Assembly (NCBI GenBank): GCA_030448025.1
Contig: JAUJNQ010000001.1
Coordinates: 544,432 to 608,431 of the forward strand
DNA length: 64,000 bases
Reading direction: 5' to 3'
Source of the DNA: Acidimicrobiales bacterium
Lineage (GTDB): Bacteria; Actinomycetota; Acidimicrobiia; Acidimicrobiales; GCA-2861595
Each line of letters starts with the position of its first letter. Position 1 is the first letter of the stretch. The position numbers and the translations under genes were made by a program. Shown in pieces: positions 1-64,000 of the stretch. The notes beneath the pieces were generated by a model, which was not told where the DNA came from, made no database searches, and saw only the letters and a program-made list of their open reading frames with translations.

Positions 1-57
1 ACCCACGGGCAATCCAAATCCCAGCTCAGAGGGCCGTTTTACGGATTTCCGCAAGGG

Positions 58-428
<371 letters not shown>

Positions 429-619
429 GTCGATTCTGCCACGTCCCGACGGGAAGGTGAGCAAGAGCCGAGCCAACTTCTTCGACGACGACGAATCGAA
501 CTCCCGCGAGCCCAGGCTGAACACATTGAGGGAGAGGTCAGACGGGTGGTCGACGTTTTCATCCCCCACGTGGCGACGTCAACCAACGTCCCCGCTGGAC
601 TACCCGCGCAGCCCGGGGC

Positions 620-1009
620 TTGGCCGTGGCCCTGGCCGGTTTGCTGCTGGCGCCCTTGCCTACGGCGGCACAATCACGGTCAGAGGCCGTACCCCGGGGG
701 TGGACCTCACACCGCGGCGTCGGCCACGTTGACCAGGTGGCCAACGACGTCAAGGGTCGAAGGGGGTGGTGCGTGTCGACGGCTACACCGATGCCGTGGC
801 TGGCGACACCTACAACCTCGACCTGTCCGGGCGGGCGGCCTCGGTCCAGGCCGCGCTGCAAACCTCTGCTGGCTGGCGCTCCTGTCACCCTGAAGGTGAC
901 CGGCCACCGCGAAGCCGATCCGGTTGCCGCCAACGCCAAGCCCGACGGTGCCCATACCCCTGGGCCGGGCCAAGAACCGGCGGTGACCATTGGTTCCGAG
1001 AAGCGCTGA
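620..1009 (+). pseudogene. OmpA/MotB C-terminal-domain remnant, frame-broken
   Basis: Frame 1 (766-870) reads VRVDGYTDAVAGDTYNLDLSGRAASVQAAL, the OmpA_C core pattern (GxTDxxGxxxYNxxLSxxRAxxV). The signal-like start MAVALAGLLLAPLPTAAQS and the continuation LLAGAPVTLKVTGHREADPVAANA...AVTI are in frame 2. That implies at least two frame breaks (about 760 and 870). Confidence 0.35.
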
Positions 1010-1092
1010 GCCCGTGTTATCCCCTCCTGTGGACGGGCCTGGGGACGAATGACACTCTTGTAATTGTCACACCCCCCTGGCAACCTGGAACG

Positions 1093-2118
1093 GTGACCTC
1101 GCCGGCCAGCACCCTCGAGACGCCGTCGCTGGAAGCGGCGTCCCTGGAGACTGCGGCAGAGCGCCTGGCGTCCCTGCTCACCGGTACGGGGACGGGCCTG
1201 TCCGATCCCACGCTGTCCTCGCTCGCCTTCGAGGACCAGATCGTTCCCCGGGCGCTGGCCCGCCTCGACCCGCCGGCGGACGTGTGGGCCGTCGACGGTG
1301 GCCAGGGAACAGTGGCCGACGCCCGCAGCGTGGCGCTCCTCATCACCCGAGCCGCCCGCGTACGGGTCCGAGCCGGGTCCTGCGTGCTGGAGGAGGAGGG
1401 CGACCTGCGAGCCCACCTCCTGGGGGGCGCCGAGGAGCGCGTAGCCGCGCTCGTGGGGCTGGGCCTCGAGGGAGTGGGTCCCGACACGTCGGTCGACGTC
1501 AACCTCTTGCGTGACCGCTGGGAGTGGGACGCGGTGGAGCGCAGTGTGGAGCAGGCCGATCCCGGGGCCGTGGTGCTCGTCGACGGTGACCTGCAGCCCG
1601 ACTGGCGCATCCCCTCTGCCTTCCTCGCCTCGTTGCTGGCACGGGCGCGCCAGCGGGGCGTGCTGGTGGCCGGCGTCACCAAGCACTCCTCCCTGTCCCG
1701 GGGCGGGGCACCGCTGGTGGGCCAGCTGGAGATGGAGGCGGCCGACACCTTTGGTCCCCGGGCCCGCTGGTGGGCCCCCGTGGCTCGCAGCCGGGCCACT
1801 GAGCGACCCGACGTGGCCGGCCTCCAGGTGGTGGTCGCCCGGTTGGACCCCGATGCCCGCTTCGCTTTCCGCATCGACCTGCCCGCCGACGCAGACGCCG
1901 AGGAAGCCCTCGGTCGGGTGGCGGCGATCAGCGACGACGCCGCCTTCCCCGGCTACCCCTATGCCCTGAGCGTGGCTGATCGCCTGGCCGCGTGCCCCCG
2001 CTGGGTGCGCCAGGAGACGTGGCTCCAGCTCGACGACCTGCTCCAGCAGGCCGGCGTGGCGCCCGAAGTGCGGGAGCGGGCCTTCGCCGACCGCCACTCG
2101 CTGATGGAGAGGAGCTGA
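1093..2118 (+). CDS. nurA: NurA-family 5'-3' nuclease
   Basis: This is the C-terminal 340 aa of ORF 766..2118. NurA-like motifs are AVDGGQ, VLVDGDL, GVTKHSSL and GYPYALSVADRLA. The stop lies 4 nt before herA. The start is uncertain (GTG 1093 chosen); the upstream part of the ORF belongs to the OmpA-like remnant. Confidence 0.7.
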   Translation: MTSPASTLETPSLEAASLETAAERLASLLTGTGTGLSDPTLSSLAFEDQIVPRALARLDPPADVWAVDGGQGTVADARSVALLITRAARVRVRAGSCVLEEEGDLRAHLLGGAEERVAALVGLGLEGVGPDTSVDVNLLRDRWEWDAVERSVEQADPGAVVLVDGDLQPDWRIPSAFLASLLARARQRGVLVAGVTKHSSLSRGGAPLVGQLEMEAADTFGPRARWWAPVARSRATERPDVAGLQVVVARLDPDARFAFRIDLPADADAEEALGRVAAISDDAAFPGYPYALSVADRLAACPRWVRQETWLQLDDLLQQAGVAPEVRERAFADRHSLMERS

Positions 2119-2122
2119 GGCC

Positions 2123-3682
2123 ATGAGCCGCGGCCGCCTCTACGGCAAGAACGTGCTCGAAGGCCTCTTCCGGGCCGCGCCCGACGAGGACCTGTTCCTC
2201 GGCGAGCTGCTGGTGGCCGTGGACGAGGGCACCGGCCGGCGCTACCTGTTCCGGGTGGTCGACGTCACCTACGGCAGCGAGCACCGCGAGCCGGGCTGGG
2301 CCGAGCGGGTGGCCGGCACGCTGCTGGCCGACGACGCCCGGGGCGAGGCCGGCGCCCACCCCCTCTACGAGCAGGCTCGTCGCACCTACCGGGTGGCCGA
2401 GTGCCGCTGCCTCGGCTACCTCACGCCCGACGGTCAGCAGTTTCGCAAGCCCAAGAGCCTGCCCACGCAGTTCTCCCGGGTGGTGGCGCCCGAGGCCGCC
2501 GACTTCGAGTTCCTGCGCAGCCGCATGGGCGACCTCGAGGTGGGGCTGCTGCGGAGCGGGGAGACGGTGGTGCCCTTCGCCGTCGGCATCCCCGGCGCCA
2601 GCCTGGCCAGCCATGTGGGCGTCTTCGCCACCACCGGCATGGGCAAGTCCAACCTCATGCTCGTCCTGGCCGGCGAGGCCATGCGCACCCAGGGCCGCTA
2701 CGGCCTGCTGCTCGTCGACCCCCACGGCGAGTACCGCCGCCAGCTCAGCCGCCACCCTTGGGCCGGCGAGGGCCTGCGCACCTACGCCGCCCGCCGCCTG
2801 CCCAACACCTCCACGCTGCGCGTCGGCCTGGCCGAGCTCTCCGTCGATGACCTGCGCACGGCCTACGAGTGGAGCCGGCCCCAGGAAGAGGCCCTCTTCG
2901 AGCTGGAGCGCCACTACGGCGGCGAGGGGCTGTCGTGGTTGCTGGCCTTCTCCCAGATGGACGACCTGGCCGCCTTCCGAGAGATCGAGCTGGGCAACCG
3001 TGTGGCCCTCAACACCCTTCAAGTCGTGCACCGGCGCGCACGGCGCATCGTGGAACTTCCGTGCGTGGCCGCCGACCCCAGCGTGTCGGCCGGGGCGTCG
3101 GTTGTGCGCCACCTCACCGAGGGTCGAGTGGTGCTCATCGACGTGAGCGGCCTGGGCCCCACCGAGGAGGTCCTGGTGGCGTCGTTCCTCACCCGGCGGG
3201 TGCTCGAGCACTGGTCGGCGGCCTACCTCGACGAGCCCGAGCTGCACGAGCGCCTGCCCGTCGTGTCCATCGTGCTCGAAGAAGCCCAGCGGGTGCTCTC
3301 CTCCAGCCGGGACCGGGAGTCCAACGTCTTCCCCCGCCTGGCGCGCGAGGGCCGTAAGTTCAAGGTGGGCCTGTGCGCCGTCACCCAACAGCCCAAGCTG
3401 CTCGACGCCGAGCTGCTCAGCCAGTTCAACACCTTCTTCGTGCTGGGCCTGGCCGACGAGAAGGACCGCACCATCCTGCGCTCCTCGTCCAAGCAGGACC
3501 TGTCGGCCCTCGGACCCGAGATCCAGACCCTCATGCCCGGCGAGTGCCTGGTGGCCAACCTGGAGGCCCCGTTCGCCGTGCCCGCCCGCGTGCACCTCTA
3601 CGACCACGTAGTCCGAACCGTGGCTCCACCGCCTGCCCCTCGCGTCAGCGCCGCCACCAACGTGGCCGCGCTCGTGGAGTAG
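2123..3682 (+). CDS. herA: HerA-family (DUF87) ATPase/helicase
   Basis: 519 aa with Walker A ATTGMGKSN, Walker B-like VVSIVLEEAQ and a C-terminal GRKFKVGLCAVTQQP segment typical of HerA/FtsK-like ATPases. It is tightly linked to nurA. Confidence 0.85.
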   Translation: MSRGRLYGKNVLEGLFRAAPDEDLFLGELLVAVDEGTGRRYLFRVVDVTYGSEHREPGWAERVAGTLLADDARGEAGAHPLYEQARRTYRVAECRCLGYLTPDGQQFRKPKSLPTQFSRVVAPEAADFEFLRSRMGDLEVGLLRSGETVVPFAVGIPGASLASHVGVFATTGMGKSNLMLVLAGEAMRTQGRYGLLLVDPHGEYRRQLSRHPWAGEGLRTYAARRLPNTSTLRVGLAELSVDDLRTAYEWSRPQEEALFELERHYGGEGLSWLLAFSQMDDLAAFREIELGNRVALNTLQVVHRRARRIVELPCVAADPSVSAGASVVRHLTEGRVVLIDVSGLGPTEEVLVASFLTRRVLEHWSAAYLDEPELHERLPVVSIVLEEAQRVLSSSRDRESNVFPRLAREGRKFKVGLCAVTQQPKLLDAELLSQFNTFFVLGLADEKDRTILRSSSKQDLSALGPEIQTLMPGECLVANLEAPFAVPARVHLYDHVVRTVAPPPAPRVSAATNVAALVE

Positions 3683-3782
3683 CGATGTTTCGCCTCGGAA
3701 GGAAACCTTCCTCGGCGAGCTGTTCGGTGCTCCGGCCGACCGGCGAAGCCGGACCGGCCTCCGCGCTCAGGAGGTGCTCCTG

Positions 3783-4895
3783 ATGCGGGTTGCGGCGCTG
3801 GGCGACGCCCACCTCGGGCGGGCCTATTACTCCCACGCCACTGACGGGGTGAACCAGCGCGAGCGCGACTTCGAGGTTTCCTTCGAGGCCGCCGTGGCCC
3901 TGGCCCTCGACCAGGAGCCCGACCTCGTCGTCTGGTTGGGTGATGTGTTCGACCATCCCAGGCCCACCTACCGCTCGTTCTGCGTGGCCCAGCGAGCCCT
4001 GCAGCGCATCCGCGACCACGGCGTACCCCTCGTGGCCATCACCGGCAATCACGACACTCCTCGACTCCCGGGCACCGGCAGCCCCTACACGGCCCTGGCC
4101 GGCGCCTTCCCCGAGATGCACTGGGCCCATCGCCTCTCCTACGAGCGCTTCGAGCTGCCCGGCCTGGTGGTCCACGCCGTGCCCCAGATGCTCACCGTCG
4201 ACGCCACCCTCGAGGCCCTCGACGAGGCCGACCGCGGGCGCGACCTCGACCGGCCGAACCTGCTGCTCACCCATCCCCGGCTGCCCCAGGTCGAGCCTCG
4301 CTACGCCGACATCAACGAGATCGAGGTCGACGCCGGGCGGCTCCGGTCCGACCTCGTGCTCCTCGGCCACTACCACGTCCACACCGCTGTCCGGTCGGGG
4401 GTCTGGTACGCAGGCTCCACCGACTCGTTCTCCTTCGCCGACGATCCCGACCGGGCCAAGGGCGTGGCGGTGCTGGACACCGACACCGGCGAGTGCCACC
4501 ACGTGGCCCTCGAGGGCCAGCGCCCGCTCGTCACCCTGGAGAAGGTCTCCGCCCTCGGCCTCTCGCCGTCCGAGGTCCACGCCCAGGTGATGGAGCGGGT
4601 CGGCGGGGTGCCCGAGGGCGCGGTCGCTCGGCTGTACCTGGACGACGTCGACACCGAGGCGTGGCGCCTGCTGGACCTCGACGCCGTATGGGACGCCGCC
4701 GCCGGCGCGCTGCACCTCAAGCTCGAGCCCCGCTTCGCCGACGTCGCCGCCCATGTGGAGCTCCCCGAGCTCGACTCCATGCCCGGTCGTTGGGAGCGCT
4801 ACCTCGTCGATCAGGACCTGGTGGGCTACGACCGATCCCGGATCAAGGACCTGGGGCTCGAGTACCTGGCCCGGGCCGTGGAAGTAGGAGAGTAA
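3783..4895 (+). CDS. mre11: Mre11/SbcD-family nuclease (metallophosphoesterase)
   Basis: Phosphoesterase motifs GDAHLG, GDVFDH, GNHD, LLLTHP and GHYH are present. AGGAGG lies 9 nt upstream of ATG 3783. Confidence 0.85.
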   Translation: MRVAALGDAHLGRAYYSHATDGVNQRERDFEVSFEAAVALALDQEPDLVVWLGDVFDHPRPTYRSFCVAQRALQRIRDHGVPLVAITGNHDTPRLPGTGSPYTALAGAFPEMHWAHRLSYERFELPGLVVHAVPQMLTVDATLEALDEADRGRDLDRPNLLLTHPRLPQVEPRYADINEIEVDAGRLRSDLVLLGHYHVHTAVRSGVWYAGSTDSFSFADDPDRAKGVAVLDTDTGECHHVALEGQRPLVTLEKVSALGLSPSEVHAQVMERVGGVPEGAVARLYLDDVDTEAWRLLDLDAVWDAAAGALHLKLEPRFADVAAHVELPELDSMPGRWERYLVDQDLVGYDRSRIKDLGLEYLARAVEVGE

Positions 4896-4905
4896 GGCAG
4901 AGCCT

Positions 4906-7182
4906 GTGCGCATCACCCGGCTCTACCTTCGGAACTACCGGGTCTACGAGGACGAGCTGGACCTGGAGCTGCCCCCGGGGCTGGTGGGCATCTACGGGCC
5001 CAACGGAGCGGGGAAGAGCCTCCTCATCGAGGCCATCCTCTGGAGCCTCTACGGCTACTCCCGCACTGCCAAGGAGCAGGTGCGAACCGCCGACGTGGGT
5101 GGCGAGTGCGTCACCGAGGTGGAGTTCGAGCACGAGGGCCATCTCTACCTGGTGCGGCGCACGCTGTCGGGAATCAATTCCACCATCAGGGCCCAGGCCG
5201 AGGCCGACGGGGCCCAGGTGGCCGAGGGCATCCAGTCGGTGCGCCAGTACGTGCACTCCGTGCTGGGCATGGACGCCCAGGCGTTCCGCGCCTCTGTCTT
5301 CGCCGAGCAGAAGCAGCTGGCCGCCTTCTCCCAGCAGCGTCCGGGCGAGCGACGGGACCTGGTGTTGCGCTTGCTCGGCATCACGCCCCTCGACAAGGCC
5401 CGGGACGCGGTTCGCCATGACGCCCGCTCGGCCAACGAGGCGTTCCAGCAGGCGCGCCGGGTGCTTCCCGACCTCGACGCCCTCCAGGCCGCGGCCGACG
5501 ACGCCGAGGCCGCGGCCCAAGCCCGGGCTGCGGACGTCAGGGCCGAGGAGGAGGCAGCCACCACCGCCAAGGCGCGCCTGGTCAGCGCCGACGAGCGCTT
5601 CGAGTCGCTCGACGAGCTTCGCCGTGAGCACGATCACCTGGTGGCCGAGGGGAAGGCGGTTCGGGCCGAGCACGACGGCGCCGCCGCCGAGGTCGAGGGC
5701 CTGACCACAGAGCTGGCCGAGCTCGACGTGCTAGTCGGTGGCCTGGCCACCCACCGGGAGGCGGCGGCCGGCCTGGATGCCGCCGAGAGGCGACTGCGCC
5801 TGGTGGAGGACATGGTCGCGGCCGAGCGCGCCCTGCGGGCCATGCCCGTGCCCCATCAGCCTCCCCAGCCGGATGAGATCGGCTGCCAGGCCGCCGGGGA
5901 AGCGGCGCACGCCGATGCCAACCGGCTGGCCGAGGTCAAAGGCCGGCTACGGAGCGCGATCGAGGCCGAGGAGAGGGCCAGCGAAGGGGTGAAGAGCTCG
6001 GCTCGGCTTTCTGGCGAGGGCGCCTGCCCGCTCTGCGGGCAGGCCCTGGGTGAGGCGTTCGAGAAGGTTCAAGCCCACCGGGCCGCCGAGCTCCACCAGG
6101 CTGCAGAGGCGGTGCGGGCCCTCGGCGCCGAACGGGCGGGGCTGGAGCAGATGGCCAGCGCCAGTTCGTCGCGAGCTCGACAGGCGGAGGACGCCCTCGA
6201 GCAGTCAAGGGTGGCCTGGACCGCCTACGAGCGGCTGCGGACCCGCCACCAGGACGCCGAGGAGGCGTTGTCAAAGGCCCGGGCGCTCCTCGGAGGCGCG
6301 GTTTCCGTAGAGGAGGCGGAGGCGCTGGCGGCCGACGTCGCCCGCCGGCGGGAGGCCTCGCGCCAGTGCCAGCGCGTCGAGGGCCGCCTCGAGAGACGGC
6401 CGGTTGCCGAGAAGGCACTCGAGTCAGCTCGCTCGCGCCTCACCCATGCCGCCGGTCGCCTCGACATCTTGCGCCAGAAGCGTCGGTCCCTCGGCTTCCA
6501 GCCAGAGGACGTGGACGTCGCCCGACAGCGTCGGGACGAGGCCCGGGCAGTGGCCGAACGGACGGGGTCCGCCCTCCACCTGGCCCAGGTGTCGGCGGCC
6601 CAGGCCCGGGAGCGGGCGATGGCTGCGGCCGAGACGTTGGAGCGAGGCCGCGTCCAGCACGCCGCCCTCGAGGCCAGCGCCGAGGAGGCTCGTCACCTCG
6701 GGCGCCTCGCCGAGCTGATGGGCGCCTTCCGGAACACGGTGGTGGCCAGTGTGGGGCCCCGGCTGTCCGGCCAGGCCGCCGAGCTGTTCGGCGAGCTCAC
6801 CGACCACGAGTACGACCGCCTCGAGGTGGACCCCGAGACCTACGAGATCCAGATCCGAGATCGGGGCCGCCTCTACGACATGGAGCGGTTCTCCGGGTCG
6901 GAGACCGATCTGGCCAACCTGGCCCTCAGGGTTGCCATCAGCGAACATGTGCGGCTGTTGTCGGGCGGGGCCGTGGGCCTGTTGGTCCTCGACGAGGTTT
7001 TCGGTCCGCTGGACGAGGATCGCAAGGCCAGGATGCTGGGCGCCCTCGAGCGACTCAAGTCCCGTTTCCGCCAGGTGCTGGTGGTGACCCACGACGACAC
7101 GATCAAGGCCGAGCTCCCTCACGCCGTCGAGGTGGTGAAGCTCCCCGGCCGGAGGGCCACCGCCCGCCTGGTTACTGCGTGA
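4906..7182 (+). CDS. rad50: Rad50/SbcC-family SMC-like ATPase
   Basis: 758 aa with Walker A GPNGAGKS, a long Ala/Glu/Arg coiled coil and a central CxxC hook (GACPLCGQ). The C-terminus has signature FSGSETD, Walker B LLVLDEVF and VTHD. Confidence 0.85.
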   Translation: MRITRLYLRNYRVYEDELDLELPPGLVGIYGPNGAGKSLLIEAILWSLYGYSRTAKEQVRTADVGGECVTEVEFEHEGHLYLVRRTLSGINSTIRAQAEADGAQVAEGIQSVRQYVHSVLGMDAQAFRASVFAEQKQLAAFSQQRPGERRDLVLRLLGITPLDKARDAVRHDARSANEAFQQARRVLPDLDALQAAADDAEAAAQARAADVRAEEEAATTAKARLVSADERFESLDELRREHDHLVAEGKAVRAEHDGAAAEVEGLTTELAELDVLVGGLATHREAAAGLDAAERRLRLVEDMVAAERALRAMPVPHQPPQPDEIGCQAAGEAAHADANRLAEVKGRLRSAIEAEERASEGVKSSARLSGEGACPLCGQALGEAFEKVQAHRAAELHQAAEAVRALGAERAGLEQMASASSSRARQAEDALEQSRVAWTAYERLRTRHQDAEEALSKARALLGGAVSVEEAEALAADVARRREASRQCQRVEGRLERRPVAEKALESARSRLTHAAGRLDILRQKRRSLGFQPEDVDVARQRRDEARAVAERTGSALHLAQVSAAQARERAMAAAETLERGRVQHAALEASAEEARHLGRLAELMGAFRNTVVASVGPRLSGQAAELFGELTDHEYDRLEVDPETYEIQIRDRGRLYDMERFSGSETDLANLALRVAISEHVRLLSGGAVGLLVLDEVFGPLDEDRKARMLGALERLKSRFRQVLVVTHDDTIKAELPHAVEVVKLPGRRATARLVTA

Positions 7183-7633
7183 GCTCCTTCGGGCGGCTCT
7201 GTCTCCAGGCCACGTAGGCGCCCACCAGCGCCAGTGAGACGGTGACCTGGAACAGGATGGCCAGGGTGACGACCAGGGGGAAAGACAGGCCTGCGCCCCC
7301 GAGGAGGCGCCGGCCAAGGGTGAAGGCGAGGAAGGCGGCGAAGGCGATGACGGCCGAAGAGGCGGCGTGGCGGTAGGGAGCCGCGGGGCGGCTCTTGGCC
7401 GCCGTGTGGCCCCCGACGGCGAAGGCCACGAAGAGGGCCACCACTGGCACCACCCACAGGCTGCCCTGGTTGCCCTCGGCCTGGCTCCCCACCACGATGC
7501 GCACGAGGACGATAGGCACGGCGGCGATGCCCAGCGTGATGGCAGCACCCACGCCCACCGCCCGACGATCGAGGGGGGTTGCGGTCCCTCCCAACGACCC
7601 CGGCTCGCTCACGACGCCCTTACGCTCGGTCAC
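7172..7633 (-). CDS. Small integral membrane protein (no family recognised)
   Basis: This is the C-terminal 153 aa of the 655-aa ORF, with several hydrophobic helices. Its GTG start overlaps the stop of the upstream exchanger gene (GTGA at 7630-7633). Confidence 0.5.
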   Translation of the reverse strand: MTERKGVVSEPGSLGGTATPLDRRAVGVGAAITLGIAAVPIVLVRIVVGSQAEGNQGSLWVVPVVALFVAFAVGGHTAAKSRPAAPYRHAASSAVIAFAAFLAFTLGRRLLGGAGLSFPLVVTLAILFQVTVSLALVGAYVAWRQSRPKELTQ

Positions 7634-8949
7634 GACTCTTCCTGGAGCCGGCTGTAGGGGGTGCGCAGGCCGTCCCTGACCAGCGCGGAGAGCTGACGTC
7701 GGTTCCTCACTATCAGGCCGGCGGCGGCCACCAGGTAGATGATGCCCGTGATCACCCGGACCGGCCCGTGGATGGACTCGGGGCCCACTGCCCCGGCCAC
7801 GAACTGGAAGAGGAACAAGAACAGCACCACGCCAGCCTCGCGGACGGACATCGACAGGTTGGCGAGGATGGCCACGGCGAAGGCCGACTGGGCCGCGGTC
7901 ACGAACAGCTCTTCCCGCTGCTTGGCGTCGATGGGCAGCCCGTCGAAGGTGCCGGCGGCGATGGCGAAGGCGATGGGGAGGGTGCCCACCAGCAGGGTCC
8001 ACTGGTTCACCTTGGACGACACCAGGGTGCCGAGCCCGGCGTTGGTGTTGAGCCTCCAGGCGTAGAGCCCGGCCACCAGGAGCTCGGGAGCCTCCGACGC
8101 CAGGGGCGCCAGCCACTGGACGAGCAGGAACTCGTCGATTCCGGCGGACTTGCCCGTGCCCACCAGCGCCTCGGCGAACTGCTCGGCGCAGAGCAGGATG
8201 ATGGCGGCGGCCACGACGAAGAGGCCGATGACGCCCGATCTTCGCTTCGGCTTGTCCAGCTCGCCCACCCAGCGGGCCGGTCCGACCAGGTGCGGTTCCT
8301 CGGCGGGGGCTTTGGATATCCGGTACGAGTAGGCGAGGAAGAGGCTCACCAGGAAGGCGGCGTCCACGATACTGATGGAGTTCCGCAGCGGGAGCGTGAG
8401 CGAGTACACGGTGGCGATCCCCAGGAACGCCAGCTCCACCGACCGGGTCCGCTGCAGCACCACCTCTCGGCCGCGCTCGGGCTCTTGGCGCTGGCGCCAT
8501 CTCCACCAGGCGATGAACACCACCATGGTCCAACCGAGGCCGATGAGAAGGCGGTTCGCCCCCGTCATGTTGGCCAGCGCGAGGGAGCACGGCGACTCCC
8601 CACCCTCCGGGGACGGGCAGGCCCGTCCGAACTCCTCGTAGGAGTTGCCTCCCTTGACGGCGAACACCATGTCGACGGCGTACTCGGGCAGCACGGCGAT
8701 GAGGGCCAGAAGCCCGAGGGCCAGGCCCGCCGAGATGTCCACCTGGGCGGCCTCGGCCGCCCACGAGAGGAGGAAGGCGGCCCCGACGATGGCCGCCCCG
8801 AAGATCAGGGCGAGCACGGGGTCGGCCAGGTGGACGTCGAAGAGTCGCAGCGCCACGCCGGGCACAGCGGCTCCGAGGGCCGCCCCGATCAGGATGGGTT
8901 GGCGGCTTCGAGGTACCCTTGATGGCCGTTCCTGGCGCGTCGTGGTCAC
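7630..8949 (-). CDS. CaCA-type cation (Na+/Ca2+ or H+) exchanger membrane protein
   Basis: 439 aa, polytopic. Two alpha-repeat-like segments (AVLPEYAVDM and LASEAPELLVAG) match the pattern of sodium/calcium exchanger family proteins. Confidence 0.7.
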   Translation of the reverse strand: MTTTRQERPSRVPRSRQPILIGAALGAAVPGVALRLFDVHLADPVLALIFGAAIVGAAFLLSWAAEAAQVDISAGLALGLLALIAVLPEYAVDMVFAVKGGNSYEEFGRACPSPEGGESPCSLALANMTGANRLLIGLGWTMVVFIAWWRWRQRQEPERGREVVLQRTRSVELAFLGIATVYSLTLPLRNSISIVDAAFLVSLFLAYSYRISKAPAEEPHLVGPARWVGELDKPKRRSGVIGLFVVAAAIILLCAEQFAEALVGTGKSAGIDEFLLVQWLAPLASEAPELLVAGLYAWRLNTNAGLGTLVSSKVNQWTLLVGTLPIAFAIAAGTFDGLPIDAKQREELFVTAAQSAFAVAILANLSMSVREAGVVLFLFLFQFVAGAVGPESIHGPVRVITGIIYLVAAAGLIVRNRRQLSALVRDGLRTPYSRLQEES

Positions 8950-9108
8950 CTGTGAATCCTAGGGGTTGGCCCTCCGGCGACTCAGGCAGGCCCGATTGGG
9001 TGGGGAGAGGCTTGAAACGTGGCCTCCGTGGGAATGAGTAATGGACTTCCGACGTTGCCTGATAGTTCCAGTCAACTCTCTTGTTTGGTAAAGGACGTGA
9101 GCTACCCG

Positions 9109-9339
9109 ATGAACCTGTCCTGGCGTCAGCGTGCAGCATGCCGCGGCGTCGACCCGGACATCTTCTACCCGGCGTCGGACGAGGACGCAGAGCCGGCCAA
9201 GGCCATCTGCGACCAGTGCGACGTTCGTCAGGCGTGCCTCGAGTTCGCTTTGGCCAACCGGGAGCGGGACGGGATCTGGGGAGGCGCCACCGAGCGTGAG
9301 CGGCGGCGCATCACCCGCCAGCGGCGCAAGTCGGCTTGA
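9109..9339 (+). CDS. whiB: WhiB-family Fe-S transcription factor
   Basis: Four-Cys pattern ACRGVDPDIFYP...CDQCDVRQAC followed by GIWGG and a basic tail. The ORF opens at 9019, so the start could be earlier than ATG 9109. Confidence 0.85.
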   Translation: MNLSWRQRAACRGVDPDIFYPASDEDAEPAKAICDQCDVRQACLEFALANRERDGIWGGATERERRRITRQRRKSA

Positions 9340-9378
9340 TCGCCCTCGGCGCGGAGCGCCTCGGGCGAACCTGACGGA

Positions 9379-9414
9379 ATGCCGGGCGAGCGGCGGAGCC
9401 GCCTCGCCCGGCAT
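9379..9414 (+). terminator. Strong GC hairpin downstream of whiB
   Basis: ATGCCGGGCGAGCGGC-GGA-GCCGC(C)CTCGCCCGGCAT forms a 16-bp stem with one bulge, followed by a weakly T-containing tract (GCTCATCGCTTTGTG). Confidence 0.55.
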
Positions 9415-9492
9415 GCTCATCGCTTTGTGCGGCAGCCGGAAAGGCCGCCTTTGGCGGCGTGAGCGGCCGCCGTCGGCGATAGCGTCCTCCCT

Positions 9493-10554
9493 GTGGTCGC
9501 AGAATCCGCACCCTCTCTCTCTGAGCTGGGAGGGTGGCCTTTCGTCCTTGGGCGTCTGCTCAACGGCCAGGATCTCCGGTCCGTCGAGGTTTCGGCCGCC
9601 CTGTCCGAGATCCTGTCCGGAGCGGCCACCTCGGCTCAGATCGCCGCCTTCGCCGTCGCCCTGCGCATGAAGGGCGAGACGGTGGAGGAGATGACCGGTC
9701 TGGTGCGCACGATGCTGGCCCACGCCGAGGCGGTGCCCGTCCCTGCCGAGCTGGACGTGGTCGACACGTGCGGGACCGGTGGTGATCGCAGCCAGTCGGT
9801 CAACGTGTCCACCATGGCTGCCCTGGTCGTGGCCGGCGCCGGCGCCCGGGTGTGCAAACACGGGAACCGGGCCATGTCCTCGCTGGCCGGATCGGCGGAC
9901 GTGCTCGAGGCGCTCGGCGTGGTCATCGACCTCGGGCCGGGGGCAGTGCTCCGCTGCATCGAGCAGGCGGGCATGGGCTTTTGCTTCGCCCCTCGCTTCC
10001 ATCCCGCCCTGCGCCACGCCGGGCCGACCCGCCGGGAGCTGGGTGTGGCCACCGTCTTCAACTTCCTGGGTCCTCTTGCCAACCCGGCCCGTCCTCGCCG
10101 CCAGGTGGTGGGCGTGAGCAACCCGGCCATGGCCCACAAGATGGTCGGTGTCCTGGAGGCCAACGGGGCCACTCACGCCCTGGTGGTGTTCGGCCACGAC
10201 GGCCTCGACGAGCTCACCACCACCACCACGTCCACCATGGTGGAGCTGGTCGACGGGGAAGTTCGCTCGGTGGTGGTCGACCCTCGCGCTCTGGGCCTGG
10301 ATCCGGCGACGGCAGCCGACCTGCACGGTGGTGATGCCGGGACCAACGCCGAGCTCACCCGGCGGGTCCTAAGCGGTGACAAGGGGCCGCACCGGGACGT
10401 GGTAGCGCTCAACGCGGCCGCCGGCATCCTGGCCGCAGGGCTGGCGGCGGATCTGGAGGAGGCTTTGGAAGTGGCCGAGCGTTCGGTGGACGAGGGCCGA
10501 GCCGCCGACGTGCTGGCACGGCTGGTGAAGACCTCCCAGGAAGTGGCAGCCTAG
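9493..10554 (+). CDS. trpD: Anthranilate phosphoribosyltransferase
   Basis: Contains TCGTGGDRSQSVNVSTMAALVVAGAGARVCKHGNRAMSS and QIAAFAVALRMKGET, the typical TrpD pattern. It is not embedded in a trp operon. Confidence 0.9.
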   Translation: MVAESAPSLSELGGWPFVLGRLLNGQDLRSVEVSAALSEILSGAATSAQIAAFAVALRMKGETVEEMTGLVRTMLAHAEAVPVPAELDVVDTCGTGGDRSQSVNVSTMAALVVAGAGARVCKHGNRAMSSLAGSADVLEALGVVIDLGPGAVLRCIEQAGMGFCFAPRFHPALRHAGPTRRELGVATVFNFLGPLANPARPRRQVVGVSNPAMAHKMVGVLEANGATHALVVFGHDGLDELTTTTTSTMVELVDGEVRSVVVDPRALGLDPATAADLHGGDAGTNAELTRRVLSGDKGPHRDVVALNAAAGILAAGLAADLEEALEVAERSVDEGRAADVLARLVKTSQEVAA

Positions 10555-10557
10555 GAC

Positions 10558-10800
10558 GTGGCCGACGACGGGGACGACGACACCAGAAGCGAGGACGCCA
10601 GGGGCCGGGACACCAGAGGCCAGGGCACGGGGAGCGGCGACATGCGAGAGCCGCACGAACACGCCTCGGCCGCGGGGGCACCGGGCGCCAGCGGACCCGG
10701 GGATACCGGCTACGAGGGTGAGATCATGGTGGGCGACGAGGGCGGTGCGGCCGGTCCCGAGTCCTTCCAAGACCCCTTCGGCCGTCCCGACTCGGGCTGA
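10558..10800 (+). CDS. Hypothetical acidic low-complexity protein
   Basis: 80 aa, Asp/Gly-rich, with high GC3. It starts at a GTG 3 nt after the trpD stop. No family was recognised and it may not be a gene. Confidence 0.25.
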   Translation: MADDGDDDTRSEDARGRDTRGQGTGSGDMREPHEHASAAGAPGASGPGDTGYEGEIMVGDEGGAAGPESFQDPFGRPDSG

Positions 10801-10848
10801 GGTCGGAGACGTCGGAGGGCCACCGGCACCCTCGGGCGTCCTGTGCCG

Positions 10849-12384
10849 TCAGGGGTCCAGCACACGGCCCATCAGGCCGAGGGGAGGGGCGCCGAGATCG
10901 AGGAGGGCCTCGTGGAAGCGGCGGTGCGAGTACCGCCGGCCCCAGTGGGCCATGGCCTCGTCCCGCAGGGCGAGGATCTCCAGCTTCCCCCAGGTGTAGC
11001 GACCGTAGGTCGGGTCGTAGCCGGCTCGGTCGGCCTCGGCTCGGGCTGCCGGGCCGCGTAGGAAGGCGTCGGCCTCGAAGCGGTGAACCGCCTCGCCCAT
11101 GGTCATCGCTCCGGTGTGCAGTCCGATGGCGACGGCCAGGCGGGTGACGCGGACGAGGGCTTCGATGCACACTCCGATGGAGAAGCGGGGATCGTCCTCC
11201 CTGAACCCCTCCTCGAGGAAGAGCTCCTCGCCGTAGTGTGCCCATCCCTCCACGAACGCAGTGGAGAACACGGCCCTGCGCACGTCCCCTCTCACCCGGC
11301 GCAGCATGCGCCCGTGGGCGTAGTGGCCGGGCATGACCTCGTGGACGGTGATGGCCGGCAGGGTGGTGCGGCTGAACACCTCCAACCACTGCCTCTGCTC
11401 CTGCTCGGGCCAGGCCGGGTCGGGAGGAGTGACGTAGTACCACGAGGGGGCGTCCTCCTCCAGCGGCGCGGCCCACGACATCATGGCCATGGCCCATCGC
11501 CGAGATGGTGGCGCGGGTCCCACCATGCACTGACCGCCGAGGTCGGGAAGCAGGTCGCGCTGGAGGACGAACGCGGTCGCGTCGGCGATCTGGCCGGTCG
11601 CCTCGGCGTAGATGTCCGCGGCCTCGGCGGGGTGGTCGGCCAGGAGCTCGGGTACCAGCGCCGCCGGTGACGAGCCGGCGTCGAGGCGACGGCAGGCCTC
11701 CGCCATCGCGTCCACCAGACGGTTGCGCTCGGCGTCGGCCCGCTCGGCCAGGCGGCCGAGGTCCACTGACATGGCCTCACCGTCTCCCATCAGTCGGATC
11801 AGATTGGCAGCGCCAAGGGACGGGTCGGGGTCTCCCTCTTCAGCCACGCGCTCGAGGTGAGAGACCAGCCGGCCAAGGGCGGCGACGGCCTTGGCCACCG
11901 ACTCACCTTTGGCACCTGCAGGATGCCCCTCGCCGGGCAGGGGAACGCCTGCCTCGAGGCCTCGTGCCGCGGGAAGAAGTGCCCGTGCCACGGGTGCCGG
12001 CACCTGATCGAGTGCGTCGATGGCGGCTTCGACGGCGTCGGGCCAGGCAGCGATGTGGCGCCGGCGCCCGTCCTCTCGCTCGGAGGCCGGCGCGTACTGG
12101 CGCTCGTAGCAGGAAAGGTCGAGATTGCCCAGATGGGGGAGAGGGTTGCGCCTGTGCTCTTCGACAATGGCGTATGTCGTTCGCAGCCCTGCTTCGGCGG
12201 CCGACAGATGTGCCTCGTCGTGGCTGTCCGGCTCGGTCGGCCCGACTCCGAGCCTGGCCACCGCCGCGGACACACCTCCCGGGGAGAGGTCCTGCACTAC
12301 GCCGTCGAAGCGCTCGTGCATCCCGGCCCACTCGCGCATGCTGGCGACTTCGAGCTCGCACACCGAACTCAGGCGCGGGTTCAC
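10849..12384 (-). CDS. DUF885-family putative metallopeptidase
   Basis: 511 aa with a HEVMPGHY (HExxPGH) motif and the overall pattern of DUF885 proteins. Confidence 0.8.
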   Translation of the reverse strand: MNPRLSSVCELEVASMREWAGMHERFDGVVQDLSPGGVSAAVARLGVGPTEPDSHDEAHLSAAEAGLRTTYAIVEEHRRNPLPHLGNLDLSCYERQYAPASEREDGRRRHIAAWPDAVEAAIDALDQVPAPVARALLPAARGLEAGVPLPGEGHPAGAKGESVAKAVAALGRLVSHLERVAEEGDPDPSLGAANLIRLMGDGEAMSVDLGRLAERADAERNRLVDAMAEACRRLDAGSSPAALVPELLADHPAEAADIYAEATGQIADATAFVLQRDLLPDLGGQCMVGPAPPSRRWAMAMMSWAAPLEEDAPSWYYVTPPDPAWPEQEQRQWLEVFSRTTLPAITVHEVMPGHYAHGRMLRRVRGDVRRAVFSTAFVEGWAHYGEELFLEEGFREDDPRFSIGVCIEALVRVTRLAVAIGLHTGAMTMGEAVHRFEADAFLRGPAARAEADRAGYDPTYGRYTWGKLEILALRDEAMAHWGRRYSHRRFHEALLDLGAPPLGLMGRVLDP

Positions 12385-12571
12385 GGAGGGGGCAGGCTAA
12401 ACAACTCGACACCATTACGACAACCCTTGGTCCGAACCGCATCCTTGGGGATGCCGCGGTGGGAACCCGGGGGCACGGGGTTTGTGCCAAGGATGTCCCA
12501 ACTGTGGCAGAGGCGTGGTGATACGGTCGATCAGGACCGAGAGCCGGGCCGCTGACCACGATCGGGGAACG

Positions 12572-14113
12572 GTGGAGCAGCTCCACTTCGTCGGCTTCAC
12601 CAGCGACAACGAAGCGCTCATGTTCAGTCGTCGCGATGATGCGGCATCGGGTGAGTACTTCGTGGCGATCGATGAGTACTTGTTGGCCGCCATCGAGCAG
12701 TTCGATGGCGAAGAGGAGGAGGTCGATGACCGCCAAGAGCAGGCGCGGGCTCCGTCGCTCGCCCTTCAGCGCGGACCCCTCCCCGCAAACGTCCGGATGT
12801 ATCCCAAGCCGTCGAGCGACCTGAGCCCGCGCGAGATCCAAGCACGCCTTCGCTCAGGGAGCACCATCTCCGACGTGGCCGACGAGGCCGGGGTCGACGA
12901 GGAGTGGATCATTCGATTCGCGGCGCCGATCATCGCCGAGCAGGCCAGGGTGATCGAGCAGGCCCACGGGATGACGTTCACCAAGCCCCGGGTCGGTCCT
13001 TCGTCGGAGCCACTCCGGACGTCGGTGCGCTGGAACCTCGCCGAGCAGGGCGCGCTACGCAGCGACGAGGTGTTCGACGCCGGGTGGAGCGCCTACAACC
13101 TCCAGGGTGCCAGATGGGTGGTCCGTATCTCCTTCGTCGCCAAGCGCCGGCGCAAGATTGCCGAGTGGGAGGTGGACCTCCGCGAGGGAGAGCTCTCCGC
13201 ACGCAACCGGGTGGCCACCGACCTTGGCTATGTCGCGCCGGGCCGGCGGCGCAAGCGTGCCGACTCCGAGTACTCGCTCCCTGCGCCGGCGGGAAGGGTC
13301 GACAGAGCGGGCGTCAAGAAGACGACCAGGGCTACCAAGGCGACGAAGAAGAACGCAGCAGTGAAGCGAGTCCCTCCCACCGGTAGAGCTTCGGCTGAGC
13401 CCCGGAAGGCACCGGGGAAGGCAGCACCGACCAAGGCTTTGAACAGCACGAAGAAGAAGAAGAAGTCGGTGCTCGAGAAGTCGGCGATGGGGCCGTTGGT
13501 GAAGAAGGCGCTGCCGCGCAAGGTCCCGGGAACCACGGCCAAGAAGGTCGCCAGGAAGAGCCAAGTCGCCAAGGTGGTCAAGGGGGGACCGGCCAGGAAG
13601 GCCACGGCCCGGAGGTCGACCACCAAGAAGGCCACCGGGAAGGCGGCTACCAAGAGGGCGCCGTCCAAAGGGCCAACCGTCCCCGAGCTCGCCTCCGAGC
13701 GCCCGAGCCACCTGGCCCGTCCCCCTTCTCACATGAGCACGGCCAATCCGGCCCCGATCAGCACGGCCAACCGGATCGTCCGCCAAAGGCCGCCCACCTC
13801 CGGAGCGGGCCAGGGGCCGACCCCGATCTCTCGTCCGGCTGCGGTGGCGCCGGCTCCCGCGGTGAAGCGGTCGGCGCCGGCGGTGGCCGCTGCTGGTCCC
13901 CGAAGCCAGCGCACTGCCGCGTCGGCGCCTGCACCGAGCTCCCCGGAGGTCCGTGCACCCACACCTGACCCCGTGCCGCAGAGCGAGCCCGTCCCGGAGC
14001 GGCCTCCGCTCGTGATCATGTCGACTCCTGACGCCCACGCCGGCGTTCCTCTGAGCGCTCCCGAAGCGGCCGATGAGGGCTCCCGATGGCCCCTGCCCCG
14101 CCGCCGCCGCTGA
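12572..14113 (+). CDS. sepH: SepH-like septation protein (DUF3071) with a Lys/Ala/Pro-rich tail
   Basis: N-terminus (V)EQLHFVGFTSDNEALMF and an HTH-like segment SPREIQARLRSGSTISDVADEAGVDEEWIIRFAAPIIAEQ match the DUF3071 pattern. A GTG start at 12572 is preceded by GGGGA. The C-terminal half is basic and low-complexity. Confidence 0.75.
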   Translation: MEQLHFVGFTSDNEALMFSRRDDAASGEYFVAIDEYLLAAIEQFDGEEEEVDDRQEQARAPSLALQRGPLPANVRMYPKPSSDLSPREIQARLRSGSTISDVADEAGVDEEWIIRFAAPIIAEQARVIEQAHGMTFTKPRVGPSSEPLRTSVRWNLAEQGALRSDEVFDAGWSAYNLQGARWVVRISFVAKRRRKIAEWEVDLREGELSARNRVATDLGYVAPGRRRKRADSEYSLPAPAGRVDRAGVKKTTRATKATKKNAAVKRVPPTGRASAEPRKAPGKAAPTKALNSTKKKKKSVLEKSAMGPLVKKALPRKVPGTTAKKVARKSQVAKVVKGGPARKATARRSTTKKATGKAATKRAPSKGPTVPELASERPSHLARPPSHMSTANPAPISTANRIVRQRPPTSGAGQGPTPISRPAAVAPAPAVKRSAPAVAAAGPRSQRTAASAPAPSSPEVRAPTPDPVPQSEPVPERPPLVIMSTPDAHAGVPLSAPEAADEGSRWPLPRRRR

Positions 14114-14169
14114 GCTACACGCACCCACCGGCAGTCAGCGAGGCCGCCGACGTCTGCAACCATGAGGCC

Positions 14170-15273
14170 ATGTCCCCGGATGGGCAGTCCCTGGCGAAGG
14201 AGCTGTGCCGAATCGGGAGCGAGGCCGGCCTGGACGCCGTGGGTGTGGCTCCGGCGGAGGTGTTCTCGAGCACGCGCCGCCATCTTGAGGAGCGCAAGGC
14301 CGCGGGCCTCCACGGCGGGATGCACTTCACCTACGGCGACCCTTCTCGGTCCACCGATCCGGGCAGGGCTTTGGCCGGTGCGAGGGCGCTGGTGGTGGGG
14401 GCCCTCTCCTACCGGCGGGCCGAGCCCGAGCGGCCGGCCGCCCACGGGTTGGGGCGGGTGGCTCGCTATTCCTGGGACGACGTCTACGCCCCGCTGCGGA
14501 CGGCGTTGAACGTGGTGGCCGAACGGCTGAGAACCGACGGATGGAGCGCCCGGGTGCTGGTGGACGACAACGCCCTCGTCGATCGGGAGGCCGCCTATCG
14601 GGCGGGCTTGGGCTGGTACGGGAAGAACTCCAACCTCCTCCTTGCCGGACGTGGGTCGTGGTTCGTGTTGGGCTCGGTGGTCACCGACGCCCCCCTGCCC
14701 GCGGAGCAGCGGCCGCTTGCCGATGGCTGCGGCCCCTGCACCCGCTGCTTGCCGGCGTGTCCCACCGGCGCCCTGGTGGAGCCGGGCGTGCTCGACGCAC
14801 GCCGCTGCCTGGCCTGGTTGCTCGAGGCGCCGGGAAGCTTTCCGGTCGAGTTCCGTGAAGCCCTCGGGGGGCGGGTGTACGGGTGCGACGAGTGCCAGGA
14901 GGTCTGTCCGCCGAACAGGCTCGAGGACCGTCGCCGCCCGCCGCCAGCCGCTCAGCCGTCCGACGATGCTTGGGTGGAGCTGGTCGAGCTGCTGGAGACG
15001 CCCGACGAGGAGCTGTTGGCACGCTTCGAGCGCTGGTACGTCCCCCGCCGCCAGGCCCGGTACCTGCGCCGCAACGCCCTGGTGGCGTTGGGAAACGTGG
15101 GTGACGGCACCGACCCCGCCGTGGCCCGGGTGCTGGCCCGCGCCCTGGCTGACGCCGATCCCCTCGTGCGGGAGCATGCCGAGTGGGCCGCCAACCATCT
15201 CGGCCGTCGAGACCTGGTCGATGCCGCTGCCGGGGCGGCCAGCGCCCAGTCGGCGGCCTCGCCCCAAACCTGA
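14170..15273 (+). CDS. queG: tRNA epoxyqueuosine(34) reductase
   Basis: Contains GLGWYGKNSNLL and two 4Fe-4S motifs, CGPCTRCLPACP and CDECQEVCPPN. ATG 14170 was chosen because the ORF opening at 14086 overlaps sepH. Confidence 0.85.
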   Translation: MSPDGQSLAKELCRIGSEAGLDAVGVAPAEVFSSTRRHLEERKAAGLHGGMHFTYGDPSRSTDPGRALAGARALVVGALSYRRAEPERPAAHGLGRVARYSWDDVYAPLRTALNVVAERLRTDGWSARVLVDDNALVDREAAYRAGLGWYGKNSNLLLAGRGSWFVLGSVVTDAPLPAEQRPLADGCGPCTRCLPACPTGALVEPGVLDARRCLAWLLEAPGSFPVEFREALGGRVYGCDECQEVCPPNRLEDRRRPPPAAQPSDDAWVELVELLETPDEELLARFERWYVPRRQARYLRRNALVALGNVGDGTDPAVARVLARALADADPLVREHAEWAANHLGRRDLVDAAAGAASAQSAASPQT

Positions 15274-16400
15274 TGAGCCACCTCCTCGTCACCAACGACT
15301 TCCCGCCCAAGATCGGCGGCATCCAGTCCTACCTCTGGGAGCTGTGGCGGCGGCTCCCGCCGGACCAAGTGACCGTGCTCACCACCCCCTACGCCGGCTC
15401 CTCGTCGTTCGACGCCGCCCAGGACTACCGGATCGAGAGGTCCGCCCGGTCGATCCTCCTGCCCACGCCGGAGCTCCTCGGCCAGGTGCGTAGCCTGGCC
15501 GACGAGGTGGACGCCGGCCTGGTGGTGCTCGACCCCGCCCTCCCGATCGGCATGCTCGGGCCGAAGCTGGACCGACCCTACGCCGTGGTTCTCCACGGCG
15601 CCGAGATCACGGTGCCGGCTCGCCTCCCATTGGCCCGCCGGGCGCTGGCTCGGGTGCTCCGCGATGCGCGCCACGTCATCGCCTCCTCCGCCTACGCCGA
15701 GTCCGAGGCCCGGCGGGTGATGGGTGGCGCCATGCCGCCGACCACCCTGGTGCCGCCGGGTGTCGACCACGAGCGCTTCCGGCCGCTGTCGGCCGAGGAA
15801 CGGCACAAGAGCCGCGTGGATCTCGGACTAGACCCGGACGGGTGCCTCGTGGTCAGCGTGAGTCGCCTGGTGCCCCGCAAGGGCATGGACACGCTCATCG
15901 CCGCCGCCGACGGGCTGTCCGGTGCCCACCCAGACCTCACCGTGGCCATCGCCGGCAGTGGGCGCGACCGGAACCGCCTCGAGCGCTTGGTGAAGCGCCT
16001 GGGGGCGCCGGTCCGTCTGCTCGGGGCCGTGCCCGACGACCGGTTGCCCGCCGTCTACGGCTGCGGCGACGTGTTCGCCATGCCGTGCCGGCAGCGCTGG
16101 GGCGGCCTCGACCAGGAGGGCTTCGGGATCGTCTTCCTCGAGGCGGCGGCGTGCGGAGTGGCCCAGGTGGCGGGGTCAAGCGGCGGGGCCGGCGATGCCG
16201 TGGCCGACGGCCAGACCGGGCTGGTGGTGGCCGAGCCCGGAGAGCCGGAGGAGGTGGCCGCAGCGCTCGGCCGCCTGCTCGAAGACCCCGCGCTGCGCCG
16301 ACGGATGGGTGAGGCCGCCCGCCGCCGGGCCGTCAGTGAGTTCTCCTATGACCTTTTGGCATCGCAGCTGCAGCACACCCTCGCCGATCTGGCGGCCTGA
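15273..16400 (+). CDS. GT4-family glycosyltransferase (PimB-like mannosyltransferase type)
   Basis: N-terminus MSHLLVTNDFPPKIGGIQSYLWEL and a C-terminal EGFGIVFLEAAACG (E-x7-E region). Its start overlaps the queG stop (TGATG). Confidence 0.8.
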   Translation: MSHLLVTNDFPPKIGGIQSYLWELWRRLPPDQVTVLTTPYAGSSSFDAAQDYRIERSARSILLPTPELLGQVRSLADEVDAGLVVLDPALPIGMLGPKLDRPYAVVLHGAEITVPARLPLARRALARVLRDARHVIASSAYAESEARRVMGGAMPPTTLVPPGVDHERFRPLSAEERHKSRVDLGLDPDGCLVVSVSRLVPRKGMDTLIAAADGLSGAHPDLTVAIAGSGRDRNRLERLVKRLGAPVRLLGAVPDDRLPAVYGCGDVFAMPCRQRWGGLDQEGFGIVFLEAAACGVAQVAGSSGGAGDAVADGQTGLVVAEPGEPEEVAAALGRLLEDPALRRRMGEAARRRAVSEFSYDLLASQLQHTLADLAA

Positions 16401-16424
16401 TCGCCGCCCCGGCCCTCGGCGAGA

Positions 16425-17483
16425 TTGATCTGTGGACCGCGGTGGTCAGGCATCGGGTGGTTCAATCCCGACCGGTACGATCCGGCGGTGGCCGGCCCGA
16501 GCGACACCACCGCGCCCACCGCGGTCGGTCTCACGGCGGGGATCGACCTCGGGGGGACCAAGTGCCTGGGTGTGGCTCTGGACGAGGGCGGCTCCGTGGT
16601 GGCGGAGCACAGGCTGGCCACGCCCGTGGGCACTGAGGCCATCGTGGAGACCATCGTGGCCGTGGCCACCGCCCTCGGAAGCCCGGCGGCGGTGGGGGTG
16701 GGCGCACCTGGGCTGGTGGACGTGGACGGGGTGCTGCGCTTTGCACCCAACCTTCCCGGGGTCGTGAACGTGGCGCTCCGGACGGCGATAGAGGCCAGGT
16801 TGGCCGGCACTCGGGTGCGCATCGAGAACGACGCCAGTGCCGCCGGGTGGGGCGAGGGCCGCCTCGGTGCCGCCCAGGGCGCCAGGCACGCCCTGATGGT
16901 CACCCTGGGCACGGGGATCGGCGGGGGCATCATCATCGACGGCGAGCTGCTGCGGGGCGCCTCGGGTTTCGCCGGCGAGATCGGCCACATGGTGGTGGAC
17001 CCGAACGGACCGCCGTGCTCTTGTGGCAAGCGGGGATGTTGGGAGCGCCTGGCCTCGGGCGGCGGGCTGGGCCGCTTGGCCAGAGAGGCGGCCGTGGCCG
17101 ACCCGGGCAGCCGCATGGTGGAGCTGGCCGGGGGTGACGCCGACGACGTGCGGGGCGAGCACGTGACCCGCGCCGCGGGGGAGGGAGACACCCACGCCAT
17201 CGCCGTTATGGCGCGCTTCGCCTGGTGGGTGGCACTTGGCTTGGCCAACCTGGCCGCCATCTTCGATCCCGAGAAGATCGTCGTCGGAGGTGGTCTGGTG
17301 GCGGCCGGTGACTTGCTCTTGGCGCCGGTGCGCGAGGCCTTTGGCGGTTTGGTGGAAGGAGGGGAGCACCGCCCCGAGGTGGCCATCGTGGCCGCCACGT
17401 TGGGCGAGCGGGCGGGGGCCATCGGCGCCGCCCTCCTGGCCAGGCAGGAGAGGCTCTGTCCCGAGCGTGCGATGGGCGGTTGA
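16425..17483 (+). CDS. ROK-family glucokinase
   Basis: Contains GIDLGGTK, GTGIGGGII and the ROK zinc motif GHMVVDPNGPPCSCGKRGCWE. The start is uncertain (TTG 16425 or GTG 16488). Confidence 0.75.
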   Translation: MICGPRWSGIGWFNPDRYDPAVAGPSDTTAPTAVGLTAGIDLGGTKCLGVALDEGGSVVAEHRLATPVGTEAIVETIVAVATALGSPAAVGVGAPGLVDVDGVLRFAPNLPGVVNVALRTAIEARLAGTRVRIENDASAAGWGEGRLGAAQGARHALMVTLGTGIGGGIIIDGELLRGASGFAGEIGHMVVDPNGPPCSCGKRGCWERLASGGGLGRLAREAAVADPGSRMVELAGGDADDVRGEHVTRAAGEGDTHAIAVMARFAWWVALGLANLAAIFDPEKIVVGGGLVAAGDLLLAPVREAFGGLVEGGEHRPEVAIVAATLGERAGAIGAALLARQERLCPERAMGG

Positions 17484-17524
17484 AGGCTGTGGGCACTTGA
17501 AGGTCGTGGGCGGTTGAAGGTCGG
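17474..17524. repeat. 17-bp tandem triplication across the glucokinase stop / LLM start junction
   Basis: Units are GGGCGGTTGAAGGCTGT, GGGCACTTGAAGGTCGT and GGGCGGTTGAAGGTCGG (13-14/17 identical). Each carries TTGAAGG. The first contains the glucokinase TGA and the third contains the TTG start of the next gene. Confidence 0.6.
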
Positions 17525-18233
17525 CCTCACCCTGCCGCAGTTCGGGGAGGACCCCGAGGCCTGCATCGAGGTGGCCCGCCAGGCGGAGGGGGTGGGGCTC
17601 GACGGCGTGTTCGTCTTCGACCACCTGTGGGCCATCGGACGGCCCGACAGCCCGGCCCTGCACGGGCCTAGCCTGCTCGCTGCTCTGGCCGTCGAGACCC
17701 GCCGGCTGCAAGTGGGCACGCTGGTGGCCCGTGTGGGCCTGGTGCCCGACGACGTGCTCGTGGCCTCGTTCGTGACTCTGGCGGACCTGGCCGGGGGCCG
17801 CCTGGTGGCCGGGCTCGGCGTCGGCGACCGGCTGAGCGAGGACGAGAACCGGGCCTTCGGCATCCCCTTCCCTTCCGTCGCCGATCGTTGGACGTCGCTC
17901 GGGGCGTGCAGCGGTCGCCTGCGCCGTCTGGGCATCGAGACCTGGGTCGGCGGCCTGTCGGCCGGCACCAGGGCCGTGGGGAGGGCGGAGTCCGATGCCC
18001 TCAACTTCTGGGGCGTGGCGCCTGCCGTGGTGGCCGACGAGCTGGCCCGGCCCGACTCGGTGGCCGTGACGTGGGGGGGCTTGGTAGACCTGTCCGGCGG
18101 CGCGGGCGTCGCCGACGCGGTGCTGCGGTCGCTGGCCGATGCCGGCGCCGCCTGGGCCGTGGTGGCCCCCATCGGCGTGCCCTGGCCGGAGGCGGTGGGG
18201 GTGGTAGCCGAGGCCAGGGCGGCCGCGGCCTGA
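17514..18233 (+). CDS. LLM-class (luciferase-like, possibly F420-dependent) oxidoreductase
   Basis: MKVGLTLPQFGEDPEACIEVARQAEGVGLDGVFVFDHLW matches the typical LLM N-terminus. TTG start. Confidence 0.75.
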   Translation: MKVGLTLPQFGEDPEACIEVARQAEGVGLDGVFVFDHLWAIGRPDSPALHGPSLLAALAVETRRLQVGTLVARVGLVPDDVLVASFVTLADLAGGRLVAGLGVGDRLSEDENRAFGIPFPSVADRWTSLGACSGRLRRLGIETWVGGLSAGTRAVGRAESDALNFWGVAPAVVADELARPDSVAVTWGGLVDLSGGAGVADAVLRSLADAGAAWAVVAPIGVPWPEAVGVVAEARAAAA

Positions 18234-18257
18234 GAACGGGCCGTAGGCTGAATCGCA

Positions 18258-19433
18258 ATGAAGGAGTTCCGCAGGGTCAACGGGCTGCCGCCGTACGTCT
18301 TCAGCATCATCGACAACCTGAAGGTCGAGGCGCGCCGTGAGGGTGAGGACATCATCGACCTCGGCTTCGGCAACCCCGACATCCCGTCGCCCGACGTGGC
18401 CGTGGAGAAGCTGGCCGAGGCCGTCCGCAATCCCAAGAACCACCGCTACTCGGCGTCGCGGGGCATCCCGAAGCTGCGGCAGGCCGTCGCCGACCTGTAC
18501 CTGCGCCGCTTCGGCGTGGAGCTCGACTCCGACCGCGAGGTGGTCACCACCATCGGGGCCAAGGAGGGCCTGTCGCACCTCATGTGGGTCCTCCTCGGCC
18601 CGGGTGACTCCGCCTTCGTGCCGGCCCCGTCCTACCCGATCCACGTCTACGCGCCGCTGTTCGCCGGCGCCGAGGTGCAGCAGGTGCGGGTGGGCCCCGG
18701 TGAGGACTTCCTCGACAACCTGCTCGAGGCCTGGCAGTCCCAGTGGCCCAAGCCCCGAGTCGTCGTGCTCTCCTTCCCCCACAATCCCACGACCACTTGC
18801 GTGGACCTGGCGTGGATGAGCCGGATCGTGGACTTCGCCCGCGAGCACGAGGTGGTCCTGGTCCACGACTTCGCCTACGCCGAGACCGCCTTCGACGGCT
18901 ACAAGCCGCCGTCCATCCTGGAGGTGCCGGGCGCCAAGGACGTGGCCGTGGAGCTGTACACGCTCACCAAGTCGTTCTCCATGGCCGGTTGGCGGGTGGG
19001 TTTCATGGTGGGCAACGCCGAGATCGTGCAGGCGCTCACCAAGCTGAAGAGCTACCTCGACTACGGCACGTTCCAGCCCATCCAGATCGCCGCCATCGTC
19101 ACCCTGAACGAGGCGGGGGAGTACCCCAAGGCGGTCAACGAGATCTATCAGAGCCGCCGGGACTCGCTCGTGGACGGCCTGAACCGCATCGGCTGGGAGC
19201 TGGAGCGGCCCAAGGGGACGATGTTCGTGTGGGCCCCCGTCCCCGAGCCCTACCGCGAGATGGGCAGCCTCGAGTTCGCCAAGCTCCTGGTGCGCGAAGC
19301 GAAGGTGGCCACGTCGCCGGGAGTCGGCTTCGGCCCCGGTGGCGAGGGCTACGTGCGCTTCGCCCTCATCGAGAACGACCAGCGAATAACCCAGGCCGTG
19401 CGCACCATGCGCAAGGCCCTCACCCGTCTTTGA
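18258..19433 (+). CDS. PLP-dependent class I/II aminotransferase (AlaA/AspC-like)
   Basis: Contains LPPYVFSIIDNLK, DLGFGNPD, SFPHNPT and the PLP-lysine motif SKSFSMAGWRVG. Confidence 0.85.
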   Translation: MKEFRRVNGLPPYVFSIIDNLKVEARREGEDIIDLGFGNPDIPSPDVAVEKLAEAVRNPKNHRYSASRGIPKLRQAVADLYLRRFGVELDSDREVVTTIGAKEGLSHLMWVLLGPGDSAFVPAPSYPIHVYAPLFAGAEVQQVRVGPGEDFLDNLLEAWQSQWPKPRVVVLSFPHNPTTTCVDLAWMSRIVDFAREHEVVLVHDFAYAETAFDGYKPPSILEVPGAKDVAVELYTLTKSFSMAGWRVGFMVGNAEIVQALTKLKSYLDYGTFQPIQIAAIVTLNEAGEYPKAVNEIYQSRRDSLVDGLNRIGWELERPKGTMFVWAPVPEPYREMGSLEFAKLLVREAKVATSPGVGFGPGGEGYVRFALIENDQRITQAVRTMRKALTRL

Positions 19434-19533
19434 CCGGTTTGCGGTCTGCTGCCGCTGCCCGAGGTCGGCGGTTCTCGTACCGGATTCGAGGTCGTAACCG
19501 GCCGTTCACGGTTCCGGCTTACCCTGTCGTCTC

Positions 19534-20214
19534 GTGAGCACCCATGTCGTGCGGGTCTGGCTGCCCGACCGCCCAGGCGCGCTGGGCGCAGTGGCGAGCC
19601 GTATCGGCGCCGTGCGTGGTGACCTCATCGGCGTCGACATCCTCGAGCGGGGCGCCGGACGGGCGATCGACGAGCTCGTGGTGCATCTTCCGAGCGACGA
19701 CCTGGTTCCCCTCCTCGTCGCCGAGATGTCCGAGGTGGACGGCGTGGACGTGGAGGACGTGCGCCCGCTCCACGACACCGGCTTCGACGCTCGTGCTCAC
19801 TCTCTGGAGACGGCGGCGGCCTTGGTGGAGCAGCGCTCGGTCGAGGATCTCCTCGCCGTCCTGGCTCACCATGCCTGTCACGACTACGACGCCGACTGGG
19901 TGGTCCTGGTCGGCGAAGACGGCGCCGAGGTCCTCGGCGAGGGGGGTGAGGTGCCGCCCTCATCCTGGCTCCAGGCTTTCGTGGCCGGCAGTGGCGCTTC
20001 GGTGCACCCCAATGACGGAGACTGGGGCCCCGACGACGTGGCCTGGGCCGAACTTCCCTTCGTGGCCAAGACGATCGTCCTCGGGCGGGGGGGCCGCCCG
20101 TTGCGGGCCCGGGAGCGGCGGCAGCTCCTGGCCCTGGCCCGTATAGCGGGCGCCCGCTGGAGCGAGCTGGCCCCCAGCGACACGAACAGGCACCCGGCGC
20201 CCACCTCACGCTGA
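19534..20214 (+). CDS. ACT-domain protein
   Basis: N-terminus VVRVWLPDRPGALGAVASRIGAVRGDLIGVDIL matches the ACT fold pattern. The C-terminal region is uncharacterised. Confidence 0.6.
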   Translation: MSTHVVRVWLPDRPGALGAVASRIGAVRGDLIGVDILERGAGRAIDELVVHLPSDDLVPLLVAEMSEVDGVDVEDVRPLHDTGFDARAHSLETAAALVEQRSVEDLLAVLAHHACHDYDADWVVLVGEDGAEVLGEGGEVPPSSWLQAFVAGSGASVHPNDGDWGPDDVAWAELPFVAKTIVLGRGGRPLRARERRQLLALARIAGARWSELAPSDTNRHPAPTSR

Positions 20215-20307
20215 CACCGGCCGCGAGCCCGGCGCTGCCCTGCGTCTGGAGGACATCGCCCGTGGTTCCCGCCGGCTATGTCCTCCAGAGAGCGGCGTCG
20301 TCCGGCG

Positions 20308-21024
20308 TCAGGCTGTGTCGATGGCGAAGAAGCCCTCGGCGAGCGAGCCGTCGGGGAGGCCCGCCAGGGCGGCCACACCGGCGAACCAGCCTCGGAGGTT
20401 GGACTCCAGGGCAGCCGGGTCGGTGATCTGGCTCTGGTGGCAGCACAGCGCGCCGAGCTTGCGGTCGAACACGGCGGTGATGTCGACGAAGCGGTTGGGC
20501 TCGTGCGGCCCGGCCATGACCCACACCTCGGGGACGGTCCACGCCTCGTAACCCTCCACGGCCAGCTCGGGATGGGCAAAGGAGTTGCGGGCGTCGGGAT
20601 AGACGGCGCACAGCGCCGCCTCACCGGCGGCCAGGTGATCGGGATGGCTGGCATGGACTCGTTGCCAATTGCGCTCGGGTGACGAGCACAGGACACGCTG
20701 CGGGCGTACCCGGCGGATGACGCGGGCGATGTCGCGCCGCAGCTCGATGGAGGCCTGGAGCCGGCCGTCGGGGTAGCCCAGGAACACCACGTCGGAGACG
20801 CCCACCGCCTTGGCCGCCTCCTCCTGCTCCGCCCGGCGGATGGCGGGGATCTGGGCGCGGGGCACGTCGGGGTCGAAGCCTCCGGCATCGCCGTCGGTGG
20901 CGACGCAGTACGTGACTGCGATCCCGGAGTCGGTCCAGGTGGCCACCGTGCCGGCGGCGCCGAAGTCCACGTCGTCGGGGTGGGCGACGACCACCAGGGC
21001 ACGGGTCACCTCGTCTGCCGACAT
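20308..21024 (-). CDS. PIG-L/LmbE-family deacetylase (MshB-like)
   Basis: Contains VVVAHPDDVDFGAAGTVATW and HPDH motifs. Confidence 0.8.
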   Translation of the reverse strand: MSADEVTRALVVVAHPDDVDFGAAGTVATWTDSGIAVTYCVATDGDAGGFDPDVPRAQIPAIRRAEQEEAAKAVGVSDVVFLGYPDGRLQASIELRRDIARVIRRVRPQRVLCSSPERNWQRVHASHPDHLAAGEAALCAVYPDARNSFAHPELAVEGYEAWTVPEVWVMAGPHEPNRFVDITAVFDRKLGALCCHQSQITDPAALESNLRGWFAGVAALAGLPDGSLAEGFFAIDTA

Positions 21025-21046
21025 GGCCGCCGACCCTATCCGCCGG

Positions 21047-21625
21047 ATGGGAGTTCACCCGTACTCACAGCGGTGTAGTTACACTGACGCCATTCAGGGT
21101 CGCCTACTACCGAGCCCGTCCAGCACTCCCAGTTGCCTGGTGGGAGAGACGCTCGTCGTCACCGCCTCCGGCCTGGTGGCCCTGGAGCTGCTCCAGAAGA
21201 TGGCGGTCGCGCGTGACGAGCTCCCTGATGTGCTGTCCTACGACCGCAGGCATGAGCGGTGGGTGCTCCGCCAGATCAACGGGGCCTGGATGGCGGGGCG
21301 CACGAAGCGCCTCGTCGAAGTGCGAAGCGACGGCGGCCAGGTGCTGCGGTGCACGTCCGAGCACCGCTTCCTCACCCGAGAGGTCGGCTGGGCCGAGGCC
21401 CGCGAGCTGCGCCCCGGGGTCTCGCTGCATGGAATGGGCAGGGGGCGGGTGGAGGCGGTCGAGCCCGTCATCGTGGACGACGCCGTCCCCGTGTTCGACC
21501 TCGAGGTCGAAGGCACCCACAACTTCACCGTCACCAACGACGGCTCCGGGGTCGATCATCCCGTGGTAGTCCACAACAGCGGCGGCTTGATCGGTCGGAA
21601 TCCCTTGCGTGGGGCCGGAGCTTAA
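21047..21625 (+). CDS. Stand-alone mini-intein (Hint domain) ORF with minimal flanks
   Basis: The Hint core at 21134-21577 (148 aa) has block A CLVGETLVV, block B LRCTSEHRFL, block F VFDLEVEGTHNFTV and block G VVVHN followed by +1 Ser. Only about 29 aa precede it and 15 aa follow. Start and expression are uncertain. Confidence 0.6.
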   Translation: MGVHPYSQRCSYTDAIQGRLLPSPSSTPSCLVGETLVVTASGLVALELLQKMAVARDELPDVLSYDRRHERWVLRQINGAWMAGRTKRLVEVRSDGGQVLRCTSEHRFLTREVGWAEARELRPGVSLHGMGRGRVEAVEPVIVDDAVPVFDLEVEGTHNFTVTNDGSGVDHPVVVHNSGGLIGRNPLRGAGA

Positions 21626-21724
21626 ATTACAGTCCTGTAGTACTCACCACATCTTGGGGCCCGCCTCATCTACCGACACAACCAGTGGTAGGTAAGGCCT
21701 CAACGAGCAGGAAGGTTACATACC

Positions 21725-24700
21725 ATGGCCATCGCGCCCGAGCGCATGGGAATCGGCATCCGTCGCCACTTCACCACCCCCGGGGTCCATCCCTACGACG
21801 AGGTCACCTGGGAGCGTCGGGACGCTCGCATCACCAACTTCGCCGACGGAAGCGTGGCCTTCGAGCAGCTCGGTGTGGAGGTGCCCTCCACGTGGAGCGT
21901 CAACGCCACCAACATCTTGGCCCAGAAGTACTTCCGCGGCGCCCCCGGCTCGTCCGAGCGGGAATGGTCGCTCAAGCAGGTTGCCGACCGGGTGGCCGAC
22001 ACCATCACCGCTTGGGGCGTGAAGAACGGCTATTTCGTGGACGGCGAGGAATCGGACGCCTTCAATGCCGAGCTCAAGCACCTCGTCGTCAACCAGAAGG
22101 CGGCGTTCAACTCGCCGGTGTGGTTCAACATCGGTGTCCCGGGGCGGAGCCAGCAGGCGTCGGCGTGCCAGCCCTACGACGCCTTGGTGAGCACGCCGGA
22201 TGGCCTGGTGCCAATCGGCAAGCTCGTCGAGGACGGTGCCATTGGAACGAAGGTCTTCGACGCTCGGGGTCTCACCAAGGTAGAAGCGGTAAAGACCAAC
22301 GGCCGAAAGCGCGTCTTGCGCATCCACACCAAGGCGGGGCATGCCCTCGACGTCACCCCCGATCACCTCGTGTGGCGGCGATGGGGTGGAGTGAGCGGCA
22401 GCTTCGTCCCGGCCGGTGATCTTCGACCCAACGACAAGCTGCAGTGGGTCCGTCACCAGAGTCACGGCGCAGGGGAGATCACCTCGCGAGCCGTGGCCGA
22501 GGCTGCCCTTGCCGGATGGTTGCAATCCGACGGCTTCGTGGGCCAGTACGAGGGTACGAACAAGTCGCTCACCATCGAGGCCATGACGGTGAACGACGCA
22601 GAGTACGAGTGGGTGCTATCGGCGATCGACACCGTCTTTCCTGGCGTTCACCGCCACATCAGGCCGGTTGCCACGAAGGACACGTCACTCGACTGCAATC
22701 GGATTCGACTCTACGGCAACGGCCTGTCCCAGTTCGTCGAGACCTGGGGATTGCGGGCACGCGGCGTCGACATGCAGGTCCCGGCCCATCTGTTCACCGC
22801 CCCGCTTCCTGTGGTCGCGGCCTATCTACGCAGCCTGTTCCAAGCGGAGGGCTACGTCTCGTTCAAGCCGAGTTCCTCAGTCATCGGCTTCGACATGATC
22901 TCCGCAGGGATCGTGCGTGGCGCGCAATCCCTTCTCAGTAGGTTCGGGATCTTTTCCCGAGTCCGACTCAAGGCCGATTCACGTCCGAACAGGAAGGACT
23001 GCTGGCACCTGGCCATTCAGAACGTCACCGACCGGTGGACGTTCGCCGACGAGGTGGGCTTCATCGACCCGGTCAAGACGGCCAAGCTGGAAGCGACGTT
23101 CGACATGCCCGGGAGGTCGGCAGGGGATATCAAGCACCTGGAGATCGGCCGCGTCGAAGATCTCGGGGAGATGGAGGTCTATGACATCCAGACCGAGAGC
23201 GGCGAGTACCTGAGCGGCAGCCTCCGGGTACACAACTGCTTCATCCTCTCCGTCGAGGACTCGATGCGCGAGATCCTCAACTGGTACGCCGAGGAGGGGA
23301 TCATCTTCAAGGGCGGCTCGGGCTCGGGGGTCAACCTGAGCAAGATCCGCTCCTCGAAGGAAACCCTCAAGGGGGGAGGAACGGCCTCAGGCCCGGTGAG
23401 CTTCATGCGTGGCGCCGACGCCTCGGCGGGCACCATCAAGAGCGGGGGCACCACCCGCCGGGCGGCCAAGATGGTGATCCTCAACGTCGACCATCCCGAC
23501 GTGGAGGACTTCATCTGGTGCAAGGCCATCGAGGAGCGCAAGGCCCGGGCGCTCCGCGATGCCGGGTTCGACATGGACCTCGACGGCAAGGACAGCTATT
23601 CCATCCAGTACCAGAACGCCAACAACTCGGTGCGGTTGAGCGACGAGTTCATGCAGGCGGTGGTGGACGACGCCGACTGGCACCTGAAGGCGGTCACCAC
23701 CGGCGAGGTACTGGAGACGGTGAAGGCCCGGGACCTGTTCGCCCAGATCGCCAAGGCGGCATGGGAATGCGCCGACCCTGGCGTGCAGTACGACACCACC
23801 ATCAACCGCTGGCACACGCTGCACGCCACGGGCCGGATCAACGGCTCCAACCCGTGTAGCGAGTACCTTAGCGTCGATAACTCAGCTTGTAATCTGGCCA
23901 GCCTCAACTTGCTGCGGTACATGGAGGAGGGGGGCACCTTCGACGTGGAGGGCTTCAAGGCCAGCGTCGAGGTCCTGTTCACGGCCCAGGAGATCCTGGT
24001 CGGGATGTCCGACTATCCCACCGAGAAGATTGATCAGAACGCCCGCCGTTTCCGCCAGCTCGGCATCGGCTACGCCAACCTGGGGGCGCTGCTCATGTCC
24101 CAGGGCATGGCGTACGACTCCGACGACGGGCGGGCCTACGCCGCCGCCATCACCGCCCTGATGACGGGCCAGGCCTACGCCACTTCGGCCCGCACCGCGG
24201 CTCGCATGGGGCCCTTCGCCGGCTACACCGAGAACGCCGAGCACATGCTCCGGGTGCTGCGCATGCACCGCGACGAGGTGGCCAAGGTCGACGAGGAGCA
24301 GGTGCCCACGGAGCTGCTGTCGGCAGCTCAGGAGGTCTGGGACCACGCCGTCGAGGAGGCCGAGCGCCACGGCGTGCGCAACTCCCAGGCCTCGGTTCTC
24401 GCTCCGACTGGAACCATAAGTTTTCTCCTCGACTGTGACACCACCGGCGTGGAGCCCGACCTCGGCTTGGTGAAGACGAAGAAGCTGGTGGGGGGAGGAA
24501 CGATGTCCATCGTCAACCACACCGTGCCCCGCGCCCTACGCCAGCTGGGGTACACCGACGATGACGTGGCCGCCGTCGTCAGCTACCTCGACGAGCACAA
24601 GACCATCATGGGTGCGCCCGCGCTCAAGGCCGAGCACCTGCCCGTCTTCGCCTGCTCCATGGGTGAGAACTACATCCACTACCTCGGTCACGTGCGGATG

Positions 24701-25603
24701 ATGGCCGCCGTGCAGCCGTTCATCTCGGGGGCTCTTTCAAAAACTGTGAACGTTCCCGAGGAGGCAACCGTCGAGGACATCGAGCAGCTCTACCTCGACT
24801 CCTGGCAGATGGGCATCAAGGCGCTGGCCGTGTACCGGGACAACTGCAAGGTGGCCCAGCCCCTTTCCACGGTGAGGAAGGGCACGGCCTCCGACGGCAC
24901 TCCCTCGTCCGAGGCCGAGGCCCACGACCAGGAGCTGGCCATCAAGGTGGCCGAGCTGGAGAAGGCCCTCGACCGCCAGACCGTGGTGGTGAAGCAGCCC
25001 ATCCGCGAGCGCCTGCCCCGCCGGCGCCAGTCGGCAACCTTCGCCTTCCGGGTGGCCGACTGCGAGGGCTACGTCACCGTGGGCGAGTACGACGACGGCC
25101 GCCCCGGCGAGGTGTTCGTGAAGGTGTCCAAGCAGGGCTCCACCCTGGCCGGCGTCATGGACGCCTTCTCCATCTCCATCTCGCTCGGGCTCCAGCACGG
25201 CGTGCCGCTCAAGACCTACGTCCAGAAGTACACCAACATGCGCTTCGAGCCCGCCGGCATGACCGACGATCCCGACCTGCGCATAGCGGCGTCGCTGATG
25301 GACTACATCTTCCGCCGCCTGGCCGTGGACTACCTGGCGCTCGAAGAGCGCAGAGAGCTCGGCATCCTCACCACCGACGAGCGAACCCAGCCCACGCTCC
25401 CGGGCGTGGAGGAGGGCGCCACGCCATCGGAAGGTGTGGTTCACGCACCGGCACCCGAGAGCACGAAGGAGCCGAAGGCGACGAGGACACCGGCGGCAGT
25501 CGGCAAGGACGCCCCCTTCTGCTACTCCTGCGGCGTGGAGATGCAGCGGGCCGGCAGCTGCTACGCCTGCGGGAGCTGCGGCTCCACCAGCGGCTGCTCG
25601 TAG
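21725..25603 (+). CDS. nrdJ: Class II (adenosylcobalamin-dependent) ribonucleotide reductase, intein-containing
   Basis: 1292 aa with FNSPVWFN, (intein)CFILSVEDSM, KGGSGSGVNLS, GSNPCSEY and a C-terminal Cys cluster CYSCG...CYACGSCGS. AGGAAGG lies upstream of the ATG. Confidence 0.95.
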   Translation: MAIAPERMGIGIRRHFTTPGVHPYDEVTWERRDARITNFADGSVAFEQLGVEVPSTWSVNATNILAQKYFRGAPGSSEREWSLKQVADRVADTITAWGVKNGYFVDGEESDAFNAELKHLVVNQKAAFNSPVWFNIGVPGRSQQASACQPYDALVSTPDGLVPIGKLVEDGAIGTKVFDARGLTKVEAVKTNGRKRVLRIHTKAGHALDVTPDHLVWRRWGGVSGSFVPAGDLRPNDKLQWVRHQSHGAGEITSRAVAEAALAGWLQSDGFVGQYEGTNKSLTIEAMTVNDAEYEWVLSAIDTVFPGVHRHIRPVATKDTSLDCNRIRLYGNGLSQFVETWGLRARGVDMQVPAHLFTAPLPVVAAYLRSLFQAEGYVSFKPSSSVIGFDMISAGIVRGAQSLLSRFGIFSRVRLKADSRPNRKDCWHLAIQNVTDRWTFADEVGFIDPVKTAKLEATFDMPGRSAGDIKHLEIGRVEDLGEMEVYDIQTESGEYLSGSLRVHNCFILSVEDSMREILNWYAEEGIIFKGGSGSGVNLSKIRSSKETLKGGGTASGPVSFMRGADASAGTIKSGGTTRRAAKMVILNVDHPDVEDFIWCKAIEERKARALRDAGFDMDLDGKDSYSIQYQNANNSVRLSDEFMQAVVDDADWHLKAVTTGEVLETVKARDLFAQIAKAAWECADPGVQYDTTINRWHTLHATGRINGSNPCSEYLSVDNSACNLASLNLLRYMEEGGTFDVEGFKASVEVLFTAQEILVGMSDYPTEKIDQNARRFRQLGIGYANLGALLMSQGMAYDSDDGRAYAAAITALMTGQAYATSARTAARMGPFAGYTENAEHMLRVLRMHRDEVAKVDEEQVPTELLSAAQEVWDHAVEEAERHGVRNSQASVLAPTGTISFLLDCDTTGVEPDLGLVKTKKLVGGGTMSIVNHTVPRALRQLGYTDDDVAAVVSYLDEHKTIMGAPALKAEHLPVFACSMGENYIHYLGHVRMMAAVQPFISGALSKTVNVPEEATVEDIEQLYLDSWQMGIKALAVYRDNCKVAQPLSTVRKGTASDGTPSSEAEAHDQELAIKVAELEKALDRQTVVVKQPIRERLPRRRQSATFAFRVADCEGYVTVGEYDDGRPGEVFVKVSKQGSTLAGVMDAFSISISLGLQHGVPLKTYVQKYTNMRFEPAGMTDDPDLRIAASLMDYIFRRLAVDYLALEERRELGILTTDERTQPTLPGVEEGATPSEGVVHAPAPESTKEPKATRTPAAVGKDAPFCYSCGVEMQRAGSCYACGSCGSTSGCS
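22166..23236 (+). mobile_element. Intein with LAGLIDADG homing-endonuclease domain inside nrdJ
   Basis: A 357-aa insertion between ...QQASA and CFILSV. It starts CQPYDALVSTPDG and has block B LDVTPDH. Two LAGLIDADG motifs are present (LAGWLQSDGFVG and VAAYLRSLFQAEGYVS). It ends SLRVHN, followed by Cys +1. Confidence 0.9.
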
Positions 25604-25619
25604 TCCCCGAGGACAGCCG

Positions 25620-25667
25620 TTCTGTCACCCGGAACCGACCGTCTGGCGTCGATTCTGGGTGACAGAA
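25620..25667 (+). terminator. Inverted repeat after nrdJ (candidate terminator or alternative hairpins)
   Basis: TTCTGTCACCC (25620-25630) pairs with GGGTGACAGAA (25657-25667). A competing local hairpin GATTCTG-GGTGA-CAGAATC overlaps it. There is no U-tract. Confidence 0.3.
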
Positions 25668-25697
25668 TCGTCGTTAGACGCGTCCACGTGGGGATCG

Positions 25698-26743
25698 GTG
25701 CCGCTTTACGAGATCACCGAAAACGGCCTGGTCCGGCACGAGAGTGAGTCCTTCAGCGCTTGAGCTTTACGAGCGGGCGGACCTGCAGCGACCTACGAGG
25801 GACGACATCAGCGTTTTCGACGACCAGCTGCTCGTCGTCGCTGAAGAGTTCGGACAGTGGGAGGATGCCCGAAGGCGGATCGACCTGCTGGCGGTCGACC
25901 GGCACGGTCATCTTGTCGTCATCGAGCTGAAGCGCACCGACGAGGGGGGCACATGGACCTCCAGGCGGTTCGGTATGCGGCGATGGTGTCAGACATGCGC
26001 TTCGAGCACATCGTCGACGCCTTCGCAAACCATGTAGCGAAACATCGGCCTCAAGAGGACATCGACGCTCGCGCGTGAGCTATCTCGACTGGTTGTCCGC
26101 CGGTGAAGATGAGGATGCCGTCATCATCGACGGACGTGCGCATCATCCTCGTTTCGGCTGACTTCGGCCGGGAGATCACCACCGCCGTTCTGTGGCTGAA
26201 CCGCTTCGAGGGCATGGACATTCGATGCGTGCGTCTGGTCCCCTATCGGCTCGACAATCGAGTGCTGCTCGATATCCAACAGGTCCTGCCCCTGCCAGAG
26301 GCGGCCGATTACCAGGTACAGGTCCGGCGGAAACAGAACCAGCAGGAGCGGGTGAGCAGCGGCGGGCGGGACCACACCCGCTATCAGATAGTGGTTGACG
26401 GCGACGCGTTGCCGGAGCAGAAGAAGCGGCACGCCGTCCGGGTGATGGTTCAGCAGTTGGTCGAGCGTGGCGTTCCGCCCGCCTGATCGGCGAGAAGCTC
26501 GGTCCCCGCCGCTTCCGCTCCGTCGTGGGCGAAGCGGGCGACCGGGACGCTCTGGTGGCGGCCTTCCGAGACGCCGACCCCCGTTTCGACCCGGTGCGCT
26601 GGTTCGTCGATTATCCGATCTGCCAGGACGGGCGGACGTGGGTCTTGAGCAATCAGTGGGGTACCCAAACCGAAGGTACCCTCCGTGCTCTCTCTCAGGC
26701 CTTCCCGGCGGCGAAGGTCACGTTTCGGCCTGCTGGTAGCTGA
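25698..26743 (+). pseudogene. PD-(D/E)xK (NucS/RecB-like fold) nuclease-family gene, multiply frameshifted
   Basis: The pieces VPLYEITENGLVRHE..., ...LVVAEEFGQWEDARRRIDLLAVDRHGHLVVIELKRTDEGG, HMDLQAVRYAAMVSDMRFE..., DVRIILVSADFGREITTAVLWLN...DIRCVRLVPY... and ...RWFVDYPICQDGRTWVLSNQWG lie in different frames. Breaks occur near 25750, 25944-25949 (G6), 26070, 26135 and 26475. GC looks lower than in the flanks. Confidence 0.65.
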
Positions 26744-26880
26744 CCCGGTTCGCTCTCATCTCTCGGCACCAGCAGGCCGCCGCGGCAACGGCCTGGAGGG
26801 GCCGTGCTGACCGAGGGCGTGCTCGCCTCTGTGAGGCACGGTTACCGACTTCTCCTCCGCTGGGCGTCAGAGAAGGAGAG

Positions 26881-28730
26881 CTACCGCGGGTCGGTCTCGG
26901 CCAGCTTGCGAGCAGCGTCGGCGATCGACTCGGCGTCGATGCCGGAGTCCTTGATCAGCTCCTTGGAGGGGGCGGATCCAGGCATCTTGCGCACCGCGAT
27001 CTTGACCACACGAGAGGTCAGCTCGTTGTCGGCCAGCGCCTCGAGCACGGCGTCTCCGAGGCCGCCCTCGGGCCAGTGGTCCTCCACCGTGATGAGCCGT
27101 CCGCCAGTGTCCTGGACCGCCTCCCGCAAGGCGTCGACGTCGATGGGCTTGATGGAGTAGGCGTCGATGACCCGCACCGCGAGGCCCTCTCCGTCGAGCG
27201 TCTCGGCCGCCTCCAGCGCCTCGTGCACGCAGACGCCGGCGGCCACGATGGCCACCTTGTCGTCGTCGGAGCGTCGGGCCACATGAGCGCCGCCCACATG
27301 GAACTCCTCGTCCGGCTCGTAGATCACCGGCAACGAGGGGCGGGAGGTGCGCAGGTAGCGGACACCCTTCAGGTCGGCCATCTGCCACACGAGCTGCGCC
27401 GTCTGGTTGGCGTCGGAGGGGTGGAGCACCGTGCTGCCGTGGATGGCGCGGAACATGGCCATGTCCTCGAGGCCCATCTGCGACGCCCCGTCCTCGCCGA
27501 TGGACACGCCGGCGTGGGAGCCGCACAGGTTGAGGTCCGCCCCGCTGATGGAGGCCATGCGGATGAAGTCGTAGGCCCGGCTCCAGAAGGCGGCGAAGGT
27601 GGAGGCGTAGGGCACCCAGCCCCGCACCTGGATGCCCGTGGCGGCGGCTGCCATGAGCTGCTCGGCGATGTACATCTCGAAGTACCGGCCCGGATGGGCC
27701 AAGGTGAACATCTCGGCATGGGTGGAGTTGCTGATCTCACCGTCAAGGCAGACCACGTCGCCCCGATGGCTCCCGAGGGCGGTGAGGGCCTGGCCGTAGG
27801 CCTTGCGGGTGGCCACCTCCTCGCCCACCTTGAACGTGGGCAGCTCGGCCCCGGCCACCTCGAAGAAGTGGGGCGCCTGGTCGGTCATGGGCATGTTCAC
27901 CTGCACCGAGATGTCCGTTTCGCCGCCGAGGTCCTTGATGGCCGTCTCCTCGTCCTTGACCGGCTTGCCGTGGGCGTTGTTGCGGTCCTCCACCTCGGTG
28001 ACGCCCTTGCCCTTTATCGTCTTGGCGATGATGACGGTTGGCCGGCCGGGAGTGCCGACGGCCTCGGAGTAGGCGTCGTCGATGGCCTCGACATCGTGGC
28101 CGTCGATCACGATGGCCTTCCAGCCAAAGGCCTCGGCCGGTCGCACGAAGGCGTCGACGTCCCACTGGTGCATGGTGTAGCCCCGCTGGCCAAGGCGGTT
28201 GACGTCGATGATGGTGGTGAGGTTGTCGAGCTGGAAATGGCCGGCATGCTCGAAGGCTTCCCACATGGAGCCCTCGGTCATCTCGCTGTCACCACACAGC
28301 ACCCAGACCCGGTAGGGCAGGTAGTCGAGCTGCTTGCCCGCCAGGGCTATGCCCACCCCGACCGGCAGGCCCTGTCCCAGCGAGCCGGTGGCCACGTCCA
28401 CGTAGGGCAGGGCGCTGGGCATGGGGTGACCGGGGAGACGGCTGCCGAGCTTGCGGTAGGTCATCAGCTCGTCGTTGTCGATGGCGCCCGCCGCCCGGTA
28501 CATGGCGTAGAGCAGGGTGAGGCGTGGCCCTTGGAGAAGATGAGGTGGTCGTTGTTGGGGTTCTCGGGCTCGTCGAAGTCGTAGTGGAGGTGCTTGCTCA
28601 TGAGCACGGCCATGAGGTCCGCGGCTGACAGGGAAGAGGTGGGATGGCCCGACGCAGCAGTCGAGCTCGTACGGATGGAGTCGACGCGGAACTGGCGGGC
28701 CAGCTCTTGCCACTGCTCGAAGTCACTCAT
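26881..28730 (-). pseudogene. tkt: Transketolase with a single -1 frameshift
   Basis: The N-terminal ORF ends ...DHLIFSKGHASP and the main ORF resumes LLYAMYRAAGAI...GHP...GSLGQGL. The junction is a C3 run (28515-28517) where C4 would restore GHASPLLYAM. This could be a sequencing error. Confidence 0.85.
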
Positions 28731-28787
28731 GAAAACGCCTCCCTCTGGTGAGGTCGCTGGTCCGGCAGCCACCCTGTTCGGCCCATC

Positions 28788-29891
28788 TTAGGAGCCCGCG
28801 GCCAGAACGCCACTGGGGCCCCCGGGAGTCGGGCCCGCAGGGATCAAGCGGAGCGATCCGGGCTCGTAGCCGCCGTCGATCCGGCGGGCCACCACGCCGG
28901 CCAGGCCTTGGGTCCTGACTGCCTCCAGCAGGGCCGAGCCGTCACCGGGGTGATCGGGCACCGTCTGCCACGCCGGACCGGCCAGCTGGAGCTGGTCGAG
29001 CAACGTTCGCCTCTCCCGGTGGGGGAGGGCAGCGGTGCCATGGCCCTCCAGCCACACCACGTCGGCGGCGAAGAAGGTCACGGGGGAGTGCTCGGCGAGC
29101 CGCCGCAGGGCGGCGTCGCTGCGAGCCTCCGCCCGCCGGGCCAGCGAGCCGCCATCGGGTTGTCCGTCGGGGCCCAGCGCCACCACCTCGCCCTCCAGGA
29201 CCACGGCCACCGCCCCCAGCGCCCGTCCGAGCAGGCGCAGCTCGGGATAGTGGGAGGTCACCTCTCCGCCCGCGTCGAGCACCCGGAGGCGTCCCCTCGG
29301 AGGCCACGAGCACGCGCTGCGTTCCGAGGGCGGCCTCGAACGACCACGCCTCCTCGTCGGCCGGGAGGTGGTCGACGGGGAGCTCTCGAGGGACACAGGT
29401 CGGTGGGCATGGGCTCTCGGCCCGGGTCCTCGGGGGGTCCATGCGGTGCATCATCCAGTTCTTGCCGCCGGTGCGGAACAGCACGTAGCGCCCCCGTGCC
29501 CGCTGACCGTGGATGGTGACCATCACCTCTCGTTCGTCCCACTTGTGGCAGTCATAGGTGCCGCGGTCCCACAGCACGACCTTGCCGCCGCCGTACTCGC
29601 CCTCGGGGATGTGGCCCTCGAAGTCGATGTAGGAGAGAGGGTGGTCCTCTGTGTGCACAGCGAGGTGGTTGGACGTGGGTCGGGCGGGATGCCCTTGGGC
29701 ACGGCCCAGGAGACCAGCACGCCGTCACGCTCGAGGCGGAAGTCCCAGTGGAGCGCGGTGGCGTGGTGCTCCTGGACCACGAAGCGGGCGCCCGGCTCTG
29801 CAGCGTCCTCGCGGCCGGCGGGCTCGGGCGTGCGCTCGAAGTCCCGCATCGAGCGGTACTGGTCAAGGGGGTTCCCGCCCGGTTCGCCCAT
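28788..29891 (-). pseudogene. LigD-like protein: 3'-phosphoesterase domain plus degenerate ATP-ligase domain, two frameshifts
   Basis: The PE domain reads RFVVQEHHATALHWDFRLERDGVLVSWAVPKGIPPDP | NHLAVHTEDHPLSYIDFEG...GGGKVVLWDRGTY. The ligase-like part reads WSFEAALGTQRVLV...HYPEL...VVLEGEVV. Frame breaks occur near 29671-29675 and 29283-29286. Confidence 0.7.
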
Positions 29892-29917
29892 CAGTGCTGC
29901 ACCAGCCGGGGTTTACC

Positions 29918-30806
29918 ATGGTGTCGGCCATGGACGTGCTCGTGGGGACGGCGGCAGGTGTGATCGACGCCGGGTCCGGTCGGGCGGTGGCCCTCGAAGG
30001 CCATGACGTGGGCGCCATGGCCGGCGGGTGGGCCGTGGTCGACGGGCAGCGCCTCGTGTCCCTCGATGGCCCGGCTCTCGACGGCCGGGGGATCGACGGC
30101 GCCCGGATCACGTGCGTCGACACCGACCCGGGAGACGAGCCGATCGTGGGCACGACCGAGGCCCATCTCTACCTGATGGGAGTCGAGCCCCGTCTGGTGG
30201 AGGCATTCGACCGGGCGGAGACCCGGAGCAGGTGGTACACGCCTTGGGGCGGTCCGGCTGACGTCCGCTCGGTGTGTACCGCACCAACCGGCGCCATCTT
30301 GGTGAACGTCCACGTGGGCGGCATCCTCCGCTCCGACGACGACGGCGCCAACTGGCGGGCCACCATCGACATGGACCATGACGTCCACCAGGTGCTGGCT
30401 CTGGACGGCAACTTGGCGGTGGCGGCCTGCGCCCACGGGTGCGCCACCAGCCATGACGGCGGCGTAACCTGGGACGTGGACGACGAAGGCCTCCATGCCA
30501 CCTACAGCCGGGCCGTGGCGGTGGCAGGGGAGACCGTGTTGGTCAGCGTCTCCAGCGGATTCCAGGGAAGGGATGCGGCGGTGTACCGGCGCCCGCTGCA
30601 AGCGGGGGCCCTTCGAACGCTGCCGGACCGGCCTTCCGGATCGGTTCGACGGGAACGTGGACACCTACTGGCTGGCCGGCGCCCCCGACGGGAGCGCCGC
30701 TCTGGCCACCCGGAGCGGCGACGTCTACGTGTCGATCGACGAGGGCAGGACCTGGGAGCAGGCGGCCTCGGCCCTGCCCTCGGTGCGCTGCGTCTTGGTG
30801 ACCTGA
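29918..30806 (+). pseudogene. BNR/Asp-box repeat (sialidase-like beta-propeller) protein, one frameshift
   Basis: Asp-box motifs are SDDDGANW, SHDGGVTW and SIDEGRTW. The frame changes at a G5 run (30604-30608). This could be a sequencing error. Confidence 0.6.
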
Positions 30807-30819
30807 GCCGGCTGAGCCA

Positions 30820-31248
30820 ATGGGCGAGGAACGCTGGCGGCGCTCGCTGCGCAATGGCAATGGGGTCGCCGTCGGCCTGCTGGCACCCTTCTTCGTGATG
30901 TGGGCCTTCGGATCCTCCCTGCCCCTGCCGCTTCGGATCGCAGCAGGCGTGTGTGCCCTGGTGAGCGTGGCCACTGCGGTCGACGCATGGGGTGCCGGGG
31001 TGGTCGTTGGCTCCGAAGGCGTCCTCGTGCGGCGGGCGTTGCAACGCCGTCGACTGGCCTGGAACGACCTCGAAGGCTTCGCCGGTGAGCGCCGTGGCTA
31101 CCGCGGCGACCGCATCGTCATCCGTGCCGTGCGACGCCAAGGCCGCCCCATGCCCATCACCGACCAACCACTTGGCCAAGCGCAGGCAGAGGAGCTGCTT
31201 CAGGACCTGGGCAAGGAGCTCGAGTCACACCGGCCCCGCCCTTCGTGA
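30820..31248 (+). CDS. Membrane-anchored bacterial PH-domain (bPH) protein
   Basis: Two N-terminal hydrophobic helices are followed by GVLVRRALQRRRLAWNDLEGF...IVIRAV, a pattern seen in small actinobacterial PH-domain proteins. Confidence 0.5.
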   Translation: MGEERWRRSLRNGNGVAVGLLAPFFVMWAFGSSLPLPLRIAAGVCALVSVATAVDAWGAGVVVGSEGVLVRRALQRRRLAWNDLEGFAGERRGYRGDRIVIRAVRRQGRPMPITDQPLGQAQAEELLQDLGKELESHRPRPS

Positions 31249-31264
31249 GGGTTAGCGTCCAGGC

Positions 31265-31471
31265 GTGACTCGTGTTCCCATCGCCTGCACCTTGACCGCT
31301 GATGAGGCCGGCGACCGCATAGGAGAGTGGCGGGAGTTCCTGGCCCGAAGTGTCGAGGAGCGCCAAATCGAGGGGACGGTGGCTCGCCTTCGGCTCGGCT
31401 GGCTGCGGATGGAAGTGCCCGTCGACGCCATCGCGATCCTGGAGGACCTGGCGGCGCTGGGGACTGAGTGA
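31265..31471 (+). CDS. Hypothetical small protein (possibly 3'-truncated)
   Basis: 68 aa with a GTG start. N-terminus PIACTLTADEAGDRIGEWREFLA. No family was assigned with certainty. Confidence 0.35.
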   Translation: MTRVPIACTLTADEAGDRIGEWREFLARSVEERQIEGTVARLRLGWLRMEVPVDAIAILEDLAALGTE

Positions 31472-31498
31472 ACTTGGGCGCCAGAGAGCTTTGCGAAG

Positions 31499-31903
<405 letters not shown>

Positions 31904-31967
31904 CTATCTTCCCACTGGTATCCGGGCAACGAGGCACGCTCACGGGCTTACAGTTGCGGCCCGCGCC

Positions 31968-34019
31968 ATGTCGACACGAACGCAGCAAGAGCACGGGACG
32001 GCCTCGGTCGACCAGGACGGCCTACCGGTGGCGAGGCAGCACGCCCAGGGCCTCGGCGCCGTCGTCCGCCGCATCAGCCGCAACCCGGCAGTCATGGTGG
32101 CGCTGCTTGCCGTGGCCGCTGCCATGTGGGCCGTCGTGGCCTCCCGTCAGGTCTTCCCCTATCTCTCCGACGACCACGACGAAGCCATCTACCTCCTCCA
32201 GGCCGATGCCCTGGCTCATGGGCACCTGTTCCCACCGGCCCCGAAGCACCCCGAGTCCTTCCGTCCCTGGCTCAGCGTCATCTCGGGTGACAAGTACCTC
32301 CTCAAGTACTCGCCAGTGCACGCGTCCTTCATCGTCTTGGGGATCCTCGCCGGCAGTCCCCGACTCGCCCTCGGCCTCATAGCCGGAGCGGCTGTGGTCC
32401 TGGCCTACCTGCTGGCCAAGGAAGTGCTCGGCGACCGGAAACGGGCCGCCCTGGCCAGCGCCTTCTTCGCCTTGTCCCCCTTGTTCTTGATCCAGAGCGT
32501 CACCTTCCTGCCTTATTCCTCGAGCCTGCTCCTGCTCATGGCCTTCGCCGTTGCCCTCCTCCGGGGCATGCGTTCGAGCGGCCGCTTGTGGCTGTGGACG
32601 GGCGGCTTCCTCCTCGGCGTGGCCGTGTTCGCCCGTCCCTTCGACGCCGTCCTCTTCGCCGCACCCCTGGGCCTGTACTTCGTGATCTCGTCCTGGGCCG
32701 ATCGCAGGAAGCTCTTCGGCCAAGCGGTCTGGTTGGCGCTCGGTGCCACCCTGCCGATCGTCGCCATGCTGGCTTACTACTGGGCGGCCACCGGGAGCCC
32801 CTTCCGATCGCCGTTCTCAGTCCTCGAGCCCCGGGACACGCTTGGCTTCGGAAACAGGAAGATCACCCCGTTCCACCCCGATCTGATCTTCACCCCTGCG
32901 CACGGGCTGTACGGCGTCATCCGCCACGTCGTCCTCACCAGCTTCTGGTGCTTCGGCGGGCTCCTGATCATCGGCTTCCTCCTGGCCGGCCTCCGTGGAC
33001 GGCAGAGGGGCGGCCCTGCGCCCTGGCTGGCCTTGGTGGCCGTGACCGTTCCCTTCGGCTACCTCTTCTTCTGGGGCACCTTCGGCACAGGCCTGCGCGG
33101 CGGCCTCACCGCCTTCCTCGGGCCCTTCTACTTCCTCCCGCTCCTGGTGCCCGTCACCTTCCTGGCCGCCAGGGGGTTCGCCAACTTCTGGCAGCGCGAC
33201 CGGCTCCTCGGGGTCCTGGCCGTCGTGAGCATGCTCACCGCAAGCGGGTTCCTCCTAGCCAAGGCAGTGCAGGCCAACCTGCGCGCCACGAAGGAGGACC
33301 GCATCCTGTACTCCACCCTGGCGCCGATCAAGGACGAGCGGGCCATCGTCTTCCTGCAGCCGCTGTACGGACCGACCCTCCTGCATCCCTTCACGGGGCT
33401 GCGGAACTCCCATGACTACGACGGCCCGACCGTCTACGCCCTCGACCTCGGTGAGCACCAGGACCTCGACGTCATCGACGACTACCCGGGCAGGGTGGCC
33501 TACCGGTTCCGCCTGGAAGGGGGGGACTACCGGGACAACCCCCCCGACCCCGCCCTCTACAGCTCCTTGCAGCCCCTCCGCGTCGTGGAGCAGCCCAGGT
33601 TGCGGACCACGTTGTCCCTGCAGAACCCGACCGCCGATCCTGTGGTCGTGGTGAGCGTGGTGATGGACGGACGGCGGGACACCTTCGTCGTCGACGATCA
33701 GTCCTACGCCGGCAAGCCCTACCGTGCCAGCATCGGCATCGGGCGCGACTCCGTCGACCTGAGTGGACCGGTGGTGTCACACGTCGTCGAGCCGGTTGAA
33801 CAGGAGGGCCTCGTCATCTCCGTGTCGGTCGCACCGAAAGGAATCAGCGAGGCCCCCCGCACTGTGTACCAGCGTGAGTTCGGGTGGAACGCCGACGGGC
33901 CGCTGTTCCGGGTGCTCCTGCCCGGTTACCTGGCGGCCAACCAGCTCGGCCCCGAGGACCCGCTGGCCGAACTGGTGAGCACCGGGGGCGAGCAAGGCGA
34001 TCCACCTCGAACCCCTTGA
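31968..34019 (+). CDS. GT-C fold membrane glycosyltransferase (GT39/ArnT-like)
   Basis: About 683 aa from ATG 31968. The first loop has DDHDEAIYLLQADALAHG (a DE/DxD-type motif). At least 10 hydrophobic helices are followed by a soluble C-terminal domain. Confidence 0.65.
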   Translation: MSTRTQQEHGTASVDQDGLPVARQHAQGLGAVVRRISRNPAVMVALLAVAAAMWAVVASRQVFPYLSDDHDEAIYLLQADALAHGHLFPPAPKHPESFRPWLSVISGDKYLLKYSPVHASFIVLGILAGSPRLALGLIAGAAVVLAYLLAKEVLGDRKRAALASAFFALSPLFLIQSVTFLPYSSSLLLLMAFAVALLRGMRSSGRLWLWTGGFLLGVAVFARPFDAVLFAAPLGLYFVISSWADRRKLFGQAVWLALGATLPIVAMLAYYWAATGSPFRSPFSVLEPRDTLGFGNRKITPFHPDLIFTPAHGLYGVIRHVVLTSFWCFGGLLIIGFLLAGLRGRQRGGPAPWLALVAVTVPFGYLFFWGTFGTGLRGGLTAFLGPFYFLPLLVPVTFLAARGFANFWQRDRLLGVLAVVSMLTASGFLLAKAVQANLRATKEDRILYSTLAPIKDERAIVFLQPLYGPTLLHPFTGLRNSHDYDGPTVYALDLGEHQDLDVIDDYPGRVAYRFRLEGGDYRDNPPDPALYSSLQPLRVVEQPRLRTTLSLQNPTADPVVVVSVVMDGRRDTFVVDDQSYAGKPYRASIGIGRDSVDLSGPVVSHVVEPVEQEGLVISVSVAPKGISEAPRTVYQREFGWNADGPLFRVLLPGYLAANQLGPEDPLAELVSTGGEQGDPPRTP

Positions 34020-34047
34020 GGGGGAGGCCGTTGGTGCTCACCCGCTC

Positions 34048-35196
34048 TCACCCAGCGAGGACACAGGCCCCGGCGAGGGTGGAGATGTCGATGCCCCGCC
34101 GGCCCTGGCGGATCACGTTGGCGTCCACGCCGTTGGTGGCGAAGCCCAGCGAAAGGCCGGTCTCGGGGTCGGCCCAGCCGATCTGACCTGCCGCGCCACC
34201 GTGGCCGAAGGCCCTCGAGGACGTGGCGGTGCCGAAGCCGCGGATGAAGCCGAGCCCGTCGTCGCCGGCCAACGTGAGCCCGAGGGTCCGGTTGGCGGGC
34301 GACCCGAACAGGGGGTCGCTGAAGCGGTTGCGGATCGTGCCGGTGGCGTCGGCGAGGATCTCCGGGCGCCAGATGCGACCCTGGTCGTGGAGGAGTGCCT
34401 GGTAGAAGAGGGCCAGTTCGTCGGCCCCCATGATGCCCCCTCCTCCCGGGATCCCGAGGGAGCGGACATCGGGCCGGTTCAGATACAAGAGCGCGTCATA
34501 GGCGTCGGTTGCCCTTGGCAGCTCGCGCACACCGAGCACCGCTTCCAGCTCGTCGGCCGTCGCCATCTGGCCCCGGATCTCGATGGTGGCGATGTCCTCC
34601 TGGTCCTCCACGGGGATGCCGAGCACCCGCCGAGGCAGGCCCGCCGGTTCGGTGACGCGGCGGTGCACGACGTCGGAGTAGGCCTCGCCGCCGATCCGCT
34701 CGATGATCTCGGCGAGGACCCAGTGGGCCGAGGTCGGGTGGTACTCGTAGGCGGTTCCCGGCTCCCATTCGAGGGACCACCGACCGAACGTCTCCAGGCG
34801 GCCCTCACGGGTGTCCCACTCAGGGGGCCCCAGCAGTGCGTGGGGAAAGCCGGCGGTGTGCACGAGCAGCTGCTCCACCGTGACCGCCTCCTTCCCCGAG
34901 ACCGCGAACTCCGGTACGTACTCACCAACGGGGAGGGACACGTCGAGCGACCCGTCGCCCATCAGTGCCCATACGGCTCCGGCCACGAACGCCTTGACGC
35001 AGGAGAAGACCACGTAGCGGGTGGTGGCTGTGGCGTCGCCGAAGGTCTCGAAGGCCACCAGCTCCCCGTGGCGGGCGAGGGCGATCTGGCACGAGGGCAG
35101 GACTCCTTCCTCCACCTCCCGCCGGGCTCGAGCCAGCAGGGCATCGACGGCGGCAGGGTCAATGCGGTCCGCCTGCGCCTGGCCCACGCTCGTCAT
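34048..35196 (-). CDS. Serine hydrolase, beta-lactamase/esterase family
   Basis: Contains the SxxK motif FSCVKAF and shows the general class C beta-lactamase-related pattern. ATG 35196 was chosen. Confidence 0.8.
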   Translation of the reverse strand: MTSVGQAQADRIDPAAVDALLARARREVEEGVLPSCQIALARHGELVAFETFGDATATTRYVVFSCVKAFVAGAVWALMGDGSLDVSLPVGEYVPEFAVSGKEAVTVEQLLVHTAGFPHALLGPPEWDTREGRLETFGRWSLEWEPGTAYEYHPTSAHWVLAEIIERIGGEAYSDVVHRRVTEPAGLPRRVLGIPVEDQEDIATIEIRGQMATADELEAVLGVRELPRATDAYDALLYLNRPDVRSLGIPGGGGIMGADELALFYQALLHDQGRIWRPEILADATGTIRNRFSDPLFGSPANRTLGLTLAGDDGLGFIRGFGTATSSRAFGHGGAAGQIGWADPETGLSLGFATNGVDANVIRQGRRGIDISTLAGACVLAG

Positions 35197-35235
35197 CGGC
35201 TCACGGTACCGCTGAGCTCCCCGGGGTGGTGATGC

Positions 35236-35775
35236 ATGGCCCGAAGTGGTGGGAGAGTGTGCTCCATGGTCGAGCTGTCGCGACCCGTTGCCATCGGAGC
35301 TGATGTGGTGGCCTGGACCGGCGTCGCCGTCGGTTCGGGCTATCTCGTGCACCACCTGCCGGGTCGCCTGTTCGAGCGCGACTCGTGGCTGTTCCGCCAG
35401 AGGGGCTGGGAGCGAGATGGTCGCTTCTACGCGGCCACCCTTCGCATCCGGCGCTGGAAGAGGCTGCTACCCGAGGCCGGAGACGCCTTCGAGGGTGGGT
35501 TCAACAAGGCCACGCTGGCTGACCTACACGATGACCACCTGCGTACCCACGTGCGCGAGACTCGCCGGGCCGAGCTGGGCCACTGGCTGATCATCCTGGC
35601 CGGACCGCTCTTCGTGGTGCGCAACCGCTGGTACGACGTGGTGGCCATGCAGATCATCGCCGTCGCGCTCAGCATCCCCTGCATCGCCGCCCTGCGCTAC
35701 AACCGCATCCGCCTCCAGCGGGTGCTGGCGCGGCGCCGATGCCGCCCGTCCGAGCAGATCAGGCGCCCCACCTAG
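35236..35775 (+). CDS. Membrane protein resembling glycosyl-4,4'-diaponeurosporenoate acyltransferase family
   Basis: The segments RIRRWKRLLPEAG..F.GGFNK and ETRRAELGHW resemble that family as I recall it. Assignment is tentative. Confidence 0.45.
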   Translation: MARSGGRVCSMVELSRPVAIGADVVAWTGVAVGSGYLVHHLPGRLFERDSWLFRQRGWERDGRFYAATLRIRRWKRLLPEAGDAFEGGFNKATLADLHDDHLRTHVRETRRAELGHWLIILAGPLFVVRNRWYDVVAMQIIAVALSIPCIAALRYNRIRLQRVLARRRCRPSEQIRRPT

Positions 35776-35782
35776 GCCGTGG

Positions 35783-36319
35783 TCAGCGGTCGCGGAAGAT
35801 GGCGGACCGGTAGTAGCGGAGCTCCTCGATGCTCTCCTTGATGTCGTCGAGGGCCCGGTGGCTGCCACCCTTCTTGGGCGCCTTCGCCAGCGCGTCGGGA
35901 TACCAGCGCCGGCACAGCTCCTTGAGCGTGGACACGTCCACCGAGCGGTAGTGCAGCCACTCCTCGATGCTGGGAAGCTGGGCGGCGAGGAAGCGGCGAT
36001 CGGTGCCGATGGAGTTGCCGCACAGGGGCACGGTTCGGGGCTCGGGCACGTGCTGCTTGATGAAGTCGAGGGTCTGGCTCTCGGCGTCGGCCAGGGTGAC
36101 AGTGGAGGCGCGGATGGCGTCGAGGAGCCCGCTCTTCTCGTGCATCTTGCGCACCACGTCCTCCATGGCGTCGAGGTTCTCGGGTGGGGCCCCGACCACC
36201 ACGTCCGGTCCCTCGGCCACCACCGTCAGTTCGTCGTCGGTGACGAGGGTGGCGACCTCGACGACCACGCACGCCGCGGGATCGAGGCCCGTCATCTCGA
36301 GATCCATCCAGACCAGCAC
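35783..36319 (-). CDS. orn: Oligoribonuclease
   Basis: Contains LVWMDLEMTGLDP, ...LCGNSIGTDRRFL... and HRALDDIKESIEELRYY (DEDDh exonuclease). Only the last 178 codons of the 575-aa ORF are used. Confidence 0.9.
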   Translation of the reverse strand: MLVWMDLEMTGLDPAACVVVEVATLVTDDELTVVAEGPDVVVGAPPENLDAMEDVVRKMHEKSGLLDAIRASTVTLADAESQTLDFIKQHVPEPRTVPLCGNSIGTDRRFLAAQLPSIEEWLHYRSVDVSTLKELCRRWYPDALAKAPKKGGSHRALDDIKESIEELRYYRSAIFRDR

Positions 36320-36343
36320 GAGCCGGATCGTAGGCTGGCGTGA

Positions 36344-36790
36344 ATGGAGCCCGTGTTGGCGGTGCCGGTCGTGCAGCTCGACCCCGAGCTCCCGCTGCCC
36401 GCCTACGGGTGGGAGCACGACGCCGGCGCCGACCTGGTGGCCAGGGAGGACGTCACGCTGGCGCCATCGGGCGGGCGGGGCCTGGTGGGCACCGGCATCG
36501 CCCTGGCCATTCCCGAGGGCTATGCGGGGTTCGTGCAACCTCGGAGCGGCCTGGCCCTGCACCACGGTGTTACGTGCCTCAACACGCCAGGCCTCATCGA
36601 CGCCGGCTACCGCGACGAGCTGCGGGTGCTGTTGGTGAACACCGACCCGAAGCGCCCCTACGAGGTGCACCGGGGCGACCGCATCGCCCAGCTCGTGATC
36701 CAGCGAGTGGAGCGGGCCGCCTTCACCGTCACCTCCGAGCTGCACCCGGGCGGGCGCGGTACGGGCGGCTTCGGCTCCACGGGGACCTGA
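36344..36790 (+). CDS. dut: dUTP diphosphatase
   Basis: Contains [31 protein letters not shown] and GGFGSTG. Confidence 0.95.
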
Positions 36791-36793
36791 GGC

Positions 36794-37654
36794 GTGCCCG
36801 AGCTGCCGGAGGTGGAGTCGCTGGCCGGGTTCCTGTCCCAGAAGGCGACGGGTCGGACCATCGAGGCCGTGGAGCTGGTCGCCTTCGCCGCGCTGAAGAC
36901 CTTCGACCCGCCGTTGGACGTCCTGGCCGGATGCACCATCATCGGCTGCGGGCGGAGGGGGAAGTTCCTCCTCCTGCACGCCGAGCCGCACTGGCTGGTC
37001 ATTCACCTGGCCCGGGGCGGCTGGGTGAGGTGGAACGACGCCCTTCCACCGGGTCGGGCCAAGCCGGGCAAGGGTCCCCTGGCCCTGCGGGTGCGCCTCG
37101 ACGGGGGAGCAGGCTTCGACTTCATCGAGGCCGGGACCGAGAAGCGCCTGGCAGCCTACGTGGTGGCTACGCCGGACGAGGTGGAGGGCGTCGCCCGTCT
37201 CGGCCCCGACCCTCTCGACCCCGCCTTCGACGCCCCCGCCCTCCGGGCGGCGCTGGCCGGGCAGGGTGGGCAGCTCAAGGCCGCCCTTACGACCCAGACG
37301 GTCGTGGCCGGCGTCGGCAACGCCTACTCCGACGAGGCGCTGCACGTCGCTCGGCTGTCGCCGTTCAAGTCCGCGGCCGGCTTGAGTGAAGAGGAGGCGA
37401 CGCGGCTGCACGCCGCCGTCACCGACGTGTTGTCCGACGCCGTCTCTCGCAGCGCCGGGCTGCCCGCCGCCGGTCTCAAGAAGGAGAAGAAGTCCGGCAT
37501 GCGGGTCCACGGCCGCGCTGGCCAGCCGTGTCCGGTGTGCGGCGACACGGTGCGCGAAGTGTCGTTCGCGACAAAGTCACTCCAGTACTGCGCCACGTGC
37601 CAGACCGGAGGCAAGGTGCTGGCCGACCGCCGCCTGTCGCGGCTGCTCAAGTAG
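36794..37654 (+). CDS. Fpg/Nei-family DNA glycosylase
   Basis: N-terminus (M)PELPEVE and a C-terminal zinc finger CPVCGDTV...YCATCQ. Confidence 0.85.
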   Translation: MPELPEVESLAGFLSQKATGRTIEAVELVAFAALKTFDPPLDVLAGCTIIGCGRRGKFLLLHAEPHWLVIHLARGGWVRWNDALPPGRAKPGKGPLALRVRLDGGAGFDFIEAGTEKRLAAYVVATPDEVEGVARLGPDPLDPAFDAPALRAALAGQGGQLKAALTTQTVVAGVGNAYSDEALHVARLSPFKSAAGLSEEEATRLHAAVTDVLSDAVSRSAGLPAAGLKKEKKSGMRVHGRAGQPCPVCGDTVREVSFATKSLQYCATCQTGGKVLADRRLSRLLK

Positions 37655-37668
37655 GCCGCTCTGGGGAA

Positions 37669-37686
37669 GCGGTTCGGCGGAACCGC
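37669..37686 (+). terminator. Hairpin after the Fpg/Nei gene
   Basis: GCGGTTC-GGCG-GAACCGC followed by CTTGATAGATTGTGTGT. Confidence 0.5.
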
Positions 37687-37706
37687 CTTGATAGATTGTG
37701 TGTGCT

Positions 37707-37760
37707 GCGGACGTGGCTCAGTGGTAGAGCATCACCTTGCCAAGGTGAGGGTCGCGGGTT
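37707..37760 (+). tRNA. tRNA-Gly(GCC) 5' fragment, with the 3' T-arm and acceptor strand missing
   Basis: GCGGACGTGGCTCAGTGGTAGAGCATCACCTTGCCAAGGTGAGGGTCGCGGGTT is canonical up to the T-loop. The following AGTAGCTCTCCACCGGGCGCCA lacks the CCCGC T-stem complement and a perfect CGTCCGC acceptor complement. Confidence 0.75.
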
Positions 37761-37789
37761 AGTAGCTCTCCACCGGGCGCCACACCTCT

Positions 37790-38398
37790 TCATCCGCGTG
37801 TGTTGTCGATGACGACCACCTCGAAGTGGGGATAGTCGATGGCCTCCAGCGACTGGATGGTCTCGATGAGCATGTCCGGAGGCTCGTTGTAGGCCGCCAC
37901 GTGCAAGGAGACGAAGGGGAGGTGGCCGGGATCGGGGACGGCGAGGGCGGTCGAGGCGCGCCCGGCAGGGGACGTCGCGAGAAGGCGGACGACGCCGCCA
38001 GCCAAGGCGGCGGCTTCCAGGAGGAGCACCAAGACCGACGCCATGGTGGCTGGGATCGACAACCCGCCGGTCACAGTCACGTAGCCGGCCAGAGCCAGAT
38101 AGGAGACGGCGGCAGCGAGGAGGGCTGCGAAGAAGGTGACGCCGACCAGGTTCCAGCGGCGGCGCCAGAGGGCGACGGAGACCCCGACCGCCATGAGCAC
38201 CGCTTCTGCGCCCAGCACGTGGTGGGCGGGCGGGAGGAACACCCGAGCCGCCAGCTCGCCCCGGCCACCGGGGCGAGCACGGCCTGGCTATGGACAGCCA
38301 GACGGAGCTGACGCGCGTACACGGTGTCCGATGGCGAGAAGGACAGCGGTCGCCAGCACCAGCGTGGCCAGGCAGGTCAGGACGAGGCTCAGCAGCAT
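37790..38398 (-). pseudogene. GT2-family glycosyltransferase, N-terminal fragment, frameshifted and 3'-truncated
   Basis: Membrane helices are followed by PFVSLHVAAYNEPPDMLIETIQSLEAIDYPHFEVVVIDN, then an immediate stop next to the tRNA fragment. The upstream part (MLLSLVLTCLATLVLA... from ATG 38398) is in two other frames. Confidence 0.6.
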
Positions 38399-38536
38399 GG
38401 ATTCGCCGGGGCGCTCCAGTGGCGGTTCAAGGCTGGAGCTTCGTAACGCATTGCGGGTGGAACTGGGTAGGGCCGGTCGGCGGCCGCTGCTTGGCGTCTC
38501 GACCGGTGCCCAGATCCAAGGCCCACGACCCGTTGA

Positions 38537-38848
38537 CTAGGCCGGCGGCGAGTAGGCCCAGAAGGCTGGCCAAAGAAGCGTGTGGGAGGGCGTCATGATC
38601 CATGCCTTGTCGGCAGCTCCCGCCCACACGTGTAGCGAGGGCGGGCCGACCCCAAGGTAGCCTTCGTGAGCCCTGACCGCCCCGTACGTACGCGCTGGGG
38701 TCGGTATCCAGGCCGAGACCATCAAGAGCTGGAGCAGTCCGAGCGTGAGGCCGTTTGGCGGGCGAGGAGAGAAGTCACCGACGATGGCCCGGTCTGGCCA
38801 GACTTCACCGGCCGTCCCGGACCGGTAGGTCCAGCCGTCAGGGCGCAC
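38537..38848 (-). CDS. Hypothetical ORF (possibly another gene fragment)
   Basis: 103 aa. No motif was recognised, and it lies among remnants. Confidence 0.2.
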   Translation of the reverse strand: MRPDGWTYRSGTAGEVWPDRAIVGDFSPRPPNGLTLGLLQLLMVSAWIPTPARTYGAVRAHEGYLGVGPPSLHVWAGAADKAWIMTPSHTLLWPAFWAYSPPA

Positions 38849-39081
38849 ACTGCCTAGAAAGGGCCGCTCCCCGGCAGCGTTACATCACGCCACATCCGTG
38901 TCGTTCTCGGGAGGCCTTCATGGACCGGCTCCGCTTCCTGGTCACCGACCGGGAGGCCGCTCGCCGAGCGGGCCGGTACCAGGCCGACTGGTCTCGGTAG
39001 AACGATTCGGATGGTGCCGGCACCTCGTCCTCGTGACCCACGGCCGAGACGTCCGAGTCGAGTCTCCCGTTGGGTCTCAGG

Positions 39082-39525
39082 ATGGCTGAGGCCGCCAGGG
39101 ACTATCTCGGTCCTGAGACCAAGGCTCGCCTGGACATCGACCGCCAGCTGACCGAGGCGGGCTGGGTGGTGCAGAAGTATCGCCAGATCAACCTCGCTGA
39201 CGGCCGAGGTGTCGCCGACCGCGAAGTTCCCGATGGCCGAGGGCCACGGCGACCCGACTACCTCCTGTTCCTGGACCGCAAGGCAGTCGGCGTGATCGAG
39301 GCCAAGAAGGCCGGATCGACGCTCACCGGCGTCGAGTGGCAGTCGACCAAGTACACGACCGGTCTGCCCGGCACCGTGCCCGCGATCACCAAGCCCCTGT
39401 CCTTCGCCTATGAGGCCACTGGCATCGAGACGCGGTTCACCAACGGCTTCGATCCAGATCCGGCCAGCCGGCAGGTGTTCAGCTTCCACCGGCCCGAGAC
39501 GCTGGCCTCCCGCCGCCTGGAGTGA
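39082..39525 (+). pseudogene. Type I/III restriction-enzyme R-subunit (HsdR-like) N-terminal fragment
   Basis: ETKARLDIDRQLTEAGWVVQ...RPDYLLFLDRKAVGVIEAKKAGSTLTGVEWQSTKY is the N-terminal nuclease-like domain of large restriction helicases. The ORF stops after 147 aa with no helicase part downstream. Confidence 0.6.
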
Positions 39526-39710
39526 TCGCTGCCGAGATCGCGGAGGACTCGCGTACCGCCGAGCGGTACGGCGTGCTCGGCATCTCCGTAGAAGGCGCCA
39601 TCGACATCGGGGTCGTGAGGCCTGTGGCCCAGCGACCGAGCCGGCTGCTCGGCTGGGCGACACCGGTCGCGCCTGTCGGGTGACGAGCCTCGACATCCTC
39701 TGAGGGACCA

Positions 39711-41876
39711 TTAGGGGATCGGAGGGGTACGGCGCTGCCATAGAGCGGACTCCCCACCTCGCCCGAACACGTCGATGCGATCGGGTTCCGCGGCGACCGC
39801 AGCGGGGTCGGAGGTGACGTATCCGCCAAGCGATCGCCACGCAGACCACGACGAGCCGTTCCACGCCTGGTGCCAGAGGGCATTGTCACCGCCTCGCACG
39901 AACATGTCCAAGCGGTTGGCTCCCCTCGACAACGCAGCGGGGTCGGAGGTGACATGGCCGCCACGGGACTGCCACCCGAACCAAGCCGAGCCGTTGCCGG
40001 CCTGGTGCCAGAGGGCATTGTCACTGCCTCGCACGAAGACGTCCAGCCGATCCGCTGCCCACGACACGGCCGTTGGGTTCGAGGTTACGTATCCGCCAAG
40101 CGATCGCCACGCAGACCACGACGAGCCGTTCCACGCCTGGTGCCAGAGGGCATTGTCACTGCCTCGCACGAACATGTCCAAGCGGTTGGCTCCCCTCGAC
40201 AACGCAGTGGGGTCGGAGGTGACATGGCCGCCACGGGACTGCCACCCGAACCAAGCCGAGCCGTTGCCGGCCTGGTGCCAAAGGGCATTGTCACTGCCTC
40301 GCACGAAGACGTCCACCCGGTCCGCTGCCCACGACACGGCCGTTGGGTTCGAGGTTACGTGTCCGCCGAGGGACTGCCATCCAGACCAAGACGAACCGTT
40401 CCAGGACCGCTGCCAAAGAGCATTGTCACCGCCTCGCACGAACACGTCGAGGCCGTTCGTTCCCCTCGACACCACCGCGGCATCCGAGGTGACGTGTCCG
40501 CCGAGGGACTGCCATCCAGACCAAGACGAACCGTTCCAGGACCGCTGCCAAAGAGCATTGTCACCGCCTCGCACGAACACGTCGAGGCCGTTCGTTCCCC
40601 TCGACACCACCGCCGCATTCGAGGTCACCAATCCACCGAGCGACTGCCAGTCGGCACCGGCAGCGGGTGTCGCCTCGCCCTGGTAGGGGACGGGGGCGGA
40701 GGCCACCGCCGGTACCGGCGTCGGCGTGGGGACCGGCGCCGGGCTGGGTGCCGGTGCGGCAACGCTCGACGTCTCCTCGGCCATTGCCCACTTGAACTCA
40801 GACAGAGCCGGCTTGGCCGAGAAGTCCTGCCTCATGACCCCGAAGTTCTGCTCCAGGTCATTCCGGTCCGTGCCCGTGTCCCGCAGCGAGTACCAGAAGA
40901 TGGGTCCCGCCCAGGGCTTGCTCTTCCACTCGGTGAAGGCTTCCTTCACGAAGCGGGCCTGGTCGACATCGCTCACCGCGCGGCTGTTGAGACCGGTAGG
41001 GGCCCCGTACTCCGTGGCCCAGATCTTCTTGGCCCCGTCGCCGTTTACTTGCATGATGTCGTAGGTCTTGGGCAGTGAGTGCCACTGGTTCCAGTCCCCC
41101 GGAGCGGCGATGCCGTAGGGCCAGGCATAAGGGTGAATGCCAACCGCGTCGAAGCTGTCGCGGGCGCCGCTCTGGTACAGCTTGGACAAGAAGGTCCGGG
41201 GCGAAACGTACCTGCCGTCGGTGGTGTCGGCAGCTGGGGCCAGACCGGCAGTCACAACCACCGCTTTGCTGTCGACTGAGCGGATGGCGGCGGACGACGC
41301 CTTGAGCATGGCTGCGTACTGGGTGGGGTTCGGTTTGGGCTCCCAGAACTGGACCACGTTGGGCTCATTCCAGATCTCCCAGTGATGCACACCACGCGGC
41401 GCATAGCGCTGGGCAGCCGCCTTGACGAAGGCGGCGTAGGCGCCGGGGTCGGCAGGGGCGTACTTGTCACTCGTGCCTGCCGGCCTGGCCCACTGGGGCG
41501 TGTAAGCAGGCGTGGCCAAGATCCGCAGCCCGCGGGACGAGGCCCGCTGCACCACCCGGTCGAGGAAGGTCCACTGGTAGACGCCCGGCTTGGGCTCGGC
41601 GGACTTCCAGTCGAAGTCGACGCGCAGCCACTTGGCGCCAGTGGCCTGAATGACGTCGAGGTCACGATTGACCTCATCGTCGCTGCCCCACAGCAGCATC
41701 CAGCTGGTCTGGGCGAAGCCCGCCGTATGGCCGACGGTGCCAGGATCGCCAGCACGCTCCAGGTCGACGCCCAACACGTTGGGCCCGCTCGCCTTCTCGC
41801 CGATCACCGCCAGGATCGACAGGGCCGTGAACACCGCCACGGCGACCTTGATCCTCTGCTTCACTACCGAGCGCAA
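39711..41876 (-). CDS. Secreted clan GH-A glycoside hydrolase (GH5/GH39-like) fused to a seven-repeat beta-propeller lectin-like domain
   Basis: A signal anchor is followed by the catalytic motifs HHWEIWNEPN and IWATEYG, a Pro/Ala/Thr linker, and 7 repeats of about 45 aa (W.SLGG.VTS.P...S......D.FVRG.DNALW...WNGS.WS.W). The TTG start at 41876 lies 5 nt after AGGAGG. Confidence 0.8.
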   Translation of the reverse strand: MRSVVKQRIKVAVAVFTALSILAVIGEKASGPNVLGVDLERAGDPGTVGHTAGFAQTSWMLLWGSDDEVNRDLDVIQATGAKWLRVDFDWKSAEPKPGVYQWTFLDRVVQRASSRGLRILATPAYTPQWARPAGTSDKYAPADPGAYAAFVKAAAQRYAPRGVHHWEIWNEPNVVQFWEPKPNPTQYAAMLKASSAAIRSVDSKAVVVTAGLAPAADTTDGRYVSPRTFLSKLYQSGARDSFDAVGIHPYAWPYGIAAPGDWNQWHSLPKTYDIMQVNGDGAKKIWATEYGAPTGLNSRAVSDVDQARFVKEAFTEWKSKPWAGPIFWYSLRDTGTDRNDLEQNFGVMRQDFSAKPALSEFKWAMAEETSSVAAPAPSPAPVPTPTPVPAVASAPVPYQGEATPAAGADWQSLGGLVTSNAAVVSRGTNGLDVFVRGGDNALWQRSWNGSSWSGWQSLGGHVTSDAAVVSRGTNGLDVFVRGGDNALWQRSWNGSSWSGWQSLGGHVTSNPTAVSWAADRVDVFVRGSDNALWHQAGNGSAWFGWQSRGGHVTSDPTALSRGANRLDMFVRGSDNALWHQAWNGSSWSAWRSLGGYVTSNPTAVSWAADRLDVFVRGSDNALWHQAGNGSAWFGWQSRGGHVTSDPAALSRGANRLDMFVRGGDNALWHQAWNGSSWSAWRSLGGYVTSDPAAVAAEPDRIDVFGRGGESALWQRRTPPIP
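39714..40649. repeat. Coding tandem repeats (135-bp unit, with a 270-bp higher-order unit)
   Basis: The 270-bp block starting at 39841 recurs at 40111, with only a few mismatches by eye. The 135-bp block starting at 40381 recurs at 40516 and is nearly identical. There are seven units in total. Confidence 0.9.
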
Positions 41877-41977
41877 CGCATCCTCCTACAGCTCATGACC
41901 GTGCCGAATGACAAGTCCCAGGGGGGAAGGGGAAAGGGATGACGCGCCTGCAGAGCGGCAGAGATTCGCGCCATCGG

Positions 41978-42721
41978 TTAGCTCCAGAATCTCAAGTTGC
42001 CGCCCGCTCGCTTCAGCATGGCGAAGACGGTGCCGGTGAAGCTCACGCCGCTCTGTCGCTGGTCCGGGGCGTCTCCTGTGGACTGGAGCACCTCGACGCC
42101 TCTCACTCGAGTCCGCCGAGCGCGCTGCGGTCTGGGCCTACGTCGCGGGGCTGCTCGCCGGCGCGCCGGGACAGTGCCCGGGGTCACCCGCAAAGGCGGC
42201 GGCGGCGCGGGTCCGGCCGCCAGCGGTCGCGGAGGTGACGGAGGCGGTCCGTCTGCGGTCTGGGCGAAGTTCTGCGTGAAGTACAGCGACCCGTCGCCCC
42301 CGGCCATCGCGCCCAGCCCGACCAAGGTGTATGGCTTGTCGATATTGGCGTGGTGCGCTGGCGAGGCCAGGAAGGCGTCCTGGACGCGCACGACCGATGG
42401 ACCGACCCCTACGTTCTCGCCGACGCGAAGCCAGTCCGGCACAGCGCTTCCCGCCTCGGCCCCGAGATTGGGGTTGTGCTCGATATACCCGGCCGCCGAC
42501 ATCCGCTGTGCCTGGCGTCGGGCCACCATCTGCAGGGCGGCATCCTGGCGCAGTCCTGGTTGGCCATGAGCGGTGCGGTGCTCGTTCACCAGGGCGGCCA
42601 TGTGGTTCTCCTCCGCTACCAGGAAGCCCTCGGCGATGGCCTGGCTGATCTCGGCACCTGCCAGGACGACGAGCATGAGCCCTGCCATGGCCACGACCTT
42701 CAGAGAGCGCAGGCGCCTCAC
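41978..42721 (-). CDS. Secreted CAP/SCP (PR-1-like, YkwD-type) domain protein with a Pro/Arg-rich tail
   Basis: Signal peptide, then LVNEHRTAHGQPGLRQD...MSAAGYIEHNP...GENVG...FLASPAHHANI...GLG. The C-terminal 100 aa are low-complexity. Confidence 0.7.
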   Translation of the reverse strand: MRRLRSLKVVAMAGLMLVVLAGAEISQAIAEGFLVAEENHMAALVNEHRTAHGQPGLRQDAALQMVARRQAQRMSAAGYIEHNPNLGAEAGSAVPDWLRVGENVGVGPSVVRVQDAFLASPAHHANIDKPYTLVGLGAMAGGDGSLYFTQNFAQTADGPPPSPPRPLAAGPAPPPPLRVTPGTVPARRRAAPRRRPRPQRARRTRVRGVEVLQSTGDAPDQRQSGVSFTGTVFAMLKRAGGNLRFWS

Positions 42722-43632
42722 ACGGTCACCCCCGCGTCGGCGATGACCTTGCGCTCGGCTTCGACCTCGGCGACCTCCTGGCGCAGACAGTCGATCGGGC
42801 TCTCGTCGTCCGGGAACGTGAGCGACCCGACCGACAGATGGCCGTTGGCCTCTACCTTCCGGTCCGCCAGCACTTGGCGGGCGGCGTCTTCTAGGCGGCC
42901 GGTGAGCGTCTCACAGCCCTGCTTGCCGGTCTCGGGGAGGATGAACAAGAAGCGCTCTGAGCTCTGGTCCTGGACCCGAGACAGGCGATCGACACCACGG
43001 ATGCCATCCCGCAGCACGGTTGCCAGCTCCCGTATGACACGCCGGTGATGCCTCTTCCCCTCGAAGAGGTTGCGGTCCACCCGAACCTCAGCCACGGAGA
43101 AGACGGTCTGGTAGCGAGTGGCCCGGCTCTTCTCGAGGTCCGAGCTCTCCAGGAAGAAGGAACCGTTGTACAGCTCGGTCTCATCGTCGATGTGGTCGTA
43201 GATCTCGAGCTTCCGCAAGCGCCGCTCGATGAACCGGCTCCCCGCGGCCACCACCAGCCCGTAGAAGACGAAGGTGACCACCCGGCTGACCAGGAGCCCG
43301 ACGAACAGCCGCAGCCCGATCGAAGCGGATTGGTCGACCAAGACCAGGAAGTAAACGAGGCTGGAGAACGCTGCAGCAGCCAGGCCACCGGTGAGCCCAG
43401 CCAGGATGGCGCCGGCGAAGACCGGGATGTAAAGCACGGGCGCTAGCACCTCGGTGGGCGGAGCACCGCGCTCCCAGGCCACAAGGGCCTGACCCATGGC
43501 AAGGCCTACCCCCAATACCAGGAGCAGGAGCCGTACATGCAGGAAGGTCGGCCGCCGAAGAACAGCTCTCATGGTCATCGTCGCCTCGAGGGCGCGGTGG
43601 ATAAGTTCATCGGCCAGCCCTGTCGTCTTCAC
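42718..43632 (-). CDS. Membrane-anchored degenerate GGDEF-like domain protein
   Basis: About 4 helices precede a GGDEF-fold pattern (DDETELYNGSFF...RYQTVFSVAEVRVD...RGVDRLSRV). The signature position reads SSERF instead of GGDEF/GGEEF. Its stop overlaps the CAP gene start. The start is uncertain (GTG 43632, ATG 43578 or ATG 43572). Confidence 0.6.
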   Translation of the reverse strand: MKTTGLADELIHRALEATMTMRAVLRRPTFLHVRLLLLVLGVGLAMGQALVAWERGAPPTEVLAPVLYIPVFAGAILAGLTGGLAAAAFSSLVYFLVLVDQSASIGLRLFVGLLVSRVVTFVFYGLVVAAGSRFIERRLRKLEIYDHIDDETELYNGSFFLESSDLEKSRATRYQTVFSVAEVRVDRNLFEGKRHHRRVIRELATVLRDGIRGVDRLSRVQDQSSERFLFILPETGKQGCETLTGRLEDAARQVLADRKVEANGHLSVGSLTFPDDESPIDCLRQEVAEVEAERKVIADAGVTV

Positions 43633-43943
43633 CCATGTGTCTCTTCACCCCTGCATGCCTCGGCCCTGGAGCTGCAGTACTTAACCTGAATCCACCGATT
43701 CTCCCCACCGAGTGACTGACTGACGGCTTCAAGGCAGCTCGGCGTGGCGAGCCAGTCGGTCGAGACGCGTCTTTCCCGCCTGGGGACGCGAATGATCCAG
43801 GCGTTCGAGACCCTGCAGGGGTTGTCAGCGCGAGGAGGCCGTCTGCGGTGCGCCGGTCCGCCGGGATGACGTCAGCTATGCCGGAGGGGAAGGAGACCAA
43901 GGCGCCAAGGCGACGCTGGAACCACTGCGCTGGCCAGGCACAC

Positions 43944-44080
43944 GCCGCCAAAAGGGCCTCGAGGGCCGGCCGGCACCCTCCGCAGCCGGCGCCTGCTCCG
44001 CATCCGTCGGCGATGGCGGCCGGGTCCCGGGCCCTGACTCCACCGCGGCGCAGATGGCGGCGTCGCTGATGCCCAGGCCC
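43944..44080 (-). pseudogene. BFD-like [2Fe-2S]-binding domain remnant
   Basis: GLGISDAAICAAVESG (one frame) and RDPAAIADGCGAGAGCGGCRPALEALLAA (next frame) resemble the C..C...AG..CG.C bacterioferritin-associated ferredoxin pattern. The first Cys pair is lost. Confidence 0.3.
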
Positions 44081-44368
44081 TGGCCGGGGGGCGTCGCCGT
44101 GGCCAGGCGCCGTCGGGCGGTGGGCGTGGTCCTCATCGGCGTCGGGCTGGTGCTTTGCGGCTTGGCGTGGGATGTGATCATCCACGCCAGCGAAGGAGAG
44201 CCCCTCCACCTCCTCGAGAACGAAGGCCACTGGCTGGCCATGGTGGGCCTTGTGGTCGCTGCCGCAGCCGCCGTGGCCTTGGCCCACCATGCACCAGATG
44301 GCCACGTCCATGAACCGCCAGATGAAACGGACGTCAGCGCCCGACCGCTCTCGGGAGCGACCCCCTGA
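44054..44368 (+). CDS. Hypothetical two-helix membrane protein
   Basis: 104 aa with high GC3 and two hydrophobic segments. It overlaps the BFD-like remnant on the other strand, so it is uncertain. Confidence 0.3.
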   Translation: MAASLMPRPWPGGVAVARRRRAVGVVLIGVGLVLCGLAWDVIIHASEGEPLHLLENEGHWLAMVGLVVAAAAAVALAHHAPDGHVHEPPDETDVSARPLSGATP

Positions 44369-44468
44369 GCTTCCGCTGGGAATGGCCCCATGGGCACGCC
44401 CATTCAGTACCGGGCCCAACGTGACCGGCAGTACGGCGGAGGCCATTCGGGCCCTGGCTGTGGTTGTC

Positions 44469-44826
44469 ATGTTGACCTCGGCCTCCTGTGTCGCCTCTTC
44501 GGCCGCCGGCCCTCAGTCGAATAGGCGAGCCACTGCTCCCTCGCGGGCAGCTGGTTCGGCGACACAAGGCGACTTGGCCTTGAAGCTGGTGCCTTTCGCC
44601 AGGGGTCTTTCGCAGCCGACCGCGGTCGTTGCCAGCACCAGTGCCGGCGACCGGCGGCGGCTCCAGCTGCCGATTGCCGGCGAAGCGGCGGAGTGGCTGC
44701 GAGCAGTCCGGCGGGGAGAGGTGGCGTTCGAGGAGTGGTGGGATCGATGCCTGGCGCTTGACGGCCAGCTCGAGCGAAGCGATCTTGCGCTCCGGTCGTC
44801 CACTCCGGATGCGTCCTGCCGACCTC
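44469..44826 (+). pseudogene. Chimeric remnants: dehydrogenase-like lipoprotein N-terminus plus nucleotidyltransferase-like C-terminus
   Basis: MLTSASC...GDLALKLVPFARGLSQPTAVV resembles the start of PQQ/sorbosone-type sugar dehydrogenases. It is followed directly by EWLRAVRRGEVAFEEWWDRCLALDGQLERS, resembling the C-terminus of RlaP-type nucleotidyltransferases. Both assignments are by recollection only. Confidence 0.25.
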
Positions 44827-45780
44827 TCACTTGGTCGCCTCCACACATCTGGGCTCAGCGGTCCGCCATGAGGGCGGCACTGCCTGGAGCATGTCCGCCC
44901 GCACGACGTCGGGGATGGGCGGGGTGTCGAAGCCATGGGTCCGAGAGGCATGCTCAATCGTCGCGACCCAGCGGTCCGGGTCCATGGTGAGGCACTTGTC
45001 CCCGATGAACACGTGGGTGTTCAGGATGGCCCACTCCTCGCGTACTCTGTCCCGCCCCACAGCGGGGAAGCGCGCGCACAGCTCAGCGATGCCGAGCCCC
45101 GGCTGGCGGCGCTGTTGCTCGAAGGCGGCCCTCAAGGCTTCGACCATGCGGGCGACGACGGCGGGCGCCACGTCATCGGCGGCGACCAGCCCGGTGGCGT
45201 AGACCTCCCCGCCGAAGGGGATGGACCGCACCGGGATGCCCGCCGATCGGCGGATCAGGGGGATGGCCTCCGCCCACGAGAAGATGACGTCGACTTCGCC
45301 CCTGGCCAGGGAGGGGCGGTCGGCGTTGCCCTCCGGGACGACCACGGCGACCTCGAGTCCGAGCTCCACGAGGCGCCCCTGGTACTCGGACTGGAACCAG
45401 CCCGGCGTGCTCCCCGCCACCCGGACCCCGCCCAGGTCGGTCGGATGCTCGAGCGGCGAGTCAAGGGGGACGAACGCAGCCAGGGGGCTGCGCTGGTGGA
45501 CCACAGCGACGAAGCGGGCCCCAAGGTCACCGCCCAGCTGCTGTCGCGCCGCCAGGTGGTAGTAGGCGCTGGTCAAGGCGAAGTCGGCACCACCTTTGGC
45601 GCTGCGCACGACGTTCTCGGGTCCCCGACCGAGGGGGCCAACCAGCTCCACGTCCAGTCCATGCTCGGCGAACAGACCGCTCGCCTCCGCCGCGAACAGC
45701 GGCAGGTGCAAACCCGGCTGTCAGGTGGGGGAGAAAAGAGCGAGCGTGACGTGATCGGCGACGTTGCCCTGGAGGCTCAT
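44827..45780 (-). pseudogene. NMT1/SsuA-like ABC substrate-binding protein with an in-frame TGA at codon 20
   Basis: ATG 45780 lies 9 nt after AAGGA and reads MSLQGNVADHVTLALFSPT-TGA(45723-45721)-QPGLHLPLFAAEASGLFAEHGLDVEL, continuing for 297 codons in the same frame. Confidence 0.75.
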
Positions 45781-45804
45781 GCTTTCATCCTTTCGACTAG
45801 GCGA

Positions 45805-46644
45805 TTAGGCCGCTCCCGGCCACCACAGCGCAACCACTCTCCGCTCCTGCGGAGCTCGCGCTCGCAAGAACTCGGCGATCTCGGGCTCACGATCCTGGCC
45901 GACGTAGAGGCGCCGGCGCACGAACGCCACCAACTCGGGGGTGACCTCCTGGGTACGAGGCGGAAGGACGACATCCTCGCGCTCGGCGCCGAGGCCCATG
46001 GAGACCAGCACTGCCTCGGCTTCGTCGGCGACTCGGCGGTCGGGCCGGTCCAGGCCGTGAAGGGCCTTCCAGAGCGGTTTGAGCCCTGAGAGGGGATGGT
46101 CTGCTGACAGCTCGAGGACGACACGGTGACGGGCCCGAGCGGTCAGGGCGAGGATGAACTCCTCGATCTCGGTGACGCCGTAGATGACGTGATGGCACAC
46201 CGCGACATCGGCGGGGTCCACCTGGTCGGCCACGTCGGGCCACGTCCCGAGGACGGCTCGGGCCTCGACTCCAGCGGCGGCAGCAGCGGCTTGAAACGAC
46301 TCGAGCATCGTCTCCAGGCTGTCCACACCGGTGATCAGTCCTGCCTTGGGAGCCAGCCCCAAGCTGGAGGCACCGCCGCCCACTCCGACGTCGAGGACCG
46401 ACCCGCGCTCAGGAAGGGCCTCCAAGGCGCGTCGGCGCGATGGCCGCACCGGTTGCTTGGCATCCTCTTCGGGGCGCCACCGGAACATCTCGGGCTCGAA
46501 CGACCACTCCGGCTCAGGGGCGTTCTCAACGATGGCCTGCGGTACGGCCCAGTCGCGCACAGCCTGGCGCCACCGTTGCCCCGGTCGGAGAGCTGACTGT
46601 TCAGAAGGGACTCCGGCGTCCATGGCTCGCATAGTCACAGACAA
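45805..46644 (-). CDS. Class I SAM-dependent methyltransferase
   Basis: Motif I VLDVGVGGG is present. It lies in the same operon orientation as otsA. Confidence 0.8.
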   Translation of the reverse strand: MSVTMRAMDAGVPSEQSALRPGQRWRQAVRDWAVPQAIVENAPEPEWSFEPEMFRWRPEEDAKQPVRPSRRRALEALPERGSVLDVGVGGGASSLGLAPKAGLITGVDSLETMLESFQAAAAAAGVEARAVLGTWPDVADQVDPADVAVCHHVIYGVTEIEEFILALTARARHRVVLELSADHPLSGLKPLWKALHGLDRPDRRVADEAEAVLVSMGLGAEREDVVLPPRTQEVTPELVAFVRRRLYVGQDREPEIAEFLRARAPQERRVVALWWPGAA

Positions 46645-46657
46645 TGGCTAGCCGGCT

Positions 46658-48142
46658 CTAGTGGCCGGGCCCGCGGAGCTCATTGACGTCGCGAAGCTGG
46701 TCACTCAGCCACTTGGCCACGTCGTTCTCTCGGACGAGCGCGGCGGACGCGGCCAGGCGGTCTCGGCGTTCGGAGCCGTCCATGGTGAGGGCGGCGAAGA
46801 TGGCGTCGGCCTGCTGCTGGATGTCGAAGGGGTGCAACGTGACCGCGAACTCGCCGAGCTCCTCGTGGGCCCCCGCGTTCTCCGACAGGGCAAGCACGCC
46901 GTCGCGCTGGTTGACGAGGGCCGCCTCCTTGGCCACCAGGTTCATCCCGTCGGAGACGGGGTTGACGACGAGCACGTCGAACAACTTGTAGGCGGCCACG
47001 ACCTCGTCGAAGTCCCCCTCGAGGCTGAGCTCGATCGGCTGCCAGTCGGCCGTCCCGTGCTTGGCGTTGACGTCGTCGACGAGCCGGCGGACCTGCTCCA
47101 GGTAGTCGACGTACTCCTCGACGTCTTCGCGGCTGGGCTGGACCAGAGCGAGGAACGTCACCTGCTCCGCCAACTCGGGGTGGTCGTCGAGCAGGGTGTC
47201 GAAGGCCCTGAACCCCCGCAGGATGTTCTTGCTGGGGTCGGCGCGGTCGACGCGCACGATCAGGTGCTCCCGCCGCTTTTCTCCCAGGCGCCGCTCGTGG
47301 TCGGCCACCGCCGGTGAGGCGGCCGTGGACTCGAGCGCGTCCGCGTCCACCGAGATGGGGTAGTGGCGGGCGTGCACGCTGCGCTCCTCGACCTCGACGG
47401 TGAGGCGGTCCATGTCCACCTGCAGGCCCAGCAGCTCCTGGCAGCCGAGGAGGAAGTTGCGGGCGTAGCGGGCGGAGTGGAAGGCCACCACGTCGTTGCC
47501 GAGCACGCCGTTGAACACCGCCCGTCGCATGACCGGAGGCAGGACCCGCCAGGCGTCGGGGTGGGGCCAGGGTATGTGCACGAAGTGGTGAAGGAACACA
47601 TCGGGGCAACGGTCCCGTACCCGTTCCGGCACCAGGTACAAGTGGTAGTCCTGCACCATCACCGTGGCCCGGCCCCCACGGGCCTCCACCTCTTCGGCCA
47701 CCGCGTCGGCGAACCGGGCGTTGACCGGGACGTAGCCGTTGTCGAAGGCGTCCACCTCCCGGCGGGTGATGTCGGGCGTGTTGCCCAGGTCCCAGAGGTA
47801 GTGCTGGACGAACCACAGGAGAGGGTTCGAGATGATGGCGTAGAACTTGTGCTGGGCCTCCGGATCCAGCTCGACCATGCGGAGGAGCACGCCGGGGCCG
47901 CCTCCCTCGGGCTCGAAGGCCGCCCCGTCGTGTTCGCGTGTCACGGCCACGTCCTCTTCGCTCAACGCCGCGCAGACCCACACTGCATCCTCCAGGTGGC
48001 CGGCCAGCCCGCCCAGCGCCGTGACCAGCCCGCCGTGGCCGGGCTTGGCCGTGCGTCCGTCGTCGCCCCTGGTGTGCTCCAACGGGCCCCGGTTGGACAC
48101 CAGGATGAGGGGATCCTCGCCGATCCCTTCCGGCACGTCCAC
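46658..48142 (-). CDS. otsA: Trehalose-6-phosphate synthase (GT20)
   Basis: Contains LILVSNRGP, GGLVTALGG, HDYHLYLVP-type (QDYHLYLVP) and DGMNLVAKE. Confidence 0.9.
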   Translation of the reverse strand: MDVPEGIGEDPLILVSNRGPLEHTRGDDGRTAKPGHGGLVTALGGLAGHLEDAVWVCAALSEEDVAVTREHDGAAFEPEGGGPGVLLRMVELDPEAQHKFYAIISNPLLWFVQHYLWDLGNTPDITRREVDAFDNGYVPVNARFADAVAEEVEARGGRATVMVQDYHLYLVPERVRDRCPDVFLHHFVHIPWPHPDAWRVLPPVMRRAVFNGVLGNDVVAFHSARYARNFLLGCQELLGLQVDMDRLTVEVEERSVHARHYPISVDADALESTAASPAVADHERRLGEKRREHLIVRVDRADPSKNILRGFRAFDTLLDDHPELAEQVTFLALVQPSREDVEEYVDYLEQVRRLVDDVNAKHGTADWQPIELSLEGDFDEVVAAYKLFDVLVVNPVSDGMNLVAKEAALVNQRDGVLALSENAGAHEELGEFAVTLHPFDIQQQADAIFAALTMDGSERRDRLAASAALVRENDVAKWLSDQLRDVNELRGPGH

Positions 48143-48152
48143 CCCTGCCCCG

Positions 48153-49190
48153 TTATCCGTCGCTGTCGGAGGAGGCGCCGCTCAACCGTTCTCGGGCTTG
48201 GATGAGGTGATAGAGCAGGAGGAGTTGTGTCAGCGCCAGGGGCTCGTCGCGGGTGTCAGAGTCGGAGTCGAGCCTGCCGAGGGACTCGGGCAGCGGCGAG
48301 TCCACGCCGAGCTCATCCCATATCGCCGTCTCCACCTTGCTGGTGACCTCCGGGTCGGCGTGTGAGTGGATGTGAACGGCATCGACCGGCTTGCCGTCGT
48401 CGTCTCGGATGAGCTTGAGATGCATGGCCTGGTTGGTGTCGTCGCCGAGGATCGTGTGCAACTCCGGGTGGTCGATCGTCGGGCGGAGGAGGAGCGTGGC
48501 GCTGAGTGGGTCGTCAGCGGTCTGGCCCCGTTCTTCGATCGGAGCGAAGCGCACCACGATGTCGGCATAGGCGCGCTGGGGGCGGATGAACCTCTCGGAC
48601 TCGGGCTCTCGCTTCTTCAGGTCCTGGCGGACCTCGTCCTCGGTGTAGCCCCGCTTCTTGGTGTCGCGCGCCAGCTTCCAGGCGATGCGGATCTCTTCGG
48701 GCGGATCGAGGAACACGCTGACGTCGAAGCAGGCCCGCGCCAGCTCGGTGTGGAGGGGCAGCAGACCTTCGACGATCACGAACTCGCGGGGTTCGATGTA
48801 CTCCGGGCGCCCGAGCTTGCCTGTGTCGTGGTCGTAGACAGGCTTCAGGATGGGCTTCCCCAGGGCGAGATTCTGCAGATGCTGCTCCATGATGTCGATG
48901 TAGTTGCACTCGGGGTTGAGCGGCGTGAACGGCAGCGACTTGCGCTCTTCGCGGTCATAGCGGTGGTAGTCGTCGGCTCCGACGGAGGTGATGCGCTCCG
49001 GACCCAGGGCCTCGGCCAGCCCGGCGGTGATGGTGGTCTTTCCCGTGCCGCTGTCACCGGCGATGGCCAACATGATGGGCCGAAGCCCGCCGCCAGCCCC
49101 GTTGGCCCGGCCGGCCCGCAGGGCGTTCATCTCCTTGTCGGACATTGCCTTGTCGGACATGGCCTTGTCGGACATGGCCTTGTCGGACAT
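48153..49190 (-). CDS. Phosphoribulokinase/uridine-kinase family protein with an (MSDKA)4 N-terminus
   Basis: P-loop IAGDSGTGKTT, then ...YHRYDR...NYIDIMEQHL..LKPVYDH.TG...VIVEGL and a PRK-like C-terminal extension. Confidence 0.8.
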   Translation of the reverse strand: MSDKAMSDKAMSDKAMSDKEMNALRAGRANGAGGGLRPIMLAIAGDSGTGKTTITAGLAEALGPERITSVGADDYHRYDREERKSLPFTPLNPECNYIDIMEQHLQNLALGKPILKPVYDHDTGKLGRPEYIEPREFVIVEGLLPLHTELARACFDVSVFLDPPEEIRIAWKLARDTKKRGYTEDEVRQDLKKREPESERFIRPQRAYADIVVRFAPIEERGQTADDPLSATLLLRPTIDHPELHTILGDDTNQAMHLKLIRDDDGKPVDAVHIHSHADPEVTSKVETAIWDELGVDSPLPESLGRLDSDSDTRDEPLALTQLLLLYHLIQARERLSGASSDSDG

Positions 49191-49216
49191 GGCCTTGACA
49201 TGGCCTTGTCGGACAC
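49131..49216. repeat. 15-nt tandem repeat (six units, one truncated to 11 nt) spanning the start of the PRK-like gene
   Basis: The minus strand reads GTGTCCGACAAGGCC ATGTCAAGGCC ATGTCCGACAAGGCC ATGTCCGACAAGGCC ATGTCCGACAAGGCA ATGTCCGACAAGGAG. It begins 3 nt after the glgC stop. Confidence 0.85.
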
Positions 49217-49219
49217 TGG

Positions 49220-50497
49220 CTAGCTCCCGTCGTTGCCGTCGGTCGGGATCTTCTCGTCCTTGCCGATGACGACGATGCCGTTGTCGGACAACGTGAAGCG
49301 CTCGCGGTCTGCGTCAGGGTCCACCCCGATCCTGGCGCCGGGCGGCACCTCCACGTTCTTGTCGATGATGGCATTGCGCACCACCGCCCCCCGGCCGACC
49401 ACCACGTCGTGGAACAGCACCGACTGCTCCACCGTCGCATCGGGATGGATCGACACCCCAGGGGAGATGACTGATCCCTCCACGGTCGCGCCACGAACGA
49501 TCGCCCCTGCGCACACCATCGAGTTGAGGACCCGCCCCGTGCCCTCTGATCCCTCGAGCACGAACTTCGCCGGGGGGAGGGAGGGCCCCGAGGTGTGGAT
49601 CGGCCATCTCTGGTTGTAGAGGTCGAACTTCGGCTGCGCCGAGACCAGGTCCATGTGCGACTCGTAGTAGGTGTCGAGCGTTCCCACGTCGCGCCAGTAG
49701 CCCTGGTCGCCTTCGTCCTCGCCGGGGACCTGGTTGTCACTGAAGTCGTGGACGTGGGCGACACCCTGGTCCACGAGCATGGGGATGATGTCGCCGCCGA
49801 GGTCGTGGTCGGAGTGCTCGTCCTCGGCGTCGACGGAGACGGCCTCGGCCAGAGTGCTGGCGGTGAACACGTAGTTGCCCATCGAGGCGAACGCCCGGTC
49901 CGGATCGTCGGGAAGGGGGGCGGGGTCCGACGGCTTCTCCTTGAAGCTGCGGATGGCCGTGCCCTCTCCGGCCTCGATGACTCCGCTCTGGCTGGCTTCG
50001 TCGATGGGGACTCGCACGCCGGCCACGGTGACGCCTGCGCCGGTGTCGATGTGCTGTCCGACCATCTGGCGCGGGTCCATCCGGTAGACGTGGTCGGCAC
50101 CGAAGACGCATATGTACTCGGGCTTCTCGTCGGCGATCAGCTTGAGGTTCTGGTAGACGGCGTCGGCCGACCCGGCGAACCAGTGCGGGCCGCGGCGCAT
50201 CTGGGCCGGGACCGGGCTCACGAAGCTCCCGAGCAGGGGGGACATGCGCCAGGTGCGGGAGATGTGCAGGTCGAGGCTGTGGCTCTTGTACTGGGTGAGC
50301 ACGACGATCTTGAGATAGCCGCCGTTGGCCAGGTTGGAGAGCACGAAGTCGACGAGCCGGTAGTGCCCGGCGAAGGGCACGGCGGGCTTGGCCCGGTCGG
50401 CGGTCAGCGGCGCCAGCCGCTTGCCCTCACCCCCGGCCAACACGAGGGTGAGCACTCGGGCATCGGCCATAGGCGTACCGTACTCGCCGCTAGTCAT
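49220..50497 (-). CDS. glgC: Glucose-1-phosphate adenylyltransferase
   Basis: Contains [38 protein letters not shown] and a C-terminal left-handed beta-helix region. Confidence 0.9.
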
Positions 50498-50565
50498 CGT
50501 CGGCCCCGCCTGGTACTCATCTGGCCCTCATGGAAAGGGCTTGACCTGTCGATAGCCATTTCGAA

Positions 50566-53500
50566 GTGCCCACCGACCTGGCTGCCCCAGACGTGAACGA
50601 AGACGGCTCGGCCCCTTCGGCGCGCCGTCCAGCGCCACGATTCGCGAGGGACCAACGAGGCGGCGGCCGCCGGCTGGTGGCGCTGTTCGTCCTCCTGAGC
50701 CTCCTGCCTCTCGTCCTGCTCACCTACTCGAGCATCAACCTGTCCGATCGGGCGCTCCGCCGTGAGGTCGGGCACCAACTGACGAGCACTTCGACCGTGA
50801 GCGCGGCGTTCCTGGAGGGGCACATGAAGGGGGTGGCCGAGCTCACCGAGTCCTACGCCCAGCGTCCATTACTCATCCGCGCCCTCGGCGACGGCGATCC
50901 GGCGCGCTTCGACTCTGCCTTCATCCAGGCCCAGCTGTCCCAGCTCCAGCAAGCCCGAGGGGAGATCCAGGGCGCCTTCGTGACCGACCTCAGCGGCAGG
51001 CTCACCGACGTGGTCCCTCCCACACCGGAAATAGTGGGCAAGGACTTCAGCTTCCGGGACTGGTACAAGGGGATAACCGCCACCGGTCGGCCCTACGTCT
51101 CACGGGCTTATGAGACGGCTATCGAGGGCCATCAGCTGGTGGTCGCCGTCGGCACCTACGTGCGAGCTCCCGCCGTTGGCGGCGAGCCGGGGCGGCCCCT
51201 CGGCATCTTGGCAGTCACCTACCGTCTCGACGCCCTCCAGCGCTTCGCTGGCGACGTCGCCCGAGCCCAGGGCGGAGGGCTGACCCTCACGGATCAGGGA
51301 GGCCTGGTACTGGCCACGCCGGGCGGCGCACCCACGAGCCTTGTCTCCCTGGGGGAGGACGCCAGCGTCTCCGCTGCTCTTGAAGGTCGGTCGGGCCGGT
51401 CAACCAAGCGCGGCCCGGACGGCGACCAGCTCCTGGCATACGCGCCCGTCGACGACGTGGGCTGGGCCGTCACCGTCAGCCTCCCGGAGCGAACGGCCCT
51501 GGCCGGCCTGCGGACCCTGCGTTCCACCGTTCTGGGGATCGCCAGCGTGCTGGCCGTCGGCCTCCTCGCCGGCCTGTTCGTCGTGGCCCGCTCCGACCGA
51601 AGGCGGCGACGGGCCGAGGCCGAGCTGGCGTCCGCCCGAGACCAGGCCATGGAGGCGTCTCGTCTCAAGTCGGAGTTCCTCGCCAACATGAGCCACGAGA
51701 TCCGCACCCCCATCAACGGGGTGCTGGGCAGCGCCACGCTGCTCCGCGACACTGCCCTCGACGCAGAGCAGAGTGAGTACGCGGAGATGATCCGTCGCTC
51801 GGGAGAGTCTCTGCTCACCGTGATCAACGACATCCTCGACTTCTCCAAGGTCGAAGCCGGAAGGCTCGAGTTCGAGCACATCGAGTTCGACCTGCGTTCC
51901 GTGGTAGAGGGTTCCGCCGAGGTGCTGGCCGAGCAGGCCCACGCCAAGGGTCTCGAGCTCGCTTGCCTGATCCCTCCTCAGGTGCCCACGACGGTGCGGG
52001 GTGACCCCGGTCGGCTTCATCAGGTGCTGCTCAACCTGATGAGCAACGCGGTGAAGTTCACCGAGCAGGGCGAGGTGGTGGTCCGCGTGGTGGTAGCCGA
52101 GGAGAGCGCCGCTGGGGCAACTCTGCGGTTCGAGGTGACCGACACCGGGATCGGCATCAGCGATGGCGACCGTGACCGGCTGTTCGAGGCCTTCTCGCAA
52201 GCCGACACCACCACCACACGCCGCTACGGTGGCACCGGCCTCGGCCTGGCCATCTGTTCACGGCTGGTGGAGTTGATGAACGGGGCCATGGGCGTCGAGA
52301 GCGAACCGGGCAAGGGAAGCACCTTCTGGTTCACGGCCAGGCTGGAGATCGCACCCGAAGGCTCCATCACCCAGCTCCCGCCCCCCAGGGAGGACTTGAC
52401 GCACTTGCGGGTGCTGGTGGTGGATGACAACACGACCAACCGCACAGTCCTGGTGCAGATGCTTGCCGTGTGGTCGATGATTCCCGTCAGCGCCGCCAGC
52501 GGCCGCCAGGCCCTCGCCGTTCTCCGCGAGGCGGCGGCGGCCGGACAGCCATTCGAACTGCTCATCCTGGACTTGCACATGCCCGGCATGGACGGCCTCG
52601 AAGTGGCCCGCGCCATCGCTCGGGACCCGGACATCGCTTCAGTTCGGATCGTGCTCCTCGGGTCCTCGAGTGAGCGTGCCCATGCCCGCCGCGACGGTGA
52701 GACGGGCATCGCCGCTGAGATCACCAAGCCCGTGCGCCAATCCCAGCTCTACGACTGCCTGGCCACCGTCATGGCCGACGACCATGACCTCACGCCCGTC
52801 GTCACCCAGCGCCGTCTGAAGGAGAACCGATCCCTGCAAAAGGCCCGCCTGCTGCTCGCCGAGGACAACGTCATAAACCAGAAGGTGGGGGTCCGGATGC
52901 TGGAGAAGATGGGATACGGGGTCGACGTGGCGAGCACCGGCACCGAGGCCGTGCGAGCAGTGGCCACCGGGTCCTACGCCGCCGTCCTCATGGATTGCCA
53001 CATGCCCGTCATGGACGGCTACGAGGCCACGGCAGAGATCCGCCGCCAGGAGCGCGGTGGACGGCGAACGCCGGTCATCGCCTTGACGGCGTCGGCCATG
53101 GCCGGCGACAAGGAACGGTGCCTGGGCGTCGGCATGGACGACTACCTCTCCAAGCCCCTTCGCCACGACGACCTGGCCGCAGTCCTGTTGCAGTGGGTAC
53201 CGCCGACCCGTGAGGCCGCCTCCGGCCAGTCGGGACAAGACGGCGACAGCGGTACCAACCAGAGTTGCCGGTCGGCGGTCACCAGCTCCTCACCGGGGCC
53301 GATGGAGGACGCGGTCCTCGATCCTGGTCACCTGAAGGATCTGCGCGCGATGGCCGAAAGCGCTGGAGTGGATCTGCTCGGCGAGCTGGACGAAGTGTTC
53401 AACCGGGACGTACCCGTCCACCTGGAGGCACTCCAGGTCTCGCTGGCGAGTGGGGACCTTTCTGTCCTCCGGCAGGTGGCCCACAAGCTCAAGGGAACGG

Positions 53501-53667
53501 CTGCAGGGCTGGGAGCCACCGAAGCAGCGGCGGTGTGCGGTCGTCTGGAGGCCGCGGCCATCGACCATGAGCTCCAGGGCGCGGGAGCCCTCGTGGCAGA
53601 GGTGGAAGCACAATTCCGTCGGGTGGGCCGGGCGCTGCGCTCGGAACAGAGGACCGCCAAGCCGTAA
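50566..53667 (+). CDS. Hybrid sensor histidine kinase (Cache-like sensor, HisKA, HATPase, two REC domains, Hpt)
   Basis: H-box [16 protein letters not shown]-boxes DTGIGI and GGTGLGL, REC motifs VLVVDDN...[10 protein letters not shown] and LLLAEDN...[10 protein letters not shown], and a C-terminal Hpt motif [12 protein letters not shown]. Confidence 0.85.
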
Positions 53668-53740
53668 AGGTGAAGGCTGAGCGCGCCGTGCGCCCGGCTC
53701 AAGCCCTGGGTGCTTACATCCGATGTCGTTTGTGGAATAG

Positions 53741-56700
53741 ATGGACTTCCTACACCTTCTCGACCACAGGAAGCAGCCCCTTGCGCTCTGTGACGGCAAC
53801 ATGACATCGGGCAGCCGCCCGTCCACCTTCGCCAAGCTGACGACGGCTGGCGTTGTCTCCACGGCGGGGGTGGCGGTGCTCCTCCTGGCCAACCCTGGGA
53901 CATGGGGTGCCAAGATCCTGGGCGACGGTGCCCAGCTCGTGGCGTCGACGCTGGCCGCCGGCGCCTGCCTGCGGGCTTCCCGCCGCCAGCCCCACCAAGC
54001 TCGAACCTGGTTGCTGCTCGGGATCGCCGCCCTGGCGTGGGCCGGAGCGGCGGCGATCTGGATGGCCTATGGCGTGGCCCGCCGTCACGTCTACCCCTTC
54101 CCGTCGGTGGCCGACATCGGGTTCGTCGGCTATGCCATACCTGCCGTAGCCGGGCTCCTCGCCTTTCCGCTCGGCCGGGGGCTGCTCGTGCAACGGATCC
54201 GCACCATCTTCGACGCGGCCGCCATCGGTACCGCCGTGCTGTTCTGCAGCTGGGCCGGCGTGCTCGGCCCCGTCTTGGACGCCCCGGCTACGCGGGCCCT
54301 GGTGAGGCTCGTCGGGGTGGCCGAGCCCATCGTCGACGTGGTGATCGTCTCCCTGGTGCTGGCCCTGGCCATGCGCATACGCCCCGGTGCCCGTCTCCCG
54401 TTCGCTTTCCTGGGCGGGGGCCTGCTCCTCCTGTCGGTGACCGACAGCGCCTTCGTGGCGGGGACGCTCAACGGCACCTATGAGTCGGGAACCATCCTGC
54501 GCGCGGGGTGGACGGGTGCGTGGTTGGCCGTGGCCGTGGCCACGGTTGCCCCCACACGGGCGCCGACCGAGGGGATCCCCCGGCTAACGGTGGGCCAGGA
54601 GCTCCTGCCCTACATGCCGTTGGGAGTCGCCGTCGTCATAACCGCCTTTCGCAAGGAGGCCCTGGCGGAGGATCCCGTCCTCCTCTTGCTGGGGGCGTTG
54701 GTCCTCTTCGTGGCCGCCGGCCGTCAGCTGGTCGTCATCCTGGAAAAGATCTCGCTGGCCAACGACCTCGAGGCCAAGGTCGATCAACGCACGGCCGAGC
54801 TGCGCAGCCAGAGCGAGCGCTTCGCGTCGCTCGTTCAGAACTCTTCGGACGTCGTGGCCGTGCTCGACGGCGAGGGTTACGTCATCTATCAGAGCCCGGC
54901 CGTCGAGAGGATGTTCGGCTATGACGCCACTCAGCTCACGGGTACGAGCTGGTTCGAACGCTTCCTCCCGGAGGACGAGGCGAAGCTGCACGCGATGATG
55001 GCCAGCGTGACGCCGCTGAGCGGGCGCAGTGCCACCTTGGAGACCACGGTGCTCGACGGCAACGGGGAGCGGCGAGCGGTCGAGGTGACCGCCACTAACC
55101 TCTGCCACGACCCGAGCGTGGGGGGCATGGTGTTGAACATGCGAGGGATCACCGAGCGCAAGGCGCTCGAGGTGCAGATGCGCCACCAGGCCTTCCACGA
55201 CTCGTTGACCGGCCTGGCCAACCGGGCCATGTTCGTCGATCGCGTGGTCCACGCCTTGGCCGCCTCGGAGCGCCATGGCCGGCCCGTGGCGGTCTTCTTT
55301 CTCGACCTCGACGAGTTCAAGGAGGTCAACGACAGCCTGGGGCACACCGCTGGTGACGAGCTGCTCGTGGAGACGGCGCGACGGCTACGAGAGCGTCTGC
55401 GGCCGTCCGACACCGTGGCTCGGCTCGGTGGCGACGAGTTCGCCATCCTCGTGGAGGACGTCGGCGAGCCGCAAACGCTGACGGCGGTCGCCGAGGGCGT
55501 ACTGGAGGGGCTTCGTGTACCGCTTTGCCTGGGTGGCCGGGAGTTCGTCATCGAAGCCAGCATCGGGATTGCCCTCAGTGGCGAGGACGGCCGAGATGTT
55601 GACGAGCTGCTCCAGAACGCCGATACGGCCATGTACGCGGTGAAGGCACGCGGCAAGAGCGGCTACGTCACGTTCAGTCCCGACATGCGCCTGGCTGCCC
55701 TCGCCCGGCTGGACCTGATGGCCGACCTGCGCCGCGCCATCGCCCAGGAGGAGCTGGAGGTCCACTACCAGCCCAAGATGTCGTTGGCCACCAACGAGCT
55801 GACTGGTTTCGAGGCCCTGGTCCGATGGACACATCCGGACCGCGGTCCCGTTCCTCCATCTGAGTTCATCCCTCTGGCGGAGCAGGCCGGTCTCATCGCC
55901 TCGCTGGGCACCTTGGTACTCGGGAAGGCCTGCCGACAGCTGGCCGCCTGGCAGCAGGACGGGGCGGACCGGGGCCTGACCATGGCGGTCAACTTGTCAG
56001 CCTGCCAGCTGAGGGAACCCGATCTGGTGGACCAGACCGCCGCCGTCTTCGCCGACACCGGTGTGGAGCCCGCCAACATCGAGCTCGAGATCACCGAGAC
56101 GGCGATCATGGACGACGTCCAGTCCGCCATCCCCGTGCTCGAGGCGCTCAAGAGCCTGGGCGTGTTCCTCTCCATCGACGACTTCGGCACCGGCTACTCC
56201 TCGCTCAACTACCTCAAGCGGTTTCCCGTCGACAGCCTCAAGATCGATCGAGCCTTCGTCGACGGGCTGGGCCGGAACCAGCAGGACTCCGCCCTCGTCA
56301 CTGCCGTCATCGCGCTGGCGAGCGCCCTCAAGATGACGTCGGTCGCCGAGGGAGTCGAGACCTTCGAGCAGTTCGTCGAGCTGCGGGCGCTCGGTTGTGA
56401 CGAGGCCCAGGGCTATTACCTTGGGCGCCCCGCCCCCGCCGCGTCGCTCCGACCGCTCGTGCTCGACCACGAACCGCGGTCCGAGCCGGTGCGGGCCGTC
56501 CGCAAGGTCCTGGTGTGTGACGACGATCCCCTGGTGCGGCTGGTCCACAGCACGGCGTTCAGGGCCGAGGGGGTGGAGGTGGCCGAGGCGGCTGACGGCC
56601 TCGAGTGCCTGGAGCGGGCTGAAGCCCTCCAGCCCGACCTCGTCGTGCTCGACCTGGACATGCCCAACCTCGACGGGATGTCGACGCTGACCGAGCTCCG

Positions 56701-56872
56701 GGCGCGCTCACCCCAGTGCCTGGTGGTGATCGTCACGTCCACGCCGGTGGACCGCCTCGCCGCCCAGGGACTGGGCCTGGGCGCGGCCGCCTTCTTCGTC
56801 AAGTCCGGTTTCGCCCGAGTCATCCCGCAGCTGTTGGCCGAGAGGAGTCGCCTGGCCGGGGTGGCCGCCTGA
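53741..56872 (+). CDS. Polytopic membrane sensor with PAS, GGDEF, EAL and REC domains
   Basis: About 9 helices, then PAS, RLGGDEFAIL (intact GGDEF) and EVHYQPK...FEALVRW...DDFGTGYSSL (intact EAL). A C-terminal receiver reads VLVCDDDP...LDLDMPNLDG. Confidence 0.85.
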   Translation: MDFLHLLDHRKQPLALCDGNMTSGSRPSTFAKLTTAGVVSTAGVAVLLLANPGTWGAKILGDGAQLVASTLAAGACLRASRRQPHQARTWLLLGIAALAWAGAAAIWMAYGVARRHVYPFPSVADIGFVGYAIPAVAGLLAFPLGRGLLVQRIRTIFDAAAIGTAVLFCSWAGVLGPVLDAPATRALVRLVGVAEPIVDVVIVSLVLALAMRIRPGARLPFAFLGGGLLLLSVTDSAFVAGTLNGTYESGTILRAGWTGAWLAVAVATVAPTRAPTEGIPRLTVGQELLPYMPLGVAVVITAFRKEALAEDPVLLLLGALVLFVAAGRQLVVILEKISLANDLEAKVDQRTAELRSQSERFASLVQNSSDVVAVLDGEGYVIYQSPAVERMFGYDATQLTGTSWFERFLPEDEAKLHAMMASVTPLSGRSATLETTVLDGNGERRAVEVTATNLCHDPSVGGMVLNMRGITERKALEVQMRHQAFHDSLTGLANRAMFVDRVVHALAASERHGRPVAVFFLDLDEFKEVNDSLGHTAGDELLVETARRLRERLRPSDTVARLGGDEFAILVEDVGEPQTLTAVAEGVLEGLRVPLCLGGREFVIEASIGIALSGEDGRDVDELLQNADTAMYAVKARGKSGYVTFSPDMRLAALARLDLMADLRRAIAQEELEVHYQPKMSLATNELTGFEALVRWTHPDRGPVPPSEFIPLAEQAGLIASLGTLVLGKACRQLAAWQQDGADRGLTMAVNLSACQLREPDLVDQTAAVFADTGVEPANIELEITETAIMDDVQSAIPVLEALKSLGVFLSIDDFGTGYSSLNYLKRFPVDSLKIDRAFVDGLGRNQQDSALVTAVIALASALKMTSVAEGVETFEQFVELRALGCDEAQGYYLGRPAPAASLRPLVLDHEPRSEPVRAVRKVLVCDDDPLVRLVHSTAFRAEGVEVAEAADGLECLERAEALQPDLVVLDLDMPNLDGMSTLTELRARSPQCLVVIVTSTPVDRLAAQGLGLGAAAFFVKSGFARVIPQLLAERSRLAGVAA

Positions 56873-56945
56873 GCCAAAGAGCTGCCCGACCGTTGCCTGT
56901 AGCCTCTTACTCACCGGCGAGTTCAAGAGAAGGGCGTTTCCCAAC

Positions 56946-58561
56946 GTGATCGAACCAGAGTCACTTGGGGCGGCCGCTCCTCCCCGGGAGTCTGAGGTCA
57001 TTCAGCGGATCCTCGCCGCCGCCCGCGCCTACCTCCACATGGAGGTCGCCTTCGTCTCCGAGTTCCACGGCGGCCGTAGCGTCATGCGCTTCCTCGATGC
57101 CGCCGTCGAGGACACGGCTCGCCTTCCCGCCTTAGAGGCTCGACTGCTCGACACCTACTGCTACCGGGTGGTGCGCCAGCAGTTCCCCGAGGTCATACCG
57201 GACACCTTGCAGTTCGCCGCCGCCCGGGACCTGCGCACGACCACCGAGCTGGCCATCGGCTCGTACGTCGGCGTCCCGGTCGTGCTGTCCAGCGGGGAGA
57301 CCTATGGGATCTTCTGCTGTTACGGCCGTCACCCCGACCCCACGCTGTCCGACCGCGGGATCGAGGTGGTGCGCATGCTGGCCCGAGTGGTGGCCGAGAC
57401 GCTGGAGAGCGAGGAGGCCCTCCGGCGCCGTGACAAGCAACTACGGGCCGTGCTCGAGAGGGTGATCGAGGGGGACGGCCTCGATCTGGCCTTCCAGCCC
57501 ATCGTCGACCTCGCCCGGGGGCTGGTAGTGGGCTATGAGGCGCTCAGCCGCATCTCCGGGCCGCCGAAGCTGCAGGCCGAGGAATGGTTCCTCGAAGCGG
57601 ACCGCCTGGGCCTTGGAGGCCCGCTGGAGGGCCGGGTGATCAGCGCGGCCCTTGCTGCCGGCCAGTCCAGGCCCCCCAACACGTTCTTGTCGATCAACGT
57701 GAGCCAGAACAGCTGCACAGCGCCGAGGTCGAGCGTGCCCTGAGATCGTCTTCTCTGGAGGGAGTCGTGCTCGAGATCACAGAGCACCGGGCGATCAGCG
57801 ACTATGCGGCCCTGGCTGCGACCCTGGCGCCCTATTACGAACTGGGAGCCGGAGTGGCCGTCGACGATGCAGGGGCGGGCTATGCGGGGCTTCAGCAACT
57901 GATCGGCATCCGCCCCTGCTTCATCAAGCTGGACAGGGCCCTGGTCGAAGGCATCGATCGCGACGAGGCCAAGCTGGTGCTGGCCGAGGCGCTGGGCGCC
58001 TTTGCCAGCCGGATCGACGCCTGGGTCATAGCCGAGGGTGTCGGGACCAATGCCGAGCTCGACGCCCTGATCAGGCTGCAGGTCCCCCTCGGCCAGGGCT
58101 ACCGGCTGTGCCGGCCTGAGCCCCCCTGGGCGGTCGCCGATGAGGGGCTGGCGGCGCGGATGCGGACACGGGCAAAGCGCACGGCGACGGCCCACCTCAC
58201 GATCGCGCCCCTGCTCGAGGATGTCCCCACGTCGCCCGAGGCCCGAGCCTGGGCGGACATCGTGCATGAGTACTCGCTCCATCCCGATCTCGACATTGTC
58301 GTCGTGCTGGCACCCACTGGTTCGCCCCAGGGTTTCGTCACTCGGGTGCTGGCCGAGCGTGGTCTCAGTGGGCCGCGGGCAGGCCTCCGAGTGAAGCCGA
58401 CGAGCCGAGCGGACGAGGTGGCACGCCGGGCCACCACTCGCCTGCCCGAGGAACGCTTCGATCCGATCCTCTGCGTCGACGACGCAGGTCGCCACCTCGG
58501 CATCGTCAGGTTCGAGCGACTGGTTGGAGCCCTGGCGGGGGAAGGTTCGTCGGCCGGCTAG
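56946..58561 (+). pseudogene. GAF-EAL-(CBS-like) protein with one -1 frameshift
   Basis: A GAF-like N-terminus is followed by EAL motifs LAFQPIVDL...GYEALSRI and DDAGAGYAGL, split at 57704-57705, where CC instead of CCC breaks FLSINVS|PEQLHSAEV. The C-terminal part is CBS-pair-like. This may be a sequencing error. Confidence 0.75.
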
Positions 58562-59772
58562 TTGCCGTTCACGCTCCAGTGCCAGGGTTCCCGCGGCAGG
58601 TTGTACAGGCCGAAGCGGGCGGCGTTTCCCCTGAGCCACTGGAAGGCCGGGTTCCCACTGCTGATCAGGCGGCCGTTCCATGTGAAGTCGATGGCCAGCC
58701 CCCGCTCGTGCATCGACTGCCCGGGCCGAGCCGTGGGTGGCCGGCATTGCGAGGCCGGCTTGTTGTACACGTCACCGCCGCAGTTCGCTCGCCGGGCTGC
58801 GATCTGTCCCTCAGAGCTCCTGTAACCGCCACCGCTCAGCGCGAACCCGTCTGCCTGCGCGGCGGCCAACAGCGATTCCACACGGCCGGCGATCTCGCTT
58901 GCCACAACGATGCCCCGTACGGTCGTCAGGTTCCCCGTGCCCACTCTGGCCGAAGGACCCGAGGGCCTCGCTCGACCTGGTGCCCGAGGCGACGAAGCGA
59001 CCCTCGCAGCCAGGGCAGCCTGGCGGCGGGCGATGTCGGCGGCAAGTTGGGCGTCGAGGGTGGCCAGCGAGTCTGCCTCGGCCAGAGCCCGCTCGAGACG
59101 CTCCTCCACCGAGCTGGCCACCTCCTCGTTCTTCGCCTGGGATCGTGTGAGCTCACCAAGGCGGGCGTCGACTTCCTTGCGCCGGGCGGCGGCCTGCTGC
59201 TCCGCCTTGTCGGCCACAGCGCGCTGGATCGCCAGGTCTTCCTTGGCGGCCCGCAGCTGGTCGACACGATCGGCCCCGGCGCCGATGGCCACGCGCATCA
59301 ACTGCTGCTTGGTGACCATCTCGGGCAGCGACGACGACGAGTTGAGGGCCATCAACACGTCGTCCGAAGGTCCGCGAACGTAGGCGTCGACGGCCTCGCG
59401 CCGCATGGTATGGCGTAGCCGGCCGAGCTTGGCCGCCGTGGCTCGCTCGGCTTCCCGGGCCTGCCCAGCCGATGCCGCAGCTGCCGACGCGGCCTGGGCC
59501 GCAGAGGCGGCCGCAGCCTCCTGGCGACGAAGGTTGCTTTGCATGGCATCGAGGGCCTGCTCGAGCTCGGTGTCCGAGGCCTTCAAGACGTCGACCTCGG
59601 CCGCCTTCTGGGCTCGCTGGCCCTGCACCTCCTTGCGCCGAGCACCCGGGTCGGCCGACTTCTGGGCCGCCTGTGCTGGCGACACCGCAGTGGTTCCGAG
59701 CAAGAGGGTCACGATCAGCACGGTGACCATCGACACCGTGACAAGGGACCAAACCCGTCGAGTGCACACCAA
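58558..59772 (-). CDS. Secreted coiled-coil protein with a C-terminal M15 (VanY/D,D-carboxypeptidase-like) peptidase domain
   Basis: Signal peptide ...LLLGTTAVSPAQA, then an Ala/Glu/Arg-rich coiled coil. The C-terminus has SMHERGLAIDF and EPWHW (zinc-peptidase M15 pattern). A TTG/GTG start near 59772 follows GGGAG. Its stop overlaps the convergent gene (CTAG). Confidence 0.75.
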   Translation of the reverse strand: MVCTRRVWSLVTVSMVTVLIVTLLLGTTAVSPAQAAQKSADPGARRKEVQGQRAQKAAEVDVLKASDTELEQALDAMQSNLRRQEAAAASAAQAASAAAASAGQAREAERATAAKLGRLRHTMRREAVDAYVRGPSDDVLMALNSSSSLPEMVTKQQLMRVAIGAGADRVDQLRAAKEDLAIQRAVADKAEQQAAARRKEVDARLGELTRSQAKNEEVASSVEERLERALAEADSLATLDAQLAADIARRQAALAARVASSPRAPGRARPSGPSARVGTGNLTTVRGIVVASEIAGRVESLLAAAQADGFALSGGGYRSSEGQIAARRANCGGDVYNKPASQCRPPTARPGQSMHERGLAIDFTWNGRLISSGNPAFQWLRGNAARFGLYNLPREPWHWSVNGN

Positions 59773-59925
59773 GAGCGACTCCCTGTGTTGTGGACTTGGC
59801 TGCCACCGGCGGAGCGCGACTGCGCCCTCGTCCAATTGCTGGGTTCGGGGCGAAACCTAGCCGCTACCCGGTGTAGCTGTCGAGGAACCTACCCCTCGGG
59901 TTCGCTGACCTGCGCGCCGACCGCC

Positions 59926-60726
59926 TCAGTTGAGGCGGGAGCGCTGCAACTGGGCCTCCGCACGTGCTCGTCGTCCCGGCTCCTCGGGAAGCATTTCGGC
60001 CAGGTCCTCGAGCATGGTGGCGGCTTCCATGAACCGGCCCAGAGCAGCGTGGGCCGCGGCCACGTCGGCCATCTCCGAAGCGCTGCCGGCGGGGATCGCA
60101 GTGCGCAGACGAAGGACCCACCCAGTCGACCACACGTCGCCCGTTGCCAGGTAGAGCTGGCGGAGGTTGGCCAGCATCCTCGCCAGCATGGCTCGCTTCC
60201 CGGTCGGGACCAGCATGGAAGAGTCGAAGCCTGTGGACTCTCCGTGCATCAAATGGAACAACGCCTCGCAGTCGGCTTGGTCGAGGATGCGTCCCCCGCC
60301 GAACGGGTCGACGAAGACCCTTGGTGTCGCCGCGTGTCGTACGAGGAAGTGCCCGGGCATGCCGATGCCCTCGAAGGGCAGGTCCACTCGCCGTCCCACC
60401 TCCATCGTCACCACGGCGAGCGAGATGGGGATGCCGAGCCGTCGCTGCAACACGTCGTTGAGGAATGAGTTCCGGGGGTCCCCGTAACGGCTGGCGTTCC
60501 CGGAGAAACCCAGCACCTCGAACAGATGATGTAGCAGCCCGTCCAGGTCGGCGGGTGCGCCGTCGGCCATCTCGTCCAGCTGAACGAGCACGGAGGCGAC
60601 GTCCAGACCGGGGTAGGCGTGAGCGGCGATCAGGGCCGCTGCTTCGTCGAGCGGGATCTGATGGTCGGCCCCACTCACGAGCTCGGCGAAGCGAGCCGTG
60701 ACGTCGCTCCGGTGTGGATGATCCAA
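59926..60726 (-). CDS. Transglutaminase-like/TPR protein (SirB1 N-terminal domain family)
   Basis: Contains GDPRNSFLNDVLQRRLGIPISLAVV...GMPGHFLVR and a C-terminal helical repeat region. Confidence 0.7.
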   Translation of the reverse strand: MDHPHRSDVTARFAELVSGADHQIPLDEAAALIAAHAYPGLDVASVLVQLDEMADGAPADLDGLLHHLFEVLGFSGNASRYGDPRNSFLNDVLQRRLGIPISLAVVTMEVGRRVDLPFEGIGMPGHFLVRHAATPRVFVDPFGGGRILDQADCEALFHLMHGESTGFDSSMLVPTGKRAMLARMLANLRQLYLATGDVWSTGWVLRLRTAIPAGSASEMADVAAAHAALGRFMEAATMLEDLAEMLPEEPGRRARAEAQLQRSRLN

Positions 60727-60809
60727 GTCAGACCTCGACGAGAGAGGGGGAAGGAGCCGGCCCTGGCCGGGCCTCGTCTACTTCCAGGAGGACCCCACGC
60801 TACAAGGAC

Positions 60810-61772
60810 TCACGGCAGCGCTTCGGCCAGCAACTGGTAGGAGCGAAGCCGGGCCAAGGGGTCGTGGCAGACGGTGAGGACCATGACCTCGTCCACGGCG
60901 AACGCTCGGGCAAGGTCGCTCAGGGCGGCGCTCACCTGCTCCGGGGCGCCCACGACCATCTCGGCCCTGCGCTGGGCCAACCGGGCCTGCTCGGCAGCGG
61001 TCAGCCCGGCGGTGGCCTGGCCGGGCGGGAGCAGCGGCCCCCGTTCGCCACCCTCGGGTCGCAGCCCCCATGCCGCGGCCGAAGTGGCCAGCCGGCGGGC
61101 CTCGGCCTCGGTGTCGGCGCACAGCGCCGCCACGGCCACGATCGAGCGAGGCTCGGTGAGCCGTGCCGAGGGGGCGAAGCCCCTTCGGTAGCCGTGCATC
61201 ACCTGAGGTCCGAACTGGGCGCTGATGAAGTGGGCAAATGCGAACGGCAGGCCCAGGTAGGCGGCGCAGGCCGCGCCCTGGCTGCTGGAGCCGAGGATCC
61301 AGACGTCAGGTCCGGCGGGGCCACGGGGCACGGCCCGCACCTCGGCGTAGGGGTGAGAGGGGTCCAGTGAGCCGTCCACGAAGCCGACGAGATCCTCGAC
61401 CTTCTGGGCGAAGTGCTCGTCACCCAAGGCTCCGGGCCGGTACTGCAGCGCGGCCTCGGTCACCGGGTCGGTCCCTGCGGTCCTCCCGACACCGAGGTCC
61501 ACCCGGCCCGGGAACAGCGCATCGAGCAGGCGGAACGACTCGGCAACCTTGAGCGGGCTGTAGTGGGGCAACAGGACGCCTCCGGAGCCCACCCTGATGG
61601 ACGTGGTCCGGGCCGCCACCGCGGCCACCACGATCTCGGGGCTGGCACTGGCGAGGGACAGCGTGTTGTGGTGCTCGGCCACCCAGTAGCGGCGGTAGCC
61701 CAGCTGCTCGGCTGCCACCGCCAGGGCCACGCAGTCGGCCAATGCCTCGGCCGGGCTGGTGCCTTCCGGCAC
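60810..61772 (-). CDS. LLM-class flavin-dependent oxidoreductase
   Basis: Contains LGYRRYWVAEHHN...GSGGVLLPHYSPLKVAE. Confidence 0.8.
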   Translation of the reverse strand: MPEGTSPAEALADCVALAVAAEQLGYRRYWVAEHHNTLSLASASPEIVVAAVAARTTSIRVGSGGVLLPHYSPLKVAESFRLLDALFPGRVDLGVGRTAGTDPVTEAALQYRPGALGDEHFAQKVEDLVGFVDGSLDPSHPYAEVRAVPRGPAGPDVWILGSSSQGAACAAYLGLPFAFAHFISAQFGPQVMHGYRRGFAPSARLTEPRSIVAVAALCADTEAEARRLATSAAAWGLRPEGGERGPLLPPGQATAGLTAAEQARLAQRRAEMVVGAPEQVSAALSDLARAFAVDEVMVLTVCHDPLARLRSYQLLAEALP

Positions 61773-61878
61773 CGGGCACTGGTCGAGGACGCTTAGGGCA
61801 GCAACCGGGGCCGAGCCAGGTGCCGAGCCCGACCCAGGTCTGGCGCCCGAGCTCAGAGCCAGACCGCCCGGCCCCCGC

Positions 61879-63390
61879 TCAACCGAGCCAGGCCCGGAGC
61901 TTCTTGCGGTCCACCTGCTTCCAGGCCGCCGGCCAGGCGCCCTGGCTCTGCCTTGCCTCGGCCCGCTGAATGGAGATCAGCTCGCCCGCCACCAGCGCCT
62001 GAGGGGCCGGCGCATCCCTTGCGGCCTGGCGCAGCCATCCTTCGGCCACCGAGGCGTCCTGGAGGTCACCGAGCACGCCTTGGACGCCGGCGACCGCTTC
62101 GGCAAACTTCCCGGCTTGTCCCCCGGCGACGGGCGCCGCCGCTTCGGCCGCGTAGCGGACTCGCTTGCTCAGGATGCGCACACGGTGCAGGTCGTCCGGC
62201 TCGGGGTCCGAAGAGAGCTCGTCTACCGCCTTGCGGAGGCGCTTCCAGGGGCGATTGACCAGCTCCGCCAGCGTCTCCCGAGCAGGGGTGTCGGCGTGGC
62301 GGACGATGGGGGGCGACGAGGCCCCGGACACCAACCGGTCGAACAGGTCGGCGTAGCGGTCGGAGGCCATGGCGTCGCGCACGTGGACCCGCGCGACCTC
62401 GCGCTCCTCGGCCAGCTTTCGAAGGAAAGGGGCCAGGCCGGCGCCGTCGTCACCGGGCAGCTCGTCGGCCTGGCGGGACAGGCGTGCCTCCAGGACGTCG
62501 GCGTCGCGAACGCCGCCCAGCTCGTCGGCCAGCCACTTGAGCTCGCCACGCAGGGGCTGGAGCCATTCCTCGTCGAGGACCGGCTGGAAGGTGCGCAGGT
62601 CCGAGCGGAGACGGCGGGTTCCCACCCGTAGCTGGTGGACGTCCTTCGGGTGCTCTCCGATGCGAACGCCGGGGTCGTGGGCCAGCATCCGGCTGACCGA
62701 TCCGGTCAGGGCGGAGCGGATGGCGTCGAGCGTGCTCGATCCTCCGTCGACCTCGATGGGGGCGAGCTCGGGCGGTTCGAGGGCCCGGGCGCCGAGCGCA
62801 CGCACGAGCTTGGGCGTGGGATCGGGTTTTCCGGTGCCCGCCTGGCGCAGCTTGTCCACGACGGCGTCGAGCAGCTCGGGGGCGGCGGTGTCTCGAAGCT
62901 CGACCTCCACCTCTCGGAAGCGAGCCGTCATCCGAGCACCGTGGAGGACGGAGACCTCGTCGTCGACCACCTCGGCCACGACCCGCCCCTCGGCGTCGAG
63001 AAGCTCCACTCCCGTGCGGTGGGTGCGCAGGCGCGCCACTCCTTGGAGGGGGGTGTGGCGCACGTAGGCCCGCAGCAGGTCGACGACGCCCGTTGGGATG
63101 CGCGCCGCTCCGCCCTCGAAGCTCACCTCCCGCCGGACGAGCGCCGGGCCGCCGTCGCCTTGGGGCAGCTTCACCGTCCACCCACTGCCGTCGGCGTCGC
63201 GATGGCGAACGGTGATCCCCCAGCGGGCCAGGCGCAGGTCCGCCGTGTCGTAGTAGGCGGCGGTCAGGGTACGTGTTGTGGCGGGCCCGGCGGTCATGCC
63301 CCCCAACACCCCGTTCAGGTCGGGGAGGCGGAAGCCGCCCCAGGCCCCGAGCTTCACCTCACGCTCAGCCCCGAGCTTCATCCCCTGCAA
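61879..63390 (-). CDS. CYTH plus CHAD domain protein
   Basis: N-terminal EREVKL... (CYTH ExExK-type start) and a C-terminal helical CHAD domain with HQLRVGTRRLRSDLRTF and HRVRILSKRVRYAAE. Confidence 0.85.
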   Translation of the reverse strand: MQGMKLGAEREVKLGAWGGFRLPDLNGVLGGMTAGPATTRTLTAAYYDTADLRLARWGITVRHRDADGSGWTVKLPQGDGGPALVRREVSFEGGAARIPTGVVDLLRAYVRHTPLQGVARLRTHRTGVELLDAEGRVVAEVVDDEVSVLHGARMTARFREVEVELRDTAAPELLDAVVDKLRQAGTGKPDPTPKLVRALGARALEPPELAPIEVDGGSSTLDAIRSALTGSVSRMLAHDPGVRIGEHPKDVHQLRVGTRRLRSDLRTFQPVLDEEWLQPLRGELKWLADELGGVRDADVLEARLSRQADELPGDDGAGLAPFLRKLAEEREVARVHVRDAMASDRYADLFDRLVSGASSPPIVRHADTPARETLAELVNRPWKRLRKAVDELSSDPEPDDLHRVRILSKRVRYAAEAAAPVAGGQAGKFAEAVAGVQGVLGDLQDASVAEGWLRQAARDAPAPQALVAGELISIQRAEARQSQGAWPAAWKQVDRKKLRAWLG

Positions 63391-63432
63391 CCCTACCGCC
63401 GCATCGGGCCGGCTCGGCTCAAGCGCCGCCGG

Positions 63433-64000
63433 TCAGACCGGCGGGGGAAGGTACCTGCCCACAGCGACATCCGGGCCTGCCACCTCCAATACCCACGTGG
63501 AGCCCTTCTTCGACTGCTGGTGGCCGTCGCCGGGCAGGATGGCGTCGAGGACCGCCGGGACCACATCGCCGTGGGTGCACAAAACGGTGGTCCCGTGCAG
63601 TTCGCCGATCAGCGAGACGGTCTGCTCGGCGTGGCCCTCGGCCAGCCTCGCCGTCTCTTCGACCACCAGCCCCCGGGCGCGGGCAAGGGGCTCCACCGAC
63701 TGCACGCATCGGACGTAGGGGCTGGACAGGACCCTTGTCACGGGATACTCGCTGAGCTGCTCGACCAGGGCCTGGGCCTGCTGCCGGCCCCGCTCGTCGA
63801 GGGGGCGAAGCCGGTCGTCGCCGGCCCAGGCCGACCGCTCGCCGGCGGTGGCGTGGCGCACCATCAAGATGGTGGCGGGGTCCCGGATGTGTTGGGCCAG
63901 GAGGCCGATGACGTCGGCGTCCTGACGCCGGCTGACGGCGCCGAGCGCATCGGGCACAGGGAGCCACTTGACCTCGTCGACCTCGTCGCCGGGGACGAAC
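63433..64000 (-). CDS. MutT1-like NUDIX / histidine-phosphatase (SixA-like) fusion, 5' end outside the window
   Basis: The C-terminal domain has LMVRHATAG (RHG-type) ...SSPYVRCVQS...CTHGDV. The sequence running off the window reads FVPGDEVDEVKWLP, typical of a NUDIX domain end. Confidence 0.7.
   Translation of the reverse strand, partial: FVPGDEVDEVKWLPVPDALGAVSRRQDADVIGLLAQHIRDPATILMVRHATAGERSAWAGDDRLRPLDERGRQQAQALVEQLSEYPVTRVLSSPYVRCVQSVEPLARARGLVVEETARLAEGHAEQTVSLIGELHGTTVLCTHGDVVPAVLDAILPGDGHQQSKKGSTWVLEVAGPDVAVGRYLPPPV

Follow-up and report, generated by a model that had tools for sequence, protein, structure and literature searches.

A selected stand-alone mini-intein gene of probable NrdJ-intein origin upstream of nrdJ in Acidimicrobiia

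Inteins are generally regarded as selfish elements, parasites of the protein that they interrupt. Their persistence is ascribed to the fact that imprecise loss destroys an essential host protein, and whether they benefit the host is a long-running question. Protection by a host protein is absent at the locus described here, because no host protein surrounds the intein. The locus lies in a stretch of 64,000 nucleotides from an Acidimicrobiales bacterium (the whole stretch is called the window below). An open reading frame on the plus strand (21047..21625) is placed between a gene for a PIG-L family deacetylase (20308..21024, minus strand; Pfam PF02585 at 1e-29) and nrdJ (21725..25603, plus strand), which encodes a class II, B12-dependent ribonucleotide reductase. 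Both neighbors are present as named in the initial annotation, which also described a complete mini-intein in the frame, lacking an endonuclease domain and a recognizable host gene. What is this intein, which we call Hint, and why has it been kept?

The identity of the element was confirmed by profile and fold searches. Residues 30-177 of the frame match intein models, three of which score above their curated cut-offs: Pfam Intein_splicing (PF14890; 36.7 bits, gathering score 35.8), TIGR01445 intein_Nterm over residues 30-110 (40.8 bits, cut-off 24.5), and TIGR01443 intein_Cterm over residues 148-177 (20.0 bits, cut-off 15.6). A profile of the family matches solved mini-inteins and one BIL domain (2LWY at 3e-10; the Mtu RecA mini-intein at 4e-8). 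The core of the AlphaFold (AF2) model of the protein has a pLDDT of 78-94; confidence is low in both flanks and in the C-terminal strand that bears the His-Asn pair. The top Foldseek matches of this model are 2LWY and the Ssp DnaB, NrdJ-1, and RecA (Mtu) mini-inteins, with TM scores of 0.7-0.8 (normalized to the target) and, for the mini-inteins, E values of 1e-9 to 1e-6. The Hint core occupies 21134..21577 on the plus strand (148 codons, Cys1 to Asn148). Cys1 was located at 21134-21136, the His-Asn/Ser junction at 21572-21580 (Asn148/Ser+1 at 21575-21580), and the stop codon at 21623-21625. The block assignments made earlier from the letters are correct. An endonuclease domain is absent from the element, as had been stated.

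The marks of a class-1 intein are all found in the window Hint: homology and predicted fold, Cys1, the TxxH of block B, the Asp and His of block F, the His-Asn pair, and a Ser at +1, the position where class-1 inteins have a Ser, Cys, or Thr nucleophile. Across 31 distinct sequences, T74, H77, and D122 are present in every one. Asn148 is kept in 30 of 31, as is Ser+1, and Cys1 occurs in all 21 sequences for which that region is known. Two histidines vary: the penultimate one (H147) is present in 25 sequences and replaced in six, and the block F histidine is present in 23 and replaced in eight. By sequence, modeled fold, and ancestry, the window Hint is an intein. However, it is not an in-frame insertion in a host protein with functional exteins, which is the operational mark of an intein.

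The gene is not confined to the window. A search of 5.8 billion proteins returned 26 clusters (90% identity) of stand-alone proteins of 153-185 aa, which are 64-86% identical and come from metagenome bins of Acidimicrobiales and Actinomycetota; P0027 from the same search is an nrdJ fragment with a homologous intein. When 1.84 billion cluster representatives were searched exhaustively with HMMER, one stand-alone representative (P0012) emerged, with no other stand-alone relative among the best 150 of 1425 matches. Four of the other 149 were read and proved to be two inteins in longer proteins, one nrdJ fragment, and one fragment that lacks a start codon. Both P0290 and P0294 are fragments. Nearly all of the remaining matches among these best 150 are 300-3000 aa long, as expected for embedded inteins. 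For comparison of the loci we used 13 distinct stand-alone cases (the window, L001-L004, L072, L152-L154, L156, L158, L159, and L161) from independent NCBI, JGI, and ENA assemblies. A metagenome scan contributed at least two stand-alone loci. The clade is small and is sampled as metagenome assemblies only, and since the search for loci started from Hint, losses within it could have been missed.

The setting of the gene is constant on one side. In 13/13 loci Hint and nrdJ share a strand, and Hint precedes nrdJ by 51-142 nt. The distances from the Hint stop to the nrdJ start cover all three phases, and gaps of this size and phasing rule out a fusion to nrdJ through read-through or frameshifting. 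The upstream neighbor varies and stands outside the unit: most loci have the divergent PIG-L gene, but it has decayed in L156 and is missing from L152 and L159/L160. No host gene appears around Hint in any of the 13 loci, the window included. The initial annotation had named a full-length intein-containing gene in relatives as the finding that would make this element a plain deletion remnant; the relatives carry the same stand-alone gene at this position and no full-length host gene.

Where the element came from was missed in the first reading. Hint is a paralog of a mini-intein that interrupts NrdJ in related genomes, within the catalytic loop of the enzyme (...SNPC / SEY..., the NPC/SEY site). 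nrdJ mini-inteins at this site occur in L005-L016, L023, L074-L084, L088, L090, and L153, which belong to Acidimicrobiia and other Actinomycetota. They are homologous to the window Hint at 41-54% identity, or 41-51% when L153 is left aside, and both kinds lack an endonuclease. The in-gene form is 148 aa long in L153, mostly 152-154 aa elsewhere, and up to 174 aa. Common to both are the blocks C(L/F)VGET…, RCTPEHRFL, V(Y/F)DLEVEGTHNF, and VVHN/S, with Pro at -2 and Ser at +1. All trees were built by neighbor-joining only; in them the stand-alone sequences form one clade (200/200 bootstraps) nested within the NPC/SEY mini-inteins. The plurality sister of this clade (67/200) is the 148-aa in-gene intein of L153. 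That genome has both the stand-alone gene and the NPC/SEY intein, and the two copies are 52% identical over an ungapped alignment. The idea that the stand-alone gene and an NPC-site intein exclude each other was therefore rejected.

In the window, common ancestry with the NPC/SEY inteins is found and occupation of their site is not: the NPC/SEY site of its nrdJ (23855-23860; residues 711/712) is empty and reads GSNPCSEYLSVDNSAC without interruption. This nrdJ carries a different intein, a 357-aa LAGLIDADG element at 22166-23236, to which Hint is unrelated; the initial annotation was right that Hint is not a copy of it. Six loci have yet another intein, of 398 aa, one residue upstream at NP/CSEY.

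The distribution of the stand-alone gene follows that of its downstream neighbor. Identity between Hint sequences co-varies with identity between the nrdJ genes (r = 0.77), and the genomes with a stand-alone gene are also monophyletic by the nrdJ N-terminus. The closest outgroup, L164, whose nrdJ N-terminus is 91% identical, lacks a stand-alone Hint gene; in the next outgroups, the place upstream of nrdJ is taken by nrdR or by an unrelated gene. Inheritance of the stand-alone gene has been vertical, together with nrdJ; its Hint domain is under purifying selection, and its flanks drift in frame.

The selection is seen directly in the core. From Cys1 through Ser+1 the core has exactly 149 codons in 13/13 loci, with no indel, stop, or frameshift over 447 nt, and the flanks on either side cannot be aligned among the same loci. 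The dN/dS of the core has a median of 0.23 (range 0.09-0.42; Nei-Gojobori, 13 loci) at a pairwise dS of about 0.3-0.8, a value that is approximate in a genome of 69% G+C. When the same genome pairs were compared across genes, the median dN/dS was 0.21 for the Hint core, 0.12 for the nrdJ N-terminus, and 0.18 for PIG-L. The in-gene NPC/SEY inteins of nrdJ give 0.14-0.27 at similar identity. Variable sites fall at the three codon positions as 66/54/121. An antisense frame (21107-21574) was considered as the true coding frame and rejected by this codon-position variation, because the most variable position of the Hint frame, the third, is position 1 of the antisense frame. We conclude that the Hint frame is a protein-coding gene under ordinary purifying selection over the whole 148-aa domain, which rules out a plain deletion remnant.

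The initial annotation had offered, as one possibility, that the element is the last surviving piece of a deleted gene. The part of this proposal that concerns origin stands, and the part that concerns its present state does not, given the purifying selection and vertical inheritance. A decaying, functionless piece of a deleted, intein-bearing copy of nrdJ would account for the nrdJ-intein origin, for exteins shrunk to unconserved stubs, for the five loci (the window among them) that have no canonical start upstream of Cys1, and for the lack of such a gene in L164. It does not account for 447 nt free of indels, stops, and frameshifts in 13 loci despite a dS of 0.4-0.8 and unalignable flanks. 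The dN/dS of about 0.2 equals that of the neighboring genes, the variation is concentrated at third codon positions, and dN/dS stays low (0.15-0.23) even among the loci that lack a canonical start. These observations largely refute a neutral relic, which we consider very unlikely. That Hint is a selected stand-alone gene derived from the nrdJ intein is, on the other hand, a reading in which we have high confidence.

How is such a gene expressed? A promoter-like element precedes it at 21054..21097 on the plus strand (TTCACC...CTCACAGCGGTGTAGTTACACTGACGCCATTCAG), with a -10-like TACACT at 21080-21085. The motif GTAGTTACA(C/A)T is invariant in 13/13 loci. The nhmmer matches to the conserved element lie only upstream of Hint genes, and there is no second copy of the motif in the window. 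The element aligns with the nrdJ promoters of relatives (TTGACA..TGTAAT) in a single register, with 20-25 of 36 positions in agreement. For the best comparisons (nrdJ of L001, L002, L163, L164, L017, and L013), at most 1% of shuffled sequences reach the score; several other nrdJ promoters, including that of the window, match the element no better than shuffles. The comparison suggests that the element was copied from the nrdJ core promoter and has since diverged. No NrdR operator scoring 10 bits or more was found in the Hint promoter.

The nrdJ gene has its own putative core promoter at 21605..21633 on the plus strand, with a -35 of TTGCGT (21605-21610), a 17-nt spacer, and a -10 of TACAGT (21628-21633). 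Relatives carry TTGACA at the position homologous to this -35. The nrdJ promoter is a consensus reading, and the statements made here on promoters are drawn from comparative conservation alone; a simple scan of 20900-21800 gave no consensus sigma-70 promoter. Downstream of the core promoter is a putative pair of NrdR-type operator boxes (21645..21691, plus strand), CACCACATCTTGGGGC and ACACAACCAGTGGTAG, with 15 nt of linker between them. The first box is conserved in 13/13 loci, and the arrangement is 16+15+16. It agrees with the two-box architecture that two published reports describe for NrdR, namely two 16-bp boxes, 15-16 bp apart, near the transcription start (PMC13584703, PMC9110341).

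The phylogeny and the similarity of the promoters together suggest a simple history. The founding event would have been a duplication, in the ancestor of what is now a small clade of Acidimicrobiia, of the NrdJ catalytic-loop mini-intein together with the nrdJ core promoter. The duplicated copy would then have lost its extein coding sequence, so that the intein remained with only a few codons on each side, between its own promoter and that of nrdJ. Thereafter the stand-alone gene would have been passed on vertically with nrdJ. We infer duplication, extein loss, and vertical descent as the simplest sequence of events.

The start of translation is less obvious than the core. The best candidate is a conserved AT(T/G/C) codon (21092..21094, plus strand), which is placed 6 nt past TACACT in 13/13 loci. 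It is ATT in the window and throughout its subclade, and ATG in L152 and L153. Clusters whose proteins begin with MQ.. or MR.. (P0011, P0015, and P0019-P0025) have the same N-terminal form as L152/L153. The geometry from TACACT to this codon is that of a leaderless actinobacterial mRNA. From the codon to Cys1, the sequence is in frame and stop-free in 13/13 loci, with nine different spacer lengths (4-36 codons). Nine lengths that are all in frame imply at least eight indel events, every one a multiple of three. The vestigial N-extein of the window, (I/M)QGRLLPSPSSTPS, thus has 14 codons (21092..21133, plus strand), and that of the relatives 5-37. Its conservation is limited to Pro-2, whose codon varies synonymously (CCC/CCG), and to N, D, or S at -1.

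The initial annotation had placed the start at ATG 21047, with an N-flank of 29 aa. The promoter-like element comes after this ATG, which is conserved elsewhere in L072/L073 only, and for these reasons a flank of 14 aa is likelier than one of 29. ATG 21047 is probably not the start, and the candidate is the conserved ATG/ATT codon, which in the window is ATT 21092. An upstream motif, HPYSQRCSYT, was also considered as a translated N-terminal peptide. This was rejected because a stop directly precedes the motif in L159, and stops lie seven and four codons upstream of it in L161 and L153, respectively, with no ATG, GTG, or TTG between.

Would a start at or after codon 3, such as GTG 21140 in the window, be the true one? 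The product would then be a Hint-like protein without Cys1 that does not splice and perhaps carries out only C-terminal Asn cleavage. Gene callers do start 11 of the 26 family members at or after codon 2-3, and the window protein as called (P0001) begins at GTG 21140, past Cys1. In five loci (the window, L001, L002, L154, and L161) there is no ATG, GTG, or TTG from the conserved ATT to Cys1, so that the window has no canonical start before Cys1 save the unconserved ATG 21047. In mycobacteria, leaderless initiation uses ATG and GTG only and is not supported by ATT (PMC4633059), which also speaks for a later start. However, codon 3 is GTT, GTC, or GCC in L001, L158, and L161 and is therefore not a conserved start. 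Codons -2 and 1-7 vary synonymously with their amino acids conserved, and the TGC of Cys1 is invariant in 13/13 loci; this pattern shows that Cys1 is translated, in the ATT lineages as well. The N-flank has kept its frame across the indel events described above, in-frame starts led by a Shine-Dalgarno sequence lie upstream of Cys1 in L003, L004, and L158, and L152 and L153 have the ATG. L072, L156, and L159 also have ATG or GTG codons in frame before Cys1. We consider a protein without Cys1 to be unlikely.

On the other side of the core, Ser+1, the vestigial C-extein (SGGLIGRNPLRGAGA), and the stop TAA occupy 21578..21625 on the plus strand. The Hint domain is followed by 15 residues only, none of them conserved in the family apart from Ser+1, and the length of 15 aa given earlier for this flank holds. 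Ser+1 is encoded by AGC as well as AGT among relatives. The C-flank ranges from 7 to 29 aa (Ser+1 included), cannot be aligned past Ser+1, and overlaps the nrdJ promoter. Its only conserved endings are GP-stop and EITVL-stop. These are the -35/-10 region of nrdJ in translation, so the constraint is at the DNA level.

The flanks bear on a further proposal of the initial annotation, that the element is the precursor of a spliced peptide of roughly 44 aa. With all of the splicing apparatus in place and the +1 nucleophile conserved, the two flanks would indeed be joined, and the reaction could serve to make a short bioactive peptide. The flanks, however, share nothing past Pro-2 and Ser+1 and vary from 5 to 37 aa on the N side and from 7 to 29 aa on the C side. 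The C-flank enters the nrdJ promoter, and the conserved endings reflect its -35/-10 DNA. We dismiss the peptide as extremely improbable. Because the flanks are unconserved, the selected product should be the Hint domain or the reaction itself, and not the ligated peptide.

The constant position before nrdJ raises another alternative, namely that the frame is a selfish or structural passenger, kept translated to avoid polarity on nrdJ, with a protein that is itself useless. It would survive as part of the nrdJ transcription unit, with an upstream promoter, free of NrdR control, that feeds nrdJ. The gene is always directly upstream of nrdJ and co-oriented with it, a simple scan of 20900-21800 found no intrinsic terminator, and the promoter resembles a copy of that of nrdJ without the NrdR boxes. 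Polarity would lead to the removal of stops and frameshifts by selection, whereas missense changes would be tolerated, and a dN/dS of about 0.2 is left unexplained. The invariant catalytic residues, and a core without in-frame indels next to flanks that are full of them, are also unexplained. We consider it improbable that the protein is dispensable in this way. No Rfam family was found in 20800-21900 at E values up to 1, and nrdR was not found in the window or the stand-alone loci.

An independent, selected gene that encodes a class-1 mini-intein alone, with the origin proposed above and the mechanism given here, is the best explanation, and we hold it with reasonable confidence. Transcription would start from the promoter copy that is free of NrdR boxes and give an mRNA that is leaderless or nearly so. 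The transcript may read through into nrdJ, because no terminator was found before that gene. Translation would begin at the conserved ATG/ATT codon. The precursor, with flanks of 14 and 15 aa in the window, would undergo an N-S acyl shift at Cys1, then attack by Ser+1, and then cyclization of Asn148. Splicing would yield a free Hint domain along with a short peptide that is not conserved. The precursor is expected to splice because all residues for the four splicing steps are under selection, including the +1 nucleophile, which is needed for ligation alone. From the sequence we lean toward self-processing of the Hint precursor.

The likeness of Hint to known systems is partial in each case. 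The NPC/SEY inteins are lodged in an essential enzyme, and NrdJ becomes active only once they have spliced out, whereas the stand-alone Hint has no host protein, lies outside nrdJ, and has its own putative promoter and start. The nearest conceptual precedent may be HO, the Saccharomyces endonuclease gene that arose from the VMA1 intein, stands free of any host protein, and is kept for a host function. By analogy, both are intein-derived and outside a host protein. HO works by its LAGLIDADG endonuclease and no longer splices; the window Hint, in contrast, has no endonuclease, and every splicing residue is under selection.

The HINT fold of the window protein is also that of BIL domains (A and B types). 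Both are non-homing autoprocessing domains (in Hint, by prediction), and the best solved-structure match of Hint is the BIL domain 2LWY of Clostridium thermocellum. The published definition places BIL domains within larger bacterial proteins that are not conserved, in the variable parts of these, and sets them apart from inteins by the C-terminal motif or the +1 nucleophile (PMC7765530). The window Hint, unlike these, has no larger partner, shows the canonical HN/S, and has its ancestry in an nrdJ intein; it does not belong with the BIL domains. The pretoxin HINT domain of polymorphic toxins (PF07591) has a weak profile similarity to Hint (26.5 bits, below the gathering score of 27.7). Hint differs from it in having no toxin or delivery domain, no immunity gene, and a place at a housekeeping ribonucleotide reductase locus, and is not of this type either. 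In the searchable literature we found nothing relevant on free-standing, stand-alone, orphan, or domesticated inteins, and no description of a stand-alone, selected mini-intein.

What the protein does can be narrowed to some extent. The invariant linkage to nrdJ and the origin from the active-site loop of NrdJ make an accessory, sensor, or regulatory role tied to NrdJ the likeliest class of function, which is speculative. That Hint acts on or with NrdJ itself is, judged by gene linkage alone, doubtful. No freed mini-intein is known to have a biochemical role. The protein may be a free Hint protease or ligase, the remaining option of the initial annotation. The splicing domain and the catalytic residues are conserved about as strongly as in the inteins embedded in NrdJ, which would not be expected of a parasite. 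The arguments stand about evenly for and against a domesticated prokaryotic intein, with a gene of its own and kept by selection because its autoprocessing chemistry serves the cell. The locus suggests that such a domesticated intein would have a function linked to ribonucleotide reduction; it could, for instance, regulate NrdJ, act as its partner, or serve as a sensor. The locus also points to a compact intein of 148 aa for which short exteins of nearly any sequence suffice, or once sufficed. With no host protein around it, the family offers a natural system in which to examine what an intein does by itself.

The NrdJ catalytic loop (window 23843-23893), part of the class II B12-dependent ribonucleotide reductase encoded by nrdJ (21725-25603, plus strand), is an intein hot-spot. 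Two adjacent insertion points are used in this loop. Homologous mini-inteins sit at NPC↓SEY, where the arrow marks the junction, and a 398-aa intein is found one residue upstream, at NP↓CSEY, in six relatives (L001, L004, L072, L152, L154, and L158; L-numbers denote related loci from other assemblies). In L153, a 148-aa mini-intein occupies NPC↓SEY, and the genome also has a separate stand-alone copy, that is, a free-standing mini-intein (Hint) gene directly upstream of nrdJ. The loop site is empty in the window, L002, and L156. An additional large intein was seen in the nrdJ genes of L154, L155, and L156 from approximately residue 937 onward (…APTG↓CLVGGTL…SHN↓TISFLL…), which makes this a third occupied site in nrdJ.

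The nrdJ gene of the window is itself interrupted by a 357-aa LAGLIDADG intein (22166-23236; junctions …QQASA↓C…RVHN↓C…). This intein is missing from all ten other nrdJ genes of the stand-alone clade (the genomes with the Hint gene) in which the N-terminal region was read. The uninterrupted sequence at this point is …SSACFI…, …ASACFI…, or …AAACFI…. The intein looks like a recent gain in the window lineage.

Two NrdR-type boxes (16+15+16 nt; 21645-21691) lie between the nrdJ -10 element and the ATG, and box 1 is kept in all 13 distinct loci of the clade. No nrdR gene is present within the 64-kb window. Relatives outside the clade have nrdR directly upstream of nrdJ; the order in L162 is lexA, a hypothetical gene, nrdR, and nrdJ. 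A weak match to the nuclease-related domain NERD (17.8 bits, under the cut-off of 22.1) comes from several overlapping short ORFs that lie downstream of nrdJ (25744-26486). An intact 309-aa NERD gene follows nrdJ on the opposite strand in L156, so the window copy may be a disrupted gene.

On the other side of the Hint gene (core 21134-21577, plus strand) lies the divergent PIG-L deacetylase gene (20308-21024, minus strand). In the region 21022-21040 (minus strand), a TAGGGT motif (TAGTGT in L003 and L004) is located approximately 8 nt upstream of the PIG-L start codon, from which the PIG-L mRNA may also be nearly leaderless. The putative divergent promoters of the two genes would then be back to back within approximately 60 nt. 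In L002 (7255-7964) a frameshift divides the PIG-L gene, and only fragments of it are left in L156 (5135-5511). The adjoining Hint gene is intact in both; it therefore outlives its neighbor. In L154 (5890-6000), a TCG-TCG-CGG (SSR) repeat has lengthened the Hint N-flank to 37 codons, an expansion shared with L155 that keeps the reading frame.

Among the loci with nrdJ compared, C-extein residues +4 to +6 of the catalytic loop vary with the occupant of the site. Where a mini-intein occupies NPC↓S, these residues mostly read MH(L/V/I); where the large intein occupies NP↓C, they are mostly (L/M)S(V/I); and empty sites have MSV (two of three) or MFL (one of three). This pattern suggests that intein and extein have co-adapted at the NrdJ catalytic loop.
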